From contig JAEELO010000121.1 of NCBI GenBank assembly GCA_016282705.1, forward strand, positions 4,189-68,188: a DNA stretch of 64,000 nucleotides, written 5' to 3'. The first letter of the stretch is position 1, and each line of letters starts with the position of its first letter. This DNA comes from Candidatus Gastranaerophilales bacterium (GTDB lineage: Bacteria; Cyanobacteriota; Vampirovibrionia; Gastranaerophilales; Gastranaerophilaceae). Below the pieces are notes generated by a model. It was not told the origin of the DNA. It made no database searches and was given only the letters and a program-made list of their open reading frames with translations. Shown piece by piece: positions 1 to 64,000 of this stretch. The translations under genes and the position numbers were made by a program.

Positions 1-1
1 T

Positions 2-856
2 AAAACCGTGCCTACAGGAAAATATTTTCCGGGAGTAGAAATGCACGCAACATTTTTCAACAACATACTGGATAATAATTTAATTAAAAAAGCATCTCTG
101 CCAATTAATATTTTAATTTCATTAGTATTATCAGCATTCGCAGTATTTACTGTTTTTAGAATGCGTTCAGTTATGGAATCAGTAATAACCTTTGTATTAT
201 CAATCGGTATATTTTTATATTTTTCGACATTTATAATGTCCAAATTCAATTTGTGGGTATGGGTAGCAGTGCCAATATTAATGGCGACATTTATGTTTGT
301 CTGCTCATTTTTAATAAAATATCTTATAAAATCCAGAGATTTTGAATATACATATAAACTTGCAACTACAGACGGACTTACAGAGTTATACAATCACAGA
401 TACTTCCAAGAACTATTGAATAATAAACTTGAAACAGCACAGAAAAACAATGAAATATTTTCTCTGATAATGATAGACATTGACTTCTTCAAAAAATTCA
501 ATGATAAATACGGACATCAAGCAGGAGATGCTGTATTAAAGCACGTTGCAAGAACTTTAAAAGCAAATGTACGTTCGGATGATTATGTATGCAGATACGG
601 CGGAGAAGAAATGACAATAATAATAAATGCAGATAAAAATAATGCCGTAGTTGCCGCAAATAAATTATGTAAGACTATTTCATCACATAATTTTGAATTA
701 TCTCCGGATTTAGCAGTAAATATAACTATAAGTTTAGGAGTATCAACATTTCCTGAAAACGGCACAACAGCACAAGAACTAATTGAATATGCTGATAAAT
801 GTTTATATAAAGCGAAAGAAACCGGTCGTAATAAGGTCGGAAATTCAGATGTATAA
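2..856 (+). CDS. Membrane-bound diguanylate cyclase (GGDEF domain), 5' end cut by the window edge
   Basis: The frame is open from position 2, so the gene probably starts upstream of the window. Hydrophobic segments (LISLVLSAFAVFTVF, ITFVLSIGIFLYFSTFI, VWVAVPILMATFMFVCSFLI) are followed by GGDEF-domain signatures GLTELYNHRYF and DIDFFKKFNDKYGH, I-site RSDD and active-site variant RYGGEEM. The PGVEMHA segment before the TMs resembles the end of a CHASE2 sensor domain. Confidence 0.85.
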   Translation, partial: KTVPTGKYFPGVEMHATFFNNILDNNLIKKASLPINILISLVLSAFAVFTVFRMRSVMESVITFVLSIGIFLYFSTFIMSKFNLWVWVAVPILMATFMFVCSFLIKYLIKSRDFEYTYKLATTDGLTELYNHRYFQELLNNKLETAQKNNEIFSLIMIDIDFFKKFNDKYGHQAGDAVLKHVARTLKANVRSDDYVCRYGGEEMTIIINADKNNAVVAANKLCKTISSHNFELSPDLAVNITISLGVSTFPENGTTAQELIEYADKCLYKAKETGRNKVGNSDV

Positions 857-909
857 TAAATAAGAGCTATGTAAAGTTTTAATAAATTTATAGCATTTTA
901 TAGCACATA

Positions 910-3369
910 TTGTGCTTCAATATACTTATATATTTGTGTTTAATTATATTTGGGGTATGTCTCGTGAAAATAAATAAAATTAATGGTCTAAATAATATTT
1001 CATCAACAAAAACAAATACAACAGAAAAAACAAATAAACAATCAAAACAAAAAGAAATAAACGAATTATCAAATATATATTATAAACCGATATCATTCGG
1101 AAGAACAGTTGCCGAACATAAAAGCTGGGGGGCGCAAGTAAATCCGAAAACGAAAGAAGTTACATTTAAAATATTAACATATCCTGACACAAAAAAAGTA
1201 GAAGTAACAGTAGAAAAAAAGAATAACCCCAAGATAACACACACATATACACTTGCTAATAGAGGCTCTGGGATTTTTGAAACAAAAGCACCCATATCTC
1301 CTGAAGAAGTCGCAAACGGCGACAAATATTATTATACAATTTATAAAGGGAACGGAGATGTCGATAAAGTAAAAGACCCCTACTCATTCAGGCAGGAACA
1401 ATTACTTGGCAAATCCACAATTTATGACCATTCACTATATAAATGGAACGATGAAAATTGGTACAAAAATAACAAAAACAGAATATCAAGAAAAGCTAAT
1501 AACGAAAACGGGCTTCAACCTTTAAGAGCAGCAAGAATATATGAATTTAATACTGCTTCATTAACACAAAAAGGAACATTTGAAGCAGCAAAAGGGGTAA
1601 TAAAAAACTTAAAAGATATAGGCTTTAATGCAATAGAAATAATGCCTGCAGAGAACACATATTCATTCAACTGGGGGTATGACGGAGTAGATAAGATGGC
1701 TCCATCAGAGCACTTAGGAGGACCGGATCAGTTAAAAGAATTGGTAAATTATGCACATGAACACGGTTTAAATGTAATAATGGATATGGTGCCGAATCAT
1801 TTAGGACCTGATGGCGCTTCATTATTAAAGACAGGACCATATATAAAAGGAAATAATTGTTTCGGAGAATCATTTAATTTTGAAGGTGAAAATTCAAGAT
1901 ATGTTCGTGACTACATGGTAAATGCAGCATTAAATTGGATAGAAAACTATCACTGCGACGGACTTAGACTTGATATGACAAAATTTATGGAATCAGATTC
2001 AACAATGAAACAAATTGCAGCAGAAATCAATTATCATAGACCTGATGCATTTTTAATTGCAGAAGATTCAAGAAGCCATATAAGTGCAAATTCTGACGGT
2101 ATATACTGGGATAATCCTGATGAACCTCATGATAAAAGAGTTATAAATCCGTTAAAAGTATTTGAATCGGGCGAAGGAGAAACCGAATACCAGCATACAA
2201 TAGCAATAGAAGATATATCAAATAACCGCAGTTCTCTCGGAAGACTGGGATTTGATAGTGAATGGGATTTTAATTACTTTCATACATTAAAAGATGCCGT
2301 ATACGGCGTTATTAACATGGATGAATATGAAAAAGCTTGTTATTGTTCACAAGACAGAGTTAAATATGTTATGAGCCATGATGAAATAGGGAATTTTGAA
2401 GGTTCAAGGCTAATTCCCAAACTAATGGTTCCAATGCTTCACTTAAATGATAACATTACACTGAATTCCGAAGACATAAAACGAGCACAAGCATACAAGG
2501 AATTAAAAGGGGTAAGCTATGAAGAAGCTATCAGAATAATCAGTGTACAAAAAGCTCAATTCGCAGCTGAAAAACTCGCGATTATGCTTCAAAAAGGTAT
2601 GCTTGACAAATATGATACAACAGAATTGACTTCATATGCTTGGAAAAAAGAAGCAAACAATGCATTTAAAAGAGATGTTCTTTTGCCGCTCGGAATAAAA
2701 TTAACGTCAGGCATAAATTATGCAGCAGTTAAAACAATGTATAAAAGAAGTTTTAATAAGAATAAAATGGTTATGGCAAGAACATTTGCCACCCCCGGTC
2801 CTAAAATGGTATTTCAAGGCGATGAAAGAGCAGATTTAACGCCGTTCAGATTCTTTAGAGAATTCGACTCTGTCAAGAAAGAAGATAACTTATATATAGA
2901 AAAAGGCTATGCTCCGGGGAAATCTGCACTTAAAGAATCTACTATGGGAAATATAGATTACTCAAAAGAAGGCAGAACAAATATTCTAAGATTTAAAAAT
3001 CTGGTAAAAGACTTAAATAAAATAAATGATGAAAATCCCGCATTAATAAAAGGACATTTAATTCCGGAAAATACGGTAAAACATCAAGCTTCACAGGTCT
3101 TTGCCAATCACGCGGTTGATAACGAATCAGCAAATGAAATTTATACAATAACTAATTTCGCATCTATAAGTTATCCAAGCAGTACAGCTGCACAATATTA
3201 CATAAAATTCCCCAAAGGCAAATGGGTTGAAATATTAAATACTGCAGATAAAAGATACGGCGGTAACGGAGCATACAATAACAACTCAATTATTGAGTCG
3301 GACGGTGTTAATAATGTTCCGGTTAATCTATCAAGCGAATCAACTCTTATATTCAAGAAGGTAGAATAA
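910..3369 (+). CDS. GH13 alpha-glucan-active enzyme (branching-enzyme/TreZ-like alpha-amylase family protein)
   Basis: GH13 conserved regions are present: VIMDMVPNH (I), DGLRLDMTKF (II), FLIAEDS (III), YVMSHDEIGN (IV). Upstream is an E-set-like segment, WGAQVNPKTKEVTFKILTYP. The listed start at 910 is TTG. An in-frame GTG at 964, with GGGG 8 nt upstream, would give MKINKINGL... There is no classical signal peptide from that start. Confidence 0.85.
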   Translation: MCFNILIYLCLIIFGVCLVKINKINGLNNISSTKTNTTEKTNKQSKQKEINELSNIYYKPISFGRTVAEHKSWGAQVNPKTKEVTFKILTYPDTKKVEVTVEKKNNPKITHTYTLANRGSGIFETKAPISPEEVANGDKYYYTIYKGNGDVDKVKDPYSFRQEQLLGKSTIYDHSLYKWNDENWYKNNKNRISRKANNENGLQPLRAARIYEFNTASLTQKGTFEAAKGVIKNLKDIGFNAIEIMPAENTYSFNWGYDGVDKMAPSEHLGGPDQLKELVNYAHEHGLNVIMDMVPNHLGPDGASLLKTGPYIKGNNCFGESFNFEGENSRYVRDYMVNAALNWIENYHCDGLRLDMTKFMESDSTMKQIAAEINYHRPDAFLIAEDSRSHISANSDGIYWDNPDEPHDKRVINPLKVFESGEGETEYQHTIAIEDISNNRSSLGRLGFDSEWDFNYFHTLKDAVYGVINMDEYEKACYCSQDRVKYVMSHDEIGNFEGSRLIPKLMVPMLHLNDNITLNSEDIKRAQAYKELKGVSYEEAIRIISVQKAQFAAEKLAIMLQKGMLDKYDTTELTSYAWKKEANNAFKRDVLLPLGIKLTSGINYAAVKTMYKRSFNKNKMVMARTFATPGPKMVFQGDERADLTPFRFFREFDSVKKEDNLYIEKGYAPGKSALKESTMGNIDYSKEGRTNILRFKNLVKDLNKINDENPALIKGHLIPENTVKHQASQVFANHAVDNESANEIYTITNFASISYPSSTAAQYYIKFPKGKWVEILNTADKRYGGNGAYNNNSIIESDGVNNVPVNLSSESTLIFKKVE

Positions 3370-3401
3370 TTTAAAAATAAAAAGCATTTGGATACAAAAC
3401 T

Positions 3402-3431
3402 AATTAATACGGAATTAATTCCGTATTAATT
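3402..3431. terminator. Perfect 30-bp palindrome, probable bidirectional terminator between convergent genes
   Basis: aattaatacggaatt/aattccgtattaatt is perfectly self-complementary and flanked by A/T runs. It lies between the stop of the GH13 gene (3369) and the stop of the minus-strand symporter (3433). Confidence 0.6.
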
Positions 3432-3432
3432 T

Positions 3433-4785
3433 TTATTTATTTTCGTTTTCATCTTTTATCCCGACAAACGAATGCTCTTCTATATCCAGCTTTGAATATA
3501 TTTCTTTTTTTATAATAGGAAAGAAATCACTTCTTTGAATTTCAAATTGTCTGTTAAATTCTTCCATTTTTGTGTAATTAAACTCATTCTCCCATTTCGC
3601 AACAACAACGGTAGCAACACAATTACCTATCAAATTAACAGTGGTTCTGCCCATATCCAGAATTTGGTCAACACCTAATAATATTGCAACTCCGATTAAA
3701 GGATAACCGAAATTAGAAAGAGTACCGGCAAGAACAACAAGTGCAACTCTCGGAACACCAGCGATGCCTTTACTCGTCAACATGAGTGTTGCCATAACGA
3801 ACAACAATTGAAACGTAGAAAGTTCAATTCCAACAAGCTGAATTGAAAACAACATTGCCAGTGCCAAATATAAAGTTGAACCGTCTAAATTAAATGTATA
3901 TCCGGTAGGCATTACAAAGCCAACAATATTTTTTGGAACACCAAAGCTTTCCATAATTTTCATAGCTTGAGGCAGCGCAGCTTCTGAAGTAGAAGTGGTA
4001 AATGCGAGAATAGCAGGCTCTCTTATAGCTCTTAATAATGAATATACAGATATTCCTACAATACGACAAGCAATATTTAATATAACAAACAGAAAGATAA
4101 ATAAAGCCAAATACAAAGAAGCAATTATTTTGGCATAATTTATCATTATTCCCATACCGCTTTCGGCTATAGTATATGAAATTGCACCAAAGACACCAAT
4201 CGGAGCAAAATTCATAACCAACTGCGTAAACTTAAACATTATTTCAGATAATGATGAAACACAATTTAAAACAGGTTTAGCCTTCTCTCCGACTGTACAT
4301 ATTGCAATTGCAAAAAATACAGAAAAGACAACTATTTGTAGTAAATCACCATTAGCCATAGATTTAATAATGCTGGTAGGCACAATATTAACAAACATAT
4401 CAATTGTTGAATTATGCGAACTTTGAGCAGCCATATTTGAAACTGCATCCATCATATTTTGAGAAACAATAGATGATGAAAATCCTGCACCCGGTTTTGT
4501 AATCAATCCAACACTAAGACCTATAACCAGTGCAAAAGATGTAGCCGCAGCAAAATATATTAATGTTTTTGCCCCTAATTTACCAAGAGAACTTATGTTA
4601 CCATGCGAAGCAATACCTGTAACAATAACAGAAAACAACAAAGGAGCTATAATCATTTTTATCATATTTAAAAATATTTGAGCCAAAGGCTGCATTTTAG
4701 CGCCGATTTCGGGATATTTCCATCCTACTATAACTCCGGCGATTAAACTTAAAAATATATATAAGGTTAACTTTGTTGTTTTCAT
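3433..4785 (-). CDS. Dicarboxylate/amino acid:cation symporter (DAACS, GltP/GltT-like)
   Basis: About 10 hydrophobic segments plus family motifs APLLFSVIVTGIAS, PTGYTFNLDGSTLY, SKGIAGVPRVALVVL and DMGRTTVNLIGNCVATVVVAKWE. Confidence 0.88.
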   Translation of the reverse strand: MKTTKLTLYIFLSLIAGVIVGWKYPEIGAKMQPLAQIFLNMIKMIIAPLLFSVIVTGIASHGNISSLGKLGAKTLIYFAAATSFALVIGLSVGLITKPGAGFSSSIVSQNMMDAVSNMAAQSSHNSTIDMFVNIVPTSIIKSMANGDLLQIVVFSVFFAIAICTVGEKAKPVLNCVSSLSEIMFKFTQLVMNFAPIGVFGAISYTIAESGMGIMINYAKIIASLYLALFIFLFVILNIACRIVGISVYSLLRAIREPAILAFTTSTSEAALPQAMKIMESFGVPKNIVGFVMPTGYTFNLDGSTLYLALAMLFSIQLVGIELSTFQLLFVMATLMLTSKGIAGVPRVALVVLAGTLSNFGYPLIGVAILLGVDQILDMGRTTVNLIGNCVATVVVAKWENEFNYTKMEEFNRQFEIQRSDFFPIIKKEIYSKLDIEEHSFVGIKDENENK

Positions 4786-4896
4786 TGAATAATTATTCCC
4801 GTTACAATTATAGCAAAAAAATATCCTTAAACTAATTTTTTGCCTTATTAATTAAATAGGGTTACAAATTGATACAAAAGTTATTATTTAAAATAT

Positions 4897-6051
4897 TTAA
4901 AAAGCAATGTTATTATAGATTATTTCGGATGCTTTAACAATAAATTCTTTACCTTGAAGATTATTATATGGACGCATTGCCATAATTACTACAATATATT
5001 TTTTCCCGTCTGCTGTTTTAACAATACCTGCATCACCGAGCATATAACCAATATCTCCTGTTTTATGAAGCAGGATTGCATTTTCAGGCAAACCAGCCTG
5101 TAATAAACGATTATTCTTAACATGACCCAAATAATCAGCAATGTGTCTTTTTGATTCAGTCGAAACAAAAGATGTTGAATCTATATTATAAAACATTTTT
5201 GCCATTTCTCTTGCAGTTGTTACGTTTGTACCGTCTAAATCCGGAAGCCAAGTATTAATTCTTGTAGTTTTTAATCCCCATCTTTTCATAGCTTTGTTCA
5301 TTTCGGGCATACCACCCATTTTAGAAATAATCATATTAGTGGAAGAATTATCGGAATTTTCAATCATAATTCTTGCAAGATAATCAAGAGTATGAGCAAC
5401 TCCACCCTCGGAATACTGTAGTTTACCGGATCCCGGAGCTCTGTAATAATCTTCAAGCACCATAGTATCATCTAATGAGAATTTACCATGTTCAATATTC
5501 CTAAACATTTCTATTAAAACAGGTACTTTTATTGTACTTGCAGCAGGATAAGTAACATCTGCATTAATATTTACATAACTTTTACCTGAATATTCCCATA
5601 CATAAACTGCAGGCGTTATTTTAGGATATTCATTTGCTAATTCAAGAAGCTTGTTTTTAAGATGTTTACGCTCATAACTTTCAGATATATCAATCATTAA
5701 GAAGTTATTATATACAGGATTTTCAACGGTATACTTACCTAAAAATAAATCTTTATAAAGATAATGATGTGTAGGATAAAGCAAGCCTGCATAATCAACA
5801 TTTAAAGGAGCTTTAACCTTGAATGTAAACATATTTTCCGTATAACATTTTAAAGAATAAGGAAATACACAAAATAATAAAAAAGCAAAAAACAGCACAG
5901 AACAAACTTTAGCCAAAAAAGATTTTTTCTTTCTTTTAACTTTTTTTATCGGTTTTACACGTTTTACGGGAGTATTTTTAAAATAATACTGCTCATACAT
6001 AGATGTATAAAAATCCGCATTTGGTCTATAGCTGTACTTCGGCTCAGGCAA
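4897..6051 (-). CDS. Membrane-anchored class A beta-lactamase-like serine hydrolase
   Basis: N-terminal basic stretch plus a TM (VCSVLFFAFLLFCVF). The three class A motifs are in the correct order: STIK (SxxK), SDN (ENSDNSSTN) and KTG (HKTGDIG). Confidence 0.75.
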   Translation of the reverse strand: MPEPKYSYRPNADFYTSMYEQYYFKNTPVKRVKPIKKVKRKKKSFLAKVCSVLFFAFLLFCVFPYSLKCYTENMFTFKVKAPLNVDYAGLLYPTHHYLYKDLFLGKYTVENPVYNNFLMIDISESYERKHLKNKLLELANEYPKITPAVYVWEYSGKSYVNINADVTYPAASTIKVPVLIEMFRNIEHGKFSLDDTMVLEDYYRAPGSGKLQYSEGGVAHTLDYLARIMIENSDNSSTNMIISKMGGMPEMNKAMKRWGLKTTRINTWLPDLDGTNVTTAREMAKMFYNIDSTSFVSTESKRHIADYLGHVKNNRLLQAGLPENAILLHKTGDIGYMLGDAGIVKTADGKKYIVVIMAMRPYNNLQGKEFIVKASEIIYNNIAF

Positions 6052-6232
6052 TTTTATTATACGCTCCCTTCTAAAACATTATATTATATAAACATTTATG
6101 CCTGCAATTATGTTAAAATATGCAACAAATAATTGTATAAATAAAATATAATTTGAAAACATAAATATGTTAACAGACTTTTAAAATTAAAATAAATTTG
6201 GTAGAATAAAAACAAACAGAAAGGGTTAGTTA

Positions 6233-7111
6233 ATGAATAATTTAATAATTTTTTCAGAAGGAAACAATCCATTATTGGAAGATTTATGCAAAAAGATTAC
6301 AGAATTTGAAGTAACGGTAAAAAGTGCCGATGAATTAAAAGATTTAACATCAGAAGATGCAACAGTCGCCGTAATAGACATATCAGAACAAAAACTCAAA
6401 GAAATATCAATGATTATGAAGTTTCCGATTCCTGTTTTAGTTGTTGCAAATGAAGCACCGGAAAATATAACTATAAGAGGTGAAGCTTTTGATTACATTA
6501 TTAATCCCATAAATGAATATGAGCTTTCTGTTCGTTTGAAGAATCTAATAAAAATTAAAGAACTTAATCAAAAAATCAATAATATTTCAACAACAGATGA
6601 ACTAACCGGATTACATAACCGTAAATTCCTTCTTGAAAGACTGGAATCAGAAATGTCCAGAGCAAGAAGATATCATTCGTCAGTATCATGTATATTATTT
6701 GATCTGGATTTCTTCAAGGTTATTAATGATATGTACGGATATGAATGGGGTGATGTTTTACTTAAGAAAATTGCTGAGATGTTATCAAGCTTGGCAAGAA
6801 AAGAAGACGTTGTAACAAGATACGGTGATGAAGAATTTATGGTTATTCTTCCTGATACAAGCGAAGAAAACGCATTTATATTTGCCGAAAGATTCAGAAG
6901 AGATGTTGAAAAAATGTCATTTATACCGGCAGGTGAAGAAGAAAGACATCCTGTTAAAATTTCAGGAGGAATTTCATCATATCCATATATGAATAATGTG
7001 GAAGAAACTGCAAATACTATTATAAGATATGCCGAACACGCATTATATAATGCAAAAAAACGCGGCAAGAACAAAGTAGTATTATTCTCACAGGTGAACT
7101 TGGATTACTAA
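6233..7111 (+). CDS. Receiver-like domain fused to a GGDEF domain (variant GDEEF motif)
   Basis: The N-terminal ~110 aa have a CheY-like layout (VAVIDIS acceptor-Asp position, LVVANE), but the N-terminal acidic pair is replaced (IIFSEGN). The C-terminal GGDEF domain shows DELTGLHNRKF, DLDFFKVINDMYGY, I-site RKED and RYGDEEF in place of GG[DE]EF. Confidence 0.8.
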   Translation: MNNLIIFSEGNNPLLEDLCKKITEFEVTVKSADELKDLTSEDATVAVIDISEQKLKEISMIMKFPIPVLVVANEAPENITIRGEAFDYIINPINEYELSVRLKNLIKIKELNQKINNISTTDELTGLHNRKFLLERLESEMSRARRYHSSVSCILFDLDFFKVINDMYGYEWGDVLLKKIAEMLSSLARKEDVVTRYGDEEFMVILPDTSEENAFIFAERFRRDVEKMSFIPAGEEERHPVKISGGISSYPYMNNVEETANTIIRYAEHALYNAKKRGKNKVVLFSQVNLDY

Positions 7112-7112
7112 A

Positions 7113-8087
7113 ATGGTGATGTCCAGAGATAAAAAACCGATATCTTTTTCGTTTAATAACACCGAGCGATGCCAGTCAAGATGTATAACCTGTAATGGGT
7201 GGAAAACTCCTGCAAGCATGCAGGAAAAAGAATTAACTCTTGAAGAATGGAAAAAAATATTATTTAATCTCCATTCTTGGATGGGCAATTATCAGTTCAT
7301 AATTTCCGGCGGAGAACCGTTTCTTCGCGAAGATATATTTGAGATGGCACAATATGCATCAGATTTAGGCGATACGGTAAACGTCGTCACTAACGGACTT
7401 GCTTTGCCTGATAAACTTGATAAAGTACTTCATTCTGCATTTACAAACATAACATTTTCTTTAAATTCCGTGCAAAATCCAACAATACACAATACCTCCA
7501 GAGGAAGAGAAGATGCATTTAAAAGAACAATGGATGCACTGCAAAATTTAAATTACATGAATAAAACACGAAGCGGACATAAATGGAAAAATTTATTTCT
7601 ATCGACGGTAGTTATGCCTTCAAATTTATCTGAAATAAGACCGATTGCTGAGTTTTGCAGAACTGAAGGAATTGGTGTCAGCTATCAATTAATGGATAAC
7701 GGGGATGCTTTTTCAACAGGAGTTGATACAGAAAGACAAATTTATGAAGTAGATATTAAGAAAGCTGCATTATCTGCCATAGATGAAATGATAAAATTAA
7801 AACAGGAGGGATATCCTATCTGCAACGGTTTTAACCAATTGAGAGCTTTTAAAGTATTAATTGACACACCGGATGAAATACAGAATATTCAATGTATGGT
7901 AGGTGAGAATAATTTTGCTATAGATCCGTACGGAAATTGCAGAATATGTTTTTGTATGAGACCGATTGGAAATTTAAAAGACAGTCTGCCGCAAGATTTA
8001 TGGTATAGTAAAGAAGCTGATGAAGTCAGAGAAGAAATATTAAAATGCACAATGAATTGCAGATTATTAAATTGTAATTTTAAGTAG
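7113..8087 (+). CDS. Radical SAM enzyme with C-terminal SPASM/twitch-like Cys cluster domain
   Basis: CQSRCITC (CxxxCxxC) lies near the N terminus and ISGGEPFL is the SAM-binding motif. The C-terminal Cys-rich segment is CMVGENNFAIDPYGNCRICFC...CTMNCRLLNC. The start is 1 nt after the stop of the upstream GGDEF gene. Confidence 0.8.
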   Translation: MVMSRDKKPISFSFNNTERCQSRCITCNGWKTPASMQEKELTLEEWKKILFNLHSWMGNYQFIISGGEPFLREDIFEMAQYASDLGDTVNVVTNGLALPDKLDKVLHSAFTNITFSLNSVQNPTIHNTSRGREDAFKRTMDALQNLNYMNKTRSGHKWKNLFLSTVVMPSNLSEIRPIAEFCRTEGIGVSYQLMDNGDAFSTGVDTERQIYEVDIKKAALSAIDEMIKLKQEGYPICNGFNQLRAFKVLIDTPDEIQNIQCMVGENNFAIDPYGNCRICFCMRPIGNLKDSLPQDLWYSKEADEVREEILKCTMNCRLLNCNFK

Positions 8088-8094
8088 GGATTAA

Positions 8095-9105
8095 ATGTCA
8101 GAAGTAAAATATGAAAAATATGTAAGCTGTAAGTGGCTTGAATCGGGAGTATGTTTTGATAACGGAGTATATGGCTCTAATATAAAATTATGTTGTTATA
8201 TGAGTGCCCCCGGCGGCGGAAACACTATGATAATAGAAGACTACCATGGTGAAAAAATTGATTGGAATGACTTTTTCAGAATTAAACAAGAATACAGAGA
8301 TATACAAAAAAGCGGTAAAACAGTTCCGGGATGCAGAGGTTGTGTATTTCTACATGAAAGAGAATGGCCACAAGAAAATTACATAGACAATATTCTTATT
8401 GATCATTTTACAAGATGCAATTGTTCATGTACATATTGCTATACACAAGAAGATAAGAAGAGATATAACTCACTAAAGACATATAATCTCTATCCTATTA
8501 TAAAAGATATGTTTGATAAAAAGATAATACGAAAAGGCGGTGCCGTTGGATTTGGCGGAGGAGAGCCCACTATTTTACCGGAGTTTGATAAAATTATTGA
8601 GCTATTCTTGAAAAACGGATTTGATAATATGCGAGTTCCCTCATCAGGAATAAAATATTCTAAAATGATAGAAAAAGGTATATCAACAGGACAATTATCG
8701 GTTGTAATATCAATAGACAGTTCTTCAAGAAAAACCTATAAACAAATAAAACAAATAGATGCTTTTGAAAAAGTGGCAAATAATATGAAGAAATATGCAA
8801 AAGCAAAAAGAGATACACATTATGGTGTTATAAGTAAATATATTATAATTCCGACTGTTAATGACAATGAAGAAGAATTGGATAACTGGTTGAAATTTAA
8901 TAAAGAAAACAATATAGAAGTTATAGTTATAGATATAGAAAACAGCTGGCTAAATACATATAGAGATTCTGAACCAGACCAGAGAATTGTAAAGTTACTG
9001 CATTATGTAGTAAAAAAGGCAAAAGAAATGAATTTCTTCAAGCTTGAAATTTGTGACAGAGCTAGATATCTGGTACCCGAATATGAAAGCGATGAAGACG
9101 ATTAG
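8095..9105 (+). CDS. Radical SAM enzyme, paralog of the 39372-42363 trio (N-terminal four-Cys module)
   Basis: The CNCSCTYC rSAM motif sits about 105 aa in, with FGGGEPT and IIPTVND. The N-terminal module is SCKWLESGVCFD...KLCC...GGG...DWNDFF...CRGC. The protein aligns by eye along its full length with ORFs 39372, 40367 and 41368. Confidence 0.82.
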   Translation: MSEVKYEKYVSCKWLESGVCFDNGVYGSNIKLCCYMSAPGGGNTMIIEDYHGEKIDWNDFFRIKQEYRDIQKSGKTVPGCRGCVFLHEREWPQENYIDNILIDHFTRCNCSCTYCYTQEDKKRYNSLKTYNLYPIIKDMFDKKIIRKGGAVGFGGGEPTILPEFDKIIELFLKNGFDNMRVPSSGIKYSKMIEKGISTGQLSVVISIDSSSRKTYKQIKQIDAFEKVANNMKKYAKAKRDTHYGVISKYIIIPTVNDNEEELDNWLKFNKENNIEVIVIDIENSWLNTYRDSEPDQRIVKLLHYVVKKAKEMNFFKLEICDRARYLVPEYESDEDD

Positions 9106-10097
9106 ATTTCAAATCCGCTGAATACAATTGCTTCATTGAATGCTTTATTTTCTTCTTTTACTGTTTTAAAGAAATCTCTTACCAAAATTGCATTATTTTG
9201 AAGTTGTTCAAAATGATTATCACGGAAGAAATTTTCCATCATTTCTCCGGTTTGCATATATTTTCTGTTTTTTACATATAATTTAAAATTTTTATTTCTT
9301 TTAATAATTTTCTTAACCGCAAATGATAATATCATAGGAAATAAATCAAAGAATTGCGGTGAAATAATAACATCAATAAAATAATTTTTATTATCGGCAG
9401 TTCTAATTTCCAAAAAGGCTTTTGGTGCTTCTTTCTTAGATGTCTTATATATATACTTAAAAGAAGAAGCGGAATTAATTCCGTTAAAAATACCGTCAAA
9501 AAATTCTTCTTTTTCTCTTGAAAGAGAATATTTGTAGTGTGTAATTAAAGACTCATTAAATAAATCCGCAACACTTTGTGCATCAGTATTATCAAAATGT
9601 TTAAATGATTTTTCATCAATATTTTCATAAAGAAAATTCAAGTTAGAGACAGAAAGAAGTGTTTCTGTAGAGCAATACCTGAAACCGCAGCCTTTGACAA
9701 ATAAATCAATCAACTCAGACATATTGTCATCAACAGAAACATAAAAAGTATCAACACCTCTTGCACCAAATTTTGCAATAATATATTCAAGAAGCTGTTT
9801 CCCTTCTTCATGCGCATTTTTGCCTAAAAATAATCTTTTGATTTGCCACTTATAGGGATTACCTTTTTTTGCTTTGACTGTAATAACACCATTTAAATTA
9901 TTATTGTTATCAAAAACGACATATGTTTCTGCAAATTTACGACAATGTACGTTATATAAAAAATTTTGAATATTCGTTATGGGAACAGAAAGAAAAAATA
10001 ATCGTCTGTAACTCATAACATTATCATTACAGACAACAGAAATAAGCCTTTTAACATTAATAATATCAGAATAACTTATCTTTTTTATTTTTGCCAT
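9102..10097 (-). CDS. Hypothetical protein with probable GNAT (acetyltransferase) fold in the N-terminal half
   Basis: The pattern VVFDNNNNLNGVITVK...RLFLGKNAHEEGKQLLEYIIAKFGARGVDTFYVSV resembles the GNAT motif A region. The C-terminal half is unrecognised. The stop codon overlaps the convergent rSAM gene by 4 nt. Confidence 0.5.
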   Translation of the reverse strand: MAKIKKISYSDIINVKRLISVVCNDNVMSYRRLFFLSVPITNIQNFLYNVHCRKFAETYVVFDNNNNLNGVITVKAKKGNPYKWQIKRLFLGKNAHEEGKQLLEYIIAKFGARGVDTFYVSVDDNMSELIDLFVKGCGFRYCSTETLLSVSNLNFLYENIDEKSFKHFDNTDAQSVADLFNESLITHYKYSLSREKEEFFDGIFNGINSASSFKYIYKTSKKEAPKAFLEIRTADNKNYFIDVIISPQFFDLFPMILSFAVKKIIKRNKNFKLYVKNRKYMQTGEMMENFFRDNHFEQLQNNAILVRDFFKTVKEENKAFNEAIVFSGFEI

Positions 10098-10216
10098 AAA
10101 CTAAACCCACTTTATAATTATAACCTAATTTTAAATAAAAACCATCTAAATAATTTGTAATCGAATAAAGAAGATAAATATTGATAAAGCAAAAGTTAAG
10201 AAATAGTTAATAACTA

Positions 10217-10244
10217 TTGAGTAACAAAATTGATATCTTATAAT
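10217..10244 (+). promoter_or_regulatory. Candidate sigma70-type promoter for grpE
   Basis: TTGAGT (10217-10222), 16-nt spacer, TATAAT (10239-10244), 24 nt upstream of the grpE start. The SD GGTGGAG is at 10254-10260. AT-rich context makes chance matches likely. Confidence 0.3.
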
Positions 10245-10267
10245 AAAAATAACGGTGGAGTAGAGGA

Positions 10268-10945
10268 ATGCTAAAAAACTTTTTTAAAAAAGATATAAAA
10301 GACAATAATCCTTTTAATGAAAAGGATATGGATAAAGGAGATGAAACAAATACTATGACTGAAGAAAATAAAGAACCCGAACAGGAAATAGTAGAAGAAA
10401 CAACTGATAATACAGAAGAAGTATCCGATACAAACAATGAAGGTGAAGAAGCAAAAGAACCTGAAAAAACAGAAGAAGAAATCGAAGAAACTTCCGAAGA
10501 TAAATTGAAAAAAGATTTTGAAAATTTAAATAATCAATATTTAAGACTCGCCGCAGATTTTGAAAATTACAGAAAAAGACAAGCACAAGAGAGAGAAGCT
10601 CTATTGAAATACGGGGCAGAAGAGTGCATGAAAAAAGTATTGGAAGTTGTAGACAACTTCGACAGAGCCGTTAATATGGTTGAAAAAATAGATAATATTG
10701 AGAAAATGAAAGAAACATTTTTCATTTTAAATAAACAATTAATGGATTCATTAACAAAATTGGGATTAGAACAAATAAAATGTGTGGGAGAAAAGTTTGA
10801 CCCTAATTTGCATGAAGCGGTATTACAAACCCCGACAGATGATTATCCTGAAGAAACGATAATAAACGAACTTCAAAAAGGATATAAACTCGGAGAAAAA
10901 GTATTAAGACCAGCAATGGTATCAGTAGCGGTTAAACAACAATAG
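10268..10945 (+). CDS. grpE: Nucleotide exchange factor GrpE
   Basis: The hallmark LRLAADFENYRKR is present, along with the C-terminal FDPNLHEAV...GYKLGEKVLRPAMV. The N-terminal extension is acidic (E/T-rich). Confidence 0.95.
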   Translation: MLKNFFKKDIKDNNPFNEKDMDKGDETNTMTEENKEPEQEIVEETTDNTEEVSDTNNEGEEAKEPEKTEEEIEETSEDKLKKDFENLNNQYLRLAADFENYRKRQAQEREALLKYGAEECMKKVLEVVDNFDRAVNMVEKIDNIEKMKETFFILNKQLMDSLTKLGLEQIKCVGEKFDPNLHEAVLQTPTDDYPEETIINELQKGYKLGEKVLRPAMVSVAVKQQ

Positions 10946-10968
10946 TACCGATTGAAAGATTAAAAGAT

Positions 10969-12093
10969 ATGAGTGATTATTACGAAATACTGGGCGTAGA
11001 TAAAAACGCAACAAAAGAGGAAATAAAATCAGCCTTCAGACAAAAAGCGAGGCAGCTTCACCCCGATGTAAACAAGGCACCGGATGCAGAAGAAAAGTTT
11101 AAAGAGCTGGGAAAAGCATACGAAACATTAATAGATGATAATAAGCGCGCAACATATGACAGATATGGAGAAGACGGTTTACAAAATGCGGGTTTTGACA
11201 CATCAGGTCCGTTCGCAAGTGGTTTTGGTGATTTAAACGACATATTTGAAAGCTTCTTCGGAGGTGCATTTGGATTCGGAGGAAGAGCAACGAACCCAAA
11301 CAGTCCGCAAAACGGAGCAGATTTAAGGTTAAATCTTGAAATAGAATTTGAAGAAGCAATATTTGGCGTAAAAAAAGAAGTAAAAATATCACATTTGGAA
11401 ACATGTGACGAATGCGGAGGTACAGGTTCAGCTAAAGGAAGCAAACCTGAAAACTGTAAGACTTGCGGAGGTACAGGTCATATACAACAGGTAATGAAAA
11501 CTCCTTTGGGCAATTTCAGTCAAATTACAACATGCCCGAATTGCCACGGTACAGGAAAAATTAATTCTAATCCTTGTAAAAAATGTCATGGAGACGGCAG
11601 ACTTGAAACCGAAAGAACATTGCACATAAATATTCCTGCAGGTGTTGATAACGGCTCAAGAATAGGCTTGGCTAATGAAGGTAACTGCGGAAAAAACGGC
11701 GGAAGAACAGGTGACCTAATAGTTGTCTTATATGTAAAAGAACACAAAGAATTTAAACGTGACGGAGTTGACATATATTCAACTGTAGATATTTCTTTCC
11801 CTCAGGCAGTACTTGGTGATACAATAGAAGTAAATACACTCGACGGGAAAAAAGAACTTGTAATTCCTGCAGGTATAGAACAAGATAAAGTATTACAAAT
11901 GAAAGGTGCCGGTGTACCATATTTGGGAAATACAGGAAAAAGAGGAAATCATAATTTCATAGTGAAAATAAGAACACCTCAAAATATAACACCTGAAGAA
12001 AAGCAACTTTATAAGAAATTATATGAAATCAATTGTAACAAAAAGCCATCATCTAAATTCATTGATAAAATGAAAAATGTACTTCATAATTAA
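10969..12093 (+). CDS. dnaJ: Molecular chaperone DnaJ
   Basis: J-domain DYYEILGV...HPD, a G/F-rich linker, and four CxxCxGxG zinc-finger repeats (CDECGGTG, CKTCGGTG, CPNCHGTG, CKKCHGDG). Confidence 0.96.
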   Translation: MSDYYEILGVDKNATKEEIKSAFRQKARQLHPDVNKAPDAEEKFKELGKAYETLIDDNKRATYDRYGEDGLQNAGFDTSGPFASGFGDLNDIFESFFGGAFGFGGRATNPNSPQNGADLRLNLEIEFEEAIFGVKKEVKISHLETCDECGGTGSAKGSKPENCKTCGGTGHIQQVMKTPLGNFSQITTCPNCHGTGKINSNPCKKCHGDGRLETERTLHINIPAGVDNGSRIGLANEGNCGKNGGRTGDLIVVLYVKEHKEFKRDGVDIYSTVDISFPQAVLGDTIEVNTLDGKKELVIPAGIEQDKVLQMKGAGVPYLGNTGKRGNHNFIVKIRTPQNITPEEKQLYKKLYEINCNKKPSSKFIDKMKNVLHN

Positions 12094-12106
12094 ACAGGGG
12101 AAGTTA

Positions 12107-13741
12107 ATGAAAATAAAATCAATAATTATATGTTTAATAATAATATTTTTAAGTGTAATGCAGGCACAGGCAACACAATATCCAAGAAATATGAGGACAT
12201 ATTTGCTTGAACAAAAAAGAGTGCCATCAATCAGATATGACGGAATTGTTGTATACGACAAAAATACAATGTATATTCCGGTAATACCAGCACATCCATT
12301 AGAAGTTGATGCCGTAAAAATAGTTAAAACATATCCGGCAAATCAGCCGATGGATAAGCTGCCTGATTTGGTTGTATTTAATAATAATTATTCACTAATA
12401 AAAATTTCCAGAATAAATGAAAATACATTGGGTGCAAAAGCAATTTCCGATTTACCTGAAGTTGTAAAGACAGGGCTGCTTCCGCAAGACATGATGGTTC
12501 CGAGAGGTTTAACACTACCTGAAAATTATGCCGGTATATTGGGTGATGTTTCGATTCCTCTGGTTGGAAGCGCAAAATCACCGACATTTGTTTCAGGAAG
12601 AAAACCTGCACCATTACCGTCAGGTAAGAGAGTCGCAACAGACAACAGAAACTATACAATTCCCGCCGATTTAAAAAATAAATTATATTTCGTAAATAAT
12701 TATCAGACAGAATACCTTGAAGTATTTTCTTCAACAGTATCAGAACCATTGTATTCTTTAAAAACATCAGGTGTTATGAAAGATGTCAAACCTGTATTGG
12801 GCGGAAAATTTTTACTTGTTGCAACAGCAAATAAGAAAAATATTGATGTAATAGATGTTGATAAAGAATATATTTCAAAACAAATTGATTTAACTGCTAT
12901 TCCATCCGAAATTGCAGTAGATGAGGAGAGAGGGAAAGCATACGTAGCAAGCTTAAAAGACGAATCATTATTTGTAATTGATTTAAATACTATGACAATG
13001 AAAGAAAAAATCCAACTCGTAGGCGCACCGCAAAGACTTTCTATATCGCAGGATGGTACAAAAATTGCATATATTGATATTAAAACATCAAATATCTATA
13101 TAATGGATTTTCTTGATGAATATTCAAATAAACTTATAACAAATTACCCAAACACATCAAAACTCATACTCGGTAACAATGTATTATACCTTATAGCAAG
13201 AACCGAACCGAAATTAAGAATTGTAGAATTTGATTTATTACAGGATAATAAGAAAACGAAGACTTGGAAAGACAAAAAAAGAGATAAAATCAGAAGAGAA
13301 GAGAACAGAAAAGAAAATGCCGATCACGCAACAAGTGATTTATACACATCATTTGCTAGCATAGATGAAAGTCAGGAAGAAGAATCAGAACTTATAGATG
13401 ACTTATTTATGTATGCAACAAGCACTAATGACATTGATATCGGTTCAAAACCTATTGATATGTACACAAATAACGGCATAATATACGTTTTATGTGCAGG
13501 TAATAATACAGTATACAGCTATAATATAACATCAGGTGAATTAAAATCCGACAAACTTCCGATGGATGGTTTTTCTAAGGCATTCACTCCTGTTCCAAAT
13601 TCAAATTTAGCTATAATAACAAACATGGCAGACTTAAAATATGTTGTTTATGATTTAAACAAAGAAAAATCTGTACAAACTCTGCCAATCAGCGAGTACA
13701 TTAATTCTATAACTGTACTGGAAAGAGAAAATGGAAAATAA
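12107..13741 (+). CDS. Secreted beta-propeller repeat protein (YVTN/lactonase-like repeats), function unknown
   Basis: The ATG at 12107 is preceded by AGGGGAAG and gives the signal peptide MKIKSIIICLIIIFLSVMQAQA. The ORF track's start at 12077 adds 10 aa upstream. Repeated strand patterns (KAYVASLKDESLFVIDL, KIAYIDIKTSNIYIMD, IIYVLCAGNNTVYSYN) are typical of propeller blades. A K/R/E-rich insert is present (KKTKTWKDKKRDKIRREENRKEN). Confidence 0.7.
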   Translation: MKIKSIIICLIIIFLSVMQAQATQYPRNMRTYLLEQKRVPSIRYDGIVVYDKNTMYIPVIPAHPLEVDAVKIVKTYPANQPMDKLPDLVVFNNNYSLIKISRINENTLGAKAISDLPEVVKTGLLPQDMMVPRGLTLPENYAGILGDVSIPLVGSAKSPTFVSGRKPAPLPSGKRVATDNRNYTIPADLKNKLYFVNNYQTEYLEVFSSTVSEPLYSLKTSGVMKDVKPVLGGKFLLVATANKKNIDVIDVDKEYISKQIDLTAIPSEIAVDEERGKAYVASLKDESLFVIDLNTMTMKEKIQLVGAPQRLSISQDGTKIAYIDIKTSNIYIMDFLDEYSNKLITNYPNTSKLILGNNVLYLIARTEPKLRIVEFDLLQDNKKTKTWKDKKRDKIRREENRKENADHATSDLYTSFASIDESQEEESELIDDLFMYATSTNDIDIGSKPIDMYTNNGIIYVLCAGNNTVYSYNITSGELKSDKLPMDGFSKAFTPVPNSNLAIITNMADLKYVVYDLNKEKSVQTLPISEYINSITVLERENGK

Positions 13742-14285
13742 AACCGTTGCAATATTAGACAAATTAGAAGAAACATCAGAAGAATATTGGAATATTTCTC
13801 ACCAAACAGGCAATTTTATAAGCATGCTGATAAAATCATCAGGCAGAAGAAATGTTCTTGAATTAGGGACTTCAAACGGTTATTCCACATTATGGATATC
13901 AGATGCTCTTCAATATACAAACGGACATTTAACAACAATAGAATTTTGGGAAAAGAGGCAATGTCTGGCAAGAGAGTATATAAAAAACTGCGGTTTATCC
14001 GAATATGTAACATTTAAAATCGGACAAGCATATGACATAATTATGGACGAACTGCAAAACGAACAATATGATATGGTTTTTATTGATGCAAACAAACAGG
14101 AATATTTAAGATTTTTTGAAGCGGTACACCCAATATTAAAAAGAGGCGGAATTATATTAGCAGATAATATTACATCACATGCAGAAAAAGTAAAACCGTT
14201 TGTAAATGCAATTACAGAACATAAAGAATATCAAAGCCAGATTTTAGACTTACCTGACGGATTATTAATGGCATATAAATTATAG
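13731..14285 (+). CDS. Class I SAM-dependent O-methyltransferase (family 3, caffeoyl-CoA OMT/YrrM-like)
   Basis: Motifs VLELGTSNGYSTLW (SAM motif I), VFIDANKQEY and GGIILADN. Overlaps the upstream gene by 11 nt. Confidence 0.8.
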   Translation: MENKTVAILDKLEETSEEYWNISHQTGNFISMLIKSSGRRNVLELGTSNGYSTLWISDALQYTNGHLTTIEFWEKRQCLAREYIKNCGLSEYVTFKIGQAYDIIMDELQNEQYDMVFIDANKQEYLRFFEAVHPILKRGGIILADNITSHAEKVKPFVNAITEHKEYQSQILDLPDGLLMAYKL

Positions 14286-14293
14286 AGGCACAT

Positions 14294-15151
14294 ATGATAA
14301 TGGAAAAAGTAATAAAATCAGTTAATGGTGACATAATAGATTTATCAAAAGTCGGAATATTTTATAATGAAGAAAATGACAGTGCAAAAAAGATGTCACA
14401 ACACATAGTATCTACATTAGAAAACAAAAATATAAATTGTGAAGTTTTAACTACAAAAAATTTTAATAAAGATATAACTTTGGCATTTGTATTGGGCGGC
14501 GACGGGACAATTTTAAAAACATCAAGATATTACGCAAAATACGGAGTTCCTATTTTAGGAATTAATTTGGGCAGACTCGGCTTTTTATCACAAGCGAAAC
14601 CAACTCAAATAGAAGAAGCTATTGTCTGCATACAAAACGGGAATTTCAAAATTGAAGACAGAATCATGCTCTCTACATTGAATGGTGAGATGAATGCATT
14701 AAACGATATCGTTATAAAAGGAGAAGCTTTCTCCAGAACATCAAGATTATATGTACACATAAACGATAATATAGTATGTGATTACTTGGCAGACGGAATA
14801 ATTATATCTACGCCGACAGGCTCAACGGCATATACACTGTCAGCAGGAGGCCCAATATTATTCCCAACACTTGATGCAATGGTTATTGTTCCTATTTGCC
14901 CTCATACTATGAATGCAAGACCTATTGTTATTCCTTCAACAGAAATCATAAGTATAACATCCAGCCAAAAAAAGCCATTATTATCAATTTCTGCTGATGG
15001 ACAAAATACACTTGATTTAAAACCGAATCAATCAATAGAAATTAAGAAAAGTGATTATTGCGCAAAATTATTACTGTTAAATATGCATAGAAATTCATTT
15101 TATTCGGTATTAAAAGAGAAGCTTCACTGGGGACTTTCTTGGCAGGGATAG
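14294..15151 (+). CDS. nadK: NAD kinase
   Basis: GGDGTIL, NLGRLGFL and DGIIISTPTGSTAYTLSAGGPI motifs. Confidence 0.92.
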   Translation: MIMEKVIKSVNGDIIDLSKVGIFYNEENDSAKKMSQHIVSTLENKNINCEVLTTKNFNKDITLAFVLGGDGTILKTSRYYAKYGVPILGINLGRLGFLSQAKPTQIEEAIVCIQNGNFKIEDRIMLSTLNGEMNALNDIVIKGEAFSRTSRLYVHINDNIVCDYLADGIIISTPTGSTAYTLSAGGPILFPTLDAMVIVPICPHTMNARPIVIPSTEIISITSSQKKPLLSISADGQNTLDLKPNQSIEIKKSDYCAKLLLLNMHRNSFYSVLKEKLHWGLSWQG

Positions 15152-15152
15152 C

Positions 15153-16805
15153 ATGATAAAATCTGTAACAGTACAAAATTTTATATTAATAGACAACATT
15201 ACATTAGAATTTGATAAGGGTTTTAATGTTTTTACCGGTGAAACAGGTGCAGGAAAAAGTATAATAATCGGGGCAATAGATGCAGCACTGGGTGCAAAAG
15301 TTTCAAAAGAAGTAATCAAGACAGGCGCAGATAGAGCATATATAGAATTAAATATTGAATTGAAACCTGATTTTGATAAATCAATATTTACAGAAAACGG
15401 AATTGAAATTGAAAATAATGAACTGGTTATTTCTAAGGAAATAACTGCAAATTCCGCACGTTCAAGAATTAACGGAATACAAGTCACACTGGATTACATA
15501 AAGGAAATCAGAGAAAACTTACTGGATATTCATACGCAGCACCAAAATTACAATTATCTTCAACAAAAAAATCATATAATTTTACTGGATAATTTTGCAT
15601 TAAAACCACACAGAGATAATATAGAAACATTCAATAAAAAATACAATCAATATATTGAGCTTCAAAATAAACTTGAGCAGGCTCAAAAAATAGTAAATAC
15701 AACACAACAACAGGAAGAATTTCTTAAATTTCAAATACAAGAAATCGAAAGCGCAAATATAGAAGATATTGATGAATGCGAAAAACTTGAAAAAGAACTT
15801 GAAATTCTTGCTAATGCTGAAAAGATTAAAGAACTTTCATATTCATCATATTGGACACTATACGGAGATGAAGGCAATATAATAAATGCCCTCGGAATCG
15901 TAAAAGCAAATATATCGAAGCTGTCATCAATGGATGATAGTATAACAAATATTGAGGAAGATTTTGTAAATACATATGAGACATTAAAAGATATTGCAAA
16001 TCAACTGCGTAATTATTCGGAATCAAAAGAAAACGATACGGAGAGAATGGATTATATTAATGAAAGACTGAGTCTTTTAGATAAACTTAAAAGAAAATAC
16101 GGCAATACATTAGAAAACGTATTAAATACTTATAATAATTTATCGGATGAACTAGAAAAAATTGAATGTTCTCAAGATGACATAATAAAATATGAAAAAG
16201 AAATAAAAGAATTAAAATCAGAATTGGACAAACTTGCGAATATAATAAGTTCTGCAAGAAAAGAACTTGCAAATGTACTATCTGAAGCAGTAACAAAGGA
16301 ACTTGAAAAACTTGAGATGCAAAAAGCAAGATTTAAAATAGACATTCAACCATGTGAAATGAATGAAAAAGGTACAGACAGAGTTGAATTTTTAATGTCC
16401 GCAAATATATCCGAAGAATTGAAGCCGCTTGCTAAAACTGCATCAGGCGGAGAAATATCAAGAGTAATGCTTGCAATAAAAACAATATTTGCACAGGCAG
16501 ATAATACAAATACAGTTATATTTGACGAAATAGATACGGGAATATCAGGAAAAGCTTCGCAATCTGTAGCTGATGAAATAGCAAACTTAGCAAAAACTCA
16601 TCAAATAATATTAATAACCCACCAACCTATTATCGCTGCAAAAGCCCAAGCACATTTTTACGTTAAAAAACAACAGACAGATACTACAAAAATAAGTGTT
16701 TATAATTTAGAAGGCGAAAACAGAATAAAAGCTATCGCACTATTGGCAGCAGGGGAAATAAACGACGAATCTGTTTCTTTTGCTAAAACTTTGCTTGCAG
16801 TATAA
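15153..16805 (+). CDS. recN: DNA repair protein RecN
   Basis: N-terminal Walker A GETGAGKSIIIGAI, a long coiled-coil middle, and C-terminal SGGEISRVMLAIK with VIFDEIDTGISG. The conserved nadK-recN adjacency is present. Confidence 0.92.
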   Translation: MIKSVTVQNFILIDNITLEFDKGFNVFTGETGAGKSIIIGAIDAALGAKVSKEVIKTGADRAYIELNIELKPDFDKSIFTENGIEIENNELVISKEITANSARSRINGIQVTLDYIKEIRENLLDIHTQHQNYNYLQQKNHIILLDNFALKPHRDNIETFNKKYNQYIELQNKLEQAQKIVNTTQQQEEFLKFQIQEIESANIEDIDECEKLEKELEILANAEKIKELSYSSYWTLYGDEGNIINALGIVKANISKLSSMDDSITNIEEDFVNTYETLKDIANQLRNYSESKENDTERMDYINERLSLLDKLKRKYGNTLENVLNTYNNLSDELEKIECSQDDIIKYEKEIKELKSELDKLANIISSARKELANVLSEAVTKELEKLEMQKARFKIDIQPCEMNEKGTDRVEFLMSANISEELKPLAKTASGGEISRVMLAIKTIFAQADNTNTVIFDEIDTGISGKASQSVADEIANLAKTHQIILITHQPIIAAKAQAHFYVKKQQTDTTKISVYNLEGENRIKAIALLAAGEINDESVSFAKTLLAV

Positions 16806-17099
16806 ATACAGCTGCATAATAAAAAAAGACAAAAAAAATGCAAGTTTAAAGTAAGATTTAAGAACTTGCAATATTTACACTAGCCGAAACATTAATAACA
16901 GAATTATTATACAACGAAATTTATTTTTAGTAAAGTATCCTATTGTTTTTTTCCATTTTTAAATGATTTTTTTTAATATTTGTTAACACAAAAAAGAACA
17001 TAAAAATAAAGCAAATAATTTAATTAAGATATGTGTATAAACTTGTAATAATTGGTCTTTTATCGGATAATTTAAATATAGAATAGAGGTAGTAGTATT

Positions 17100-18116
17100 A
17101 TGAGAAAACCCGTAATTGCAGTTTTAGGCGCAACTGGTGTTGTAGGAAGACACATATTAGAAATATTAGAAGAAAATAATGTAGTTTATGAAGATATAAA
17201 ATTTTTAGCCAGCAAAAAAAGTGCAGGTAAAACAATAGAATTTAAAGGGCAAGATTATACCGTAATAGAAGCGACTCCGGATGCCTTTGAAGGAGTAAAT
17301 ATTGTATTGGCATCAGCAGGCGGTTCAACAAGCTTAGCATTAGCAAAAGAAGCCGTAAAGAGAGGTGCGGTATATATTGATAATTCAAGTGCATTCAGAA
17401 TGGAGCCTGATGTACCGCTAGTTATAGCAGGGGTAAATGATGAAGATATAAGAAAACATAAAGGCATTATAGCAAATCCGAATTGTTCGACATCTCAATT
17501 AATGCTTGTTTTAAAACCGCTGCATGATTATGCCGGAATAAAAAGAATGGTTGTAAGCACATACCAATCTGTTTCAGGTGCAGGTCTCGCAGCAATAAAT
17601 GAATTAAGAGAAAACACAATAGCTGTAAATGATAAAAAAGAATTTGAGAACAAAGTATTCAAAAAGCCTATTGCTTATAACTGTATTCCTCAAATTGACG
17701 TATTTTGCGATAACGGATATACAAAAGAGGAAATGAAAGTAACAAATGAAACAAGAAAAATATTGCATTTAAATCCGAATACACCTATTTCATGTACGGC
17801 AGTTAGGGTTCCTGTATTTGTAGGACATTCTGAAGCTGTTACAGTAGAATTTGAAAAGGATATAACACCCGAGAAAGCAAGAGAGATACTGGAACATGCT
17901 TGGGGTGTAAAAGTAATTGATGATACAGCAAATTATGAATTTCCGACCGCAGTAATGGCAGCCGGAACAAATCCTGTTTATGTAGGCAGAATCAGAAAAG
18001 ACATAGCTTTTGACAATGCAATTTCTTTCTGGTGTGTTGCGGATAATTTAAGAATTGGTGCCGCATTAAATACAGTAAGAATAGCGGAAAAAGTTATTGA
18101 AATGCAAGTCTTTTAA
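17100..18116 (+). CDS. asd: Aspartate-semialdehyde dehydrogenase
   Basis: GATGVVG NAD(P)-binding motif, active-site NPNCSTSQ, and the C-terminal GAALNTVRIAE. Confidence 0.95.
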   Translation: MRKPVIAVLGATGVVGRHILEILEENNVVYEDIKFLASKKSAGKTIEFKGQDYTVIEATPDAFEGVNIVLASAGGSTSLALAKEAVKRGAVYIDNSSAFRMEPDVPLVIAGVNDEDIRKHKGIIANPNCSTSQLMLVLKPLHDYAGIKRMVVSTYQSVSGAGLAAINELRENTIAVNDKKEFENKVFKKPIAYNCIPQIDVFCDNGYTKEEMKVTNETRKILHLNPNTPISCTAVRVPVFVGHSEAVTVEFEKDITPEKAREILEHAWGVKVIDDTANYEFPTAVMAAGTNPVYVGRIRKDIAFDNAISFWCVADNLRIGAALNTVRIAEKVIEMQVF

Positions 18117-18129
18117 GAGGAACAAAAGT

Positions 18130-19011
18130 ATGAGATATGATGCAGGCGAAGTAATAACAGCAATGATAACTCCTTTTAAGGAGGATTTAAGCATAGATTA
18201 TCAGGGATTAGAAAAGCTGGTAAATCACTTAATTAATACAGGAACGGATGCTATACTTGTTGCAGGGACAACAGGAGAGACCCCGACGCTAACTCATGAA
18301 GAAGAAGATAAATTATTTGATTTTGTAAAACAAACAGTGGCAGGCCGAGTAAAAATTATAATGGGTGCCGGTTCAAACTGCACTGAAACAGCTGTCGAAT
18401 CATCGAAAAAAGCGAGAAAAGCAGGTGCAGATGCTATTTTAACAGTTGTACCATATTACAATAAACCTTCACAAAAAGGGATGTATGAACATTTTTCCTC
18501 AATTGCAAAAGCCGTAGATTTACCTATTATCTTATATAATATTCCCGGAAGAACAGGTGTAAATATGCAGCCTGCAACAATAGCAAAACTGGCAAAAGAA
18601 TATAAAAATATAGTTGCCGTAAAACAGAGTAACGGTGATTTAGATTTAATTAGTGATATTAAATCATTATGCCCCGAAGATTTTACAATATATTCGGGGG
18701 ATGACAGTTTAACACTTCCAATGTTATCATTAGGTGCACACGGTGTAATAAGTGTTGCATCTCATATACAAGGTAAAAAAGTAAAACAAATGGTACAAGC
18801 ATACAAAAAAGGTAATATAGAAGAAGCTTTAAAACTTCATCTACACTTATATCCATTATTCAGGAAATTATTTATGGCACCAAATCCTGTTCCTGTTAAA
18901 GCAGCATTAGCACATGCAGGAATAATAAATGAATACGTAAGAAAACCATTGGTTGTACTTGATGAAGAAGAAAAGAAAGAACTATATTCCGTATTAAACA
19001 AATATGAATAA
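18130..19011 (+). CDS. dapA: 4-hydroxy-tetrahydrodipicolinate synthase
   Basis: ITPF...VAGTTGE, YYNKPSQ, and IVAVKQSNGD with the active-site Lys. The ATG at 18130 is preceded by AAGAGG. The longer track start at 18097 would overlap asd. Confidence 0.93.
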   Translation: MRYDAGEVITAMITPFKEDLSIDYQGLEKLVNHLINTGTDAILVAGTTGETPTLTHEEEDKLFDFVKQTVAGRVKIIMGAGSNCTETAVESSKKARKAGADAILTVVPYYNKPSQKGMYEHFSSIAKAVDLPIILYNIPGRTGVNMQPATIAKLAKEYKNIVAVKQSNGDLDLISDIKSLCPEDFTIYSGDDSLTLPMLSLGAHGVISVASHIQGKKVKQMVQAYKKGNIEEALKLHLHLYPLFRKLFMAPNPVPVKAALAHAGIINEYVRKPLVVLDEEEKKELYSVLNKYE

Positions 19012-19026
19012 ATAAAGGAAAGCTGA

Positions 19027-19773
19027 TTGTTAAATAGAGTAAAAACAATATTTAATAGAAAAAAATTCGGTAATACATTGGCAGAAACGCTGGTTGTATT
19101 GACTGTTATAGGTATTGTTTTTACATTAAGTATAGGTACATTCGTAGCAGATTACAACAGAAACCAGACCGTTGTAAGATTACAAAAATTATATTCCACA
19201 CTATCACAAGCATTTGAAAAATCAGTAGCAGAAAACGGAAGTCCTTATACTTGGGACTACCCTGATCAATTAAGCGATCAAGGCTCATATGAATTTTTTC
19301 AAACATATTTAAGACCGAATTTAATGCTTATGAGAGATTGTAAAAATTCTACCGAAGGCTTTTGCAATTATTCATTTAAAGAGTTAGATGCAACAGAAAA
19401 GAATTTAAATGGAACTTGGGCAAGATTTTTCTTAAATGACGGAGCTTTTGTTGCTCTTCAAGCATTATCAAACAAAAATTACAAAGTTGTTTATTTTTAT
19501 GTTGATACTAACGGTAAAAAACGTTTAAATGTAGTAGCAAGAGATATTTTCTTATTTGAATATTGGATAGAAAATATTGACCATCCTGAATACGTAGGCA
19601 AATTAAGAGCATATGGAGAAGGGAAATTACGTGAAGATTTGATATCTGATATTGATCCAAATAATTGCAACAAAAATACAAACGGAAATTATTGTGCAGC
19701 CTTGATTATGAACGATAACTGGCAAATAATTAACGGTTATCCTTGGGCTCAAGCAAGATATGTTGTTCAATAA
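19027..19773 (+). CDS. Prepilin-type N-terminal cleavage/methylation domain protein (pilin/pseudopilin-like)
   Basis: N terminus KKFG/NTLAETLVVLTVIGIVFTL matches the G-(F)TLxE plus hydrophobic-helix class III signal. No pilus assembly genes are adjacent. Confidence 0.6.
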   Translation: MLNRVKTIFNRKKFGNTLAETLVVLTVIGIVFTLSIGTFVADYNRNQTVVRLQKLYSTLSQAFEKSVAENGSPYTWDYPDQLSDQGSYEFFQTYLRPNLMLMRDCKNSTEGFCNYSFKELDATEKNLNGTWARFFLNDGAFVALQALSNKNYKVVYFYVDTNGKKRLNVVARDIFLFEYWIENIDHPEYVGKLRAYGEGKLREDLISDIDPNNCNKNTNGNYCAALIMNDNWQIINGYPWAQARYVVQ

Positions 19774-19774
19774 A

Positions 19775-20590
19775 TCATCTTAAGATTTTAAATATTTCAT
19801 TACATTTTTGAAATATTTCTTTAGCCTGCGAAAAATCTATCATATTTGGACCGTCACAAAGAGCATTATCAGGTTCAGGATGAACTTCAAAGAAAAGCCC
19901 GTCAGCACCTGCAGCGACAGCAGCTTTTGCAAGAACGGGAACAAATTTTCTTTCACCTGAAGAACTTTCACCGCATCCGCCGGGGAGCTGTACACTATGT
20001 GTTGCATCAAAAATAACAGGATATCCCAAATCTTGTATTATAGGAATAGTTCTCATATCCGATACAAGATTGTTGTATCCAAAAGTAACGCCTCTATCAG
20101 TAATTGTAATTTTATCATTACCGGATTCTTTTACTTTATTTGCAATAGGTTTCATTTGCTGCGGAGCAAGAAACTGTCCTTTTTTAATATTAATAATCTT
20201 GTTTGTTTTTGCCGCAGCAACCAATAAGTCAGTTTGTCTGCACAAAAATGCAGGAATTTGTATAATATCTGCAACTTCAGCAGCTATTGATGCCTGTTGA
20301 GGTTCATGAATATCAGTAACTATAGGGACATTAAATTCCTTTTTTACCTGAGATAGGAGTTCCAAACCTTTATCAATGCCTAATCCCCTATATGAGGAAA
20401 TAGAACTTCTGTTGGCTTTATCAAAAGATGATTTAAATATAAAATTAATATCTAAATCTGTAGTCAATTTTTTAAGGTATTCAGCGGTTTTAAATAAAAT
20501 TTCTTTTGATTCTATAGCACAAGGACCGGCCAAAATCGTAAGTTTTTCAGCACCGATATAAAAATCATTTAATTTTACTTTATTAACCAT
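19775..20590 (-). CDS. kdsA: 3-deoxy-8-phosphooctulonate (KDO8P) synthase
   Basis: GPCAIES, FKSSFDKANRSS, QIPAFLCRQTDL and DATHSVQLPGG motifs. Confidence 0.93.
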   Translation of the reverse strand: MVNKVKLNDFYIGAEKLTILAGPCAIESKEILFKTAEYLKKLTTDLDINFIFKSSFDKANRSSISSYRGLGIDKGLELLSQVKKEFNVPIVTDIHEPQQASIAAEVADIIQIPAFLCRQTDLLVAAAKTNKIINIKKGQFLAPQQMKPIANKVKESGNDKITITDRGVTFGYNNLVSDMRTIPIIQDLGYPVIFDATHSVQLPGGCGESSSGERKFVPVLAKAAVAAGADGLFFEVHPEPDNALCDGPNMIDFSQAKEIFQKCNEIFKILR

Positions 20591-20714
20591 TTATAATACC
20601 CTCCAAACAGTTTCATTATACAACAAAAAACAAGCATATAAAATATAGAATTGGTGACATCAAATTGTCTTTATAATAAAATAAAATCATACAGATATTA
20701 AAGAGGATAACAGT

Positions 20715-23168
20715 ATGAAAATATCATTAGAATGGCTTAATGAATATGTTGATATAACAGATTTAACGGTTGAACAAATCGTTCATGAATTAACAATGAG
20801 TGGTCTTGAAGTTGAAGAAATAGAGAAAGTCGGTGCAAAATTTACCAATATAATAACAGCAAAAATAAAAGAAATAAGACAACATCCGAATGCGGATAAA
20901 CTTCATCTTGTTGATGTTGATTTGGGAACACAGGTAAAAACAGTTGTATGCGGTGCGCAAAACATAAAAGAAGGACAAATTATTCCTTATGCATCAGTAG
21001 GTTCAAAAGTACTAAACAGAAAGACATTTGAACAATATGAATTAACACCCGCAGTAATAAGAGGAGTAGAATCCCAAGGTATGCTCTGCTCACAAGATGA
21101 ACTTGGGTTAGAAGGATTACAGGAAGAAGACGGCATCTTAATACTAAACAGACTTTATGACAATATCGAACTCGGAACTGATGTTCAAAAATTATTAAAC
21201 ATACAGGAAGATACGGTTATTGATGTTGCACCTACCGCAAACAGAGGCGATGAAATGTCTGTTATCGGTGTAGCAAGAGAAATCTGTTCATTATTCAATA
21301 AAACATTAAAACTTGAAAAACAGACTGAACCGAGCGTATTAAAAAGACACCATTTTGAAGTTGAAATTAAAGCAAAAGATGCATGCGAATACTATGCAAT
21401 TGCAGTATTAAAAGACTTAAAAATAAAACCGTCTCCTGATTGGATGAAAAGAAGACTTGAAGTTTCGGGAATTCGTTCAATAAACAATGTAGTAGATATA
21501 ACCAACTATGTTTTACTTGAATACGGACAACCTCTTCACTCTTTTGACTTAGACAAATTAGACAATTATCTTTGCGTAAGACGTGCAAATCCGAATGAAA
21601 CAATAGTTACATTAGATGAAGTTGAACGTCAATTAACAAATGATACTATCTTATGTGCAACAAAAGACAAAGGGGTATGTGTTGCAGGTGTATTTGGCGG
21701 ACTAAATTCAGGTATTGATGAAAACACGAAAAATGTTGCATTAGAATCTGCATACTTTACACCTCCAACTAACAGAAAAAATGCCAGAAGCATCGGCTAC
21801 AGAAGCGAAGCTTGCGCAAGATTTGAAAGAGGAGTAGATATTGAGTCGACAAAACCTGCTCTAATCAGAGCCGTAAATCTGTTAATTAAATATGCAGATG
21901 CAAAATTTGAAGGTATATCTGATACGGGAATTAATAAACTTGAAGATGTAATAATTACATTAAGATTTAATCAGGTAAAAAGAATTTTGGGAATGGAAAT
22001 TCCATCGGAAAAATGCATAGAAATATTGGAAAATCTCGGATTTGAATTACTTGGCAAGAATGAAGCAGCAGCAAGATTTAAGACACCAAGTTTCAGAGTT
22101 AACGACGTTAAACAAGAAGTTGATTTAATTGAAGAGATAGCAAGAATATACGGGTACGATAAAATTGCACCTACACTTCCAAACAAAACACAATCACCCG
22201 AAGTGTCTCAAGAAGCAAAATTATTGGATAAAATAAATAAAATGTTCTTAGGGTTTGGTTTCAACGAAGCAATGACTTCATCATTAATAGGCGAACCACT
22301 TTTAAATCAATTCGGACTCGGCTACAAAAAAGAAGAAGCTGTTTTTGTTCAAAATCCGCAATCAGAAGACCACACGATGTTGAGACAAACAACAATAGCA
22401 AATATTCTCAGCACACTGAAAATGAATTTTGATAATGGGCAGAAAAATATTTGGCTTTATGAAATGGGTAAAACATATTTTATAAAGAAACCTGCTGAAA
22501 AAATAGACAGCGGTGTAGAAGAAAATCTAATGATATCAGGAGTCATGACCGGCGAAACAAATCAAAATTTATGGAAAAAACTGCCGGTATGTGATTTTTA
22601 CACATTAAAAGGAGTTATGGAATCTTTATTCAGCCTTTTAAATATTTCAGGAAGAGTAAAATTAAATACAAACGATGATTGTACATATTTACATCCGGGA
22701 AGAAGTGCAAAAGTTGTATTACTGGGGAAAACCCCTGAAGTTATAGGGCATTTCGGAGAAATATATCCGATTCTTAAAGATAAAATGAAAATCAATCAAG
22801 ATATATATTTATTTGAAATAAATTTAACTAAACTATTAGAAGCTGCAGCAATCCACACACCAAAATATAAACAACTGCCGCAATTCCCCGAAGTACAACG
22901 TGATATATCATTTGCGATTGAAAGAAACATAACAAATGATGAAATTGTACTTGCAATTAAAAAGAGTGCAAACAGCAAATTATTCAGAGGTGCTAATCTC
23001 TTTGACATTTATCAAGGCGAACACATACAAGAAGGCTATAAGAGTATGGCATACAGAATAACATTACTGGATGAAGAAACAACATTAACCGATGAGAGAA
23101 TAAATAACGAAATGGAATCTATAAGAAACGGATTAATGAAGAAATTTCCTACAATTAATTTCAGATAA
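20715..23168 (+). CDS. pheT: Phenylalanine--tRNA ligase beta subunit
   Basis: N terminus MKISLEWLNEYVD with a tRNA-binding domain (HPNADKL), followed by B3/4, B5 and the C-terminal FDX-ACB-like domain (RDISF...FDIYQGE). 817 aa. Confidence 0.95.
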   Translation: MKISLEWLNEYVDITDLTVEQIVHELTMSGLEVEEIEKVGAKFTNIITAKIKEIRQHPNADKLHLVDVDLGTQVKTVVCGAQNIKEGQIIPYASVGSKVLNRKTFEQYELTPAVIRGVESQGMLCSQDELGLEGLQEEDGILILNRLYDNIELGTDVQKLLNIQEDTVIDVAPTANRGDEMSVIGVAREICSLFNKTLKLEKQTEPSVLKRHHFEVEIKAKDACEYYAIAVLKDLKIKPSPDWMKRRLEVSGIRSINNVVDITNYVLLEYGQPLHSFDLDKLDNYLCVRRANPNETIVTLDEVERQLTNDTILCATKDKGVCVAGVFGGLNSGIDENTKNVALESAYFTPPTNRKNARSIGYRSEACARFERGVDIESTKPALIRAVNLLIKYADAKFEGISDTGINKLEDVIITLRFNQVKRILGMEIPSEKCIEILENLGFELLGKNEAAARFKTPSFRVNDVKQEVDLIEEIARIYGYDKIAPTLPNKTQSPEVSQEAKLLDKINKMFLGFGFNEAMTSSLIGEPLLNQFGLGYKKEEAVFVQNPQSEDHTMLRQTTIANILSTLKMNFDNGQKNIWLYEMGKTYFIKKPAEKIDSGVEENLMISGVMTGETNQNLWKKLPVCDFYTLKGVMESLFSLLNISGRVKLNTNDDCTYLHPGRSAKVVLLGKTPEVIGHFGEIYPILKDKMKINQDIYLFEINLTKLLEAAAIHTPKYKQLPQFPEVQRDISFAIERNITNDEIVLAIKKSANSKLFRGANLFDIYQGEHIQEGYKSMAYRITLLDEETTLTDERINNEMESIRNGLMKKFPTINFR

Positions 23169-23192
23169 ACAAATAATTAATAATACGAAAAG

Positions 23193-23222
23193 GATATACA
23201 AGAATGTATATCATTTTTATTT
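23193..23222 (+). terminator. Rho-independent terminator of pheT
   Basis: 8-bp stem gatataca/tgtatatc with loop agaa, followed by atttttattt. Confidence 0.6.
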
Positions 23223-23425
23223 CCACAAAATATCTACACAACAAATAAATATACTATATAAATCATTATATTATTAATTTTTGTATCATAACGTAATAAT
23301 TGAATAGAGAATTCTTGAAATGAAAGTCTAAATATATATAATAATAATATTAGAGATTAGGGAATGTACATGCTTAAAAACATTACATTAAATTTATTGG
23401 GGATTATTTCAAGGAGGATTTTCTA

Positions 23426-23644
23426 GTGCTTAGAAGCAGAGATATGGGTAGATCAATAGCTGTAAGAAGATGGACAAATACAGCATTAGAATGTTACAAA
23501 CGCGGTTGTGTTTGTGAGGGATGTTTTTATACGGACTTTTTTAACGGCACATCACAAAAATGCCAAATGAAAGCATCCGTATTAGAGTTAGTGAGAGTAT
23601 TGGGTAAACCTAACGTAGAAATACAACAGGTTTTGGTAGATTAG
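23426..23644 (+). CDS. Small Cys-rich protein (72 aa), putative metal-binding, function unknown
   Basis: Strong SD AAGGAGGA lies 8 nt upstream of the GTG at 23426. Motif ECYKRGCVCEGCFY...KCQMK. Followed by two hairpin terminators, so it is a monocistronic unit. Confidence 0.6.
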   Translation: MLRSRDMGRSIAVRRWTNTALECYKRGCVCEGCFYTDFFNGTSQKCQMKASVLELVRVLGKPNVEIQQVLVD

Positions 23645-23661
23645 TACAAATTAATATTATT

Positions 23662-23693
23662 AAGCTCCCTATAATTGGGGGCTTATTTTTATT
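23662..23693 (+). terminator. Rho-independent terminator after the 72-aa ORF
   Basis: Stem aagctccc/gggggctt (one G-U), 7-nt loop, then atttttatt. Confidence 0.55.
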
Positions 23694-23705
23694 GAAAAAA
23701 AAAAT

Positions 23706-23728
23706 AAGACCGCATAAAATGCGGTCTT
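23706..23728. terminator. Bidirectional hairpin terminator
   Basis: Perfect 9-bp stem aagaccgca/tgcggtctt with a 5-nt loop. An A-run lies upstream and a T-rich run downstream. It sits between convergent genes. Confidence 0.6.
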
Positions 23729-23744
23729 ATTTATAATTTAATTT

Positions 23745-25109
23745 TTATATAATATCTTTATATTCTTCTGTATTATTTAAAAGGTCATAATCTATTTCAT
23801 TTTCATTATCCGCAATAACAGCAGCAACAACTGCATCACTTGCGACATTTACAGTCGTTCTAAGCATATCTACAACACGATCTATTGCAAATAAGAAAGC
23901 AAATCCTTCAACCAGCTGCTGCGGTGATAAACCTAAACTGTTTAATACCAAAGCAATTGTTATCAAACCTGCACCAGGGATACCTGCACAAGTACTTGAA
24001 GAAATAATAACCAAAAGCATTATTAATATAATTTGTAACGGTTCTATAGTTACACCATATGCTTGAGTTAAGAATATAACACAAACTGTTTGGAATAAAG
24101 CAGTACCGTCCATATTAAGTGTTGCACCTAAAGGAAGAACGAAACTGCAAACTTTATGTGAAATTCCTCTTTTTTCACAGCATGCTATTGTTAAAGGAAG
24201 TGTTGCACTGCTTGATGCCGTGCCGAATGCAACAAGCAAAGCTTCAATTATTGCAGCATAGAAAGTGGTGACCGGAACCTTGCTGAATATTTTCATTAAA
24301 ATAGGATAAACAACAAAGAACTGTATAATAAAACCAAGCATGATTATTCCGAGGAACAATGAAAGTTTTGAGAAAATACTCAATCCGAAAGAAGAAACAG
24401 CAACTGTTGTTAATGCAAATACACCGGGGGCTGCAAAAACCATAATCCAATCAGTTATTTTCATTGTAGCTGCGAATACAGATTCAAAGAAAGAAACTAT
24501 TGGTCTGTTTATTTCACCCAATTTAGATAAAGCAAGTGAAAAGATAAGAGTAAAGAATATAATCGGAATCATTTCACCTTTAGCCAGTGATTCCAATGGA
24601 TTTTGAGGAATCATATTTAAGAATATATTTCCGATATTGCCTCTTTGTTCTTCAATTACTGCGCTTACCAATGTTTGAGCATCAACAGAAGCCTGTTGGC
24701 TGATAAAATGCTGTATTCCTATACCGGGTTGGAATATTAGGACGAGACCTGCACCGATAATAACTGCAAGAATAGTTATTATACCGTAGTATATAATCAT
24801 CTTTTTGCCGAATTTACCGATTTGTTTGCTGTCACCAACACTTGATATACCGACTATTAAAGCACTGCATACCAAAGGAATAACTACCATTTGGATAACT
24901 CTGATAAATGCCTGACCTATTATATTTAGAATATTAATAACAGACGGCGCAATATGTGCGAATTTAACAAATCTTATATTTTGAGTATTAGTAACATCGT
25001 GAAGGAAATTACCAAAAATTATACCTAATATAATAGCTAAAAATATATGCCAATTCCTTTTAATACCAAGTCCAATGGCTACAAATAATGTTTGTGCGTG
25101 TAATTTCAT
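23745..25109 (-). CDS. Second dicarboxylate/amino acid:cation symporter (DAACS family)
   Basis: Motifs VIPLVCSALIVGISS, LPLGATLNMDGTALFQ, SSSTCAGIPGAGLITIALVL and DRVVDMLRTTVNVASDAVVAAVI. Confidence 0.87.
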   Translation of the reverse strand: MKLHAQTLFVAIGLGIKRNWHIFLAIILGIIFGNFLHDVTNTQNIRFVKFAHIAPSVINILNIIGQAFIRVIQMVVIPLVCSALIVGISSVGDSKQIGKFGKKMIIYYGIITILAVIIGAGLVLIFQPGIGIQHFISQQASVDAQTLVSAVIEEQRGNIGNIFLNMIPQNPLESLAKGEMIPIIFFTLIFSLALSKLGEINRPIVSFFESVFAATMKITDWIMVFAAPGVFALTTVAVSSFGLSIFSKLSLFLGIIMLGFIIQFFVVYPILMKIFSKVPVTTFYAAIIEALLVAFGTASSSATLPLTIACCEKRGISHKVCSFVLPLGATLNMDGTALFQTVCVIFLTQAYGVTIEPLQIILIMLLVIISSSTCAGIPGAGLITIALVLNSLGLSPQQLVEGFAFLFAIDRVVDMLRTTVNVASDAVVAAVIADNENEIDYDLLNNTEEYKDII

Positions 25110-25200
25110 AAATACCTCTATTCATACCTAGCATAACTGATTGTACAATTATTTAGATAATAATTCAAGAATTTTACAAGAGAATTGTATATAATAAATT

Positions 25201-26331
25201 TTGACTAAAAGAAAAAAAAGAATTATATTACTAAACATGAAAAAATTTACAACGAAATTGTTTATAATATTTGTTTTATTTTTAACTGTAATGTTCTACT
25301 CATTAATTTTTATCGGACATAAAAATACTAAAACAAATAAAGATTTTTCCATAGAAGAAATAAAGTTAATGGAAAGAAATATGATTGGTCCAATGCAGGA
25401 TATTCCGCCGAAGCAAGGCAGGCATCCCTCGCATGCTATACCATTTTTAATCATAATCGTAGTCAGTTCTTGTTTTACTGCAATAGTTTTAAAATATATA
25501 GAAAAGAATTTTATTATTCCGCTTGAATACATACAGGAAAATATAAAAGAAATTGATAAAGGCAGATTGAACATTCGTTTTAAAACAGACAGCGAAAATG
25601 AAAATATAAAAAGCACCTATAGAACATTAAATATGATGGTGCAAGGACTAAAAGAGAAAGAAAAACTTCAGGATAACTTTATACAAAACCTTGTACATGA
25701 TTTGCGTGCTCCTGTAATAGCTCAAGAGCGCGCAATGGAAATACTATCTGAAGACATGGAAGAGAATCCGCTGTTAAAAGGAATGATAGAGAACAATGAA
25801 TCTTATTTAAAAGTAATAAACTCTATTATTGAAACATTAAAGCTAAAAGAAATAACTATAGAAAAAACAGATATAAATTTATGCGAACTGACAGGAACAA
25901 TATTTAAAGCATTAAAGCCTGCCGCAACAGCAAAAAACATTACATTAATAAATAAAGTAAATAAAGAATTTGTAATATGGGCAGATTATATGTCTTTAAG
26001 CAGAATAATTATGAATATAGTTTCAAATTCAATTGAGAGCATAGACGAAAACAAAATAATTGAAGTAAGTGCTCAAAGATTACCGACCGCAACATCTGTT
26101 TCTATAAAGGATAACGGCTGCGGAATAAGCCAAGCCGATATAAAAAATATTTTTAATAAATATGTTTCTAATAACAAATCCGGCAAAAAATCTGTTTCGG
26201 GTCTTGGACTTTCAATCGTAAAAGATTTAGTCAACAAAAATTATGGTAAAATATACATTGACAGTAAACTGAATGAATACACAAGATTTGTAATAGAATT
26301 ACCAAACAGAGGTAGAAATGGCAAAATATAA
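25201..26331 (+). CDS. Sensor histidine kinase
   Basis: Two TMs, H-box FIQNLVHDLRAPV, N-box IMNIVSNSIES, G-boxes IKDNGCGIS and GLGLSIVKDLV. The listed start is TTG at 25201; ATG at 25237 (MKKFTTKLF) is an alternative. Confidence 0.87.
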   Translation: MTKRKKRIILLNMKKFTTKLFIIFVLFLTVMFYSLIFIGHKNTKTNKDFSIEEIKLMERNMIGPMQDIPPKQGRHPSHAIPFLIIIVVSSCFTAIVLKYIEKNFIIPLEYIQENIKEIDKGRLNIRFKTDSENENIKSTYRTLNMMVQGLKEKEKLQDNFIQNLVHDLRAPVIAQERAMEILSEDMEENPLLKGMIENNESYLKVINSIIETLKLKEITIEKTDINLCELTGTIFKALKPAATAKNITLINKVNKEFVIWADYMSLSRIIMNIVSNSIESIDENKIIEVSAQRLPTATSVSIKDNGCGISQADIKNIFNKYVSNNKSGKKSVSGLGLSIVKDLVNKNYGKIYIDSKLNEYTRFVIELPNRGRNGKI

Positions 26332-26983
26332 TATTTTAATTGCGGAAGACCATCCCCTGACAAGACAAACTTTAGAGTATCAAACAAAAAAGCTTAAAAA
26401 TGTCAATTTAGTTACTGCCGTTGAAAACGGGAAACAAGCAGTTGATTTTGTTAAAGAGAATAAAACAGATATTGTTTTAATGGATATAGATATGCCTGTA
26501 ATGAATGGCATAGATGCAACAATAGAGATTAAAAGAACAAGAAAAGATGCAAAAATTATAATGCTGACTTCTCATACCGAAAAAGCTAAAGTATTAGATT
26601 CCTTCAATTCAGGAGCAAATGCATACTGTGTAAAAAATATCAAAATTGACGAACTATCACAAATCATGGATATTGTTGCAGAAGGCGGTATTTGGGTTGA
26701 CACACAAATTGCGGGATACATTTTTGATGTACTGAAGAATATAGAAGAAGCTCAAAAACAAGAAAAAATCACAGCTGAAGACTTTAATATTTCCGAACGC
26801 GAGAAAGAAGTATTAAAAGAAATAGCAAACGGTCTTTCTAATGATGAAATAGCAGAAAAATTGTTTATTTCAAGAAATACGGTAAAGAATCATATAGCAA
26901 GCATTATCAATAAATTATCTGTAAAAGACAGAACTCAAGCCGCAATTTTTGCATTAAAAAATAATATATTTGGTAATAATTAA
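26318..26983 (+). CDS. NarL/LuxR-family response regulator
   Basis: Receiver domain (ILIAEDHPL, VLMDIDMPVMNG, MLTSH) plus LuxR HTH (SEREKEVLKEIANGLSNDEIAEKLFISRNTVKNHIASIINKL). Overlaps the kinase gene by 14 nt. Confidence 0.92.
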   Translation: MAKYNILIAEDHPLTRQTLEYQTKKLKNVNLVTAVENGKQAVDFVKENKTDIVLMDIDMPVMNGIDATIEIKRTRKDAKIIMLTSHTEKAKVLDSFNSGANAYCVKNIKIDELSQIMDIVAEGGIWVDTQIAGYIFDVLKNIEEAQKQEKITAEDFNISEREKEVLKEIANGLSNDEIAEKLFISRNTVKNHIASIINKLSVKDRTQAAIFALKNNIFGNN

Positions 26984-27025
26984 TTCTAAATCTATATAGC
27001 TGAATGTAATTAAAAACAAATTTAT

Positions 27026-27054
27026 AAAGAGCCAAATAGAAATTTGGCTCTTTT
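27026..27054 (+). terminator. Rho-independent terminator after the two-component operon
   Basis: Stem aaagagccaaat/atttggctcttt with loop agaa, running into a T-run. Confidence 0.65.
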
Positions 27055-27097
27055 CGTAGTATAAATAATAATGTAGTTAGTTTGGGTATGTATACAC

Positions 27098-28495
27098 ATG
27101 GACATAAAAGATAAATCATTTCATTTTATTGCAATTGGCGGAGTCGGAATGAGTGCTCTGGCTAAATATCTGGCAGAGAGAGGGTGCAAAGTTTCAGGTT
27201 CAGACATTCAAGAGAGCAAATACACACATTTACTTGAAGAAAAAGGTGTAAAAGTCACAATAGGACATAATAAAAATTTAATAAAAGACAACATGATAAT
27301 AGTTGCAAGCAGTGCAATAAAAGACACTAACGAAGAAATTATAAGAGCAAAGGAACTGGGATTAAAAATATATCACAGATCTGACATACTAAAAATGATA
27401 TCTGATGAATTTTCACAAAAGGAAGATGCATATTTTATAGGCTTTTCAGGCACACACGGAAAAACAACAACAAGCGGTTTATGTGCATATATTCTGGCAA
27501 AAGCAGGATTAACACCCTCTTATGTTGTAGGAGGTATTATTCCGGAACTAAATACTAACGGAGAATATGCAGGAGAAAAATATTTTTCTGCCGAGCTTGA
27601 TGAATCAGACGGAACAATACAAAAATATTCAACCGATATCGCAGTCATCAATAATATGGAAGAAGACCATCTTGACCACTATACAAACGGATTTACGGAT
27701 ATAGCCGAGACCTTCAATAAATATTTATCAAATAAAAAACAACAAATTGTTATTATAAATATTGATAATGAAGGAAACAGGAAATTCATGTCCTTATATC
27801 CCGATTACAAATACATTACATTCGGATTAAATCAAGGAAATTACACAGTAAAAAATTTGGAATACGAAGGATTTGGTTCTAAATTTAGTATTTATAAAGA
27901 CGGAAATAAATCAGCTGATATTAGGCTTATAATTCCGGGAGAACACAATGTATATAATGCCTTAGCAGTTTTTGCAGCATTAAATGAAGCAGGAATAGAT
28001 ACAAATAGAATAGCAAAATATTTCGAATCATTCACAGGTATGGGTAGAAGATTTCAAAAAGTCTGTGAATTTAACGGAATAAAAATTTTTGATGACTACG
28101 CACATCACCCGAGTGAAATTAAAACAACTCTTGCAGGTGCAAAAGCTGCAAAAGATGAAAAAGAAAACATTGTTGCTATTTTCCAACCTCACAGATATAC
28201 AAGATTACAGTCATTATGGAACGATTTCAGACATGCATTTTCGGATGCAGACAGATTAATTATTACTGATGTATACTCAGCAGGCGAAGATATTATAAAC
28301 GGCATTAATTCAGAAAAATTCAACAATGAAGTTGTACATAATAATCATTACTATATTTCCGGGGATATTGAAGAATGTGCAAAAAAAATATATCCGCTAT
28401 TAAAAAATAATGATATAGTAATAACATTAGGCGCCGGAACAGTTACGCAAATAGGTAAAAATCTTCTGGAAGAAAGTAAAAAGGCTAAAGTATAA
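27098..28495 (+). CDS. murC: UDP-N-acetylmuramate--L-alanine ligase
   Basis: HFIAIGGVGMSALA, GTHGKTTT, and the Mur ligase C-terminal DDYAHHPSE. Confidence 0.94.
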   Translation: MDIKDKSFHFIAIGGVGMSALAKYLAERGCKVSGSDIQESKYTHLLEEKGVKVTIGHNKNLIKDNMIIVASSAIKDTNEEIIRAKELGLKIYHRSDILKMISDEFSQKEDAYFIGFSGTHGKTTTSGLCAYILAKAGLTPSYVVGGIIPELNTNGEYAGEKYFSAELDESDGTIQKYSTDIAVINNMEEDHLDHYTNGFTDIAETFNKYLSNKKQQIVIINIDNEGNRKFMSLYPDYKYITFGLNQGNYTVKNLEYEGFGSKFSIYKDGNKSADIRLIIPGEHNVYNALAVFAALNEAGIDTNRIAKYFESFTGMGRRFQKVCEFNGIKIFDDYAHHPSEIKTTLAGAKAAKDEKENIVAIFQPHRYTRLQSLWNDFRHAFSDADRLIITDVYSAGEDIINGINSEKFNNEVVHNNHYYISGDIEECAKKIYPLLKNNDIVITLGAGTVTQIGKNLLEESKKAKV

Positions 28496-29407
28496 GTGGA
28501 AGTACATAATAATTACAACATAAAAAATGACACTACGTTTAGAATCGGAGGAATTGTCGAGGCTGTTGCTTTCCCCGATACTATTGAGGAATTATTAAGT
28601 ATAATTAATAATTATGATATTGTACTGGGAAACTGTTCCAATGTGCTTTTTTCTTCAGAATATATTAATAAAAAAATAATTTTAACAAAAAAACTTGATA
28701 AATTATCAATCGACGGAAACAAAATACTCGTACAATGCGGAACAAAAGGTCCTATTGCAGCGAAATCAGCATTAGAAAATTCTTTAACCGGTTTTGAATT
28801 TTTAGCAGGTTTTCCCGGCAGCTTCGGCGGGATGATATGTATGAATGCCTCTGCACATAATCAATCAATTGCAGATACTTTTGTTTGTGCTCGGGTATAC
28901 GATAAAGAAGAAAAAATAATAAAAAACTTTGATAAAGATTCTATGAAATTCGGATATCGAAATTCAATAATAAATTCATCAAGATATATTGTACTTGATG
29001 CAATTTTTGAATTAAAAAAAGGCAATAAAGAAGAAATAGAAGAACTTGTAAACAGAAATATAGAATTTAGAAAAACCAGACAGCCTTCTTTAAAATACGG
29101 CAATGCAGGAAGTATCTTCAAAAATCCTCAAAATGATTCAGCAGGAAGACTTCTTGATTTATGTAATCTAAAATCCGAAAAAGAAGGCGGAGCAATGATA
29201 TTTGAAAAACACGCTAATTTTATAATAAACTATAACAATGCAACATCTAAAGATGTATTAACATTAATGAATAAAATGTATTCAAAAGTAAAAGAAAAAT
29301 ATACAATAGAATTAATACCGGAGATAAAATATATTGGGGATATAAAAACGGAAGAGTACAGATTATGGGAAACGATAACAGAAAATTCAAAGATACAGCA
29401 AAAATAG
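28496..29407 (+). CDS. murB: UDP-N-acetylenolpyruvoylglucosamine reductase
   Basis: TFRIGG, GNCSNVLF, GSFGGMICMNASAH and AGSIFKNP motifs. GTG start immediately after the murC stop. Confidence 0.9.
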   Translation: MEVHNNYNIKNDTTFRIGGIVEAVAFPDTIEELLSIINNYDIVLGNCSNVLFSSEYINKKIILTKKLDKLSIDGNKILVQCGTKGPIAAKSALENSLTGFEFLAGFPGSFGGMICMNASAHNQSIADTFVCARVYDKEEKIIKNFDKDSMKFGYRNSIINSSRYIVLDAIFELKKGNKEEIEELVNRNIEFRKTRQPSLKYGNAGSIFKNPQNDSAGRLLDLCNLKSEKEGGAMIFEKHANFIINYNNATSKDVLTLMNKMYSKVKEKYTIELIPEIKYIGDIKTEEYRLWETITENSKIQQK

Positions 29408-30318
29408 CAGTACTATGTGGGGGATTATCAAGCGAGAAAGAAGTTTCAATGCGTTCCGGCAAAAATGTACTGGCTGCACTAAAAAGACTTGGATATAATA
29501 ATGCAGAACTAGTTGAAGTAGACGAAAATATTGCGGAGAAACTTGCAGAAGGCAAGTATATAGCGGCATATAATGCTCTTCACGGCAAATACGGAGAAGA
29601 TGGCTGCATCCAAGGAATTCTTGAAATATTAAAAATTCCGTATACAGGCAGCGGAGTAATGGCAAGCGCAATATGTATGAATAAAGAATATACAAAGAGA
29701 GTGCTTTCAACTTGTAAAGATATACCTTTAATAAAATCAGTTTTCGTAAAAAAAGGTGAAGATGTAAAAGCAGCTTGCAAAGATTTAAGATATCCGATAA
29801 TAACAAAACCTGTATGTGAGGGTTCAAGTTTCGGTATGACTAAAGTAAATAAGCCTGAAGAACTGGAAGCAGCATATAATGAGGCACTAAAGTTTAATGA
29901 TGATGTATTAATTGAAGAATTTATAAACGGATTTTTCATAACAGTAGGTGTTTTAGAAAAAGACGGAAAAGCATTTGCGACAGAAATATTAGAAATCAGA
30001 CCAAAAAACGAATGGTACGATTTTGAAGCAAAATACACAAAAGGTATGTCTGATTTTATAGTTCCATCAACGTCACTTTCGGCAGATGAAACAAAACAAA
30101 TAAAAGAAATTGCTGTAAAAGCTCACGAATGCGCCGGATGTTCGGGAGTTTCCAGAGTAGATTTTATGGTTATGAATAATAAACCATATTTTCTTGAAAT
30201 AAACACAAGTCCGGGTATGACAGACACAAGCGATTTACCTGCGCAATCGGCAGTTATGGGAATAGACTACGACCATCTTGTTTTAATGATATTAAACAGT
30301 GCGGGACTTAATAAATAA
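29365..30318 (+). CDS. ddl: D-alanine--D-alanine ligase
   Basis: IAVLCGGLSSEKEVSMRSG, HGKYGEDGCIQG, ATP-grasp core, and the C-terminal EINTSPGMT. Overlaps the murB 3' end by 43 nt. Confidence 0.93.
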   Translation: MGNDNRKFKDTAKIAVLCGGLSSEKEVSMRSGKNVLAALKRLGYNNAELVEVDENIAEKLAEGKYIAAYNALHGKYGEDGCIQGILEILKIPYTGSGVMASAICMNKEYTKRVLSTCKDIPLIKSVFVKKGEDVKAACKDLRYPIITKPVCEGSSFGMTKVNKPEELEAAYNEALKFNDDVLIEEFINGFFITVGVLEKDGKAFATEILEIRPKNEWYDFEAKYTKGMSDFIVPSTSLSADETKQIKEIAVKAHECAGCSGVSRVDFMVMNNKPYFLEINTSPGMTDTSDLPAQSAVMGIDYDHLVLMILNSAGLNK

Positions 30319-31166
30319 TGTCTGATGAATATATAATAGAAAGAAGAATGAAACAACAAAAACTTCGCAGAAAAGCAAGACGCGGAGAAATTATGTTGAG
30401 AAGAATCTACAAATTTATAAGATTTTTAATTCTTCTTTTTATAATATATCTAATACACAGACTGGCAGGCTCACATTATTGGTATTTAAGTTCAAACATA
30501 TACAATTCAAAAGATATAAAAAGAGTTGAAATTCTGGGAAATAGGATTGTATCAAGCGATAGAATAATTACGGAAATGCAAAAACATGAAATACCAAATG
30601 AACCTATATATAAAATTAATCCTTCAGAAATCGCAAGAGAAATTGAGCAGTTATCACCTATAAAAAAGGCATTTATAAGAAGATACTGGTGTCCTGCACG
30701 TCTTGTTGTAATGGTAGAAGAAGTCAATCCGATTATAACAGTTGCGCCTTCAGAAGATGCACCTGATGTTGCAGCTTTCGGTCAAGGCGGAGAAATAATA
30801 AGCAGAGAATATTTACCGTTTAACCACAATGTAAATACATACAAAGTATTAAGCTATGGCACTAACGGCGATGATTACGAAAAATGGGATACGGAAAAAG
30901 TAAACTATTTATATAAATTAGCAAAATCAATAGAAGAATATTCGGAAGAAAAAATAGAATATATTGATTTAAGAATACCCCATAATGCATTTGTACAATT
31001 GCAAACAGTTAAAGTAAAACTGGGAGAACTTGATGTCTCCTTGTTTGAAAGAATAAAATCATTAAAAGGCATATTATCTTCGCCTGATATTATAAGATTA
31101 AAAAACCGCACAAAATACATAGATGTATCATGGCAGAAAGTGAAATATGTAAATCTTGAAGAATAA
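30318..31166 (+). CDS. ftsQ: Cell division protein FtsQ/DivIB (POTRA domain)
   Basis: Basic N terminus, one TM (FIRFLILLFIIYLIHRL), and a POTRA-like segment IKRVEILGNRIVSSDRI...ARLVVMVEEVNPI. TAATG overlap with ddl. Confidence 0.75.
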   Translation: MSDEYIIERRMKQQKLRRKARRGEIMLRRIYKFIRFLILLFIIYLIHRLAGSHYWYLSSNIYNSKDIKRVEILGNRIVSSDRIITEMQKHEIPNEPIYKINPSEIAREIEQLSPIKKAFIRRYWCPARLVVMVEEVNPIITVAPSEDAPDVAAFGQGGEIISREYLPFNHNVNTYKVLSYGTNGDDYEKWDTEKVNYLYKLAKSIEEYSEEKIEYIDLRIPHNAFVQLQTVKVKLGELDVSLFERIKSLKGILSSPDIIRLKNRTKYIDVSWQKVKYVNLEE

Positions 31167-31315
31167 ATGCTTGCAATAAAATATTTTTATAATAAGATAA
31201 ATATGTCAGAAAAATTTTAATCCAAACAAAACATGAATAGAACTTATTAAATTAAGTCATTTTTGCATGTTTTTTTTATTTTTTAGGATAACAAATACAA
31301 AGAAAGGTAATTAAA

Positions 31316-31915
31316 GTGGAAGAAACTAAAGACACTAATGAAGCACAGGAAGTTAAAGAAGTTAAAGAAGTAAAAGAGCCTAAAGCTTCAAAATCAAAAA
31401 AGAGAAAAATTGAAACTACAACAGAACCTCAACAACAAACAGAATGGAAAGAACAAGTTATTCAAGTAAGCAGAGTAACAAAAGTTGTAAAAGGCGGTAA
31501 GAAATTAAGTTTCAGAGCAATTGTTGTAGTAGGAAATAAAAACGGACAAGTAGGCGTCGGATGTGCAAAAGCAGCTGAAGTTATTATTGCAATTCAAAAA
31601 GCTGTAGCAGACGGCAGAAAGAACTTAATAAATGTTCCTATATTTAAAACAACTATACCTCATCCTATTACAGGACGTTCAGGTGCAGGCAGCGTAATGC
31701 TAAGACCGGCTTCACAAGGTACAGGGGTTATCGCAGGCGGTGCTGTTCGTGCAGTATTAGAATTAGCAGGTATTGAAAACATATTGAGTAAATCATTAGG
31801 TTCAAAATCACCTTTAAATGCTGCAAATGCAACATTAGAAGCATTAAAATCATTAAAGACATTTGATGTTGTTGCAAAAAGACGCGGTATATCATTAAAC
31901 AACATGCTTAACTAA
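31316..31915 (+). CDS. rpsE: 30S ribosomal protein S5 with K/E-rich N-terminal extension
   Basis: Core [39 protein letters not shown] and [19 protein letters not shown]. About 45 extra N-terminal residues have no alternative in-frame start. GTG start with AAAGG 8 nt upstream. Confidence 0.93.
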
Positions 31916-31929
31916 GAGGAAAAATAATA

Positions 31930-32118
31930 ATGGCTAAGAAAAATTCAAAAATAAAAATAACACTTGTTAAAAGCTTAATCGGCTCAACAGAAAAACAAAG
32001 AAGAGTTGCAAAAGCTCTTGGTTTAACAAAAAAAGATCAAACAGTAGAACACGAAAATACTCCGGTAATTATGGGGATGGTAAATGCGATTCCTCATTTA
32101 TTGAAAGTAGCCGAGTAG
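31930..32118 (+). CDS. rpmD: 50S ribosomal protein L30
   Basis: KITLVKSLIG...QRRVAKALGL pattern, 62 aa, in the conserved position between S5 and L15. Confidence 0.9.
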   Translation: MAKKNSKIKITLVKSLIGSTEKQRRVAKALGLTKKDQTVEHENTPVIMGMVNAIPHLLKVAE

Positions 32119-32136
32119 TAAGGAAGGACACTTAAA

Positions 32137-32589
32137 ATGGCAGAAAGAATTAAAATAGAAGACTTAAGACCGGCAGAAGGTTCTACCGGAAAAATAAAAA
32201 GAGTAGGCAGAGGCAGATCATCAGGCTGGGGTAAAACATCTTGCCGCGGTAATAATGGTGAAGGACAGAGATCCGGAAGATCTTCAAAAAGAGGATTTGA
32301 AGGCGGTCAGATGCCGGGATACAGACAAATGCCGAAATTAAAAGGATTTAAAAACATTCACGCTATCTGCTATGCTGCAGTTAACGTAAGTGATTTGGAA
32401 AAATTTGCAGGAGAAGAAGTTTCATTAGAAACACTGAAAGAAGCAGGCAAAGTTTCATCAAAAGCTGAAGGTCTAAGAGTATTAGGCAACGGCGAAATCA
32501 AAAAAGCCGTTACTGTAAATGCTTGTTATTTTACAGAATCAGCTAAAGAAAAAATCGAAAAAGCAGGTGGAAAGGCTCAGTTAGTATAA
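32137..32589 (+). CDS. rplO: 50S ribosomal protein L15
   Basis: Gly/Arg-rich N-terminal half (KRVGRGRSSGWGKTSCRGNNG...GFEGGQMP) with synteny. Confidence 0.93.
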   Translation: MAERIKIEDLRPAEGSTGKIKRVGRGRSSGWGKTSCRGNNGEGQRSGRSSKRGFEGGQMPGYRQMPKLKGFKNIHAICYAAVNVSDLEKFAGEEVSLETLKEAGKVSSKAEGLRVLGNGEIKKAVTVNACYFTESAKEKIEKAGGKAQLV

Positions 32590-33932
32590 TGCAACAATAT
32601 CCGGCAAACCAGCAAAATTTGCAAGCAATGTTATCAAACCTAAATATTGAAGGTTTAGTACCTAAAATCATATTTACTTTTGTAATGATATTTGTATTTA
32701 GATTATGCGCACAATTACCGTTGTTTGGTATAGATTCACATAATTTTGCAAATTTAGCTTCTACAAACAATCTTATAGGCTTTCTTGATATGTTTTCAGG
32801 AGGTGCACTCGGAAGCGTATCAATTATAGCATTAGGTATAGGACCATACATTACATCATCAATTATTATGCAATTACTTGCAGTTGTAATTCCTCATCTT
32901 GAGCAATTACAAAAAGAAGAAGGTGAAGCAGGAAGAAGAAAAATCCAGCAATACACCAGAATGTTTACAATAGTTATAGCTGCAGTACAAGCTTTAGTTT
33001 TTGTAATTTATCTTCTTAAAACTGCTCGCAGTGCAATAATGCCTGATGTTAATTTATTTGTATTCGCAATCGGCTCAATAATAATATTGACGGCAGGTTC
33101 GGCATTTACAATGTGGATGGCGGAATTAATGACAGAAAGAGGTATCGGAAACGGTGCATCAATGTTAATTTTCTGCGGTATCATTTCTAAGATACCATTT
33201 TATGCTAATCATACAGCAACACTTGTAAGAGGAAATTCTTCCTTACAACCTGCACTTGCATTATTACTTTTAATTTTTGTAGCAACAATGATTATGATTG
33301 TAATTATGCATGAAGCGGCAAGAAAAGTAATTATAGTTAATCCAAGAAGACAAGTCGGGAACAAAGTATACGGCGGACAAAATACATATATTCCGTTCAA
33401 ACTTAATCCCGGCGGTGTTATGCCAATCATCTTTGCAATAGCTATTTTGCTTTTCCCGACAACAATATTACAATTATTCGGTCAGGCAAATATAAGTAAT
33501 GAAATATTAAGAACAATAGTTGTTACATTATCTACTTGGCTTAGTCCTTCAAGTGTAATATATGAAATTATTTATTTCTTGTTAATATTCGGTTTAACAT
33601 TCTTTTATGCATCAATTATTCCTAATTTGCAGCCAAAAGAAATAGCAACCAACCTCAAGAAATACGGTTCATCAATACCCGGCATAAAACCAGGAAAACC
33701 GACTGCTGAAGCACTTGATAGAATTTTGAGCAAAACAACATTTATTGGTGCATTTGCTCTTGCAACAGTTGCCTTAATTCCTTCATTAGCTTGTAAAGCT
33801 ACAGGAATTACCACTTTGCAAGGTATAGGTGCAACTTCATTAATCATTATGGTTGGTGTTGCTCTTGACTTCATTAATCAAGTAAGAACAAATCTATTAC
33901 CAAAAAGCTATGAAAGCTTCTTAAAGCAATAA
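32589..33932 (+). CDS. secY: Preprotein translocase subunit SecY
   Basis: 10 TM segments, GIGPYITSSIIMQLL, WMAELMTERGIGNGASMLIF and PGIKPGKPTAE. TAATG overlap with rplO. Confidence 0.96.
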   Translation: MQQYPANQQNLQAMLSNLNIEGLVPKIIFTFVMIFVFRLCAQLPLFGIDSHNFANLASTNNLIGFLDMFSGGALGSVSIIALGIGPYITSSIIMQLLAVVIPHLEQLQKEEGEAGRRKIQQYTRMFTIVIAAVQALVFVIYLLKTARSAIMPDVNLFVFAIGSIIILTAGSAFTMWMAELMTERGIGNGASMLIFCGIISKIPFYANHTATLVRGNSSLQPALALLLLIFVATMIMIVIMHEAARKVIIVNPRRQVGNKVYGGQNTYIPFKLNPGGVMPIIFAIAILLFPTTILQLFGQANISNEILRTIVVTLSTWLSPSSVIYEIIYFLLIFGLTFFYASIIPNLQPKEIATNLKKYGSSIPGIKPGKPTAEALDRILSKTTFIGAFALATVALIPSLACKATGITTLQGIGATSLIIMVGVALDFINQVRTNLLPKSYESFLKQ

Positions 33933-33947
33933 ATAATAAAAAAATAG

Positions 33948-33977
33948 AAATGAGCCTATAAAAAGGCTCATTTTTTT
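33948..33977 (+). terminator. Rho-independent terminator after secY
   Basis: Stem aaatgagcc/ggctcattt with an 8-nt loop, followed by a 7-T run. Confidence 0.65.
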
Positions 33978-33996
33978 ATGTATTAATTATTAGATG

Positions 33997-34005
33997 TGCT
34001 ATAAT
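33997..34005 (+). promoter_or_regulatory. Candidate extended -10 promoter element for adk-map
   Basis: TGcTATAAT (perfect extended -10) lies 34 nt upstream of the adk start. No good -35 element. Confidence 0.35.
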
Positions 34006-34038
34006 ATAGACAGTATGCAGAAAAAAAGAGAATAAGTT

Positions 34039-34695
34039 ATGAAAAAAGAATTTATTTTTATAGGTCCTCCCGGCAGCGGAAAAGGGACACAAACAAAGAT
34101 GTTATCGGAGGAATACAATCTTCCGCACATTGATACAGGTTCACTTCTAAGAGAAGAAGTTGCGACAGGAAGCGAAGAAGGAATACTGGCAAACAGTTTT
34201 ATGGAAAAAGGACAACTTGTACCGATAGAATTGGTATCAAGAATCATAAGAAACAGACTTCTAAAAAACGATTGCAAAGAAGGCTTCATATTAGACGGCT
34301 ACCCCAGAAGTATGGAACAAGCTCAAGCTCTTGATAAAATACTTGCAGAAATTGATAGAGGAACTGACACAAAACCTCAGGTATTTTATTTCGATGTTCC
34401 GCAAGATAAATTAGTAGAAAGACTTGTAAATCGCCGTTCTTGTCCGAAATGCGGAGCAATATACAACATAAAGACAATGAATTTAAAAGATAATACAAAA
34501 TGTGAAAAATGCGGAACAACTCTAACAAAAAGAGATGATGATACAGAAGAAGTTGCTGTAAAAAGATTTGCAACATATTTTGCTCAAACAGAACCTTTAA
34601 TAGAGTTATATACAAAGAGAGGTCAATTATCAACACTAGATGCAAGTCTGGATATAAATACAATATATAAAAATTTAACAGGAGCTATTAAATAA
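34039..34695 (+). CDS. adk: Adenylate kinase (zinc-lid type)
   Basis: P-loop GPPGSGKGTQ and the LID with CPKCGAIY...CEKCG. Confidence 0.96.
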   Translation: MKKEFIFIGPPGSGKGTQTKMLSEEYNLPHIDTGSLLREEVATGSEEGILANSFMEKGQLVPIELVSRIIRNRLLKNDCKEGFILDGYPRSMEQAQALDKILAEIDRGTDTKPQVFYFDVPQDKLVERLVNRRSCPKCGAIYNIKTMNLKDNTKCEKCGTTLTKRDDDTEEVAVKRFATYFAQTEPLIELYTKRGQLSTLDASLDINTIYKNLTGAIK

Positions 34696-34696
34696 A

Positions 34697-35449
34697 ATGG
34701 CAATTCACAGAAAATCAAAACATGAAATAGGTATAATGAAACAAGCCGGAAATATTGTTGCTTTAGTACACGCAGCAATGAAAGAGGCGGTAAAAGAAGG
34801 TGTAACAACACAAGAATTAAATGATATAGCATTTAAAATCATAAAAGAAAATAAAGCAGATCCTACATTTTTGGGCTATCACGGATTTCCCGCAACAATA
34901 TGTGCATCCTTAAATGAACAAGTAGTACACGGATTCCCGTCTAAAGATGTAATACTAAAAAGCGGAGATATAATAAGTATAGATGTAGGTGCAACATATA
35001 AAGGATTTGTAGGCGATAGTGCTTGGACATATCCTGTAGGTGAAATTTCCGAAGATAAAAAAATGTTATTGAAGGCAACAGAGGAAGCATTGTTTGCGGG
35101 ACTGGAACACATGCGGCACAATGACAGACTTGAAAACGTTGCAGGGAACATAGAAGATGTTGCAAAAAAGTATAATTTGGGAATAGTAAGACAGTACGGC
35201 GGTCACGGAGTAGGAAGACAAATGCATGAAGACCCGTTTGTTTTTAACTACAGAACAAATAACCAGCTTATTCTGCAACATGGTATGGTAATTGCCATTG
35301 AACCTATGTTAAACTTAGGATGTGATGATGTTGATGTTTTAGAAGACGAATGGACTGTTGTAACAAGAGATAAAAAAGCATCGGCACACTTTGAACACAC
35401 AGTACATGTAACAGATGACGGTCCGGAAATTATGACAAAATTACTATAA
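34697..35449 (+). CDS. map: Type I methionine aminopeptidase
   Basis: VVHGFPS, ISIDVG...GFVGDSAWT, GHGVGRQMHE, IEPM and FEHTV metal-ligand motifs. Confidence 0.96.
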   Translation: MAIHRKSKHEIGIMKQAGNIVALVHAAMKEAVKEGVTTQELNDIAFKIIKENKADPTFLGYHGFPATICASLNEQVVHGFPSKDVILKSGDIISIDVGATYKGFVGDSAWTYPVGEISEDKKMLLKATEEALFAGLEHMRHNDRLENVAGNIEDVAKKYNLGIVRQYGGHGVGRQMHEDPFVFNYRTNNQLILQHGMVIAIEPMLNLGCDDVDVLEDEWTVVTRDKKASAHFEHTVHVTDDGPEIMTKLL

Positions 35450-35459
35450 GGAAAATAAA

Positions 35460-35969
35460 ATGATAGAAATGAAGGTAATGGGCATAGCTATAGATACGGC
35501 AACAGGCTCACCTATAATTGTTTTAAATGATAAAGACAACAGAAAAGCTCTCCCTATATGGATTGGTTCTGCAGAAGCAAGTGCAATTATAAGAAAGATG
35601 GAAAATATCAAAGTTTTGCGACCAATGACTCATGATTTAATTATGGAAATTATTGAGAAGACAGGTTATAGTGTAAACCGAATAGAAATAAATGATGTGG
35701 AAAAAGACACATATTATTCAACAATTTATCTTGCAGACGAAAACGGAAACGAAATTGAAATAGATTCAAGACCATCAGACGCTATCGCTGTAGCAATAAG
35801 AGCTGAAGCGCCGATATATGTATCAGCCAAAGTACTTGCCGACGGAAGTGTATCATGTGATGCGGAAAAAGATGCGGCAGAAGCAGAAGAATTTAAAAAC
35901 TTCATACAAAGCATTAAGCCTTCCGATTTTGAAAAACTGCTTAAAGATGACAAGCGAATTGATCAATAA
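35460..35969 (+). CDS. Bifunctional nuclease (BFN/DUF151) family protein
   Basis: PIIVLNDKDNRKALPIWIGSAEASAI, RPMTHDL, and IDSRPSDAIAVAIRAEAPIYV are typical of the family. Confidence 0.8.
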   Translation: MIEMKVMGIAIDTATGSPIIVLNDKDNRKALPIWIGSAEASAIIRKMENIKVLRPMTHDLIMEIIEKTGYSVNRIEINDVEKDTYYSTIYLADENGNEIEIDSRPSDAIAVAIRAEAPIYVSAKVLADGSVSCDAEKDAAEAEEFKNFIQSIKPSDFEKLLKDDKRIDQ

Positions 35970-35993
35970 AACTATATTTATTATATCTATGAC

Positions 35994-36033
35994 ATTCCCT
36001 TCTTTGTCTGAAAAGAGGGGAATATTTGTTTTT
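35994..36033 (+). terminator. Rho-independent terminator
   Basis: 11-bp stem attcccttctt/aagaggggaat (one G-U), 8-nt loop, then atttgttttt. Confidence 0.6.
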
Positions 36034-36192
36034 ATAAATGGTATTTCTTCTTATATCGGAGAAACCTGATAAACCTACAATAGTATCTTTACAAAATATG
36101 TCAATAATATAACTAAACATATACACCTTTCTTACTCTTGATGTATAATCTTTAATGAGAATATTTAAAAAATCAAGGAAAGGAACTTGAGA

Positions 36193-36393
36193 ATGGAAAA
36201 AATCACAAAAGATATGGGCTTAATTGATATTATACAATCATATCCTGAAACAGTTGAAGTATTTCAAAAATACGGATTCGGATGTTTAGGCTGCGCAGCT
36301 GCAAGATTTGAAAACTTAGAAGCAGGTGCAAAAGTTCATGGTGTTGACCCTGATAAAATGGTTGAAGAAATGAATGCATTAATTGCAAAATAA
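36193..36393 (+). CDS. DUF1858 / hybrid-cluster-protein-associated redox disulfide domain protein
   Basis: 66 aa: ITKDMGLIDIIQSYPETVEVFQKYGFGCLGCAAARFENLEAGAKVHGVD matches the small CxxC family. ATG at 36193 is preferred over the TTG at 36187. Confidence 0.75.
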   Translation: MEKITKDMGLIDIIQSYPETVEVFQKYGFGCLGCAAARFENLEAGAKVHGVDPDKMVEEMNALIAK

Positions 36394-36412
36394 TTATTTA
36401 TTTTTGAATATT

Positions 36413-36446
36413 AAAAATACACTGAATAATCAGTGTATTTTTTTTT
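36413..36446. terminator. Bidirectional hairpin terminator
   Basis: Stem atacactga/tcagtgtat with a 4-nt loop, an A-run upstream and a 9-T run downstream. Lies between convergent genes. Confidence 0.62.
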
Positions 36447-36463
36447 GAAAATTTATTTAAAAA

Positions 36464-36991
36464 TTATTTAAAATTAAAAAACAGTTCTCGCTGCTTTTGC
36501 GGGACATGCTCAATATTAGCTTTAAATGCATCTTTTAAATCAGCAGTTTTAACCATTACACCGCCGGGAGAAGTACGAAGTTTCAGCATTTCTTCTTGTT
36601 GTTCGAATGTATGAAGATATCTCAAGGCTTCTATTCTTTTCATTTCATTTTCATTTAATCGCCAGCCTTTCGGTCTTATAATTGGCGAAACTGCCTGTTT
36701 CGATTGAACCGGTTGTTTCTTTGCCGCATCTGTGGCAGCATCTGTTAATTTACTCCCTGATTTTGAAGATACAGGAGAATTAGCTTTATTTTTAAAAGTA
36801 TTAACAGCTGTATTCAAATTCATATTTTTCTTTTTAGAAATCGCAATTGCAGCAATAGCAGCCGATGCAATAATTACAGAAGATGCAACTAATACATTTC
36901 TCAATTTATGAGACTTCGTTGCTTGCTTACTATTCGATTGATTCATTACATGCGGTATTTTTTTACCAAAAGAAATTTTATTTATTCTCAT
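36464..36991 (-). CDS. Hypothetical single-pass membrane protein (175 aa) with MRINKISFG N terminus
   Basis: N terminus MRINKISFGKK, a polar stretch, a TM (VLVASSVIIASAAIAAIAI) and an unrecognised C-terminal domain. It is bounded by the terminator at its 3' end and a divergent intergenic region at its 5' end. Confidence 0.6.
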   Translation of the reverse strand: MRINKISFGKKIPHVMNQSNSKQATKSHKLRNVLVASSVIIASAAIAAIAISKKKNMNLNTAVNTFKNKANSPVSSKSGSKLTDAATDAAKKQPVQSKQAVSPIIRPKGWRLNENEMKRIEALRYLHTFEQQEEMLKLRTSPGGVMVKTADLKDAFKANIEHVPQKQRELFFNFK

Positions 36992-37211
36992 TTTATACCT
37001 CTCTTCACAATAAAATAAAAAACAAAAAAATATTTTTTTGTTTTATTTAAACATTTTATATAAAAAGAAATTTATTTTTTAAATTTATATTAAGAAATTT
37101 AACTAAATATTTTGTAAAATGCAAAAACAAAGATATTAACGTGACATTTAATTATGTTTTTATTATGATTTTAGTACTAATAAGGAAATAATAGTTTAAG
37201 GAGATATAAAA

Positions 37212-37712
37212 ATGGAAGTAATTCTAAAGAAAGACGTACAAAACATAGGCGAAGCCGGTGATATAGTTAACGTAAAAGACGGCTATGCAAGAAATTTCTT
37301 ATTACCTCAAAATTTAGCCGAAGCAGCAACAAAGGGTGCTAAAGAAAACAGAGAAAAGAATTTAACAAGAATTAAATTAAAACAAGAAAAATTACACGCA
37401 GAAGCACTTGAAACAGCTAAAAAAATTGAAGCAGTAGGCTTATTAGAATTTTCAGCAAAAGCAGGTGAAAGCGGTAAATTATTTGGTGCTATAACAACAA
37501 AAAAACTTGCTGAGGAAATAAAGACAAAAGCAGGTGTAGAAGTAGACAGAAAAACTATTTCTCTTGATGCTCCAATTAATAAACTCGGCAAATTCCATAT
37601 GACAATAAAATTAACTTCTAAAGTAAAAGTAAGCTTAGATGTTAACGTAACGGCATCAGAAGTATTAAAAGAAGAAATTGAAGAAAAAGAAGAAGCAACA
37701 GTTGAAGAATAA
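37212..37712 (+). CDS. rplI: 50S ribosomal protein L9
   Basis: [33 protein letters not shown] is the canonical L9 N-domain, followed by a long helix and the C-domain. SD AAGGAG upstream. Confidence 0.94.
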
Positions 37713-37730
37713 TTCAGCATATGCTAAAAT
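37702..37730 (+). promoter_or_regulatory. Candidate promoter (-35 TTGAAG, 17 nt, extended -10 TGcTAAAAT) overlapping the rplI stop
   Basis: TTGAAG at 37702-37707, a 17-nt spacer containing TG at 37722-37723, and TAAAAT at 37725-37730. The same 11-mer tatgctaaaat recurs at 39337-39347, just upstream of the rSAM trio. Confidence 0.4.
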
Positions 37731-37752
37731 GAATACATAAGGAAATAGGAAA

Positions 37753-37875
37753 ATGATGTACACACAAATTCGACGCTATATTAATAAAGGAGGCTTTACG
37801 ATATAATCGTACGATTTGTGGTGTAAATCAATAAGAGATATATAAAGCCTTCTATTAAAATAGAAGGCTTTTTTA
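37753..37875 (+). promoter_or_regulatory. Candidate leader-ORF / antiterminator / terminator switch
   Basis: A 17-codon ORF (MMYTQIRRYINKGGFTI, 37753-37806) lies here. Its 3' codons GGA GGC TTT (aggaggcttt, 37788-37797) can pair over 10 bp, with one G-U, to the 5' arm of the downstream terminator (aaagccttct, 37844-37853). That pairing is mutually exclusive with the terminator hairpin. Confidence 0.3.
37844..37875 (+). terminator. Strong rho-independent terminator
   Basis: 11-bp perfect stem aaagccttcta/tagaaggcttt with a 6-nt loop, running into a 6-T run. Confidence 0.7.
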
Positions 37876-37892
37876 TGTATAAGGAGAAAATA

Positions 37893-37967
37893 ATGCGACG
37901 TAACAAAAAAGAAATAATAAGAAATACAACATTTAAAAAATTATGTAATTTAGTATGGGGCTTATAG
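37893..37967 (+). CDS. Candidate 24-aa small ORF (MRRNKKEIIRNTTFKKLCNLVWGL)
   Basis: The ATG at 37893 is preceded by a consensus SD AAGGAG with 6-nt spacing. It starts 18 nt after the terminator T-run and ends 14 nt before the likely start (37982) of the 452-aa gene. Too short for the ORF track. Coding status is unproven. Confidence 0.35.
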   Translation: MRRNKKEIIRNTTFKKLCNLVWGL

Positions 37968-37981
37968 AAAGAAAGGTAAAT

Positions 37982-39313
37982 ATGCCGATACAATCAATAA
38001 CATCTAAAATAATATCAACATTAGGAAATAAAGAATCATTAATACCGATTATGTTAAAAGACGGCGTTGATAGTGCCAGTTTAACATACAAATCATATAA
38101 AGAAGGCGGCATTGTTGAAGGAAAAGACAGAGCCATCGATGAATTTGGGACTCAAGCCATTTGGATTGGCGGTATTCCGTTTTTTAAGAAAATAATAGAT
38201 AAAACCGCATATAAATCACTAAAAATTAATCCGGGCGTAGACGTAAGAATAATTGCAGACAAAGAATATTCTCAATGGGCTAAAGAAAATGCTCAAGGAC
38301 TAATGTCTAATTCTAAAACTCAAAGTGTAAAACAGGCAATTACTGATTGTCTTGCAGATGGAGGGGAAAAAGCAAAAAAATTATTTAAAGGAAAAATCAT
38401 AGCTGCAACTGCAATGACACTGGGTGTTTATTTCTTACTAACAAAACTAAAACAAAAGAACACAAAAAACACTGTAATAAAAAATATGCAAAAAGAAGTT
38501 TACACTAAAAATAAAGAAATAAAATTAAACAATAATAACGAAGTATTTAATGATATAGAAAAAGCTCAATTAAAACAAACAAAACCTTCATTCAAAGGTA
38601 TATCAAAGAATATAACAGAAGCAATAATGTTTAATCCGGTACACAATATGAAAATTATTGATGCAGGCATAACAACAGAAAGATTGGCATGCTCAAGAAA
38701 TAAAACAGAATTTGCCGAACATGCAATTAAAGAAGGCAGCTTCCTATTCTTCTTATACGGATTTGGCAATTTAATAGAAAAAGGAATAAACAAATTTGCA
38801 GGTAAAACACTAAAAAAACCGATAGATTTATCCATAAATGTTTTAATGGATGATTCTTTTGCGAAATCACTTAAAGACAAGAAAATCAGCAGTGATGCAG
38901 CAATGTTTGATAAGATGAAAACCTTAACGGAAAAATTAAATTTTATAAAAAATAATCCTGATAACAGCCTTGTTCAAGCTGCAAAAAAATCTAAAATTGT
39001 AGCTACGGTAAAGACAGGTGCAAAAAAAGGTGCTGTTGATACTTCTAAATATATAGATATGAAAGAGATGGCAGCACTTTCAGAAAACTTAAAAAATATA
39101 AGTAATAAATATAACAGCTCAAAAGAATCAATTACAAATTTTCTAAACAAAACAAAAGCACTAAAAGTAGCTTCCGTAATGGCAAATATCGGAATATCAT
39201 GCTTGTTTTTAGGTTATTTAATTCCCAAAGCAGTATATAAATACAGAGAACTAAAACTCGGTTCAACAAAATTTCATGTTGAAGAAGACATAAAAAAAGG
39301 TAAAAATAAGTAA
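37982..39313 (+). CDS. Hypothetical two-TM membrane protein (about 443 aa), no recognised domain
   Basis: ATG at 37982 follows GAAAGG (the track start 37955 would overlap the 24-aa ORF). TM segments are IIAATAMTLGVYFLLTKL and VASVMANIGISCLFLGYLI. The rest is K/N-rich and soluble. Confidence 0.7.
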   Translation: MPIQSITSKIISTLGNKESLIPIMLKDGVDSASLTYKSYKEGGIVEGKDRAIDEFGTQAIWIGGIPFFKKIIDKTAYKSLKINPGVDVRIIADKEYSQWAKENAQGLMSNSKTQSVKQAITDCLADGGEKAKKLFKGKIIAATAMTLGVYFLLTKLKQKNTKNTVIKNMQKEVYTKNKEIKLNNNNEVFNDIEKAQLKQTKPSFKGISKNITEAIMFNPVHNMKIIDAGITTERLACSRNKTEFAEHAIKEGSFLFFLYGFGNLIEKGINKFAGKTLKKPIDLSINVLMDDSFAKSLKDKKISSDAAMFDKMKTLTEKLNFIKNNPDNSLVQAAKKSKIVATVKTGAKKGAVDTSKYIDMKEMAALSENLKNISNKYNSSKESITNFLNKTKALKVASVMANIGISCLFLGYLIPKAVYKYRELKLGSTKFHVEEDIKKGKNK

Positions 39314-39318
39314 TGTTT

Positions 39319-39347
39319 TTCACTTTTTATAATGGTTATGCTAAAAT
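39319..39347 (+). promoter_or_regulatory. Candidate internal promoter upstream of the rSAM trio
   Basis: TTCACT (39319-39324), 17-nt spacer, extended -10 TGcTAAAAT (39339-39347), in the 58-nt gap before 39372. It shares the 11-mer tatgctaaaat with the 37702-37730 candidate. Confidence 0.33.
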
Positions 39348-39371
39348 TATATCAGTAAAGAGGATATAATT

Positions 39372-40367
39372 TTGCGTTACAGAAGTTGTTATTGGATAGA
39401 AACAGGGATAAATTTTGATATAGATTCATATAAAGTTTGCTGCTTATATAGTGCAAAAGGCGGCGGCAACACTATAGTTAAAGATAACTATAAAGGTGAG
39501 CCCGTAGACTGGGATAAGTTTTTTGAATTTAAAAAAATGATGAAAGACATGCACAAAAGGGGAGAAACATACCCCAAATGTGAAGGTTGTATATATCTTG
39601 AAGAAAAAGACTGGCCTGATGACCATACAAAAATCAGTATGATTAATTTGGATTACTGGACAAAATGTAATTCTAAATGTTCATATTGTCACACAATGCT
39701 CGATAAAGAACGATATAATAAATTTAAAAACTATAACTTCCTTCCTATTCTTAAAGATATGATTAAACGAGATATTTTAAGAAATAACGGACACGTTAGT
39801 TTTGGAGGAGGAGAAGTCACACTGTTAAGAGAGTTTGATAAACTCTTACATATATTTATGGATGCAGGCTTCCCTTTAACAAGAATTCACTCATCCTGTA
39901 TAAAATACTCAAGAGCAATAGAAAAAGGATTAAAGAACGGCTGCGTAGACTTAATCGTATCAGTTGATGCAGGTTCAAAGCAAATGCATGAAAAAATAAA
40001 ACAAGTAAAATCCTATGACAAAGTATGGAAGAATTTGAAACGATATGCATCTCATCAAAAAGACCCGTATGCAGTTAAATCAAAATATATATTAATTCCG
40101 GGAGAAAATGATATAAAAGAAGAAATAGATTTATGGCTTCAAAAGTCTAAAGAGAACGGAATAAATTGTGTATTCCACGAAATTGAATCAAAATGGTTCT
40201 ATGCAAGAAGAGACAGAAATGAAGAAATTCCTAAAGAAATACTTGAATTTTTTGATTATGCAAAAGAAAAAGCTGAAGCTTTAGGCTTGAAATATGTATT
40301 ATATGAAAGAGCAGAGCATATGATGGAATACATAAAAGAGAGAAATGAACAGAAGGAGAGCCAATAA
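39372..40367 (+). CDS. Radical SAM enzyme, paralog 1 of tandem trio (N-terminal four-Cys module)
   Basis: TTG start after AGAGGA. SCYWIETGINFD...VCC...GGG...DWDKFF...CEGC, then CNSKCSYC (CxxxCxxC), FGGGEVT and LIPGEND. Confidence 0.85.
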   Translation: MRYRSCYWIETGINFDIDSYKVCCLYSAKGGGNTIVKDNYKGEPVDWDKFFEFKKMMKDMHKRGETYPKCEGCIYLEEKDWPDDHTKISMINLDYWTKCNSKCSYCHTMLDKERYNKFKNYNFLPILKDMIKRDILRNNGHVSFGGGEVTLLREFDKLLHIFMDAGFPLTRIHSSCIKYSRAIEKGLKNGCVDLIVSVDAGSKQMHEKIKQVKSYDKVWKNLKRYASHQKDPYAVKSKYILIPGENDIKEEIDLWLQKSKENGINCVFHEIESKWFYARRDRNEEIPKEILEFFDYAKEKAEALGLKYVLYERAEHMMEYIKERNEQKESQ

Positions 40368-41359
40368 TGCAGGAATATACAAGCTGTCATTGGCTTCAAC
40401 ACGGTTTAAGTTTTGAAAATGATCATATAGAAATGTGTTGTTTATGTTGTCATAAAGGCGGCGGAAGACTCTATATAAAAGAAAATTACAATGGCAAAGG
40501 TGTAAAATGGGAAGACATTTTTAACCTGAAAGAGAAGTTCATTGAGCAAAACAAAAACGGAGAAATAGACCCCAGATGCGATGGCTGTTTTAATCTTGTA
40601 CACAGAGGCTGGCCGGATGATGATAAACATTATATAAATTACATTCACTTCAATCATTGGACTCACTGTAACAGTGATTGTATATATTGCTATACTTCTT
40701 GGGACAAAATAAATTATCAAAGAAGAAAACATTATCAAGTTCTTCCTATGATAAAAGATTTATTCAAGAAAAAATTATTCAGACCGGGAGGCGAAATTAC
40801 ATTTGCAGGCGGTGAACCCACAATATTAAATGAATTTGAAGATTTGACAAATTTTCTTATAAAACAACCCGAAGTTGAAAGGATTACTGTTCATTCTTCA
40901 GGCATTAAACATTCCAAAGCTATTGAAAACGGAATAAAAGCGGGGAAATTATCAGTCTGTTTATCGGCAGACTCAGGTACTCGGGAAATTTTCAAACGGG
41001 TAAAAAGAGTTGATAAATTTGATAAATTCTGGGAAAATGCAGAAAAATACGCAAAAGCTCAAGAAAAATCAGAAAATAAATATAATGTAGAAACCAAGTT
41101 TATTTTAATACCTGATGTAAATACAACAAAAGAAGAAATTGATAAATGGCTTGATTTAACCGTAAAATGCGGAATAAAATCAGTTGTAGCAGATATTGAG
41201 AATGACTATTGCAGAGATTTAAGAGCAAAAGATTTACCAAAACCTCAATTTCTTGTTGATTTAGGCAACTATATAATTCAACGTACAAAAGAGTTAGATT
41301 TAAACCTGATTGATTATAATAATTTCAGATATCTGACAACAGAATATCATTTAATGTAA
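40367..41359 (+). CDS. Radical SAM enzyme, paralog 2 of tandem trio
   Basis: TAATG overlap with the previous gene. SCHWLQHGLSFE...MCC...GGG...KWEDIF...CDGC, then CNSDCIYC, FAGGEPT and LIPDVNT. Confidence 0.85.
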   Translation: MQEYTSCHWLQHGLSFENDHIEMCCLCCHKGGGRLYIKENYNGKGVKWEDIFNLKEKFIEQNKNGEIDPRCDGCFNLVHRGWPDDDKHYINYIHFNHWTHCNSDCIYCYTSWDKINYQRRKHYQVLPMIKDLFKKKLFRPGGEITFAGGEPTILNEFEDLTNFLIKQPEVERITVHSSGIKHSKAIENGIKAGKLSVCLSADSGTREIFKRVKRVDKFDKFWENAEKYAKAQEKSENKYNVETKFILIPDVNTTKEEIDKWLDLTVKCGIKSVVADIENDYCRDLRAKDLPKPQFLVDLGNYIIQRTKELDLNLIDYNNFRYLTTEYHLM

Positions 41360-41367
41360 GGAATAAA

Positions 41368-42363
41368 ATGGAAAAATTCGAAAGCTGCAGTTATATAGAA
41401 CATGGGATGGTATTAGACCATTGTAACAGAATACGTTCATGTAATAATTTTAATCCGAGATACGGAGGACGCCCTGTTATATATGAAAATTACCACGGCG
41501 AAAAAATTGACTGGAAAGAATTTTTTGATATAAAACGAGAATTAAGAAAGAAATACAGAGAGAATTCCTGTCCCGAACTATGCAAAGATTGTGTAAATAC
41601 AGCATATAAAGAATGGGACGATGATGATTATATAGACTACTTACTTTTAACCCCATGGGTTCCTTGCAACTCTAATTGTATATACTGTGAAGCACCAAGA
41701 GATAAAGAAGTAATAGCAAATACAAAAGTATATAAAGTACTGCCGTTAATTAAAGATATGATAAAAAATAATATTTTAAAGAAAGACGGCACAATAGATT
41801 TTGCAGGCGGAGAACCTACAATATACAGAGAATTTGAAGATCTTTTACATGAATTTATAAAGCACGATTTCACAAAAATAATTATTCATACTAATGCAAT
41901 TAAAAGAAGTAATGCAATTATAAAAGGTCTAAAGAAAGGTGTAGTAAGAGTTCTTGTTTCTATTGATGCAGGTTCAAGAGAAGTACACGAAAAAGTCAAA
42001 CAAGTTAAATCTTATGACAGCGTATGGAATAACCTTAAGGAATATGCAAAAAATCAGCCTAAAGATGCAGATAATGTAAAAGCCAAATATATCATTGTTC
42101 CCGGATTAAATGACAATGAAATGGAAATCAGTTTATGGCTCGAAAAATGCAAAGAAATAAATATTAAAAGTGTTGTTTTAAATTTAGATTTTAACTGGAT
42201 AATGAAAAATGTAGACGGCGATTTAATGCCTATATACAATCTTATGAAATATACTCAGCACAGAGCTTGGGAATTAGGTATAAACTGCGAATTATACGGG
42301 CAGATTTTTCAGGTCAAATGCGAAGTTGAAAAATCAAGAGAAGAGAATATCGCCGGATTTTAA
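41368..42363 (+). CDS. Radical SAM enzyme, paralog 3 of tandem trio
   Basis: SCSYIEHGMVLD...SC...YGG...DWKEFF...CKDC, then CNSNCIYC, FAGGEPT and IVPGLND. Confidence 0.85.
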   Translation: MEKFESCSYIEHGMVLDHCNRIRSCNNFNPRYGGRPVIYENYHGEKIDWKEFFDIKRELRKKYRENSCPELCKDCVNTAYKEWDDDDYIDYLLLTPWVPCNSNCIYCEAPRDKEVIANTKVYKVLPLIKDMIKNNILKKDGTIDFAGGEPTIYREFEDLLHEFIKHDFTKIIIHTNAIKRSNAIIKGLKKGVVRVLVSIDAGSREVHEKVKQVKSYDSVWNNLKEYAKNQPKDADNVKAKYIIVPGLNDNEMEISLWLEKCKEINIKSVVLNLDFNWIMKNVDGDLMPIYNLMKYTQHRAWELGINCELYGQIFQVKCEVEKSREENIAGF

Positions 42364-42380
42364 ATAGACATATACAAAAA

Positions 42381-42415
42381 AATAGGCAGATTAAAAATTA
42401 ATCTGCCTATTTTTA
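42381..42415. terminator. Bidirectional hairpin terminator after the rSAM trio
   Basis: 14-bp perfect stem aataggcagattaa/ttaatctgcctatt with a 3-nt loop, an A-run upstream and a T-run downstream. Confidence 0.72.
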
Positions 42416-42424
42416 TATAAAATC

Positions 42425-43177
42425 TTATCTGCTTCTAAATCTTGAAAGAAGTCTTAAGATTTCAATGTACATCCAAAGTATTGTAACTAATAATCCAAAT
42501 GCTCCGTACCATTCATATAATGCCGGTAAAGGTGCTCTGGAACCTTTTTCAATAAAATCAAAATCAATAATTAAATTCAATGAAGCAAAAATTACAATAA
42601 ATATGTTAACACCAATTGCTAAAGGACTTGAATATGCAGGATTTGACATATCAAAGAAAGCCATATTTGCATGGAAAAATGTTCCTGCGACATAAGAAAT
42701 TATATAAAATAAACCTATAGAAATTGTTGCTGCAAAAACAATACTTTTAAATTTTTCGGTAGCTTTAATTACACCAAATTTATACAAAAATGCCATTACA
42801 AAAACAACAAGTAATGTCATTATAACAGCTTGTGAAACAATTCCATCATACAATTTTTCCATTACACAAGAAAAAGCACTTACCCAGAAACCTTGGATAA
42901 ACGCAAACAATGTACCTAAATATGGTGTAGTTTTAGGCTTAAACGCAATAATAAAAGTAATTATTAATAGAGGGAAAAATGCAAATTGCAATGCCATATT
43001 TAAAATATCGTATCTTTGCAATGTAAATAAATGGAAAGCAAGATATGCACCAATTAAAACTATAACCGAAAAAAACAAAAGTTTATTCATAGAACCTGAT
43101 ACAGTCATTGGTCTTTCTGCCAATGCATATGTTTGTTCAGTTATACTATCACGTAATATAGGATTTGTACTTCTCAT
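42425..43177 (-). CDS. Bax inhibitor-1/YccA-like membrane protein
   Basis: N terminus MRSTNPIL, seven hydrophobic segments, and a C-terminal basic tail ILRLLSRFRSR typical of the BI-1-like family. Confidence 0.8.
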   Translation of the reverse strand: MRSTNPILRDSITEQTYALAERPMTVSGSMNKLLFFSVIVLIGAYLAFHLFTLQRYDILNMALQFAFFPLLIITFIIAFKPKTTPYLGTLFAFIQGFWVSAFSCVMEKLYDGIVSQAVIMTLLVVFVMAFLYKFGVIKATEKFKSIVFAATISIGLFYIISYVAGTFFHANMAFFDMSNPAYSSPLAIGVNIFIVIFASLNLIIDFDFIEKGSRAPLPALYEWYGAFGLLVTILWMYIEILRLLSRFRSR

Positions 43178-43271
43178 TATATTCTCCTTTTCAATAAAAT
43201 TATTATAACATAATTTTATATTAAGAAATCAGACAATTGCGGAGAAAAGATTTTTATTCTATAATTATAAA

Positions 43272-43528
43272 GCCGTGCTCCACGGGGACATTGCGGATCT
43301 CTTGACCCGAACGCAAAGCGGGGTGCAGAGCCTACTGTGAGACTCATGTAAGGGCAGCGGACTGTATATTAATTGTTGATAAGAACTCTAACTATGGCGA
43401 AAGCCTTCGAACCGTGTCAGGATGGGAACATAGCAGCACTAAGGAGATACTTTCGGGTGTAGTTACGGTAAAAGTAGATTATTATACAGAAAATTGTTTT
43501 TATATCAGACGATAGGTAGTGGCACGGC
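43272..43528 (+). ncRNA. ffs: Signal recognition particle RNA, long (Alu-domain-containing) form
   Basis: gtcaggatgGGAAcatagcagc matches the universally conserved helix-8 core (E. coli GUCAGGUCCGGAAGGAAGCAGC) with a GGAA tetraloop and AGCA loop. The terminal helix is gccgtgc (43272)/gcacggc (43528). The AT-rich helix-5 arms ctgtatattaat/attattatacag pair. Length about 257 nt. Confidence 0.82.
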
Positions 43529-43529
43529 A

Positions 43530-43566
43530 AAAATGAGGGTTTATTTAGAATCCTCATTTTTATTTT
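43530..43566 (+). terminator. Hairpin terminator following the SRP RNA (overlaps the 3' end of the convergent TPR gene)
   Basis: 9-bp stem aaaatgagg/cctcatttt with a 13-nt loop, then a T-rich run. Confidence 0.5.
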
Positions 43567-44482
43567 CAATTTTTTCAATTTCTTCATCTAAAGTTTCAAT
43601 ATCCCCCGAAAATGTTTCGCTATATTCTTTTGTTAACTTTAGATATTTAATATAATTTTTATTATTTTTTAATTCTTTATGAACCTGTGCCATTAAATAA
43701 AAGATGTCGGCTTCGTCAGGTACATTTTGTATTGTCTGACGAAGTATATTTTCGGCAGAAGAATACTTTTTATGTTTAAATAGCAATTTAGTCAACAATT
43801 TTACCGCATTTAAATCAGCAGGATTAACATTTATTGTTTTTTCCAAATACAAAATGGCATTATTTTCATCATTAAGCTCAAGATACACTGAAGCAAGATT
43901 ATAATATGCCCAACTGTAATCAGGATTTATAGATATTACTTCATTGTATAATTCAATAGCTTTGTCTATATTACCAATTTCCTTATATGCATAAGCAAGA
44001 TAAAACATACAAACAGCATCAGAACTGTTTATACTTAGTGATTTTTCAAGATAATTTATTGCTTCGGGGAAATTTTTTAATTTTGAATACACTTCTCCCA
44101 AAGAAAATAATACATTTTCATCTTCATTATCTGTCTGTACTATTTTTAACAGTAATTCTTTTGCACTATCATAATCATTAGTTTTAATGTACACATTAGC
44201 AAGATTATACATAATATCCGTATTATCGGGATCAAGTGATATAGCTTTTTCATAGGCAGAAACAGCTGTATCATTCATTTTTAATTTTTCCATAATAATG
44301 CCGATATTATAATACACATTAGGATTATCGGGCAGAACTCCCTTTAAGAAAACAAAATTCTTTAATGCTTCTTGATTTTCGCCGATATCGGAAAGTGCAA
44401 TTGCATACTGTTCTATGGCATCATAATCTTGCGGATTTTCTTTTATTCTGTCTTGAAGTTCTTTTATATAATCCTCACTCAC
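43541..44482 (-). CDS. Tetratricopeptide (TPR) repeat protein
   Basis: About 8 consecutive 34-aa repeats with the A/Y/L spacing pattern (e.g. AISLDPDNTDIMYNLANVYIKTNDYDSAKELLLK). Confidence 0.85.
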   Translation of the reverse strand: MSEDYIKELQDRIKENPQDYDAIEQYAIALSDIGENQEALKNFVFLKGVLPDNPNVYYNIGIIMEKLKMNDTAVSAYEKAISLDPDNTDIMYNLANVYIKTNDYDSAKELLLKIVQTDNEDENVLFSLGEVYSKLKNFPEAINYLEKSLSINSSDAVCMFYLAYAYKEIGNIDKAIELYNEVISINPDYSWAYYNLASVYLELNDENNAILYLEKTINVNPADLNAVKLLTKLLFKHKKYSSAENILRQTIQNVPDEADIFYLMAQVHKELKNNKNYIKYLKLTKEYSETFSGDIETLDEEIEKIENKNEDSK

Positions 44483-44491
44483 AATACAATA

Positions 44492-45361
44492 CTACTCCTC
44501 TGATAATATTTCACTTATAGCAAACGGAAGATATGTGATTATATCCGAAGCCATAACAGAATACTTTGTTAAATCATAAGAAGCAATATCACCTGCAAGT
44601 CCATGCAAATAAGTCCCGATTATAGCAGAATCCAAAGCAGAAAGATGTTGAGCAAGAAGTCCTGATATTATTCCTGTTAATACATCACCCGAACCGGCTT
44701 TAGCAAGTGCAGACGAGCCTGATTTATTTATATAAATCTTTTGTCCGTCAGTAACAAGACTTTCTTTCCCTTTTAATACCGTTATACATTCATACGTTTG
44801 AGATGTAATTCTGGCATATTTTTCTCTGTTATTTAGAATTTCATCAACAGAAACATTCAAGAGCCTTGAAAGTTCTATTGGATGAGGAGTTATTATTGAA
44901 TTTTTAAGAGAAATTTCTCCTTTATGGTTTGCAAGAATATTAATACCATCAGCATCAATGACAACTTTTTGAACAGTATTCAACTGATTTAACAGATTAA
45001 AAACAAAATGCTTTGTATCTTCACAATTTGTTAACCCGCAACCGACAGAAACTACATTATAATTTTGAAGATCAGGAATAGTATTATCTGCAGCAATAGC
45101 ACCATCTTTATTTGATTTCAAATATATAAATGTTGGCTCTGTCATTTTTGAGGCAAGGATAGGAACGATTATATCAGGAGCAGCAACCGTAACCATGCCG
45201 GCACCGATTTTATAGCCGGACATAGACGATAAATAAGCAGCGCCAATATAATTTTTTGAGCCGGCAATATTTAATATTTTACCGAATGTAGCCTTATTTG
45301 AATCTTCGGGACGTTTTGGCATCTTCCCGTGAACCAGTTTATAATCAATATATTCAACCAT
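44492..45361 (-). CDS. nnrD: ADP-dependent NAD(P)H-hydrate dehydratase (YjeF C-terminal family)
   Basis: GKILNIAGSKNYIGAAYLS, VIDADGIN, ITPHPIELSRL and GSGDVLTGIISGLLAQ. Confidence 0.86.
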   Translation of the reverse strand: MVEYIDYKLVHGKMPKRPEDSNKATFGKILNIAGSKNYIGAAYLSSMSGYKIGAGMVTVAAPDIIVPILASKMTEPTFIYLKSNKDGAIAADNTIPDLQNYNVVSVGCGLTNCEDTKHFVFNLLNQLNTVQKVVIDADGINILANHKGEISLKNSIITPHPIELSRLLNVSVDEILNNREKYARITSQTYECITVLKGKESLVTDGQKIYINKSGSSALAKAGSGDVLTGIISGLLAQHLSALDSAIIGTYLHGLAGDIASYDLTKYSVMASDIITYLPFAISEILSEE

Positions 45362-45812
45362 TTTGTCTCACTGCCTCATATAAAACTATTGCTACAGAAT
45401 TGGATAGATTAAGACTTCTTTGTCCCTCCGCCATAGGAATTGTAATAGCATAATCTTTATTCTCATTTAAAATAGCTTCAGGAATTCCTCTTGTTTCAGG
45501 TCCAAATACAAAGAAATCATTTTCCTTGAATTGTCGTTTAGTATACACATTTTTTGACTTTGTTGTCAAATAGTAAAAAACAGAATCAGAATATTCTTTT
45601 TTTAGTTCATCAAGTGAGTTATATTGTATTATTTCCACACTATCCCAATAATCTAAACCTGCACGCTTAACATATTTATCAGAAAGAGAAAAACCAAGTT
45701 TACCTACAAGAAATAGTCTTGCACCCGTACATGCACATAATCTTGCGATGTTTCCAGTATTCTGAGGAATTTCAGGCTCAAACAAAACTATATTAAACTT
45801 CGCTATTTTCAT
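45354..45812 (-). CDS. trmL: tRNA (cytidine/uridine-2'-O-)-methyltransferase TrmL (SpoU family)
   Basis: 152 aa. IVLFEPEIPQNTGNIARLCACTGARLFLV, FGPETRGIP and SLNLSNSVAIVLYEA. Confidence 0.9.
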   Translation of the reverse strand: MKIAKFNIVLFEPEIPQNTGNIARLCACTGARLFLVGKLGFSLSDKYVKRAGLDYWDSVEIIQYNSLDELKKEYSDSVFYYLTTKSKNVYTKRQFKENDFFVFGPETRGIPEAILNENKDYAITIPMAEGQRSLNLSNSVAIVLYEAVRQNG

Positions 45813-46440
45813 TTTCTATAAATCTTTTACTTTCAATAAGTACCGGAATACCTCTTATTACGCACATACCCACAGTAATATAAACTAATACATCGGCAAT
45901 TAAAAGAAGCTGCGGTTTATATGCAGAATACCATACAAACTGATCAACCGTCATACCGTTGTAAAATTCAAAATTAGGTATATTTGCGATAATAAGCATA
46001 AGAAATACAAGTGTTTTTGCGACTCCGTATACTGCTCTTGAAAATCTTGATGCAGTAAGAAAATGACAAAATTTATTTTGCATCATTGTAGACGAACCAA
46101 AAGCGGTATATCCTTTTGATAGAGCTATACTTCTGAGTCCGTCTGTCAGAATACCTCTTGTAACAACAACCATAGGCACCCAAACACCAACCCAGCCAAT
46201 AACTGCAAATGCTATCCAATACAAATTTTCAACAACTCTATCTCCTAATATATCAAAAACAGAACCAAATTTGGATTGTTCATTCATTGCACGTGCAACT
46301 ACACCATCCAAACCATCTAATATAATAACAAAGAGAGTTATAAAGATTGAAGAAATTACCAAATCAGGTCTTCCTGAAAAAATAAACTCAATTGCTATTA
46401 TGCAAAGTATCATACGAATTATTGTCAATAAGTTAGCCAT
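45793..46440 (-). CDS. CDP-alcohol phosphatidyltransferase family protein
   Basis: Signature DGLDGVVARAMNEQSKFGSVFDILGDRVVE (DGxxAR...G...D...D) plus about 6 TM segments. Confidence 0.82.
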   Translation of the reverse strand: MANLLTIIRMILCIIAIEFIFSGRPDLVISSIFITLFVIILDGLDGVVARAMNEQSKFGSVFDILGDRVVENLYWIAFAVIGWVGVWVPMVVVTRGILTDGLRSIALSKGYTAFGSSTMMQNKFCHFLTASRFSRAVYGVAKTLVFLMLIIANIPNFEFYNGMTVDQFVWYSAYKPQLLLIADVLVYITVGMCVIRGIPVLIESKRFIENENSEV

Positions 46441-46455
46441 TATATATCCCCAATA

Positions 46456-47457
46456 CTATTGTTTTTTACTTCTTGATAAAGCGAAATTAACTGAATCTAA
46501 TGCTTTAACCTTTTCTCCCAACATAATTTTTTCAGCTTCCTCAAGTACTTTTACGACGTTAAATCCGTTATGTCCGTCACTTCTTGGCTGTTTTCCCTGT
46601 TCTATACAGTTTAAGAAATGCTGACATTCAAGTTTTAACGGTTCTATTTCTATATAATCAAGTACCTCTGTTTTAGATACAGTCGGAGAAGAACTTTCAA
46701 AAATTTGGAGTTTATTTTCAGGAACGGTATCATCAAATATTGCGGTAGCTTTTGTACCTCTCACAAGAAGATTTACTCTTTTCTGCGGATGAATCCAACT
46801 GTCAGAAATATGTGCAATAATGTTATCTTCATATTCAATAGTAACGTGAGTAATATCCATTATGTCGTTGTTATCAGAAGATGCACCTACAGCACTAATT
46901 ACTCTGACAGGTTCCTTACCTAAAATATAACTTGTCATTGAAACATCATGGGGAGCCAAATCCCACATAACACTTCTGTCATTTTTAAAGTGATTTATAT
47001 TAAGTCTGTCACTTTGAACATATCTTATTTCACCTAAAATACCTTCTTCTATAAGCATTTTAAGTCTATTAACGGCAGGATGATACATTAATAAATGTCC
47101 GACCATTAAAATCATATTATTTTTATTGGCAAGGTCAGCTAAAGCTTTTGCTTCAGCAGCAACTGTAGAAATAGGCTTTTCTACATAAACATGTTTACCT
47201 GCCTCAATAGCTTGTTTTACTATTTTATAATGTGTATGGCTTGGTGTAACAACTGCCACAGCATCAATATTAGGATTTGCAAAAATTTCACCCGAATCTG
47301 CAATTATGTTAACATCAGGATATTGTTGTTTTAAATTTTTTCTGTTTTCTTCATCTAAATCACAAACAGTATTTAAAGCATTAAGGTTGTAAAAATTTCT
47401 TACAACATTTTTTCCCCATATCCCGCAACCTATAACAGCAACATTATGCGCTTTCAT
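46456..47457 (-). CDS. Gfo/Idh/MocA family NAD(P)-dependent oxidoreductase
   Basis: VAVIGCGIWGKNVVRNF Rossmann motif and VYVEKPIS. The ATG at 47457 is preceded by GGAG 9 nt upstream (the track start at 47484 is less likely). Confidence 0.85.
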   Translation of the reverse strand: MKAHNVAVIGCGIWGKNVVRNFYNLNALNTVCDLDEENRKNLKQQYPDVNIIADSGEIFANPNIDAVAVVTPSHTHYKIVKQAIEAGKHVYVEKPISTVAAEAKALADLANKNNMILMVGHLLMYHPAVNRLKMLIEEGILGEIRYVQSDRLNINHFKNDRSVMWDLAPHDVSMTSYILGKEPVRVISAVGASSDNNDIMDITHVTIEYEDNIIAHISDSWIHPQKRVNLLVRGTKATAIFDDTVPENKLQIFESSSPTVSKTEVLDYIEIEPLKLECQHFLNCIEQGKQPRSDGHNGFNVVKVLEEAEKIMLGEKVKALDSVNFALSRSKKQ

Positions 47458-47558
47458 TCTTATACTCCAAATTAATATGTACATGCACTAATGCACAATT
47501 ATATTGTAGAAAATAAGAAAAAAAAGGTCAAATTAAATATTTATAAAGATTTATATAA

Positions 47559-49097
47559 TTATACAATCTGAATTCTGCCGTCTTTTCTGACTTCGAACGG
47601 CTGTTTTAAAGTCTTTATATAATCAATTGTAACTTTATCTTTATCAAATGTATAACGTTCGATTATATCTTTGTCTTCACGTTTTAGCATAGAAAGACCG
47701 TCACCGCCTCCGATTAAAAACTCATCATATACAGCAGTGTATGTTTTGTTCGGATTTGGATTATTTACATCAATTTTTTCTACTTGACCTTGATTATTAT
47801 AATAATACATTTCAAGTAAATTACCTGATTTATCCATTTTATAATTTAAGCCGGAAACCTGCATTATACCCGGTTTATGATTTTTAGCGGTAAATGTTTT
47901 TCCGCAAGATTTGATTGCATCAACCAAATCTTTTTCATTTATTTTTACTTTAAATAATTTATTACAAAACGGGAAGATACTTGATATATCACGTTCCGTT
48001 ACCTTACCGTAATCAACGCTTCCCCTGAAGTTTGCGGAATTAATTAAAACAATATCCGAATTTAATTGAGTTCTTACCGCATCAGATACAAAATCAGCCC
48101 ACGGATTTTCTTCCATATTCGCATTCTGAGGTAATGTATCTACATGCTTTAAACTGCCTATTACAGGAGATTCCCCTAAAATACTGTCAATTGTTTTTGC
48201 CATTATAAGGTTTGATGAATACCAGTTAGTATCCATAATATTATTTTGGACTTTAGCAATATGTCCTTTTTCGTTAAATTCAAGATTTAATATTCCAAAA
48301 TGATTACCGTCGCGTCCTGCTTGAGTAATAACGACCGGCTCACCTGAAGGAGAATAAAACAAATTTTTACCTTCTACAACATCTCTAATTAAATCATGCG
48401 AATGTCCGCCAAGTATAACATCTATACCGGAAACTCTTTGAGCAATTTCTTTTTCAATTTCATTTCCTTCGTGAGAAAGCAGAATAATTTTGTTTATACC
48501 CTGTTGTTGGAGTTTATTAACTTCTTCCTGAAGTTCAATAATTGTTTGTTCTTTATCATCAATTGTTATACCGCCCAAATTTTCTTGTTTTTTTAGACGT
48601 TTATGAATATCTGAAGGTTGTACGCCAATCAATCCGTACTTTTCACCGTTTTTGCCTGTTTGTATAGTCGAGCGCGTGACCTTTGAAGAAAGTTCGGAAG
48701 GTAATTCCGGCATATTCATATTCATTCCGAGGATTTTTGTCTTACTGTCTTTTAAAAGTTTTCCGCATATAGAAGCTGTTATATCAAACTCATGGTTTCC
48801 GGGGGCTTCTGCATCAATACCTGCAACATCCAAAAATTTAGCAGCAGCCATGTTTCTTTTTTCATCAGAACCTATAAAAGTATCACCGGAACATAATTTT
48901 AATAAATCCGCGCCATTTTTATTAGCCATAATTTCAGCATGGTGTCCTGCTGAAACTAAACGTTCCATTTTAGGGATTTGACCGTGTAAATCGTTAATAT
49001 AAAAAATAGAAGTTTTCGCATTATTGGAAGAACCGTTACTAATCGGTGTTGAAGTATTAATCGTTCCAGCTGCTATAGTAGTAGGTAATAAGTTCAT
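47559..49097 (-). CDS. Bifunctional metallophosphatase/5'-nucleotidase (UshA-like)
   Basis: IFYINDLHGQ, GNHEFD, ILLSHEG and GGHSHD metallophosphoesterase motifs plus a C-terminal 5'-nucleotidase domain. The start is uncertain (ATG 49097 or TTG 49139). Neither gives a signal peptide. Confidence 0.82.
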   Translation of the reverse strand: MNLLPTTIAAGTINTSTPISNGSSNNAKTSIFYINDLHGQIPKMERLVSAGHHAEIMANKNGADLLKLCSGDTFIGSDEKRNMAAAKFLDVAGIDAEAPGNHEFDITASICGKLLKDSKTKILGMNMNMPELPSELSSKVTRSTIQTGKNGEKYGLIGVQPSDIHKRLKKQENLGGITIDDKEQTIIELQEEVNKLQQQGINKIILLSHEGNEIEKEIAQRVSGIDVILGGHSHDLIRDVVEGKNLFYSPSGEPVVITQAGRDGNHFGILNLEFNEKGHIAKVQNNIMDTNWYSSNLIMAKTIDSILGESPVIGSLKHVDTLPQNANMEENPWADFVSDAVRTQLNSDIVLINSANFRGSVDYGKVTERDISSIFPFCNKLFKVKINEKDLVDAIKSCGKTFTAKNHKPGIMQVSGLNYKMDKSGNLLEMYYYNNQGQVEKIDVNNPNPNKTYTAVYDEFLIGGGDGLSMLKREDKDIIERYTFDKDKVTIDYIKTLKQPFEVRKDGRIQIV

Positions 49098-49188
49098 GAT
49101 TATTATCCGATTGACTATACACTTAGAACAAAAACTCAAAAAAAATTTTTTGCTGAATTTTTTTGATTTATAAAATATTTTTTACAAA

Positions 49189-50139
49189 TTAAAAATGATT
49201 AAATGAATTTTCTTCAAATATTTTTTTTGTAATTTTTTCACCGTTACCGTTATCATCAATCACGACAGACGGATTATTATCTTTATTTTGGACAATACCT
49301 ATGCATTTAAATATATTTTCATCCAGTTTAGAATATATTTCTTCGTTAACACAAATAAGAAGTTCAAAATCTTCTCCACCCCACAAAGCTAATTTTTTAT
49401 AATCAAGATTATTAACAGTACAATACTGTTTTACATTCGGATTAACAGGAACTTTGTTGAAATCAATTTTAATACTGTGATTTGATGCAAGAGATACTTT
49501 ATATAATGCATCTGCAAGTCCGTCCGAACAATCCATAACAGCAATATTTGAATCAATAATATTGGAAAGCTTTGATGCTTCATTAATTCTGGGGACAGGA
49601 TTCAGATGGGCATTAATTATATCATTATCAGCATATAAAAAAGAAGAAAGAGCATGAAAACCTGCGGCACTTGTTCCGAATTCTCCTGTTACAAGAACAA
49701 CATCACCCTTTTTGGCATAACTTCTTGAAGCAGAGAACATTGAATTCTTTTTGCCTATTGCACAGACAGAAATAACAATCTTTTCGGAACCTGTTATATC
49801 ACCGCCAATTACTTTTACATTATATTCTTTACATACGTCATTAATACCTCTGTATAATTCCGAAACAAAAGAATCTTTTGTGAGTTTTGGCATTGAAAGA
49901 GAAACCGTAATATATTTGGGAATAGCAAGTGCGGCAGCCAAATCACTAAGATTGACACTAACTGCTTTTCTTCCCAGCAAATATGGAGAAGTTGTATAAA
50001 GAGAGAAATGAACATTTTCTACTAATGTGTCATGAGTAACATAAATGTCCAAATCATCTAAATAAGCACAATCATCACCAATAAAAGACGAATTGCTTAA
50101 TGTATTTTTTATTATTTCTAAAAAATGTAACTCTCTCAT
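49189..50139 (-). CDS. thiL: Thiamine-monophosphate kinase
   Basis: IGDDCAY, AVSVNLSDLAA, VIGGDIT and the PurM-like C-terminal domain. Confidence 0.88.
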   Translation of the reverse strand: MRELHFLEIIKNTLSNSSFIGDDCAYLDDLDIYVTHDTLVENVHFSLYTTSPYLLGRKAVSVNLSDLAAALAIPKYITVSLSMPKLTKDSFVSELYRGINDVCKEYNVKVIGGDITGSEKIVISVCAIGKKNSMFSASRSYAKKGDVVLVTGEFGTSAAGFHALSSFLYADNDIINAHLNPVPRINEASKLSNIIDSNIAVMDCSDGLADALYKVSLASNHSIKIDFNKVPVNPNVKQYCTVNNLDYKKLALWGGEDFELLICVNEEIYSKLDENIFKCIGIVQNKDNNPSVVIDDNGNGEKITKKIFEENSFNHF

Positions 50140-50262
50140 ATAGAGATTGTAGCATACAAAAGTAAAAAATATGTAACATATAAATATACAAACTCTTTAA
50201 AATATCTTGTAAGCATGTACAATATATATGTTTATAGCCGAACATATAAAAAGCGAGGTAAA

Positions 50263-51660
50263 ATGATAGAACTTAACTATCGTAACGTACAAAAAGACGT
50301 AATTGGGGAAGAAAACGGATTGGATATCCAAGCCGAATTTAATAACTACCAAGAAACTATTCATCACATAATAGGTGAATTAAATTCAAATAAAGATAAA
50401 CCCGGACAAAAACTTCAATGGATGAATTTAGGCTATAGTGAAGAAACCATGTGGTATATAAAAGAATTTGCCGCAATGGTTGAAAATCGTTTTGATAATG
50501 TTCTTATATTGGGTTTAGGCGGTTCGGCGCTTGGCGGCAAGGCAGTATGCGAAGCACTTTTACCTCCATACTGGAACTATTTAACAAAAGAACAAAGAAA
50601 TAATTATCCGAGAATATTTTTCTTAGACAATATAGACCCTGACCAAATGAATGCGCTTTTAAATATTTTGGATTTAAAGAAAACACTTGTAAATGTAATT
50701 ACAAAATCAGGTTCAACAGCCGAAGTTATGGCTCAATATATGGTCATAAAAGAATTAATGGAAAAAGAACTCGGTGATGACTACAGAAAAAATATTATTG
50801 CAACAACCGATAAGAATATAGGCATTTTAAAACAGCTGTCTGACCAAGAAGGTTATAAAACATTTTATATTCCTGATGATGTGGAAGGAAGATTTTCTGT
50901 ATTTTCAGCAGTAGGCTTATTGCCGTTTGCATTAGTCGGAATCAATATTGATGAAATTGCACAAGGTGTTAAAGATATGGATTTAGCACTCAAAAATACG
51001 GATATATTTTATAACATAGCTGCGCAAAATGCATTGATTCACTTTTTAATGGACGTAAAACGTGACAAAAAGATTTCAGTAATGATGCCATACTCAAACA
51101 GACTTCGTTTTGTTGCTGATTGGTATTGCCAGTTATGGGCAGAATCTTTAGGTAAAGAACGTGACAGAAACAATAATATTGTTAACACAGGACAAACTCC
51201 GGTTAAAGCAATCGGGGTAACTGATCAGCACTCACAAATCCAGTTATATAATGAAGGACCGAACGATAAAATTATCAACTTCTTAAGAGTTAAAGAATTT
51301 GATACAAATTTGGAAATACCTAATATATTTGAATACACTGGAATTAGTTATTTGGGCGGAAAAACAATGAATCAACTATTTAATGCAGAAGCTGATTCAA
51401 CTATGGCATCATTAATAGACTATAAACGTCCGAATGTAACTATAACCATTCCTAAAGTTACGCCTTATTATTTAGGGCAATTATTGTATATGTTTGAAGT
51501 ACAAACAGCAATAACCGGTGCTTTATATAATATAGATGCATTTAATCAGCCGGGAGTTGAACAATCAAAAAATTATACATATGCGCTAATGGGCAGAGTA
51601 GGATATGAAGATTCAGCAAACGAACTGGCTGAAAAGTTATCTGTATCGGTTCAAATATAA
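50263..51660 (+). CDS. pgi: Glucose-6-phosphate isomerase
   Basis: GLGGSALGG, ITKSGSTAEV, GRFSVFSAVGLLP, DQHSQIQLYNEGP and NQPGVE. The ATG at 50263 follows GAGGT. Confidence 0.92.
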   Translation: MIELNYRNVQKDVIGEENGLDIQAEFNNYQETIHHIIGELNSNKDKPGQKLQWMNLGYSEETMWYIKEFAAMVENRFDNVLILGLGGSALGGKAVCEALLPPYWNYLTKEQRNNYPRIFFLDNIDPDQMNALLNILDLKKTLVNVITKSGSTAEVMAQYMVIKELMEKELGDDYRKNIIATTDKNIGILKQLSDQEGYKTFYIPDDVEGRFSVFSAVGLLPFALVGINIDEIAQGVKDMDLALKNTDIFYNIAAQNALIHFLMDVKRDKKISVMMPYSNRLRFVADWYCQLWAESLGKERDRNNNIVNTGQTPVKAIGVTDQHSQIQLYNEGPNDKIINFLRVKEFDTNLEIPNIFEYTGISYLGGKTMNQLFNAEADSTMASLIDYKRPNVTITIPKVTPYYLGQLLYMFEVQTAITGALYNIDAFNQPGVEQSKNYTYALMGRVGYEDSANELAEKLSVSVQI

Positions 51661-51679
51661 ATTACAAAAATAAATAATT

Positions 51680-52603
51680 CTATTTATCAATATTCTTTTT
51701 TAATAATGCATCGACACGTGCTTCCAAACGAGTATGCAAACCTTTTTTCAATGCATCACTTACAATGTTTTCAATATATTTGGAATAAAATTCTTCATGT
51801 ATTTTTACAACATCAGAGAAATATTCCACTAAATCTTGATTATAGAAACGTGCATAGTGTTGAATTAATTCACTGAACTGCTGTTTACTCAATAAATACT
51901 GCCATCTTAATGTTAATAAATTAAATATTTCCCAAACCTTTTCCTTTGATTCCTTTGTTAATTGAATTGCACCGATATTTGGGAACCAAAAAAGAGATGA
52001 ATAGTTTTTAACAAACCCGCCATCTAATATTTTTTCGCCGTAAATACTACTCATCAAAAGATTATTTGTATATTGAAATTCAACATTATCTTTTTCCCAT
52101 AACGAGCAATGAAATTTAGTATCATGAAAAACAAAAATCGCATCATTTTTTACGTATGGTAATACAGTAAGTACATCCAATATTTCACCCGGATTATGGT
52201 GAGCGGTATCAAACAAACAGAAATCAATATCACCACCAATTTCATCAATAAATTTATATGATAAATCACCTGTGTATAACGTCCAATCAGACTTTAAATC
52301 CGGAAAATTATCAAGAAAATGTCCTGACTTTTTAGATAAATCACGATACCACTGAGTATTTAAATCAATACTGTATAATTTTGCATTAGGAATATTTTTT
52401 ATCGTTTTCAATATTATATATGAAGAAGTACCACTTGAAACACCTATTTCTAATATTTTTTTAGGTTTTTTATCTAAAATTAACTGAGAGAGAAATTCCG
52501 TTTCATTTAACTCCATCTCGGAAAGATTATAAAATTCTTCATTTAAATCACTTAAAAGATTTTTAACTTCAGAACCTGCTTTTAAATAACGATAATTATT
52601 CAT
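51680..52603 (-). CDS. Class I SAM-dependent methyltransferase (Methyltransf_24/CmcI-like), substrate unknown
   Basis: KILEIGVSSGTSSYIIL (motif I) and FCLFDTAHHNPGE. The C-terminal ~100 aa are unrecognised. Confidence 0.65.
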   Translation of the reverse strand: MNNYRYLKAGSEVKNLLSDLNEEFYNLSEMELNETEFLSQLILDKKPKKILEIGVSSGTSSYIILKTIKNIPNAKLYSIDLNTQWYRDLSKKSGHFLDNFPDLKSDWTLYTGDLSYKFIDEIGGDIDFCLFDTAHHNPGEILDVLTVLPYVKNDAIFVFHDTKFHCSLWEKDNVEFQYTNNLLMSSIYGEKILDGGFVKNYSSLFWFPNIGAIQLTKESKEKVWEIFNLLTLRWQYLLSKQQFSELIQHYARFYNQDLVEYFSDVVKIHEEFYSKYIENIVSDALKKGLHTRLEARVDALLKKNIDK

Positions 52604-52696
52604 TTTATTTCCTCAAAGCAAAATATTAACAACAGACTAATAATAACATAAAAATTTATAATTAATTTATAAAAACGATTGTGTTAAAATATCAGT

Positions 52697-53458
52697 ATGG
52701 AAAGAAATACACAAAAAGTATTAGGATATAATGTAGACATTTTATCCTTCGAAGAAGCAATTAATAATGTTTTAGCATCTGTAAATAATAATATCGGTAT
52801 GCAAATAGTTACAATTAATCCCGAAATGATAGAACTTGCGAACCGAAATAAAGATTACGCAAATATTTTAAATAATGCGGAATTAGTTATTCCTGACGGT
52901 TCGGGAATAAAATTAGCATTAAAATTAAAAGGAATAAAGCAAGAGCAAATTCCGGGAATAGACTTTACAAGAAGGATACTTGAAAAATTTGCAGAGAATA
53001 ATTTGCCGGTAGCACTTATCGGTGCGAAAGAAGAAGTTGTACAAAAAGCTGCAGCTAATTTGCAAAAAGAAATTCCAAATCTTAACATATGCTACTTCAG
53101 AAACGGATATTTTTCAGAAAATGATGAAGAACAAATAATAAATGATATTAAAGATAAATCACCGAAACTTGTTCTGGCAGCTCTCGGAGCACCTAAGCAA
53201 GAACAGTTTATATTTAAATGCAGAAAAGAATTAAATAACGCAATATATATAGGAGTTGGCGGTTCTTTTGATATTTGGGCAGGAAGTGTAGAGAGAGCAC
53301 CGAAAATATTCAGAAAATTAGGCTGCGAATGGTTATACAGAACAATGAAACAGCCGGAGAGAATAAAAAGAATTTATAAAACTTTGCCTATGTTTTTAAT
53401 AAAGGTTATAATTGAAGCAAGGAAAATAAATCTGTATAAAAGGGATAAAAATGTTTAA
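52697..53458 (+). CDS. WecB/TagA/CpsF family glycosyltransferase
   Basis: VTINPEMI, VIPDGSGI, LGAPKQEQF, GVGGSFDIWAG and RAP...GCEWLYR...QP.R. Confidence 0.88.
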   Translation: MERNTQKVLGYNVDILSFEEAINNVLASVNNNIGMQIVTINPEMIELANRNKDYANILNNAELVIPDGSGIKLALKLKGIKQEQIPGIDFTRRILEKFAENNLPVALIGAKEEVVQKAAANLQKEIPNLNICYFRNGYFSENDEEQIINDIKDKSPKLVLAALGAPKQEQFIFKCRKELNNAIYIGVGGSFDIWAGSVERAPKIFRKLGCEWLYRTMKQPERIKRIYKTLPMFLIKVIIEARKINLYKRDKNV

Positions 53459-54287
53459 TACTCTGAATGAAAAAGATATTCAAGAAATTGAAAATACATC
53501 AAAAAAAATGCGAAGAAACATTTTGATGATGATTCATAATGCGAAATCAGGACATCCCGGAGGCTCACTTTCAAGTGTAGATATCCTTAATGTACTTTTT
53601 ACAAGAGTAATGAGACACTATCCCGAAGGAGAATTTAATCCTAATTATAAATACAGAGACAGATTTATTCTTTCTAAAGGGCATGCATCACCTGCTTTAT
53701 ATGCTGTTTTGGCTGAATGTGGTTATATTAAAGAAGAAGATTTACTCACATTCAGGAAACTTGGTTCCAAATTACAAGGACACCCAAGCAGCCGCTTACT
53801 TCGAGGAGTTGAAGTTTCAACAGGTTCATTAGGACAAGGTCTATCAATTGGCTGCGGAATGGCATTAGGATTAAAATTAGACCAGATAAACAGTAAAATA
53901 TACGTTTATATGGGTGACGGAGAAATTGAGGAAGGCAGCGTTTGGGAAGCTGCAATGAATGCGTCTCATAACAAATTGAATAACATAATTGCTTTTGTAG
54001 ACAGAAATAAATTGCAGATAGACGGTTCTACAGAGAATATAAAATCCATCGGGAATATAAAAGAAAAGTTTTCTGCGTTCGGATGGAATACAAAGGAAAT
54101 AGACGGACATGACATAAATGAAATATATAATGCTATTATAAATGCACAAAATAGTGATAAACCGTATTTAATAGTTGCAAATACTATAAAAGGGAAAGGC
54201 GTTTCATTTATGGAGAATAATGCCGGCTGGCACGGTAAAGCTCCAAACGATGAGGAACTTCAAACAGCACTTAATGAACTAAAATAG
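53451..54287 (+). CDS. Transketolase, N-terminal subunit (split form)
   Basis: GHPGGSLSSVDIL, SKGHASPALYAVL and GDGEIEEGSVWEA (the TPP-binding GDG motif). Confidence 0.92.
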   Translation: MFNTLNEKDIQEIENTSKKMRRNILMMIHNAKSGHPGGSLSSVDILNVLFTRVMRHYPEGEFNPNYKYRDRFILSKGHASPALYAVLAECGYIKEEDLLTFRKLGSKLQGHPSSRLLRGVEVSTGSLGQGLSIGCGMALGLKLDQINSKIYVYMGDGEIEEGSVWEAAMNASHNKLNNIIAFVDRNKLQIDGSTENIKSIGNIKEKFSAFGWNTKEIDGHDINEIYNAIINAQNSDKPYLIVANTIKGKGVSFMENNAGWHGKAPNDEELQTALNELK

Positions 54288-54296
54288 GATTAAGAT

Positions 54297-55232
54297 ATGA
54301 CAAGGGAATATAAATCAGTAAGAGGAGAATACGGAAAAACTCTCGTAGAGCTTGGTAAAGCAGACAAAAACATAGTAGTACTTGATGCGGATTTATCTTG
54401 TTCAACACAGACAAAGCTTTTTGCAAAAGAATTTCCTGACAGATTTTTTAATGTCGGTATAGCAGAACAAGACTTAATGACAACTGCCGCAGGACTTGCT
54501 TGCACAGGTAAAATACCTTTTGTTTCTACATTTGCAATGTTTGCTACAGGCAGAGCTTGGGATCAGGTAAGAAATACAATATGTTATTCTAACCTTAACG
54601 TAAAAATTGCAGCAACACACGGAGGAATTACGGTAGGCGAAGACGGTGCAAGCCATCAAGCACTGGAAGATATCGCTTTAATGAGAAATATCCCGAATAT
54701 GACAGTTATAGTTCCTGCTGATGCACAGGAAACAAGACAAGCTATAATTTTTGCGGCAGGATACAAAGGTCCTGTTTATATAAGAATTGCAAGAAGTAAT
54801 CTTCCTGATATCTTTGATGAAAATTACAAATTTGATTACAGAAAAGCACAAATTATTAAAGAAGGTAAAGATATTACACTTATAACAAACGGTGAAACTT
54901 TGGTAGAAACAATAGATTGTGCTAAAATATTATCAGATTACGGGATAGATGCTGAAGTAATTAATGTTCCGGTTGTAAAGCCATTAGATACAGAAACAAT
55001 AATAAATTCCGCAAAAAAGACAAACAGAGTAGTAACTATTGAAAACCATTCAATAATCGGAGGTCTCGGAAGTGCTGTATGCGAAGTACTAAGCGACCAA
55101 TATCCGACAAAAGTTACAAGGTTCGGTACAAATGACGAATTCGGACAATCAGGAACAGCAAAAGAACTAATGGCATACTACGGATTAAATGCCGAGCAAC
55201 TTTCAAGAAGAATAACAGGACTAATCAAATGA
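54297..55232 (+). CDS. Transketolase, C-terminal subunit (split form)
   Basis: FFNVGIAEQDLM and THGGITVGEDGASHQALEDIALMR (pyrimidine-binding domain), plus the C-terminal domain. Confidence 0.92.
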   Translation: MTREYKSVRGEYGKTLVELGKADKNIVVLDADLSCSTQTKLFAKEFPDRFFNVGIAEQDLMTTAAGLACTGKIPFVSTFAMFATGRAWDQVRNTICYSNLNVKIAATHGGITVGEDGASHQALEDIALMRNIPNMTVIVPADAQETRQAIIFAAGYKGPVYIRIARSNLPDIFDENYKFDYRKAQIIKEGKDITLITNGETLVETIDCAKILSDYGIDAEVINVPVVKPLDTETIINSAKKTNRVVTIENHSIIGGLGSAVCEVLSDQYPTKVTRFGTNDEFGQSGTAKELMAYYGLNAEQLSRRITGLIK

Positions 55233-55903
55233 TACAATTACGCAATGTATATAAAAAATATAAAGATATTTATGCTCTCCAAAACATAAATTTGGATATT
55301 ATGTCCAGCGAATTTGTGTTTTTGACAGGTTCATCGGGAGCAGGGAAATCAACATTAATGAAACTATTATACAGAGAGGAAATTCCGACTTCCGGTACTG
55401 TCATGATAGGGAATATAAACATCGCAAAACTGCCTAACGACAGAGTACCAAATATCAGAAGATGTATGGGAATAGTATTCCAAGATTATAAACTATTACA
55501 AAATGTTAGTGTATACGACAATATTGCATTAGTAATAAGAACTTTAGGCATGCGTTCAAAAGAAATTCAGGAAAGAGTCAAAGGCGCACTAAAAGTAGTA
55601 GGTTTACTAAATAAAATGAATGCAAGACCTTGTGAATTATCAGGCGGAGAACAGCAAAGAGTAAGTATTGCGAGAGCAATTGTAAATGGTCCTCCGTTAT
55701 TAATTGCGGATGAGCCAACAGGGAATTTAGACCCAAAAAATTCTATGGAAATTATGCAAATACTTGAACAAATTAATGAAAAAGGTATTACAGTTATTGT
55801 TTCAACTCATGACAGAGATATAGTAGACTATTTCAGAAAACGTGTAATTACAATGGAACAAGGACAAATTATTAGAGACGTACAGGCTGGTACTTATGAG
55901 TGA
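55229..55903 (+). CDS. ftsE: Cell division ATP-binding protein FtsE
   Basis: MIQLRNVYKKY, Walker A GSSGAGKST, LSGGEQQRVSIARA and LLIADEPTGNLD. Confidence 0.9.
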   Translation: MIQLRNVYKKYKDIYALQNINLDIMSSEFVFLTGSSGAGKSTLMKLLYREEIPTSGTVMIGNINIAKLPNDRVPNIRRCMGIVFQDYKLLQNVSVYDNIALVIRTLGMRSKEIQERVKGALKVVGLLNKMNARPCELSGGEQQRVSIARAIVNGPPLLIADEPTGNLDPKNSMEIMQILEQINEKGITVIVSTHDRDIVDYFRKRVITMEQGQIIRDVQAGTYE

Positions 55904-56804
55904 TAGAAAAAAAATAATAAAAGAAACAGTAAAAAAACATATCCCGCAAAGACATTTAGCTTCTGTTAGGATTATGTACAGAATAGCAATGGAAACTTTC
56001 TACGGAATAAAAAGAACCGGTTTAATAAATATAGCAATTATAGCCGCTATGGCAGCAATATTAACAATATTCGGTGCATTATTCAGAACAAGTTTTTCAT
56101 TGAGTTCGTTTGTAGATAAATTAGGTGATGCTTTTGAAATTTCAGTATATTTAAAACCAAATACAGACCCTGTATATATGTCTACAAGGCTTAGAGAAGT
56201 TCAGCATGTAAAGAAAATAACAATAGTCACAAAAGAACAAGCTTGGGAAGAAATGAATAAAGATATGGACGTATCAGGAATGGAAAACCCGTTACCAGAC
56301 ACGCTTCATATCACGGTAGACGATCCTGCAAATATTACTTCGGTGTGTGATGAAATTAAGAAAGTTTCAGGAATTGAAAATATGTCATATGCGCAGGAAA
56401 TAGCAAAAAAATTGCAGACATTGACAAATGTATTTAATACTGTCACATTATTTGTTCTAATAACAGTTGCAATGCTCACGATAATAATAATAAATGCTAC
56501 TATTCAGCTCGTAATCCAGTCCAGAAAAGAAGAAATTGAGATAATGAGATTAATGGGAGTAAGTAACTGGTACATAAAAATTCCGTTAATATTACAAGGT
56601 GCAGTATATGGATTTTTAGGTGCAGTAATATCATTAATTCCATTAAACACAGTGCAAAAAGGATTATTAAAGCTTCATGATTTCTTAACAATTCCGCAAT
56701 CTGACTTTGCAATGAATATCGTTGTATTCTGTTTATTTGTAATGGCAATATTTTTCAGCGCAAGCGGAAGTTTATTATCAATAAAGAAACACTTACGAGT
56801 ATAA
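55896..56804 (+). CDS. ftsX: Cell division permease-like protein FtsX
   Basis: Four TMs with a periplasmic domain between TM1 and TM2. EIEIMRLMGVSNWYIK is typical of FtsX. Overlaps ftsE. Confidence 0.87.
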   Translation: MSDRKKIIKETVKKHIPQRHLASVRIMYRIAMETFYGIKRTGLINIAIIAAMAAILTIFGALFRTSFSLSSFVDKLGDAFEISVYLKPNTDPVYMSTRLREVQHVKKITIVTKEQAWEEMNKDMDVSGMENPLPDTLHITVDDPANITSVCDEIKKVSGIENMSYAQEIAKKLQTLTNVFNTVTLFVLITVAMLTIIIINATIQLVIQSRKEEIEIMRLMGVSNWYIKIPLILQGAVYGFLGAVISLIPLNTVQKGLLKLHDFLTIPQSDFAMNIVVFCLFVMAIFFSASGSLLSIKKHLRV

Positions 56805-56809
56805 ATATA

Positions 56810-56839
56810 AAAAGAGGAGTATTAATTACTCCTCTTTTT
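56810..56839. terminator. Bidirectional hairpin terminator
   Basis: 12-bp stem aaaagaggagta/tactcctctttt with a 5-nt loop. Lies between convergent ftsX and the AAA+ gene. Confidence 0.68.
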
Positions 56840-56859
56840 ACATTCCATTCTCACTTATG

Positions 56860-58275
56860 CTAACTGCCAAAACCTATCTTGGCCGATTTTGTTTTAGTTT
56901 CAGCCAAATATTGCTTTCTGTCAGGTTTTTCTTCACCTGTTTCTTTTATTGCTTTTAAATAATCGTCGACGGAGATATCAGCTCTGTCACGTTCCATTGC
57001 ATTAAGTGCTGCTTGCTTTGAAATTATGCATATAGAACTGTTTGAAAATCCGTATAACTGGTTTGTAATAGTTTTTAAATCATCGGGAGATGATAATAAT
57101 TTCTGCCCTTTAGATAAAGGTGCAAGATTTTTTATTAATAATGTCTGTATTGCATCTTTATCGGGAATATCAACAAATACTTTAGAATCAAAACGTCTGC
57201 GTATAGCAGGGTCTAAAATATTATATTTATTTGTTGCACCAATAATAATGACATTAGACTGTTTTACCTGATCAATACATTGCAGCATTGTTGCAACCTG
57301 TTTAATATCTTCAGGCCAAGTTTGAGCACCTCTATCAAAACCGAGAGAATCAATTTCATCCATAAAAACAAGAACCGGTTTTTGCTGCTTTTCAGAAATT
57401 CTTATAGCTGCATCAAATGCACTTTTTAAATTTTTTGCTGTCATATTAATATATTCGGAACCGGCTTTACTTATGTTTAACATATACATAGGAGTATCAA
57501 TTTCTCCGGACAATGCTTGAGTTATGTATGTTTTACCGCAACCGGGAGGTCCATATAAAAGCAATGATTTGGGAATAGATTTTCCGTATTCTTCAAAATC
57601 AATTTTTGCCTGCTCAGGATTATTTATAAATTGAATAATTCCGTTGTTTAAATCTTTTTTTAATTTATCCATGCCTGCGACATCTTGAAATCCTTTAGGA
57701 GAAGTTGCAGATGGTTTAAATTCTTCCAATAAAGATTTATCTTTACCGGAGAGGGCACCTGAAATTTTATTTATTAAATCTTTTTTAGGGTCATCGGTTA
57801 TTTCCATCCCATCTTCATCAAATTTAGGCTGATATAATTCATCTTTAGGATTATTGGACTGACCGGTTTTTGATTTTGAGAGTTCTGATTCTGTCCATTC
57901 GGATAAAGCTTCCATAACATCAGCTCGCCAATCATCTTTTTGGGAACCGTTTTTTACAAATTCTCTGTTATAGTGAGCATATTCTCTATCAGGATATCTT
58001 AGTTTAGGGAAGGTAAAAGATACAAAGCCTGATAACATTTGTTTTGAAGTTGAAAGCATGTCTTGCAAATCTTGATACAAAGAAGTTTTTGGACCATTTT
58101 TCTTTTCTTCTTCTCTAAGATTATCTTCAACTAAATTACAATAATCATTCAATGAAGCAATAGTTTGCGACATAACCGTATTTTTACATTTTCCCAATTG
58201 TGTCTGAAGTGATTTATTTAATCTTTTATCATAGCCAAAACTGGGTTTAGAACTGTTTATCGATGAAATTTTCAA
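56860..58275 (-). CDS. Classical-clade AAA+ ATPase with an unrecognised ~220-aa N-terminal domain
   Basis: Walker A LLLYGPPGCGKT, Walker B VLVFMDEIDSL, and second region of homology ATNKYNILDPAIRRRFD. The N terminus is MKISSINSSKPSFGYDK. The C terminus ends ...KSAKIGFGS. Confidence 0.8.
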   Translation of the reverse strand: MKISSINSSKPSFGYDKRLNKSLQTQLGKCKNTVMSQTIASLNDYCNLVEDNLREEEKKNGPKTSLYQDLQDMLSTSKQMLSGFVSFTFPKLRYPDREYAHYNREFVKNGSQKDDWRADVMEALSEWTESELSKSKTGQSNNPKDELYQPKFDEDGMEITDDPKKDLINKISGALSGKDKSLLEEFKPSATSPKGFQDVAGMDKLKKDLNNGIIQFINNPEQAKIDFEEYGKSIPKSLLLYGPPGCGKTYITQALSGEIDTPMYMLNISKAGSEYINMTAKNLKSAFDAAIRISEKQQKPVLVFMDEIDSLGFDRGAQTWPEDIKQVATMLQCIDQVKQSNVIIIGATNKYNILDPAIRRRFDSKVFVDIPDKDAIQTLLIKNLAPLSKGQKLLSSPDDLKTITNQLYGFSNSSICIISKQAALNAMERDRADISVDDYLKAIKETGEEKPDRKQYLAETKTKSAKIGFGS

Positions 58276-58360
58276 AATAAAATACCTCTCTTACAATTTT
58301 ATAAAATATGTCAAAATAATATTTGCTAGAAAAAATAAAATATTTAAGTATTATTAATAC

Positions 58361-58388
58361 TTGAATTAGAAAATAAGTTTATGATAAT
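58361..58388 (+). promoter_or_regulatory. Candidate promoter for tRNA-Ser
   Basis: TTGAAT (58361-58366), 16-nt spacer, GATAAT (58383-58388), 16 nt upstream of the tRNA 5' end. Confidence 0.35.
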
Positions 58389-58404
58389 ATTAAAACATCG
58401 CTTT

Positions 58405-58494
58405 GGAGAAGTGGCCGAGTAGGTTTAAGGCGGCACCCTGCTAAGGTGTTGTATGGAGTAATCTGTACCGTGGGTTCGAATCCCACCTTCTCCG
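58405..58494 (+). tRNA. tRNA-Ser (anticodon GCU), class II with long variable arm; CCA not encoded
   Basis: Acceptor GGAGAAG/CTTCTCC plus discriminator G. Anticodon stem gcacc/ggtgt with loop cuGCUaa. Long variable arm. T-arm gtggg-ttcgaat-cccac. Followed by a T-run. Confidence 0.94.
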
Positions 58495-58563
58495 TTTTTT
58501 GTGTTTATAAATAAAACTATAGAAGGGATGAGAACCCAACAAAACGAAGTTTTGTATTTGGTT
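58481..58563 (+). repeat. Direct repeat copy 1: tRNA-Ser 3' end (14 nt) plus ~70 bp downstream
   Basis: tcccaccttctccgttttttgtgtttataaataaaactatagaagggatgagaacccaacaaaacgaagttttgtatttggtt recurs at 58689-58773 with about five differences. Confidence 0.9.
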
Positions 58564-58688
58564 CGAGCGGATTTTGCGTAGGGTGGAGTCGAAGCATTGC
58601 TGAGCGAACCCGAAAAAACCGATGTTGATAGTTTTCGACAACGAAGTGAAGAAAACGCCACAACATCGTGGAGCAAAATCCAAGAATA
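58564..58688. other. 125-bp GC-richer, internally base-paired insert between the two repeat copies (possible small RNA or remnant of an integrated element)
   Basis: I count about 46 percent G+C, against AT-rich flanks. Nested complementary pairs: ggattttgc (58569-77)/gcaaaatcc (58673-81), cgatgttg (58620-27)/caacatcg (58661-68), gttttc (58631-36)/gaaaac (58651-56). Confidence 0.3.
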
Positions 58689-58773
58689 TCCCACCTTCTC
58701 CGTTTTTTTGTGTTTATAAATAAAACTATAGAGGGGATGAGAACCCGACAAAAACGAAGTTTTGTTTTTGGTT
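58689..58773 (+). repeat. Direct repeat copy 2 (partial tRNA-Ser 3' end plus downstream sequence)
   Basis: See copy 1; the offset is 208 bp. Similarity begins inside the T-loop (gaat-a-tcccacc). Confidence 0.9.
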
Positions 58774-58816
58774 ATATCAAATGCTTTAAAAGAATTTTTT
58801 ATATAAAAATGAAAGC

Positions 58817-58853
58817 AATAAAAAAGGTGGGTACTCTTTTCTCTTGACCCACC
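58817..58853 (-). terminator. Rho-independent terminator of the 786-aa gene
   Basis: On the minus strand: stem ggtgggt/acccacc with a 14-nt loop, followed by a T-run (the plus-strand A-run at 58820-58825). Confidence 0.6.
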
Positions 58854-58880
58854 CTCGCGTTATTTAAAATTTATTATTGA

Positions 58881-61241
58881 TTAATGTGCAAATTTTCTGT
58901 GCCATAAATCTGCGTATTCTCTTTCTTCTCCATTGATTTCAAAGGTTGCGCCTTCTTGATGCATTAATTCGTTTCCTTTTCCGTCAAAGTTATACTCTGT
59001 TGAAGTTTTATCAGTATTAGCAAGATTTATGCTTGTGATACCAAGATCGAATAATGAAGTAGCATCTGAAGTATAACCGCCTGCTTTAATTCTGAGTCCG
59101 AATTTTTGTTCTAAGAATGCAATATCATTTTGATCTAAAGTTGTATCGTCACCGCCTATTAAATGATTCTGTTGTGCTAATGCTTTTAAAGCTTCAAATC
59201 CGTTTTTATATCCGTCAGCTTTTCCGTCACCGTCTAAGTCGGTATTATCACCAAAGCATTCTGAACCATCTTCACCAGAGAGGCCGTCACCATCTTTATC
59301 AAATACAAGTACAGCATCTGCGGAGTTAAAGATATTATCTAATTTGCCGTCACCGTCAATATCATAAGAAATCATTTCATCAGTTGTATTAATACCGTTT
59401 CCGTCAATATCAAATGATAGAGGAGAACTTGTTGTATATTGTCTTTCTGATACATTAATTTCATCAGGTTCATCGCCGTATGAATATACTGTTTTCCATT
59501 CAGCATTTTCTGCGTGTGAATCTTTTAAATATCCGCTGCCGTTTCCTACTATATCATAGCCGCCGCCCCAAACATCAAGACCAGAACCTTGTTTGCCGTA
59601 TTCTCTTGCGATAGATTTTCCTGTAGTTGCATTATATATGTGGAAAATACCGTCCTGACCTTTTGCATAAACATAATCTTTTAAATTAACTCCGTTGTCT
59701 TCTGCAAGCTTGATTTCGTCTTTGACCATTGCATAAGTAATAACATCTTTTCCTAAATCTTTTTTAGCATCAGCCGCATTTCCTTTTGTAGGAGTTTCTT
59801 TACCGTCAGCTTTGTCACCATCTTCAGGTTTGTCACCATCTTCAGGTTTGTTTGCATCATCAGATCCATCTTCGCCTGTTTCTTTTCCGTCTTCAGTTTT
59901 TTCTGCTTTTGCAGCTTCTTCAGCAGCAATTTCATCAGGAGTTTTGTCGCTTGCTGCATCCCAAATACCTTTAGCTTTTCTTGTATTTATTTCACGGCTG
60001 ACATCATGGAAAGCTTGTTGATTGTTTTTAAATGTTTCGCTTGTTTCTTTTAACTTCGTATTTGCTGTGGTTACAGCTTCTCTTGCATCATTTAAAGCTG
60101 TTTTTCTGTTATCTTGAGCTTGGTTTACTCCTTGAAGAGCTGTTGTAATATTTTTAAGAGCTTCGTCTTCAGCAAATTCGGAATTTTTAACTGTTTCTTC
60201 ATATGCATTTTGGCTTTCATCTCTTGCTGTTACAGCTTCATCAAGAGCTGTTTCAGCTTCTTTAAGTTCTTCTTCTTTTTGAGTAAGTTCTTCTTTTCTT
60301 TTTGCAAGAGTTTCTTCAGCTTGTTTAACAGCAGCTTCAGCCTCTTTTACAGCATCCTTTAGACCAGGCAATTCGGGATTCTGTTGCATTTTCGGATTGC
60401 CTTGCTCATCTACTTCACCGGTTGGTACAAACAAAGGAGCAGAATCAAGTGCTGCTTGTGCATCTGTTAATTTTGCGTTAGCATCTGCTAATGCACTGGT
60501 TGCTTCGCTTACTGCAGTTGTTGCATCAGATACTGCACCTGTTAATTCATTTACTTTATTTTGAGCTTCGGTTTCTGCTTCTTGTTTTGTTTTTACATCA
60601 TCTAATGCTTTTGCAATTTCTTCGCCATATTTTTCTTTAATTTCATCATATTTATCATGTGTATAATCTAATTCTTTTTCAGCTTCAGCAACTAACTCAT
60701 CCTGCGCTGTAACTGTTGATGAATAAGCATCTTTAGCTTCACCGACACCAGTTTTTGCGGTATCCATATCAGTTTTAGAAGTATCATAATTACTTTGAGC
60801 TTCTTTTTGAGATGCTGCTAAATCAGAATTTGTTTTGTTTCTAAGGTCATTTGTTTTTGTTTCTTCAGCGGTTGGTTGAACATTTTCCGGTGCAACGGGT
60901 GTACCATCAGGATTTACTGCTCCCGGATCTGCCGGTGAAGCACCAGGACCGTTAACAGGTGCCGTTCCGCCGCCGTCTTGTGCTTGTTCTGAGCCACCAA
61001 GAGCCTCTTCAATTTCATCTGCAGATAAAATATTATTATGATCTTTATCATAAGCTGATTGGCTGCTTAATAAATCAGCTATGATTTGATCAGCTTGTTC
61101 TTGACTGAATTTGTTATCAGTAAATATACTTGCTGCTTCATCTCCGCTTTTGGTAACTAATTTGCCATTTTCATCAGTATAACTAACAGTTAATTTACCG
61201 TTGTTTACTGAATAATTGAAATCAATTTTGTTAAATGCCAT
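58881..61241 (-). CDS. Large coiled-coil protein with C-terminal Ca-binding DxDGDG repeats, no signal peptide
   Basis: N terminus MAFNKIDFNYS, then a P/G/A-rich linker and about 300 aa of A/E/K/T-rich heptad-like sequence. A charged KPEDGD repeat follows. C-terminal repeats are DIDGNG, DIDGDGKLD, DKDGDGLSGEDGSE and DLDGDGKAD. The terminal domain ends ...GITSINL...DLWHRKF. Confidence 0.8.
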   Translation of the reverse strand: MAFNKIDFNYSVNNGKLTVSYTDENGKLVTKSGDEAASIFTDNKFSQEQADQIIADLLSSQSAYDKDHNNILSADEIEEALGGSEQAQDGGGTAPVNGPGASPADPGAVNPDGTPVAPENVQPTAEETKTNDLRNKTNSDLAASQKEAQSNYDTSKTDMDTAKTGVGEAKDAYSSTVTAQDELVAEAEKELDYTHDKYDEIKEKYGEEIAKALDDVKTKQEAETEAQNKVNELTGAVSDATTAVSEATSALADANAKLTDAQAALDSAPLFVPTGEVDEQGNPKMQQNPELPGLKDAVKEAEAAVKQAEETLAKRKEELTQKEEELKEAETALDEAVTARDESQNAYEETVKNSEFAEDEALKNITTALQGVNQAQDNRKTALNDAREAVTTANTKLKETSETFKNNQQAFHDVSREINTRKAKGIWDAASDKTPDEIAAEEAAKAEKTEDGKETGEDGSDDANKPEDGDKPEDGDKADGKETPTKGNAADAKKDLGKDVITYAMVKDEIKLAEDNGVNLKDYVYAKGQDGIFHIYNATTGKSIAREYGKQGSGLDVWGGGYDIVGNGSGYLKDSHAENAEWKTVYSYGDEPDEINVSERQYTTSSPLSFDIDGNGINTTDEMISYDIDGDGKLDNIFNSADAVLVFDKDGDGLSGEDGSECFGDNTDLDGDGKADGYKNGFEALKALAQQNHLIGGDDTTLDQNDIAFLEQKFGLRIKAGGYTSDATSLFDLGITSINLANTDKTSTEYNFDGKGNELMHQEGATFEINGEEREYADLWHRKFAH
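59814..59849. repeat. Perfect 2 x 18-bp tandem repeat inside the 786-aa gene (encodes KPEDGD-KPEDGD)
   Basis: gtcaccatcttcaggttt occurs twice in tandem. It is in frame. Confidence 0.85.
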
Positions 61242-61376
61242 ATCCTACTCTCCAAAAATCTCCTCGTACATATACATGTAAAAATTTTTCATTATTTCAA
61301 ATTTCAAAATTTTTATAATTTTTACATATCTTTACAAAATTGTTAAAAAATTAAATTAAACGGGAAGCGCAAATCC

Positions 61377-61405
61377 TTGACAAAAAATAAGAAAAAGAAA
61401 TAAAT
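61377..61405 (+). promoter_or_regulatory. Candidate promoter for ktrB-ktrA
   Basis: Perfect TTGACA (61377-61382), 17-nt spacer, ATAAAT (61400-61405), about 70 nt upstream of the start. Confidence 0.33.
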
Positions 61406-61473
61406 TAAATATAAAAAAGTGTAACCGGCTAAAAGAATAATAATAAATAAATATATGATAATATATTTTTGTT

Positions 61474-62826
61474 ATGAAAAAGTTTTTCAAAAGGGTATAC
61501 AGTTCATTTTTAAGTAAAATATATGATGAAATAGTTAAATCTCCTGTTCGAATACTTCCTGTTACATTTCTGTTTTTATGTATTTTGGGTGGTATTATAC
61601 TGGATTTGCCTTGTTGCGGAAAAATGTCTTTCATCGATGCTTTGTTTACATCTGTAAGCGGAGTGTGTGTTACCGGTTTATCCGTTCAGGATATCAGCAC
61701 GGAATTAAATTTTTTCGGACAGATTATACTTATGCTGCTAATTCAAGCCGGAGGACTCGGAATTATGAGTATTTCATCAATAATTTTTCTTTTATTAGGT
61801 AAAAAAATGTCTGTTACATACGAAAAAAATGCAAGAAGCATGTTTGATGCAGAAAGCAAAGATGAAATTAAAGAATCTTTATTACTGATTTTTAAATATA
61901 CCTTTTTACTAGAATTTATAGGATTTATTATTCTTGCCGTAAGATTTTCCCATCTGACTAATGATATATTTTACGGTTTAAAACAAGGTATTTTTATTGC
62001 AGTATCAGCATTTTGTAATGCAGGATTTGCATTAATTTCCGATAATTTAATATCATACAATAATGATACAACTATTCTTTTAACCGTTTCATTTTTGATA
62101 ATCTTAGGAGGTATTTCTCCTGTTATTGCAATAACTCTGCCCAAAATTTTTAAAGGAGAAAAGCTTTCACCCGTAGCAAAAATTGTATTCACTTCAACAA
62201 TCGCATTACTTTTTATAGGAACCTTTTTTATTTTAATTTCATCTTATAACGGTGTACTAAAAGATATGAGTTTTGCAGATAAACTTTTAAATGCCTGGTT
62301 CCAATCTGTTAGTGCAAGAACTGCAGGATTCAGTTCAATTGATTTAAGCAATATATCATGCGTAAGTTATTTAACATTAATTTTCTTGATGATTATAGGC
62401 GGTTCCCCCGGAGGTACAGCAGGTGGAATTAAAACAACTACTTTTGCAGTATTAATAATTACTACTTATAACATTTTTACAGGAAGAAAAAACATTATAA
62501 GGAACAGAGAAATTCCTCATGAAACAATTTATAAGGCTATTGCATTAATATTTATATATATATTTGTATTGATAATTTCATGCTTATTATTATTAACAAC
62601 TCAAATTATTCCACATACAAAACTTGTTTTTGAAGCTGTTTCAGCAATGGGAACAGTTGGACTTTCAATGGGAATAACCTCACAACTTGATACTTTCGGA
62701 AAGATAGTCATAATATTGACAATGTTTTTAGGCAGGGTATTCCCCGCAATGATTATTTATTATCTAAACTCAAGGACTAACGAATATTATTTAAGTTATC
62801 CTAAAGCAAAAATTTCATTAACATAG
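61474..62826 (+). CDS. ktrB: TrkH/KtrB-family potassium transporter membrane subunit
   Basis: Four MPM repeats with selectivity-filter-like glycines (CVTGLSVQD, FCNAGFAL, SARTAGFSS, GTVGLSMG) and GGSPGGTAGGIKTTT. Confidence 0.9.
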   Translation: MKKFFKRVYSSFLSKIYDEIVKSPVRILPVTFLFLCILGGIILDLPCCGKMSFIDALFTSVSGVCVTGLSVQDISTELNFFGQIILMLLIQAGGLGIMSISSIIFLLLGKKMSVTYEKNARSMFDAESKDEIKESLLLIFKYTFLLEFIGFIILAVRFSHLTNDIFYGLKQGIFIAVSAFCNAGFALISDNLISYNNDTTILLTVSFLIILGGISPVIAITLPKIFKGEKLSPVAKIVFTSTIALLFIGTFFILISSYNGVLKDMSFADKLLNAWFQSVSARTAGFSSIDLSNISCVSYLTLIFLMIIGGSPGGTAGGIKTTTFAVLIITTYNIFTGRKNIIRNREIPHETIYKAIALIFIYIFVLIISCLLLLTTQIIPHTKLVFEAVSAMGTVGLSMGITSQLDTFGKIVIILTMFLGRVFPAMIIYYLNSRTNEYYLSYPKAKISLT

Positions 62827-62836
62827 GAGAAAATAT

Positions 62837-63484
62837 ATGAAAGAACAGATTTTAATAATTGGTTTGGGACAATTCGGTATGGCATTGACTAAAACTCTTT
62901 ATGAAAAAGGTTATGAAGTTATAGCTGTAGATATAGACCAAAAACTTGTTAATGAAGCTTCAAATTATGCAACTGATGCAATATGTATAGATGCAATAGA
63001 TGAAACATCTCTTTCAAAACTTTCTCCAAGAAACAGAGATTTAATTATTTGCTCGATTGGAACAAGGGAGCCATCCATTTTAGCAGTTGCTCTTTTAAAA
63101 CAAATGGGATGCGAGAATATAATAGCAAGAGCCTCAGAAGCTATTCATGCAAGAATTTTAAAAGCCATTGGTGCAAAATGTATTATTAATCCCGAATATG
63201 AATATGGTAAAAAATTTGCACATAAAATTATATTTAAAAGTCTGTTTTTTGATAATTATTCTGACGAACTTGAATTATTTGAAATTCCGGTACAACCTTT
63301 TATGGTTGGTAAAAGTTTAAAAGAACTCAAATTACCTGATAAACATAATGTAATAGTTACAGGCATTATGAAAAACAATAAATACACAAGACCAATGCCT
63401 GATGAAAAATTTGAGCCTAATGACAGGCTAATAGTAACAGGCACAAATGAAGATATTGAAAAAATAATGAAGGAGAACAATTAA
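62837..63484 (+). CDS. ktrA: TrkA/KtrA-family RCK (NAD-binding) regulatory subunit
   Basis: ILIIGLGQFGMALTKTL Rossmann motif plus a C-terminal TrkA-C domain (LELFEIPV...GKSLKEL...DRLIVTG). Confidence 0.88.
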   Translation: MKEQILIIGLGQFGMALTKTLYEKGYEVIAVDIDQKLVNEASNYATDAICIDAIDETSLSKLSPRNRDLIICSIGTREPSILAVALLKQMGCENIIARASEAIHARILKAIGAKCIINPEYEYGKKFAHKIIFKSLFFDNYSDELELFEIPVQPFMVGKSLKELKLPDKHNVIVTGIMKNNKYTRPMPDEKFEPNDRLIVTGTNEDIEKIMKENN

Positions 63485-64000
63485 TGAATTTTTCAGAAAA
63501 AATTTATTTTTATTTTATAGTTCTTTTAATTTGTTCTACTATAATTACAATAGCAGGCATATATGGTTTTCAACGCCTTGAACCTTCTATTAAATTATTA
63601 AACAGCAGTAATACTCAATCTATATATTATGCGGAGCAAATGCTGACAAGCATTTCCTCAAGAAAAGATTTAAAAAATTTTGAAAAGAATTTAGATTTAG
63701 CAAAACAAAATATAACAGAGGACGGAGAAGAAGCCGCAATAAATAAAATAGCTGAAAATTATTTGCCTGCATTTAACGGAGACAAAGAAGCAGAAGAAGA
63801 AACAATTAATAAAATAACTGATTTTGCAAAGATTAACCGATTAGCAATGGAAAATGCAGGTATAAAAGCTAAACAACAACAAGCCATAGGAATATGGATT
63901 ATTCTGTTTCCATCAATTTTTATTTGGCTGATAGGAATTGCTCTGTTAAAAAGGATGGATAGAACTTTTATTAAGCCTATACAAGAATTAAATAATGTTA
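63484..64000 (+). CDS. Two-TM sensor protein, probably a histidine kinase N-terminal part (3' end cut by window)
   Basis: Not in the ORF track. My own translation from the ATG at 63484 (TAATG overlap with the ktrA stop) is open to the window end. It reads MNFSEKIYFYFIVLLICSTIITIAGIY (TM1), then ~125 aa of extracytoplasmic helix-rich sequence, then IGIWIILFPSIFIWLIGIALL (TM2), then a HAMP-like start RMDRTFIKPIQELNNV. Confidence 0.6.
   Translation, partial: MNFSEKIYFYFIVLLICSTIITIAGIYGFQRLEPSIKLLNSSNTQSIYYAEQMLTSISSRKDLKNFEKNLDLAKQNITEDGEEAAINKIAENYLPAFNGDKEAEEETINKITDFAKINRLAMENAGIKAKQQQAIGIWIILFPSIFIWLIGIALLKRMDRTFIKPIQELNNV

Follow-up and report, generated by a model that had tools for sequence, protein, structure and literature searches.

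The window analyzed here, a 64,000-nt stretch of DNA from gut Melainabacteria (Gastranaerophilales), carries four genes of one radical-SAM family, all on the plus strand. Three lie back to back (rS1, rS2, and rS3) and the fourth (rS4) lies elsewhere in the window. These genes and the features around them are as follows.

6233 to 7111, plus strand: GGDEF diguanylate cyclase, the first gene of a conserved GGDEF/SPASM-radical-SAM/rS4 unit
7113 to 8087, plus strand: radical-SAM/SPASM protein of 324 aa, its gene ending 7 nt before rS4
8095 to 9105, plus strand: rS4, a paralog of 336 aa
37875 to 37967, plus strand: small basic open reading frame (ORF) of 30 aa, or 24 aa if counted from its Met codon at 37893, with ...NLVWGL as its last residues
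37955 to 39313, plus strand: Lys-rich protein of 452 aa with two predicted TM helices (residues ~147 to 166 and 402 to 425)
39319 to 39347, plus strand: promoter-like site within the 58 nt that separate the 452-aa gene from rS1 (TTCACT, 17 nt, TG-TAAAAT)
39372 to 40367, plus strand: rS1, 331 aa, with an N-terminal four-Cys domain and a radical-SAM core
39372 to 39629, plus strand: twitch-like module of rS1, aa 1 to 86 (C6, hairpin 12 to 21, C23, helix 47 to 62, C70xxC73)
40367 to 41359, plus strand: rS2, 330 aa, its start overlapping the rS1 stop
41368 to 42363, plus strand: rS3, 331 aa
42378 to 42414, no strand assigned: terminator, a 17-bp hairpin with T runs on either side, common to the radical-SAM operon and a convergent BaxI-like gene

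An earlier note on this DNA had taken the four genes for paralogs, and pairwise alignment bore this out, with rS2, rS3, and rS4 showing 37 to 43% identity to rS1 over their full length. Because each of the four matched the family profile at E values of 1e-115 to 1e-120, this paralogy lies far beyond chance. rS1 begins with a TTG codon, with AAGAGGA 8 nt upstream. As had been described, the junction of rS1 and rS2 is a one-base overlap (TAATG), but the gap between rS2 and rS3, previously given as 9 nt, is 8 nt (GGAATAAA). The promoter-like site before rS1 is a consensus match only, such sites being no more frequent in the region than expected from shuffled sequence.

The radical-SAM motif CX3CX2C is present in all four proteins (CNSKCSYC, CNSDCIYC, CNSNCIYC, and CNCSCTYC) at about residues 99 to 106, that is, ~100 residues in, and is preceded in each by the N-terminal module first recognized in the earlier note: S-C-x-[WY]-[IL]-[EQ]-x-G, then C(C), GG, DW..FF, and C-x-[GD]-C. 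Two other motifs were less uniform than claimed. The GGGE SAM motif is found in paralogs 1 and 4 but reads AGGE in paralogs 2 and 3, and the I(I/V)PxxND strand is replaced by IPDVNT in paralog 2; the motifs otherwise read as quoted. All seven Cys residues were retained in 259 of 262 copies from 93 related loci, and, judged by sequence, all family copies look catalytically competent.

Orthologues of rS1 with 77 to 89% identity were found in ~45 metagenome-assembled genomes (MAGs), and the triple is syntenic in ~45 Gastranaerophilales genomes, so that the paralogs are not merely dispersed but keep their tandem layout. Orthologues of rS4 (70 to 77% identity) occupy the same context in loci L065, L068, L071, and L072. 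There are at least 7 to 9 family copies per genome, arrays run to four to six genes, and the family as a whole (E ≤ 1e-30) comprises 470 clusters at 50% identity. The description of the locus as a tandem triplication was correct in that three coupled paralogs are present but understated the case: the triplication is ancient and is one part of a larger family expansion, with 7 to 9 copies per genome and arrays of up to six.

We then compared the proteins with known radical-SAM families. They show the features of the superfamily, namely, CX3CX2C, a PF04055 match above the cutoff, a SAM-binding motif, and alternating beta/alpha elements in the AF2 model. PF04055 was the only Pfam match of all four (57.7 to 73.5 bits against a gathering cutoff of 29.5). 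Foldseek searches with the full rS1 model returned the cores of SkfB, SuiB, PFL-AE, GDGT-MAS, BlsE, DesII, and viperin at E values of 1e-9 to 1e-5, and the probability was 1.00 for many radical-SAM cores, although these were generic cores with TMq values of at most 0.51. Searches of PDB sequences with a single protein and with the family profile gave only generic core matches as well. Apart from PF04055, no curated family in Pfam, NCBIfam, or PADLOC reached its cutoff with the four paralogs, 110 + 10 homologues, or isolated N-terminal domains, and no entry in Pfam, NCBIfam, or the PDB describes the family beyond the generic core. The view that this is not a named radical-SAM family therefore holds, there being no trusted-cutoff match to a characterized one. 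Literature searches on N-terminal twitch domains, on radical SAM in Melainabacteria/Gastranaerophilales, and on DUF1796 found no description of the family, and plasmid and phage collections contained no members of it.

Among NCBIfam models, the strongest core similarity was to MoaA (GTP 3',8-cyclase), a member of the SPASM/twitch group, which 106 of 110 family members matched with E values down to 1e-18, but scores against TIGR02666 and NF001199 were at most 62.9 bits, compared with thresholds of 231 to 325. The best PDB profile match was the sugar decarboxylase BlsE (E = 1.5e-10). Foldseek aligned 177 columns of BlsE/DesII (rmsd, 4.0), but only the first ~120 core residues correspond, and no accessory domain is held in common.

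The core is compact and resembles that of PFL-AE (Foldseek TM score of 0.64 normalized to PFL-AE), and there were matches to TIGR02493, TIGR02494, NF038283, and PADLOC pVip, as would suit enzymes that activate glycyl-radical proteins or other protein partners or, alternatively, antiviral viperin-like nucleotide modifiers. These scores fall far below the cutoffs, however, at 46 bits or less against 174 to 232 for the two activase models and 37 to 49 bits against 180 for the two viperin models, and the matches do not extend beyond the first half of the core; on pVip, the paralogs are outscored by the SPASM neighbor in the window, which is unrelated to them. None of the loci examined has a glycyl-radical enzyme, kinase, or defense gene nearby, and activases with extra clusters are known to have these located after, not before, CX3CX2C. 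We therefore rejected both readings, which we regard as highly improbable, on the grounds of the sub-cutoff half-core scores and the missing partner genes.

The distinctive part of the proteins is the N-terminal four-Cys domain. Its Cys residues (C6, C23, C70, and C73 in paralog 1) were invariant across 110 homologues with 25 to 58% identity, so the loss in homologues that might have told against the domain did not appear. The AF2 model of rS1 has a pLDDT of 96.9, with the N-terminal ~85 residues modeled confidently, and two independent models gave the same order of elements: C6, strands 12 to 16 and 19 to 21, C23, helix 47 to 62, and C70xxC73. In twitch-type auxiliary-cluster domains, a beta-hairpin has Cys ligands on both sides, and further ligands follow helix alpha2' (PMC6231123). 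The predicted models place the Cys residues of the N-terminal module in the manner that this source describes for SPASM/twitch domains, whereas the location differs: such domains follow the core, and the module, at residues 1 to 86, precedes it. No Cys after CX3CX2C was invariant in the alignments of the four paralogs or of the 110 homologues.

Profile and fold searches with this domain were less informative. SPASM profiles against 71 isolated N-terminal domains each matched a single domain (PF13186 at E = 0.075 and TIGR04085 at E = 0.02). The one family to recur was NF033640 (N_Twi_rSAM), whose N-terminal region, approximately positions 9 to 75, was matched by 13 of the 71 domains, weakly (best E = 1.7e-5); the rS1 domain alone matched NF033640 only, over positions 9 to 75 (E = 7e-4). 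Foldseek with the 86-residue N-terminal model gave no PDB match at E ≤ 10, small Cys-rich domains being hard for this program. The N-terminal-domain profile matched no PDB sequence, and hhalign found no match between it and either the SPASM protein of the window or a small, poor ad hoc alignment of SPASM C termini. Since these structure and profile searches came up empty, the case for twitch homology rests on topology and weak HMM matches. The earlier proposal of a twitch domain moved to the N terminus was thus favored by the order Cys, hairpin, Cys, helix, CxxC and by the NF033640 matches, but it drew no backing from the Foldseek check that had been recommended for it or from the profile searches. 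We infer that the N-terminal ~85 residues form a twitch-type domain placed N-terminally.

The same four residues, which include a CxxC, could in principle bind structural Zn in a zinc-ribbon-like cap, and the proteins would therefore be single-cluster radical-SAM enzymes. The absence of a SPASM/twitch match in structural and Pfam searches fits this explanation. We nevertheless consider it unlikely: the Cys residues are arranged around a hairpin and helix in the twitch pattern rather than as a knuckle pair, the sole recurrent HMM match is N_Twi_rSAM, and the CxxC lines up with the residues that ligate [4Fe-4S]N in GDGT-MAS.

A twitch-type domain of this kind can be set against three known arrangements. 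NF033640, an uncharacterized subfamily, also has ~100 residues ahead of its core, which starts at about model position 106 of 398, but the four-Cys proteins are ~70 residues shorter. Full-length scores in the family were 20 to 50 bits, compared with its whole-protein threshold of 170. Three of the window paralogs scored 19.5 to 31.9 bits, and it was not among the best 25 families for rS4; among the 110 homologues the best E value was 1.8e-13, and among 10 longer relatives it was absent at E ≤ 1e-8. BtrN (PDB 4M7T), the prototype twitch enzyme, has a Cys4-ligated auxiliary [4Fe-4S] cluster whose ligands are placed like the family Cys residues, one on each side of the hairpin and two beyond the helix, and the Cys spacing of the N-terminal module is presumably similar to that of the BtrN ligands. 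The cores are related as well (profile match, E ~1e-6), but the twitch domain of BtrN is C-terminal, and it has no detectable fold or sequence match to the family domain. In GDGT-MAS/Tes (PDB 7TOL), an auxiliary [4Fe-4S] domain lies directly N-terminal to the core, in the position of the four-Cys domain of the family, and the family CxxC aligns with the CX3CX2C that supplies its ligands (C68PELC72KDC75 in rS3); the cluster of GDGT-MAS is bound by three Cys and a His, and the enzyme differs further in having lipid pockets, a rubredoxin domain, and a C-terminal cluster domain. An architecture with such a domain ahead of the core thus has precedent, both in the N-terminal-twitch NCBIfam family and in GDGT-MAS.

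The likeness to GDGT-MAS invites the alternative that the proteins modify lipid tails and are related to synthases of tetraether and membrane-spanning lipids (Tes/GDGT-MAS and Mss). GDGT-MAS was the best PDB sequence match of paralog 3, in an alignment spanning its N-terminal cluster motif, NF045702 was matched by 75 of 110 members, membrane proteins (the 452-aa two-TM protein and MatE) are neighbors, and Mss homologues have been reported in the Cyanobacteria/Melainabacteria group (PMC13159169). Against this, NF045702 scores reach at most ~49 bits compared with a cutoff of 450, and no hydrophobic segment is evident by eye in the four sequences. GDGT-MAS carries rubredoxin and C-terminal auxiliary-cluster domains (PMC9433317); because the family proteins end at ~330 aa, 200 residues short of the 526-residue PDB chain, they have no room for either. 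We judge a lipid substrate of this type to be improbable.

Clues to how the paralogs are used came from other loci. Two family modules are fused in a 643-aa protein (cluster n = 137), the counterpart of two adjacent genes in L093; such fusions show only that the paralogs work together, and the sequential chemistry on one substrate suggested in the earlier note would go beyond this. In 14 loci from sister lineages, a MatE gene lies 0 to 43 nt downstream of the orthologous triple, and in L087/L088 a family member is fused to a MatE domain that is 52% identical to the triple-adjacent MatE; the 64-kb window contains no MatE gene. A gene for a DUF1796 putative Cys peptidase adjoins arrays in L066, L067, L081, and L084 and lies 726 nt away in L073. 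The earlier statement that no exporter or protease is adjacent is accurate for the window but not for these relatives, in which MATE follows the triple and putative peptidases flank arrays. In a further cluster (n = 14), a full family module carries an ApbA/ketopantoate-reductase-like domain fused to it, and neighbors elsewhere include GT8, Acyl_transf_3, LytR_cpsA_psr, Kelch, and sulfatase. Across the loci examined, no substrate-defining partner was conserved throughout the family, and contexts were mostly housekeeping genes.

Upstream of the triple, the 452-aa gene, whose product matched no family in Pfam or NCBIfam, is a facultative neighbor present in ~40 related loci and missing from L020, L028, L029, and the MatE clade. 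The small ORF, the stop of which falls 10 nt into the 452-aa gene, is conserved in 32 loci, where its codons show synonymous changes and that gene accompanies it in every case; it is under selection at the amino-acid level, with an invariant Trp. Listed earlier, as a 24-aa ORF, among possible radical-SAM partners, it proved to travel with the 452-aa protein instead. Because it co-occurs only with the 452-aa gene, we rejected it as a precursor.

This bears on the alternative that the paralogs are RiPP maturases installing cross-links or epimerizations in a ribosomal peptide, such as the small ORF ending PFVKLRNLIWGL, with the DUF1796 peptidase and MATE completing the pathway. Weak core matches to sactipeptide, ranthipeptide, and cyclophane maturases, the peptidase and MATE adjacencies, and the selection on the small ORF with its invariant Trp are all points in its favor. 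Pfam searches, however, detected no RRE/PqqD-type domain, and no precursor gene co-occurs with the family: the small ORF is missing where rS1/rS2 orthologues occur without the 452-aa gene (L020, L028, L029, and L045 to L063), a search within 2 kb of each array turned up no further conserved small ORF, and the 7 to 9 copies are dispersed among housekeeping genes. Moreover, the overlap of the small ORF with an SD-less start better fits translational coupling or an arrest leader. We find peptide maturation distinctly unlikely.

The reading that we favor, and hold to be somewhat more probable than its negation, is that the paralogs are two-cluster radical-SAM oxidases acting together on a non-peptide substrate that is probably exported. 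Each of the four genes would encode a soluble two-cluster enzyme of an uncharacterized family, the N-terminal twitch-type domain of which may bind a fully Cys-ligated auxiliary [4Fe-4S] cluster. Since such a cluster leaves no iron open, it would not bind the substrate as the MoaA cluster does but would conduct or accept electrons, the role proposed in BtrN and SuiB. Cys4 auxiliary clusters have been assigned an electron-acceptor role, whereas the C-terminal twitch domain of MoaA has three Cys and an open Fe to which GTP binds (PMC9012708). SAM cleavage would be followed by H-atom abstraction and oxidation of the substrate radical, with dehydrogenation or C-C/C-X bond formation as the outcome. 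That the paralogs function together is suggested, and in part demonstrated, by translational coupling, long-range synteny, and the pairwise fusions elsewhere. The substrate might be a non-peptide small molecule or a sugar-type envelope precursor, and the product may leave the cytoplasm through the MATE exporter in sister lineages and perhaps through the adjacent two-TM protein in the lineage of the window; these are the weakest steps, and the substrate assignment draws on weak and heterogeneous hints.

A bolder version, possible but doubtful, envisages a hetero-oligomeric radical-SAM machine with a permuted SPASM/twitch architecture, its auxiliary cluster at the N terminus, confined to non-photosynthetic Melainabacteria and massively expanded there, that would carry out several radical steps toward an exported metabolite or an envelope modification of gut Gastranaerophilales, its expression perhaps gated by a ribosome-arresting leader (...NLIWGL-stop).

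Radical-SAM enzymes with auxiliary clusters catalyze reactions that rank among the most difficult in biology, and their chemistry is decided by where the second cluster sits and how it is ligated. Here, a large family without a curated model, structure, or literature has its auxiliary site ahead of the core and could show whether a twitch domain functions when N-terminal. At 7 to 9 copies per genome, it takes up a noticeable share of the coding capacity of gut Melainabacteria, whose genomes are small and whose metabolism is, to our knowledge, known solely from MAGs, and the fusions and the MATE link offer concrete handles toward its product.

The GGDEF gene, also listed earlier as a possible co-occurring neighbor, does belong to a conserved unit with the SPASM-radical-SAM gene and rS4. 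The 324-aa SPASM protein of this unit reached no NCBIfam cutoff, its best score being 73 bits for NirJ2, for which 500 are required, and in L097 a homologue with 41% identity to it is encoded at a distance of 2.5 kb from family members.

The earlier note had described three head-to-tail paralogous radical-SAM ORFs (rS1, rS2, and rS3) and a fourth, rS4, at 8095-9105. ORF calls, full-length identities to rS1 of 37 to 43%, and a family profile that matched each of the four with an E value of ~1e-115 to 1e-120 all confirmed this arrangement. No other ORF in the window (G+C, 31.8%) reached a comparable score, the next being a distant neighbor, the radical-SAM/SPASM protein encoded at 7113-8087 (E 1e-11). 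The TAATG overlap claimed for the rS1/rS2 junction was present, but the second junction, given as a 9-nt gap, measured 8 nt. Similarly, the motifs quoted in that note were found, but with deviations, namely, AGGE in rS2 and rS3 and NT for ND in rS2. The start codon of rS1 is TTG, with AAGAGGA 8 nt upstream.

Radical-SAM paralogs and adjoining features in the window
8095-9105, + strand, rS4, the fourth ORF, apart from the triple
37844-37871, terminator hairpin after rplI
37875-37967, + strand, small basic ORF of 24 to 30 aa ending in ...NLVWGL, the stop codon falling 10 nt into the 452-aa gene (start, 37955)
39372-40367, + strand, rS1, head-to-tail ORF
40367-41359, + strand, rS2, head-to-tail ORF
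41368-42363, + strand, rS3, head-to-tail ORF
42378-42414, bidirectional hairpin after rS3

We searched 1.84 billion cluster representatives exhaustively with the family profile and obtained 5,848 matches at E<=1e-3 and 470 at E<=1e-30, many of which cover the full length of the protein, N terminus included. In an alignment of 110 diverse homologues (25 to 58% identity), the invariant columns were C6, C23, C70, C73, C99, Y105, C106, G147, and Y225 (rS1 numbering), and C103 was conserved in at least 90% of the sequences. All seven Cys were kept in 259 of the 262 copies found in 93 fetched related loci, and thus no paralog resembles a pseudo-enzyme. In Pfam, the four paralogs matched only PF04055; in NCBIfam, their cores gave matches below the cutoff to MoaA, viperin, PFL-AE, Tes, tungsten-cofactor maturase, and N_Twi_rSAM, and no curated cutoff was approached by the four paralogs, the 110 homologues, or 10 longer relatives. 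That these proteins are activases or viperins is hardly credible, since the matches to those families cover only half of the core and there are no partner genes. The family is without a representative in Pfam, NCBIfam, or the PDB, and a literature search found no description of it. Because there are many uncharacterized radical-SAM families, a specialist would be only moderately surprised; the novelty lies in how large the family is, in how far it has expanded in Melainabacteria (7- to 9-fold, with tandem arrays), in the fusions of two modules, and in the link to MATE transporters.

AlphaFold2 models of full-length rS1 (pLDDT 96.9) and of residues 1 to 86 alone (pLDDT 94.0) agreed with each other. 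In the rS1 model, C6 is followed by a β-hairpin (residues 12 to 16 and 19 to 21), C23, a short strand, a helix (47 to 62), and C70xxC73, after which a strand runs into barrel strand β1. The SPASM/twitch fold, as defined in the SkfB structure paper, consists of a β-hairpin and then helix α2'; a single ligand Cys stands on either side of the hairpin, and two more come after the helix, as in BtrN (PMC6231123). The order of Cys and structural elements in the N-terminal module is identical. When searched alone, the first 95 residues of rS1 matched only NF033640 (N_Twi_rSAM; model positions 9 to 75 of 398; E 8.6e-4). Of 71 N-terminal domains searched in isolation, 13 matched this model (best E 1.7e-5), and it was the only NCBIfam family to recur; the radical-SAM family as a whole falls more than 100 bits short of the NF033640 cutoff. 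Sequence support for an N-terminal twitch is thus weak but specific. In GDGT-MAS, the core is directly preceded by an N-terminal domain for an auxiliary [4Fe-4S] cluster, the ligands of which are C73, C77, C80, and a His (PMC9433317); phmmer aligned the CPYDCGLC motif of this domain with CPELCKDC of rS3, in which only the last two Cys are invariant in the family. Searches of the PDB with the isolated domain (Foldseek) and of PDB sequences with its profile returned nothing, Pfam has no model for it, and hhalign gave no match to the window's SPASM protein or to a small, poor alignment of SPASM C termini. We consider it probable that the domain is homologous to twitch, and we are more confident still that it holds a metal site of some kind. 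Structural zinc at these Cys in place of an Fe-S cluster is rather unlikely, and the proteins are likely to carry an auxiliary Fe-S site in a twitch-like domain at the N terminus. With the whole protein as the query, Foldseek matched only generic radical-SAM cores in the PDB (SkfB, SuiB, PFL-AE, GDGT-MAS, BlsE, DesII, viperin, Mmp10, and NifB), with query-normalized TM-scores of 0.51 or less; no solved structure represents the family.

The nearest relatives all came from MAGs of Gastranaerophilales or other Melainabacteria from animal guts. About 45 loci repeat the order rplI, small ORF plus 452-aa protein (where present), rS1, rS2, rS3, and a convergent BaxI-like gene, with orthologue identities of 64 to 92%, implying that the triplication is old and has been maintained. 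Sister lineages (loci L046 to L063) carry rS1 and rS2 orthologues (49 to 65% identity) with a different paralog ahead of them. In 14 of these loci (within L047 to L063; e.g., L049:10062-11396), a gene for a MatE-family transporter lies 0 to 43 nt downstream of the orthologous triple, and L087/L088 encode a fusion of a family member with a MatE domain that shares 52% identity with the sister-lineage transporter (L087:9001-11292). There is no MatE gene in the window. On the same L087 contig, seryl-tRNA synthetase was called as two adjacent ORFs (2650-3914), an N-terminal domain of 196 aa and a catalytic domain of 224 aa, a split that may be due to misassembly or to an alternative genetic code. 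The window also encodes a bacterial small SRP RNA at 43386-43471 on the + strand (RF00169; 53.7 bits versus a cutoff of 40), which accounts for the "conserved small ORFs" on both strands around this position in related loci.

The 452-aa protein encoded upstream of rS1 matches no family; it is rich in Lys (16%) and is predicted to have two transmembrane helices. It was found in ~40 loci and is absent from L020, L028, L029, and more distant lineages; an XRE-type HTH ORF on the opposite strand takes its place in L020 and L029. Its gene lacks its own Shine-Dalgarno sequence and is overlapped by the small ORF, whose peptide ends in ...PFVKLRNLIWGL. In 32 related loci, the small ORF always accompanies the 452-aa gene, and its last 12 codons read (P)FVKL[RM]NL[IV]WGL with many synonymous changes, including all four Gly codons; a Gly-codon change falls where the overlapping 452-aa frame is changed nonsynonymously. 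Judged from this pattern of substitution, the small ORF is a real, selected micropeptide, and it may be a translational-coupling or ribosome arrest leader peptide for the 452-aa gene. This sole conserved small ORF tracks the 452-aa gene and not the radical-SAM genes, and no RRE was detected, both of which make RiPP maturation unlikely as the function of the family. Between the rplI stop codon and the terminator hairpin there is also a 17-aa ORF, MMYTQIRRYINKGGFTI (37753-37806, + strand), and ORFs resembling "..IQNRRYI.KGGFTI" occur at the equivalent place in at least six related loci; Rfam gave nothing here, and the site may encode a peptide or form a conserved RNA element.

Other loci carry longer arrays, with four to six paralogs in L066, L067, L070, and L074 to L084, and clustering of the 262 copies at 55% identity gave 34 groups. 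Summing the loci of one assembly, which gives lower bounds, we counted at least nine copies in CAKVIE01 (4+5) and JAEZLC01 (3+6), at least eight in CANPYW01 and JAEZIX01 (3+5 each), and at least seven in several other assemblies. Genes for DUF1796, a putative papain-like cysteine peptidase, flank the arrays of L066, L067 (2176-2877), L081 (6141-6854), and L084, and another (9692-10318) lies 726 nt from the array of L073; scores in these five Melainabacteria loci were 34 to 40 bits against a cutoff of 23. The remaining neighbors elsewhere are mainly housekeeping genes. The protein heading a 137-member cluster, individual members of which are found on up to 53 contigs, is 643 aa long and contains two complete modules, each an N-terminal four-Cys domain plus a radical-SAM core. 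This fusion (L095:9001-10932) replaces two adjacent genes (321 and 324 aa) of L093 (9026-10975), the two loci sharing a histidine kinase and a MalK-like ABC ATPase followed by the radical-SAM gene(s). Because the fusion occupies the place of two adjacent genes, it is good evidence that neighboring paralogs act together physically. In a 14-member cluster, an ApbA/ketopantoate reductase-like NAD(P)-binding domain is fused to a complete module, and a further protein combines a methyltransferase domain with two modules.

Three features bear on function: the motifs of the radical-SAM core, an N-terminal domain, modeled with confidence, that holds four further invariant Cys, and the coupling and fusion of paralogs. 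By analogy with SPASM/twitch enzymes, the four Cys would fully ligate an auxiliary [4Fe-4S] cluster. The fully ligated cluster in BtrN and in SuiB (AuxI) is held to take the substrate-radical electron in a two-electron oxidation, whereas the three-Cys cluster of MoaA binds substrate (PMC9012708); the family module has four Cys, not three. On the precedent of BtrN and SuiB, H abstraction and then oxidation would be expected, leading to dehydrogenation or bond formation, and several paralogs would work in sequence or as a complex. We lean slightly toward this explanation, chiefly as regards architecture and joint action. Its weakest step is the substrate, tentatively a non-peptide small molecule or sugar-type precursor whose product would be exported, as suggested by the MatE genes next to and fused with family members, the fusion to a reductase-like domain, the rank of BlsE as top PDB profile match, and occasional glycan-related neighbors. 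Lipid modification of the Tes/Mss type is quite unlikely, given scores far under the cutoff and the absence of the C-terminal cluster and lipid-binding parts.

The fourth paralog, rS4, lies in a tight unit of GGDEF, radical-SAM/SPASM, and rS4 genes with gaps of 1 and 7 nt, which is kept in L065, L068, L071, and L072. A full-length, 41%-identical homologue of the SPASM neighbor occurs in an unrelated metagenomic locus (L097:3226-4314, - strand), 2.5 kb from family members; that locus further carries an ApbA-radical-SAM fusion and three other radical-SAM genes. This hints at a recurring partnership between SPASM and N-twitch radical-SAM proteins. Convergent on rS4, and overlapping its stop by 4 nt, is a gene (9102-10097, - strand) whose 331-aa product gave no more than a marginal GNAT match (E 0.006) and which occupies the same position in the four loci that keep the unit.
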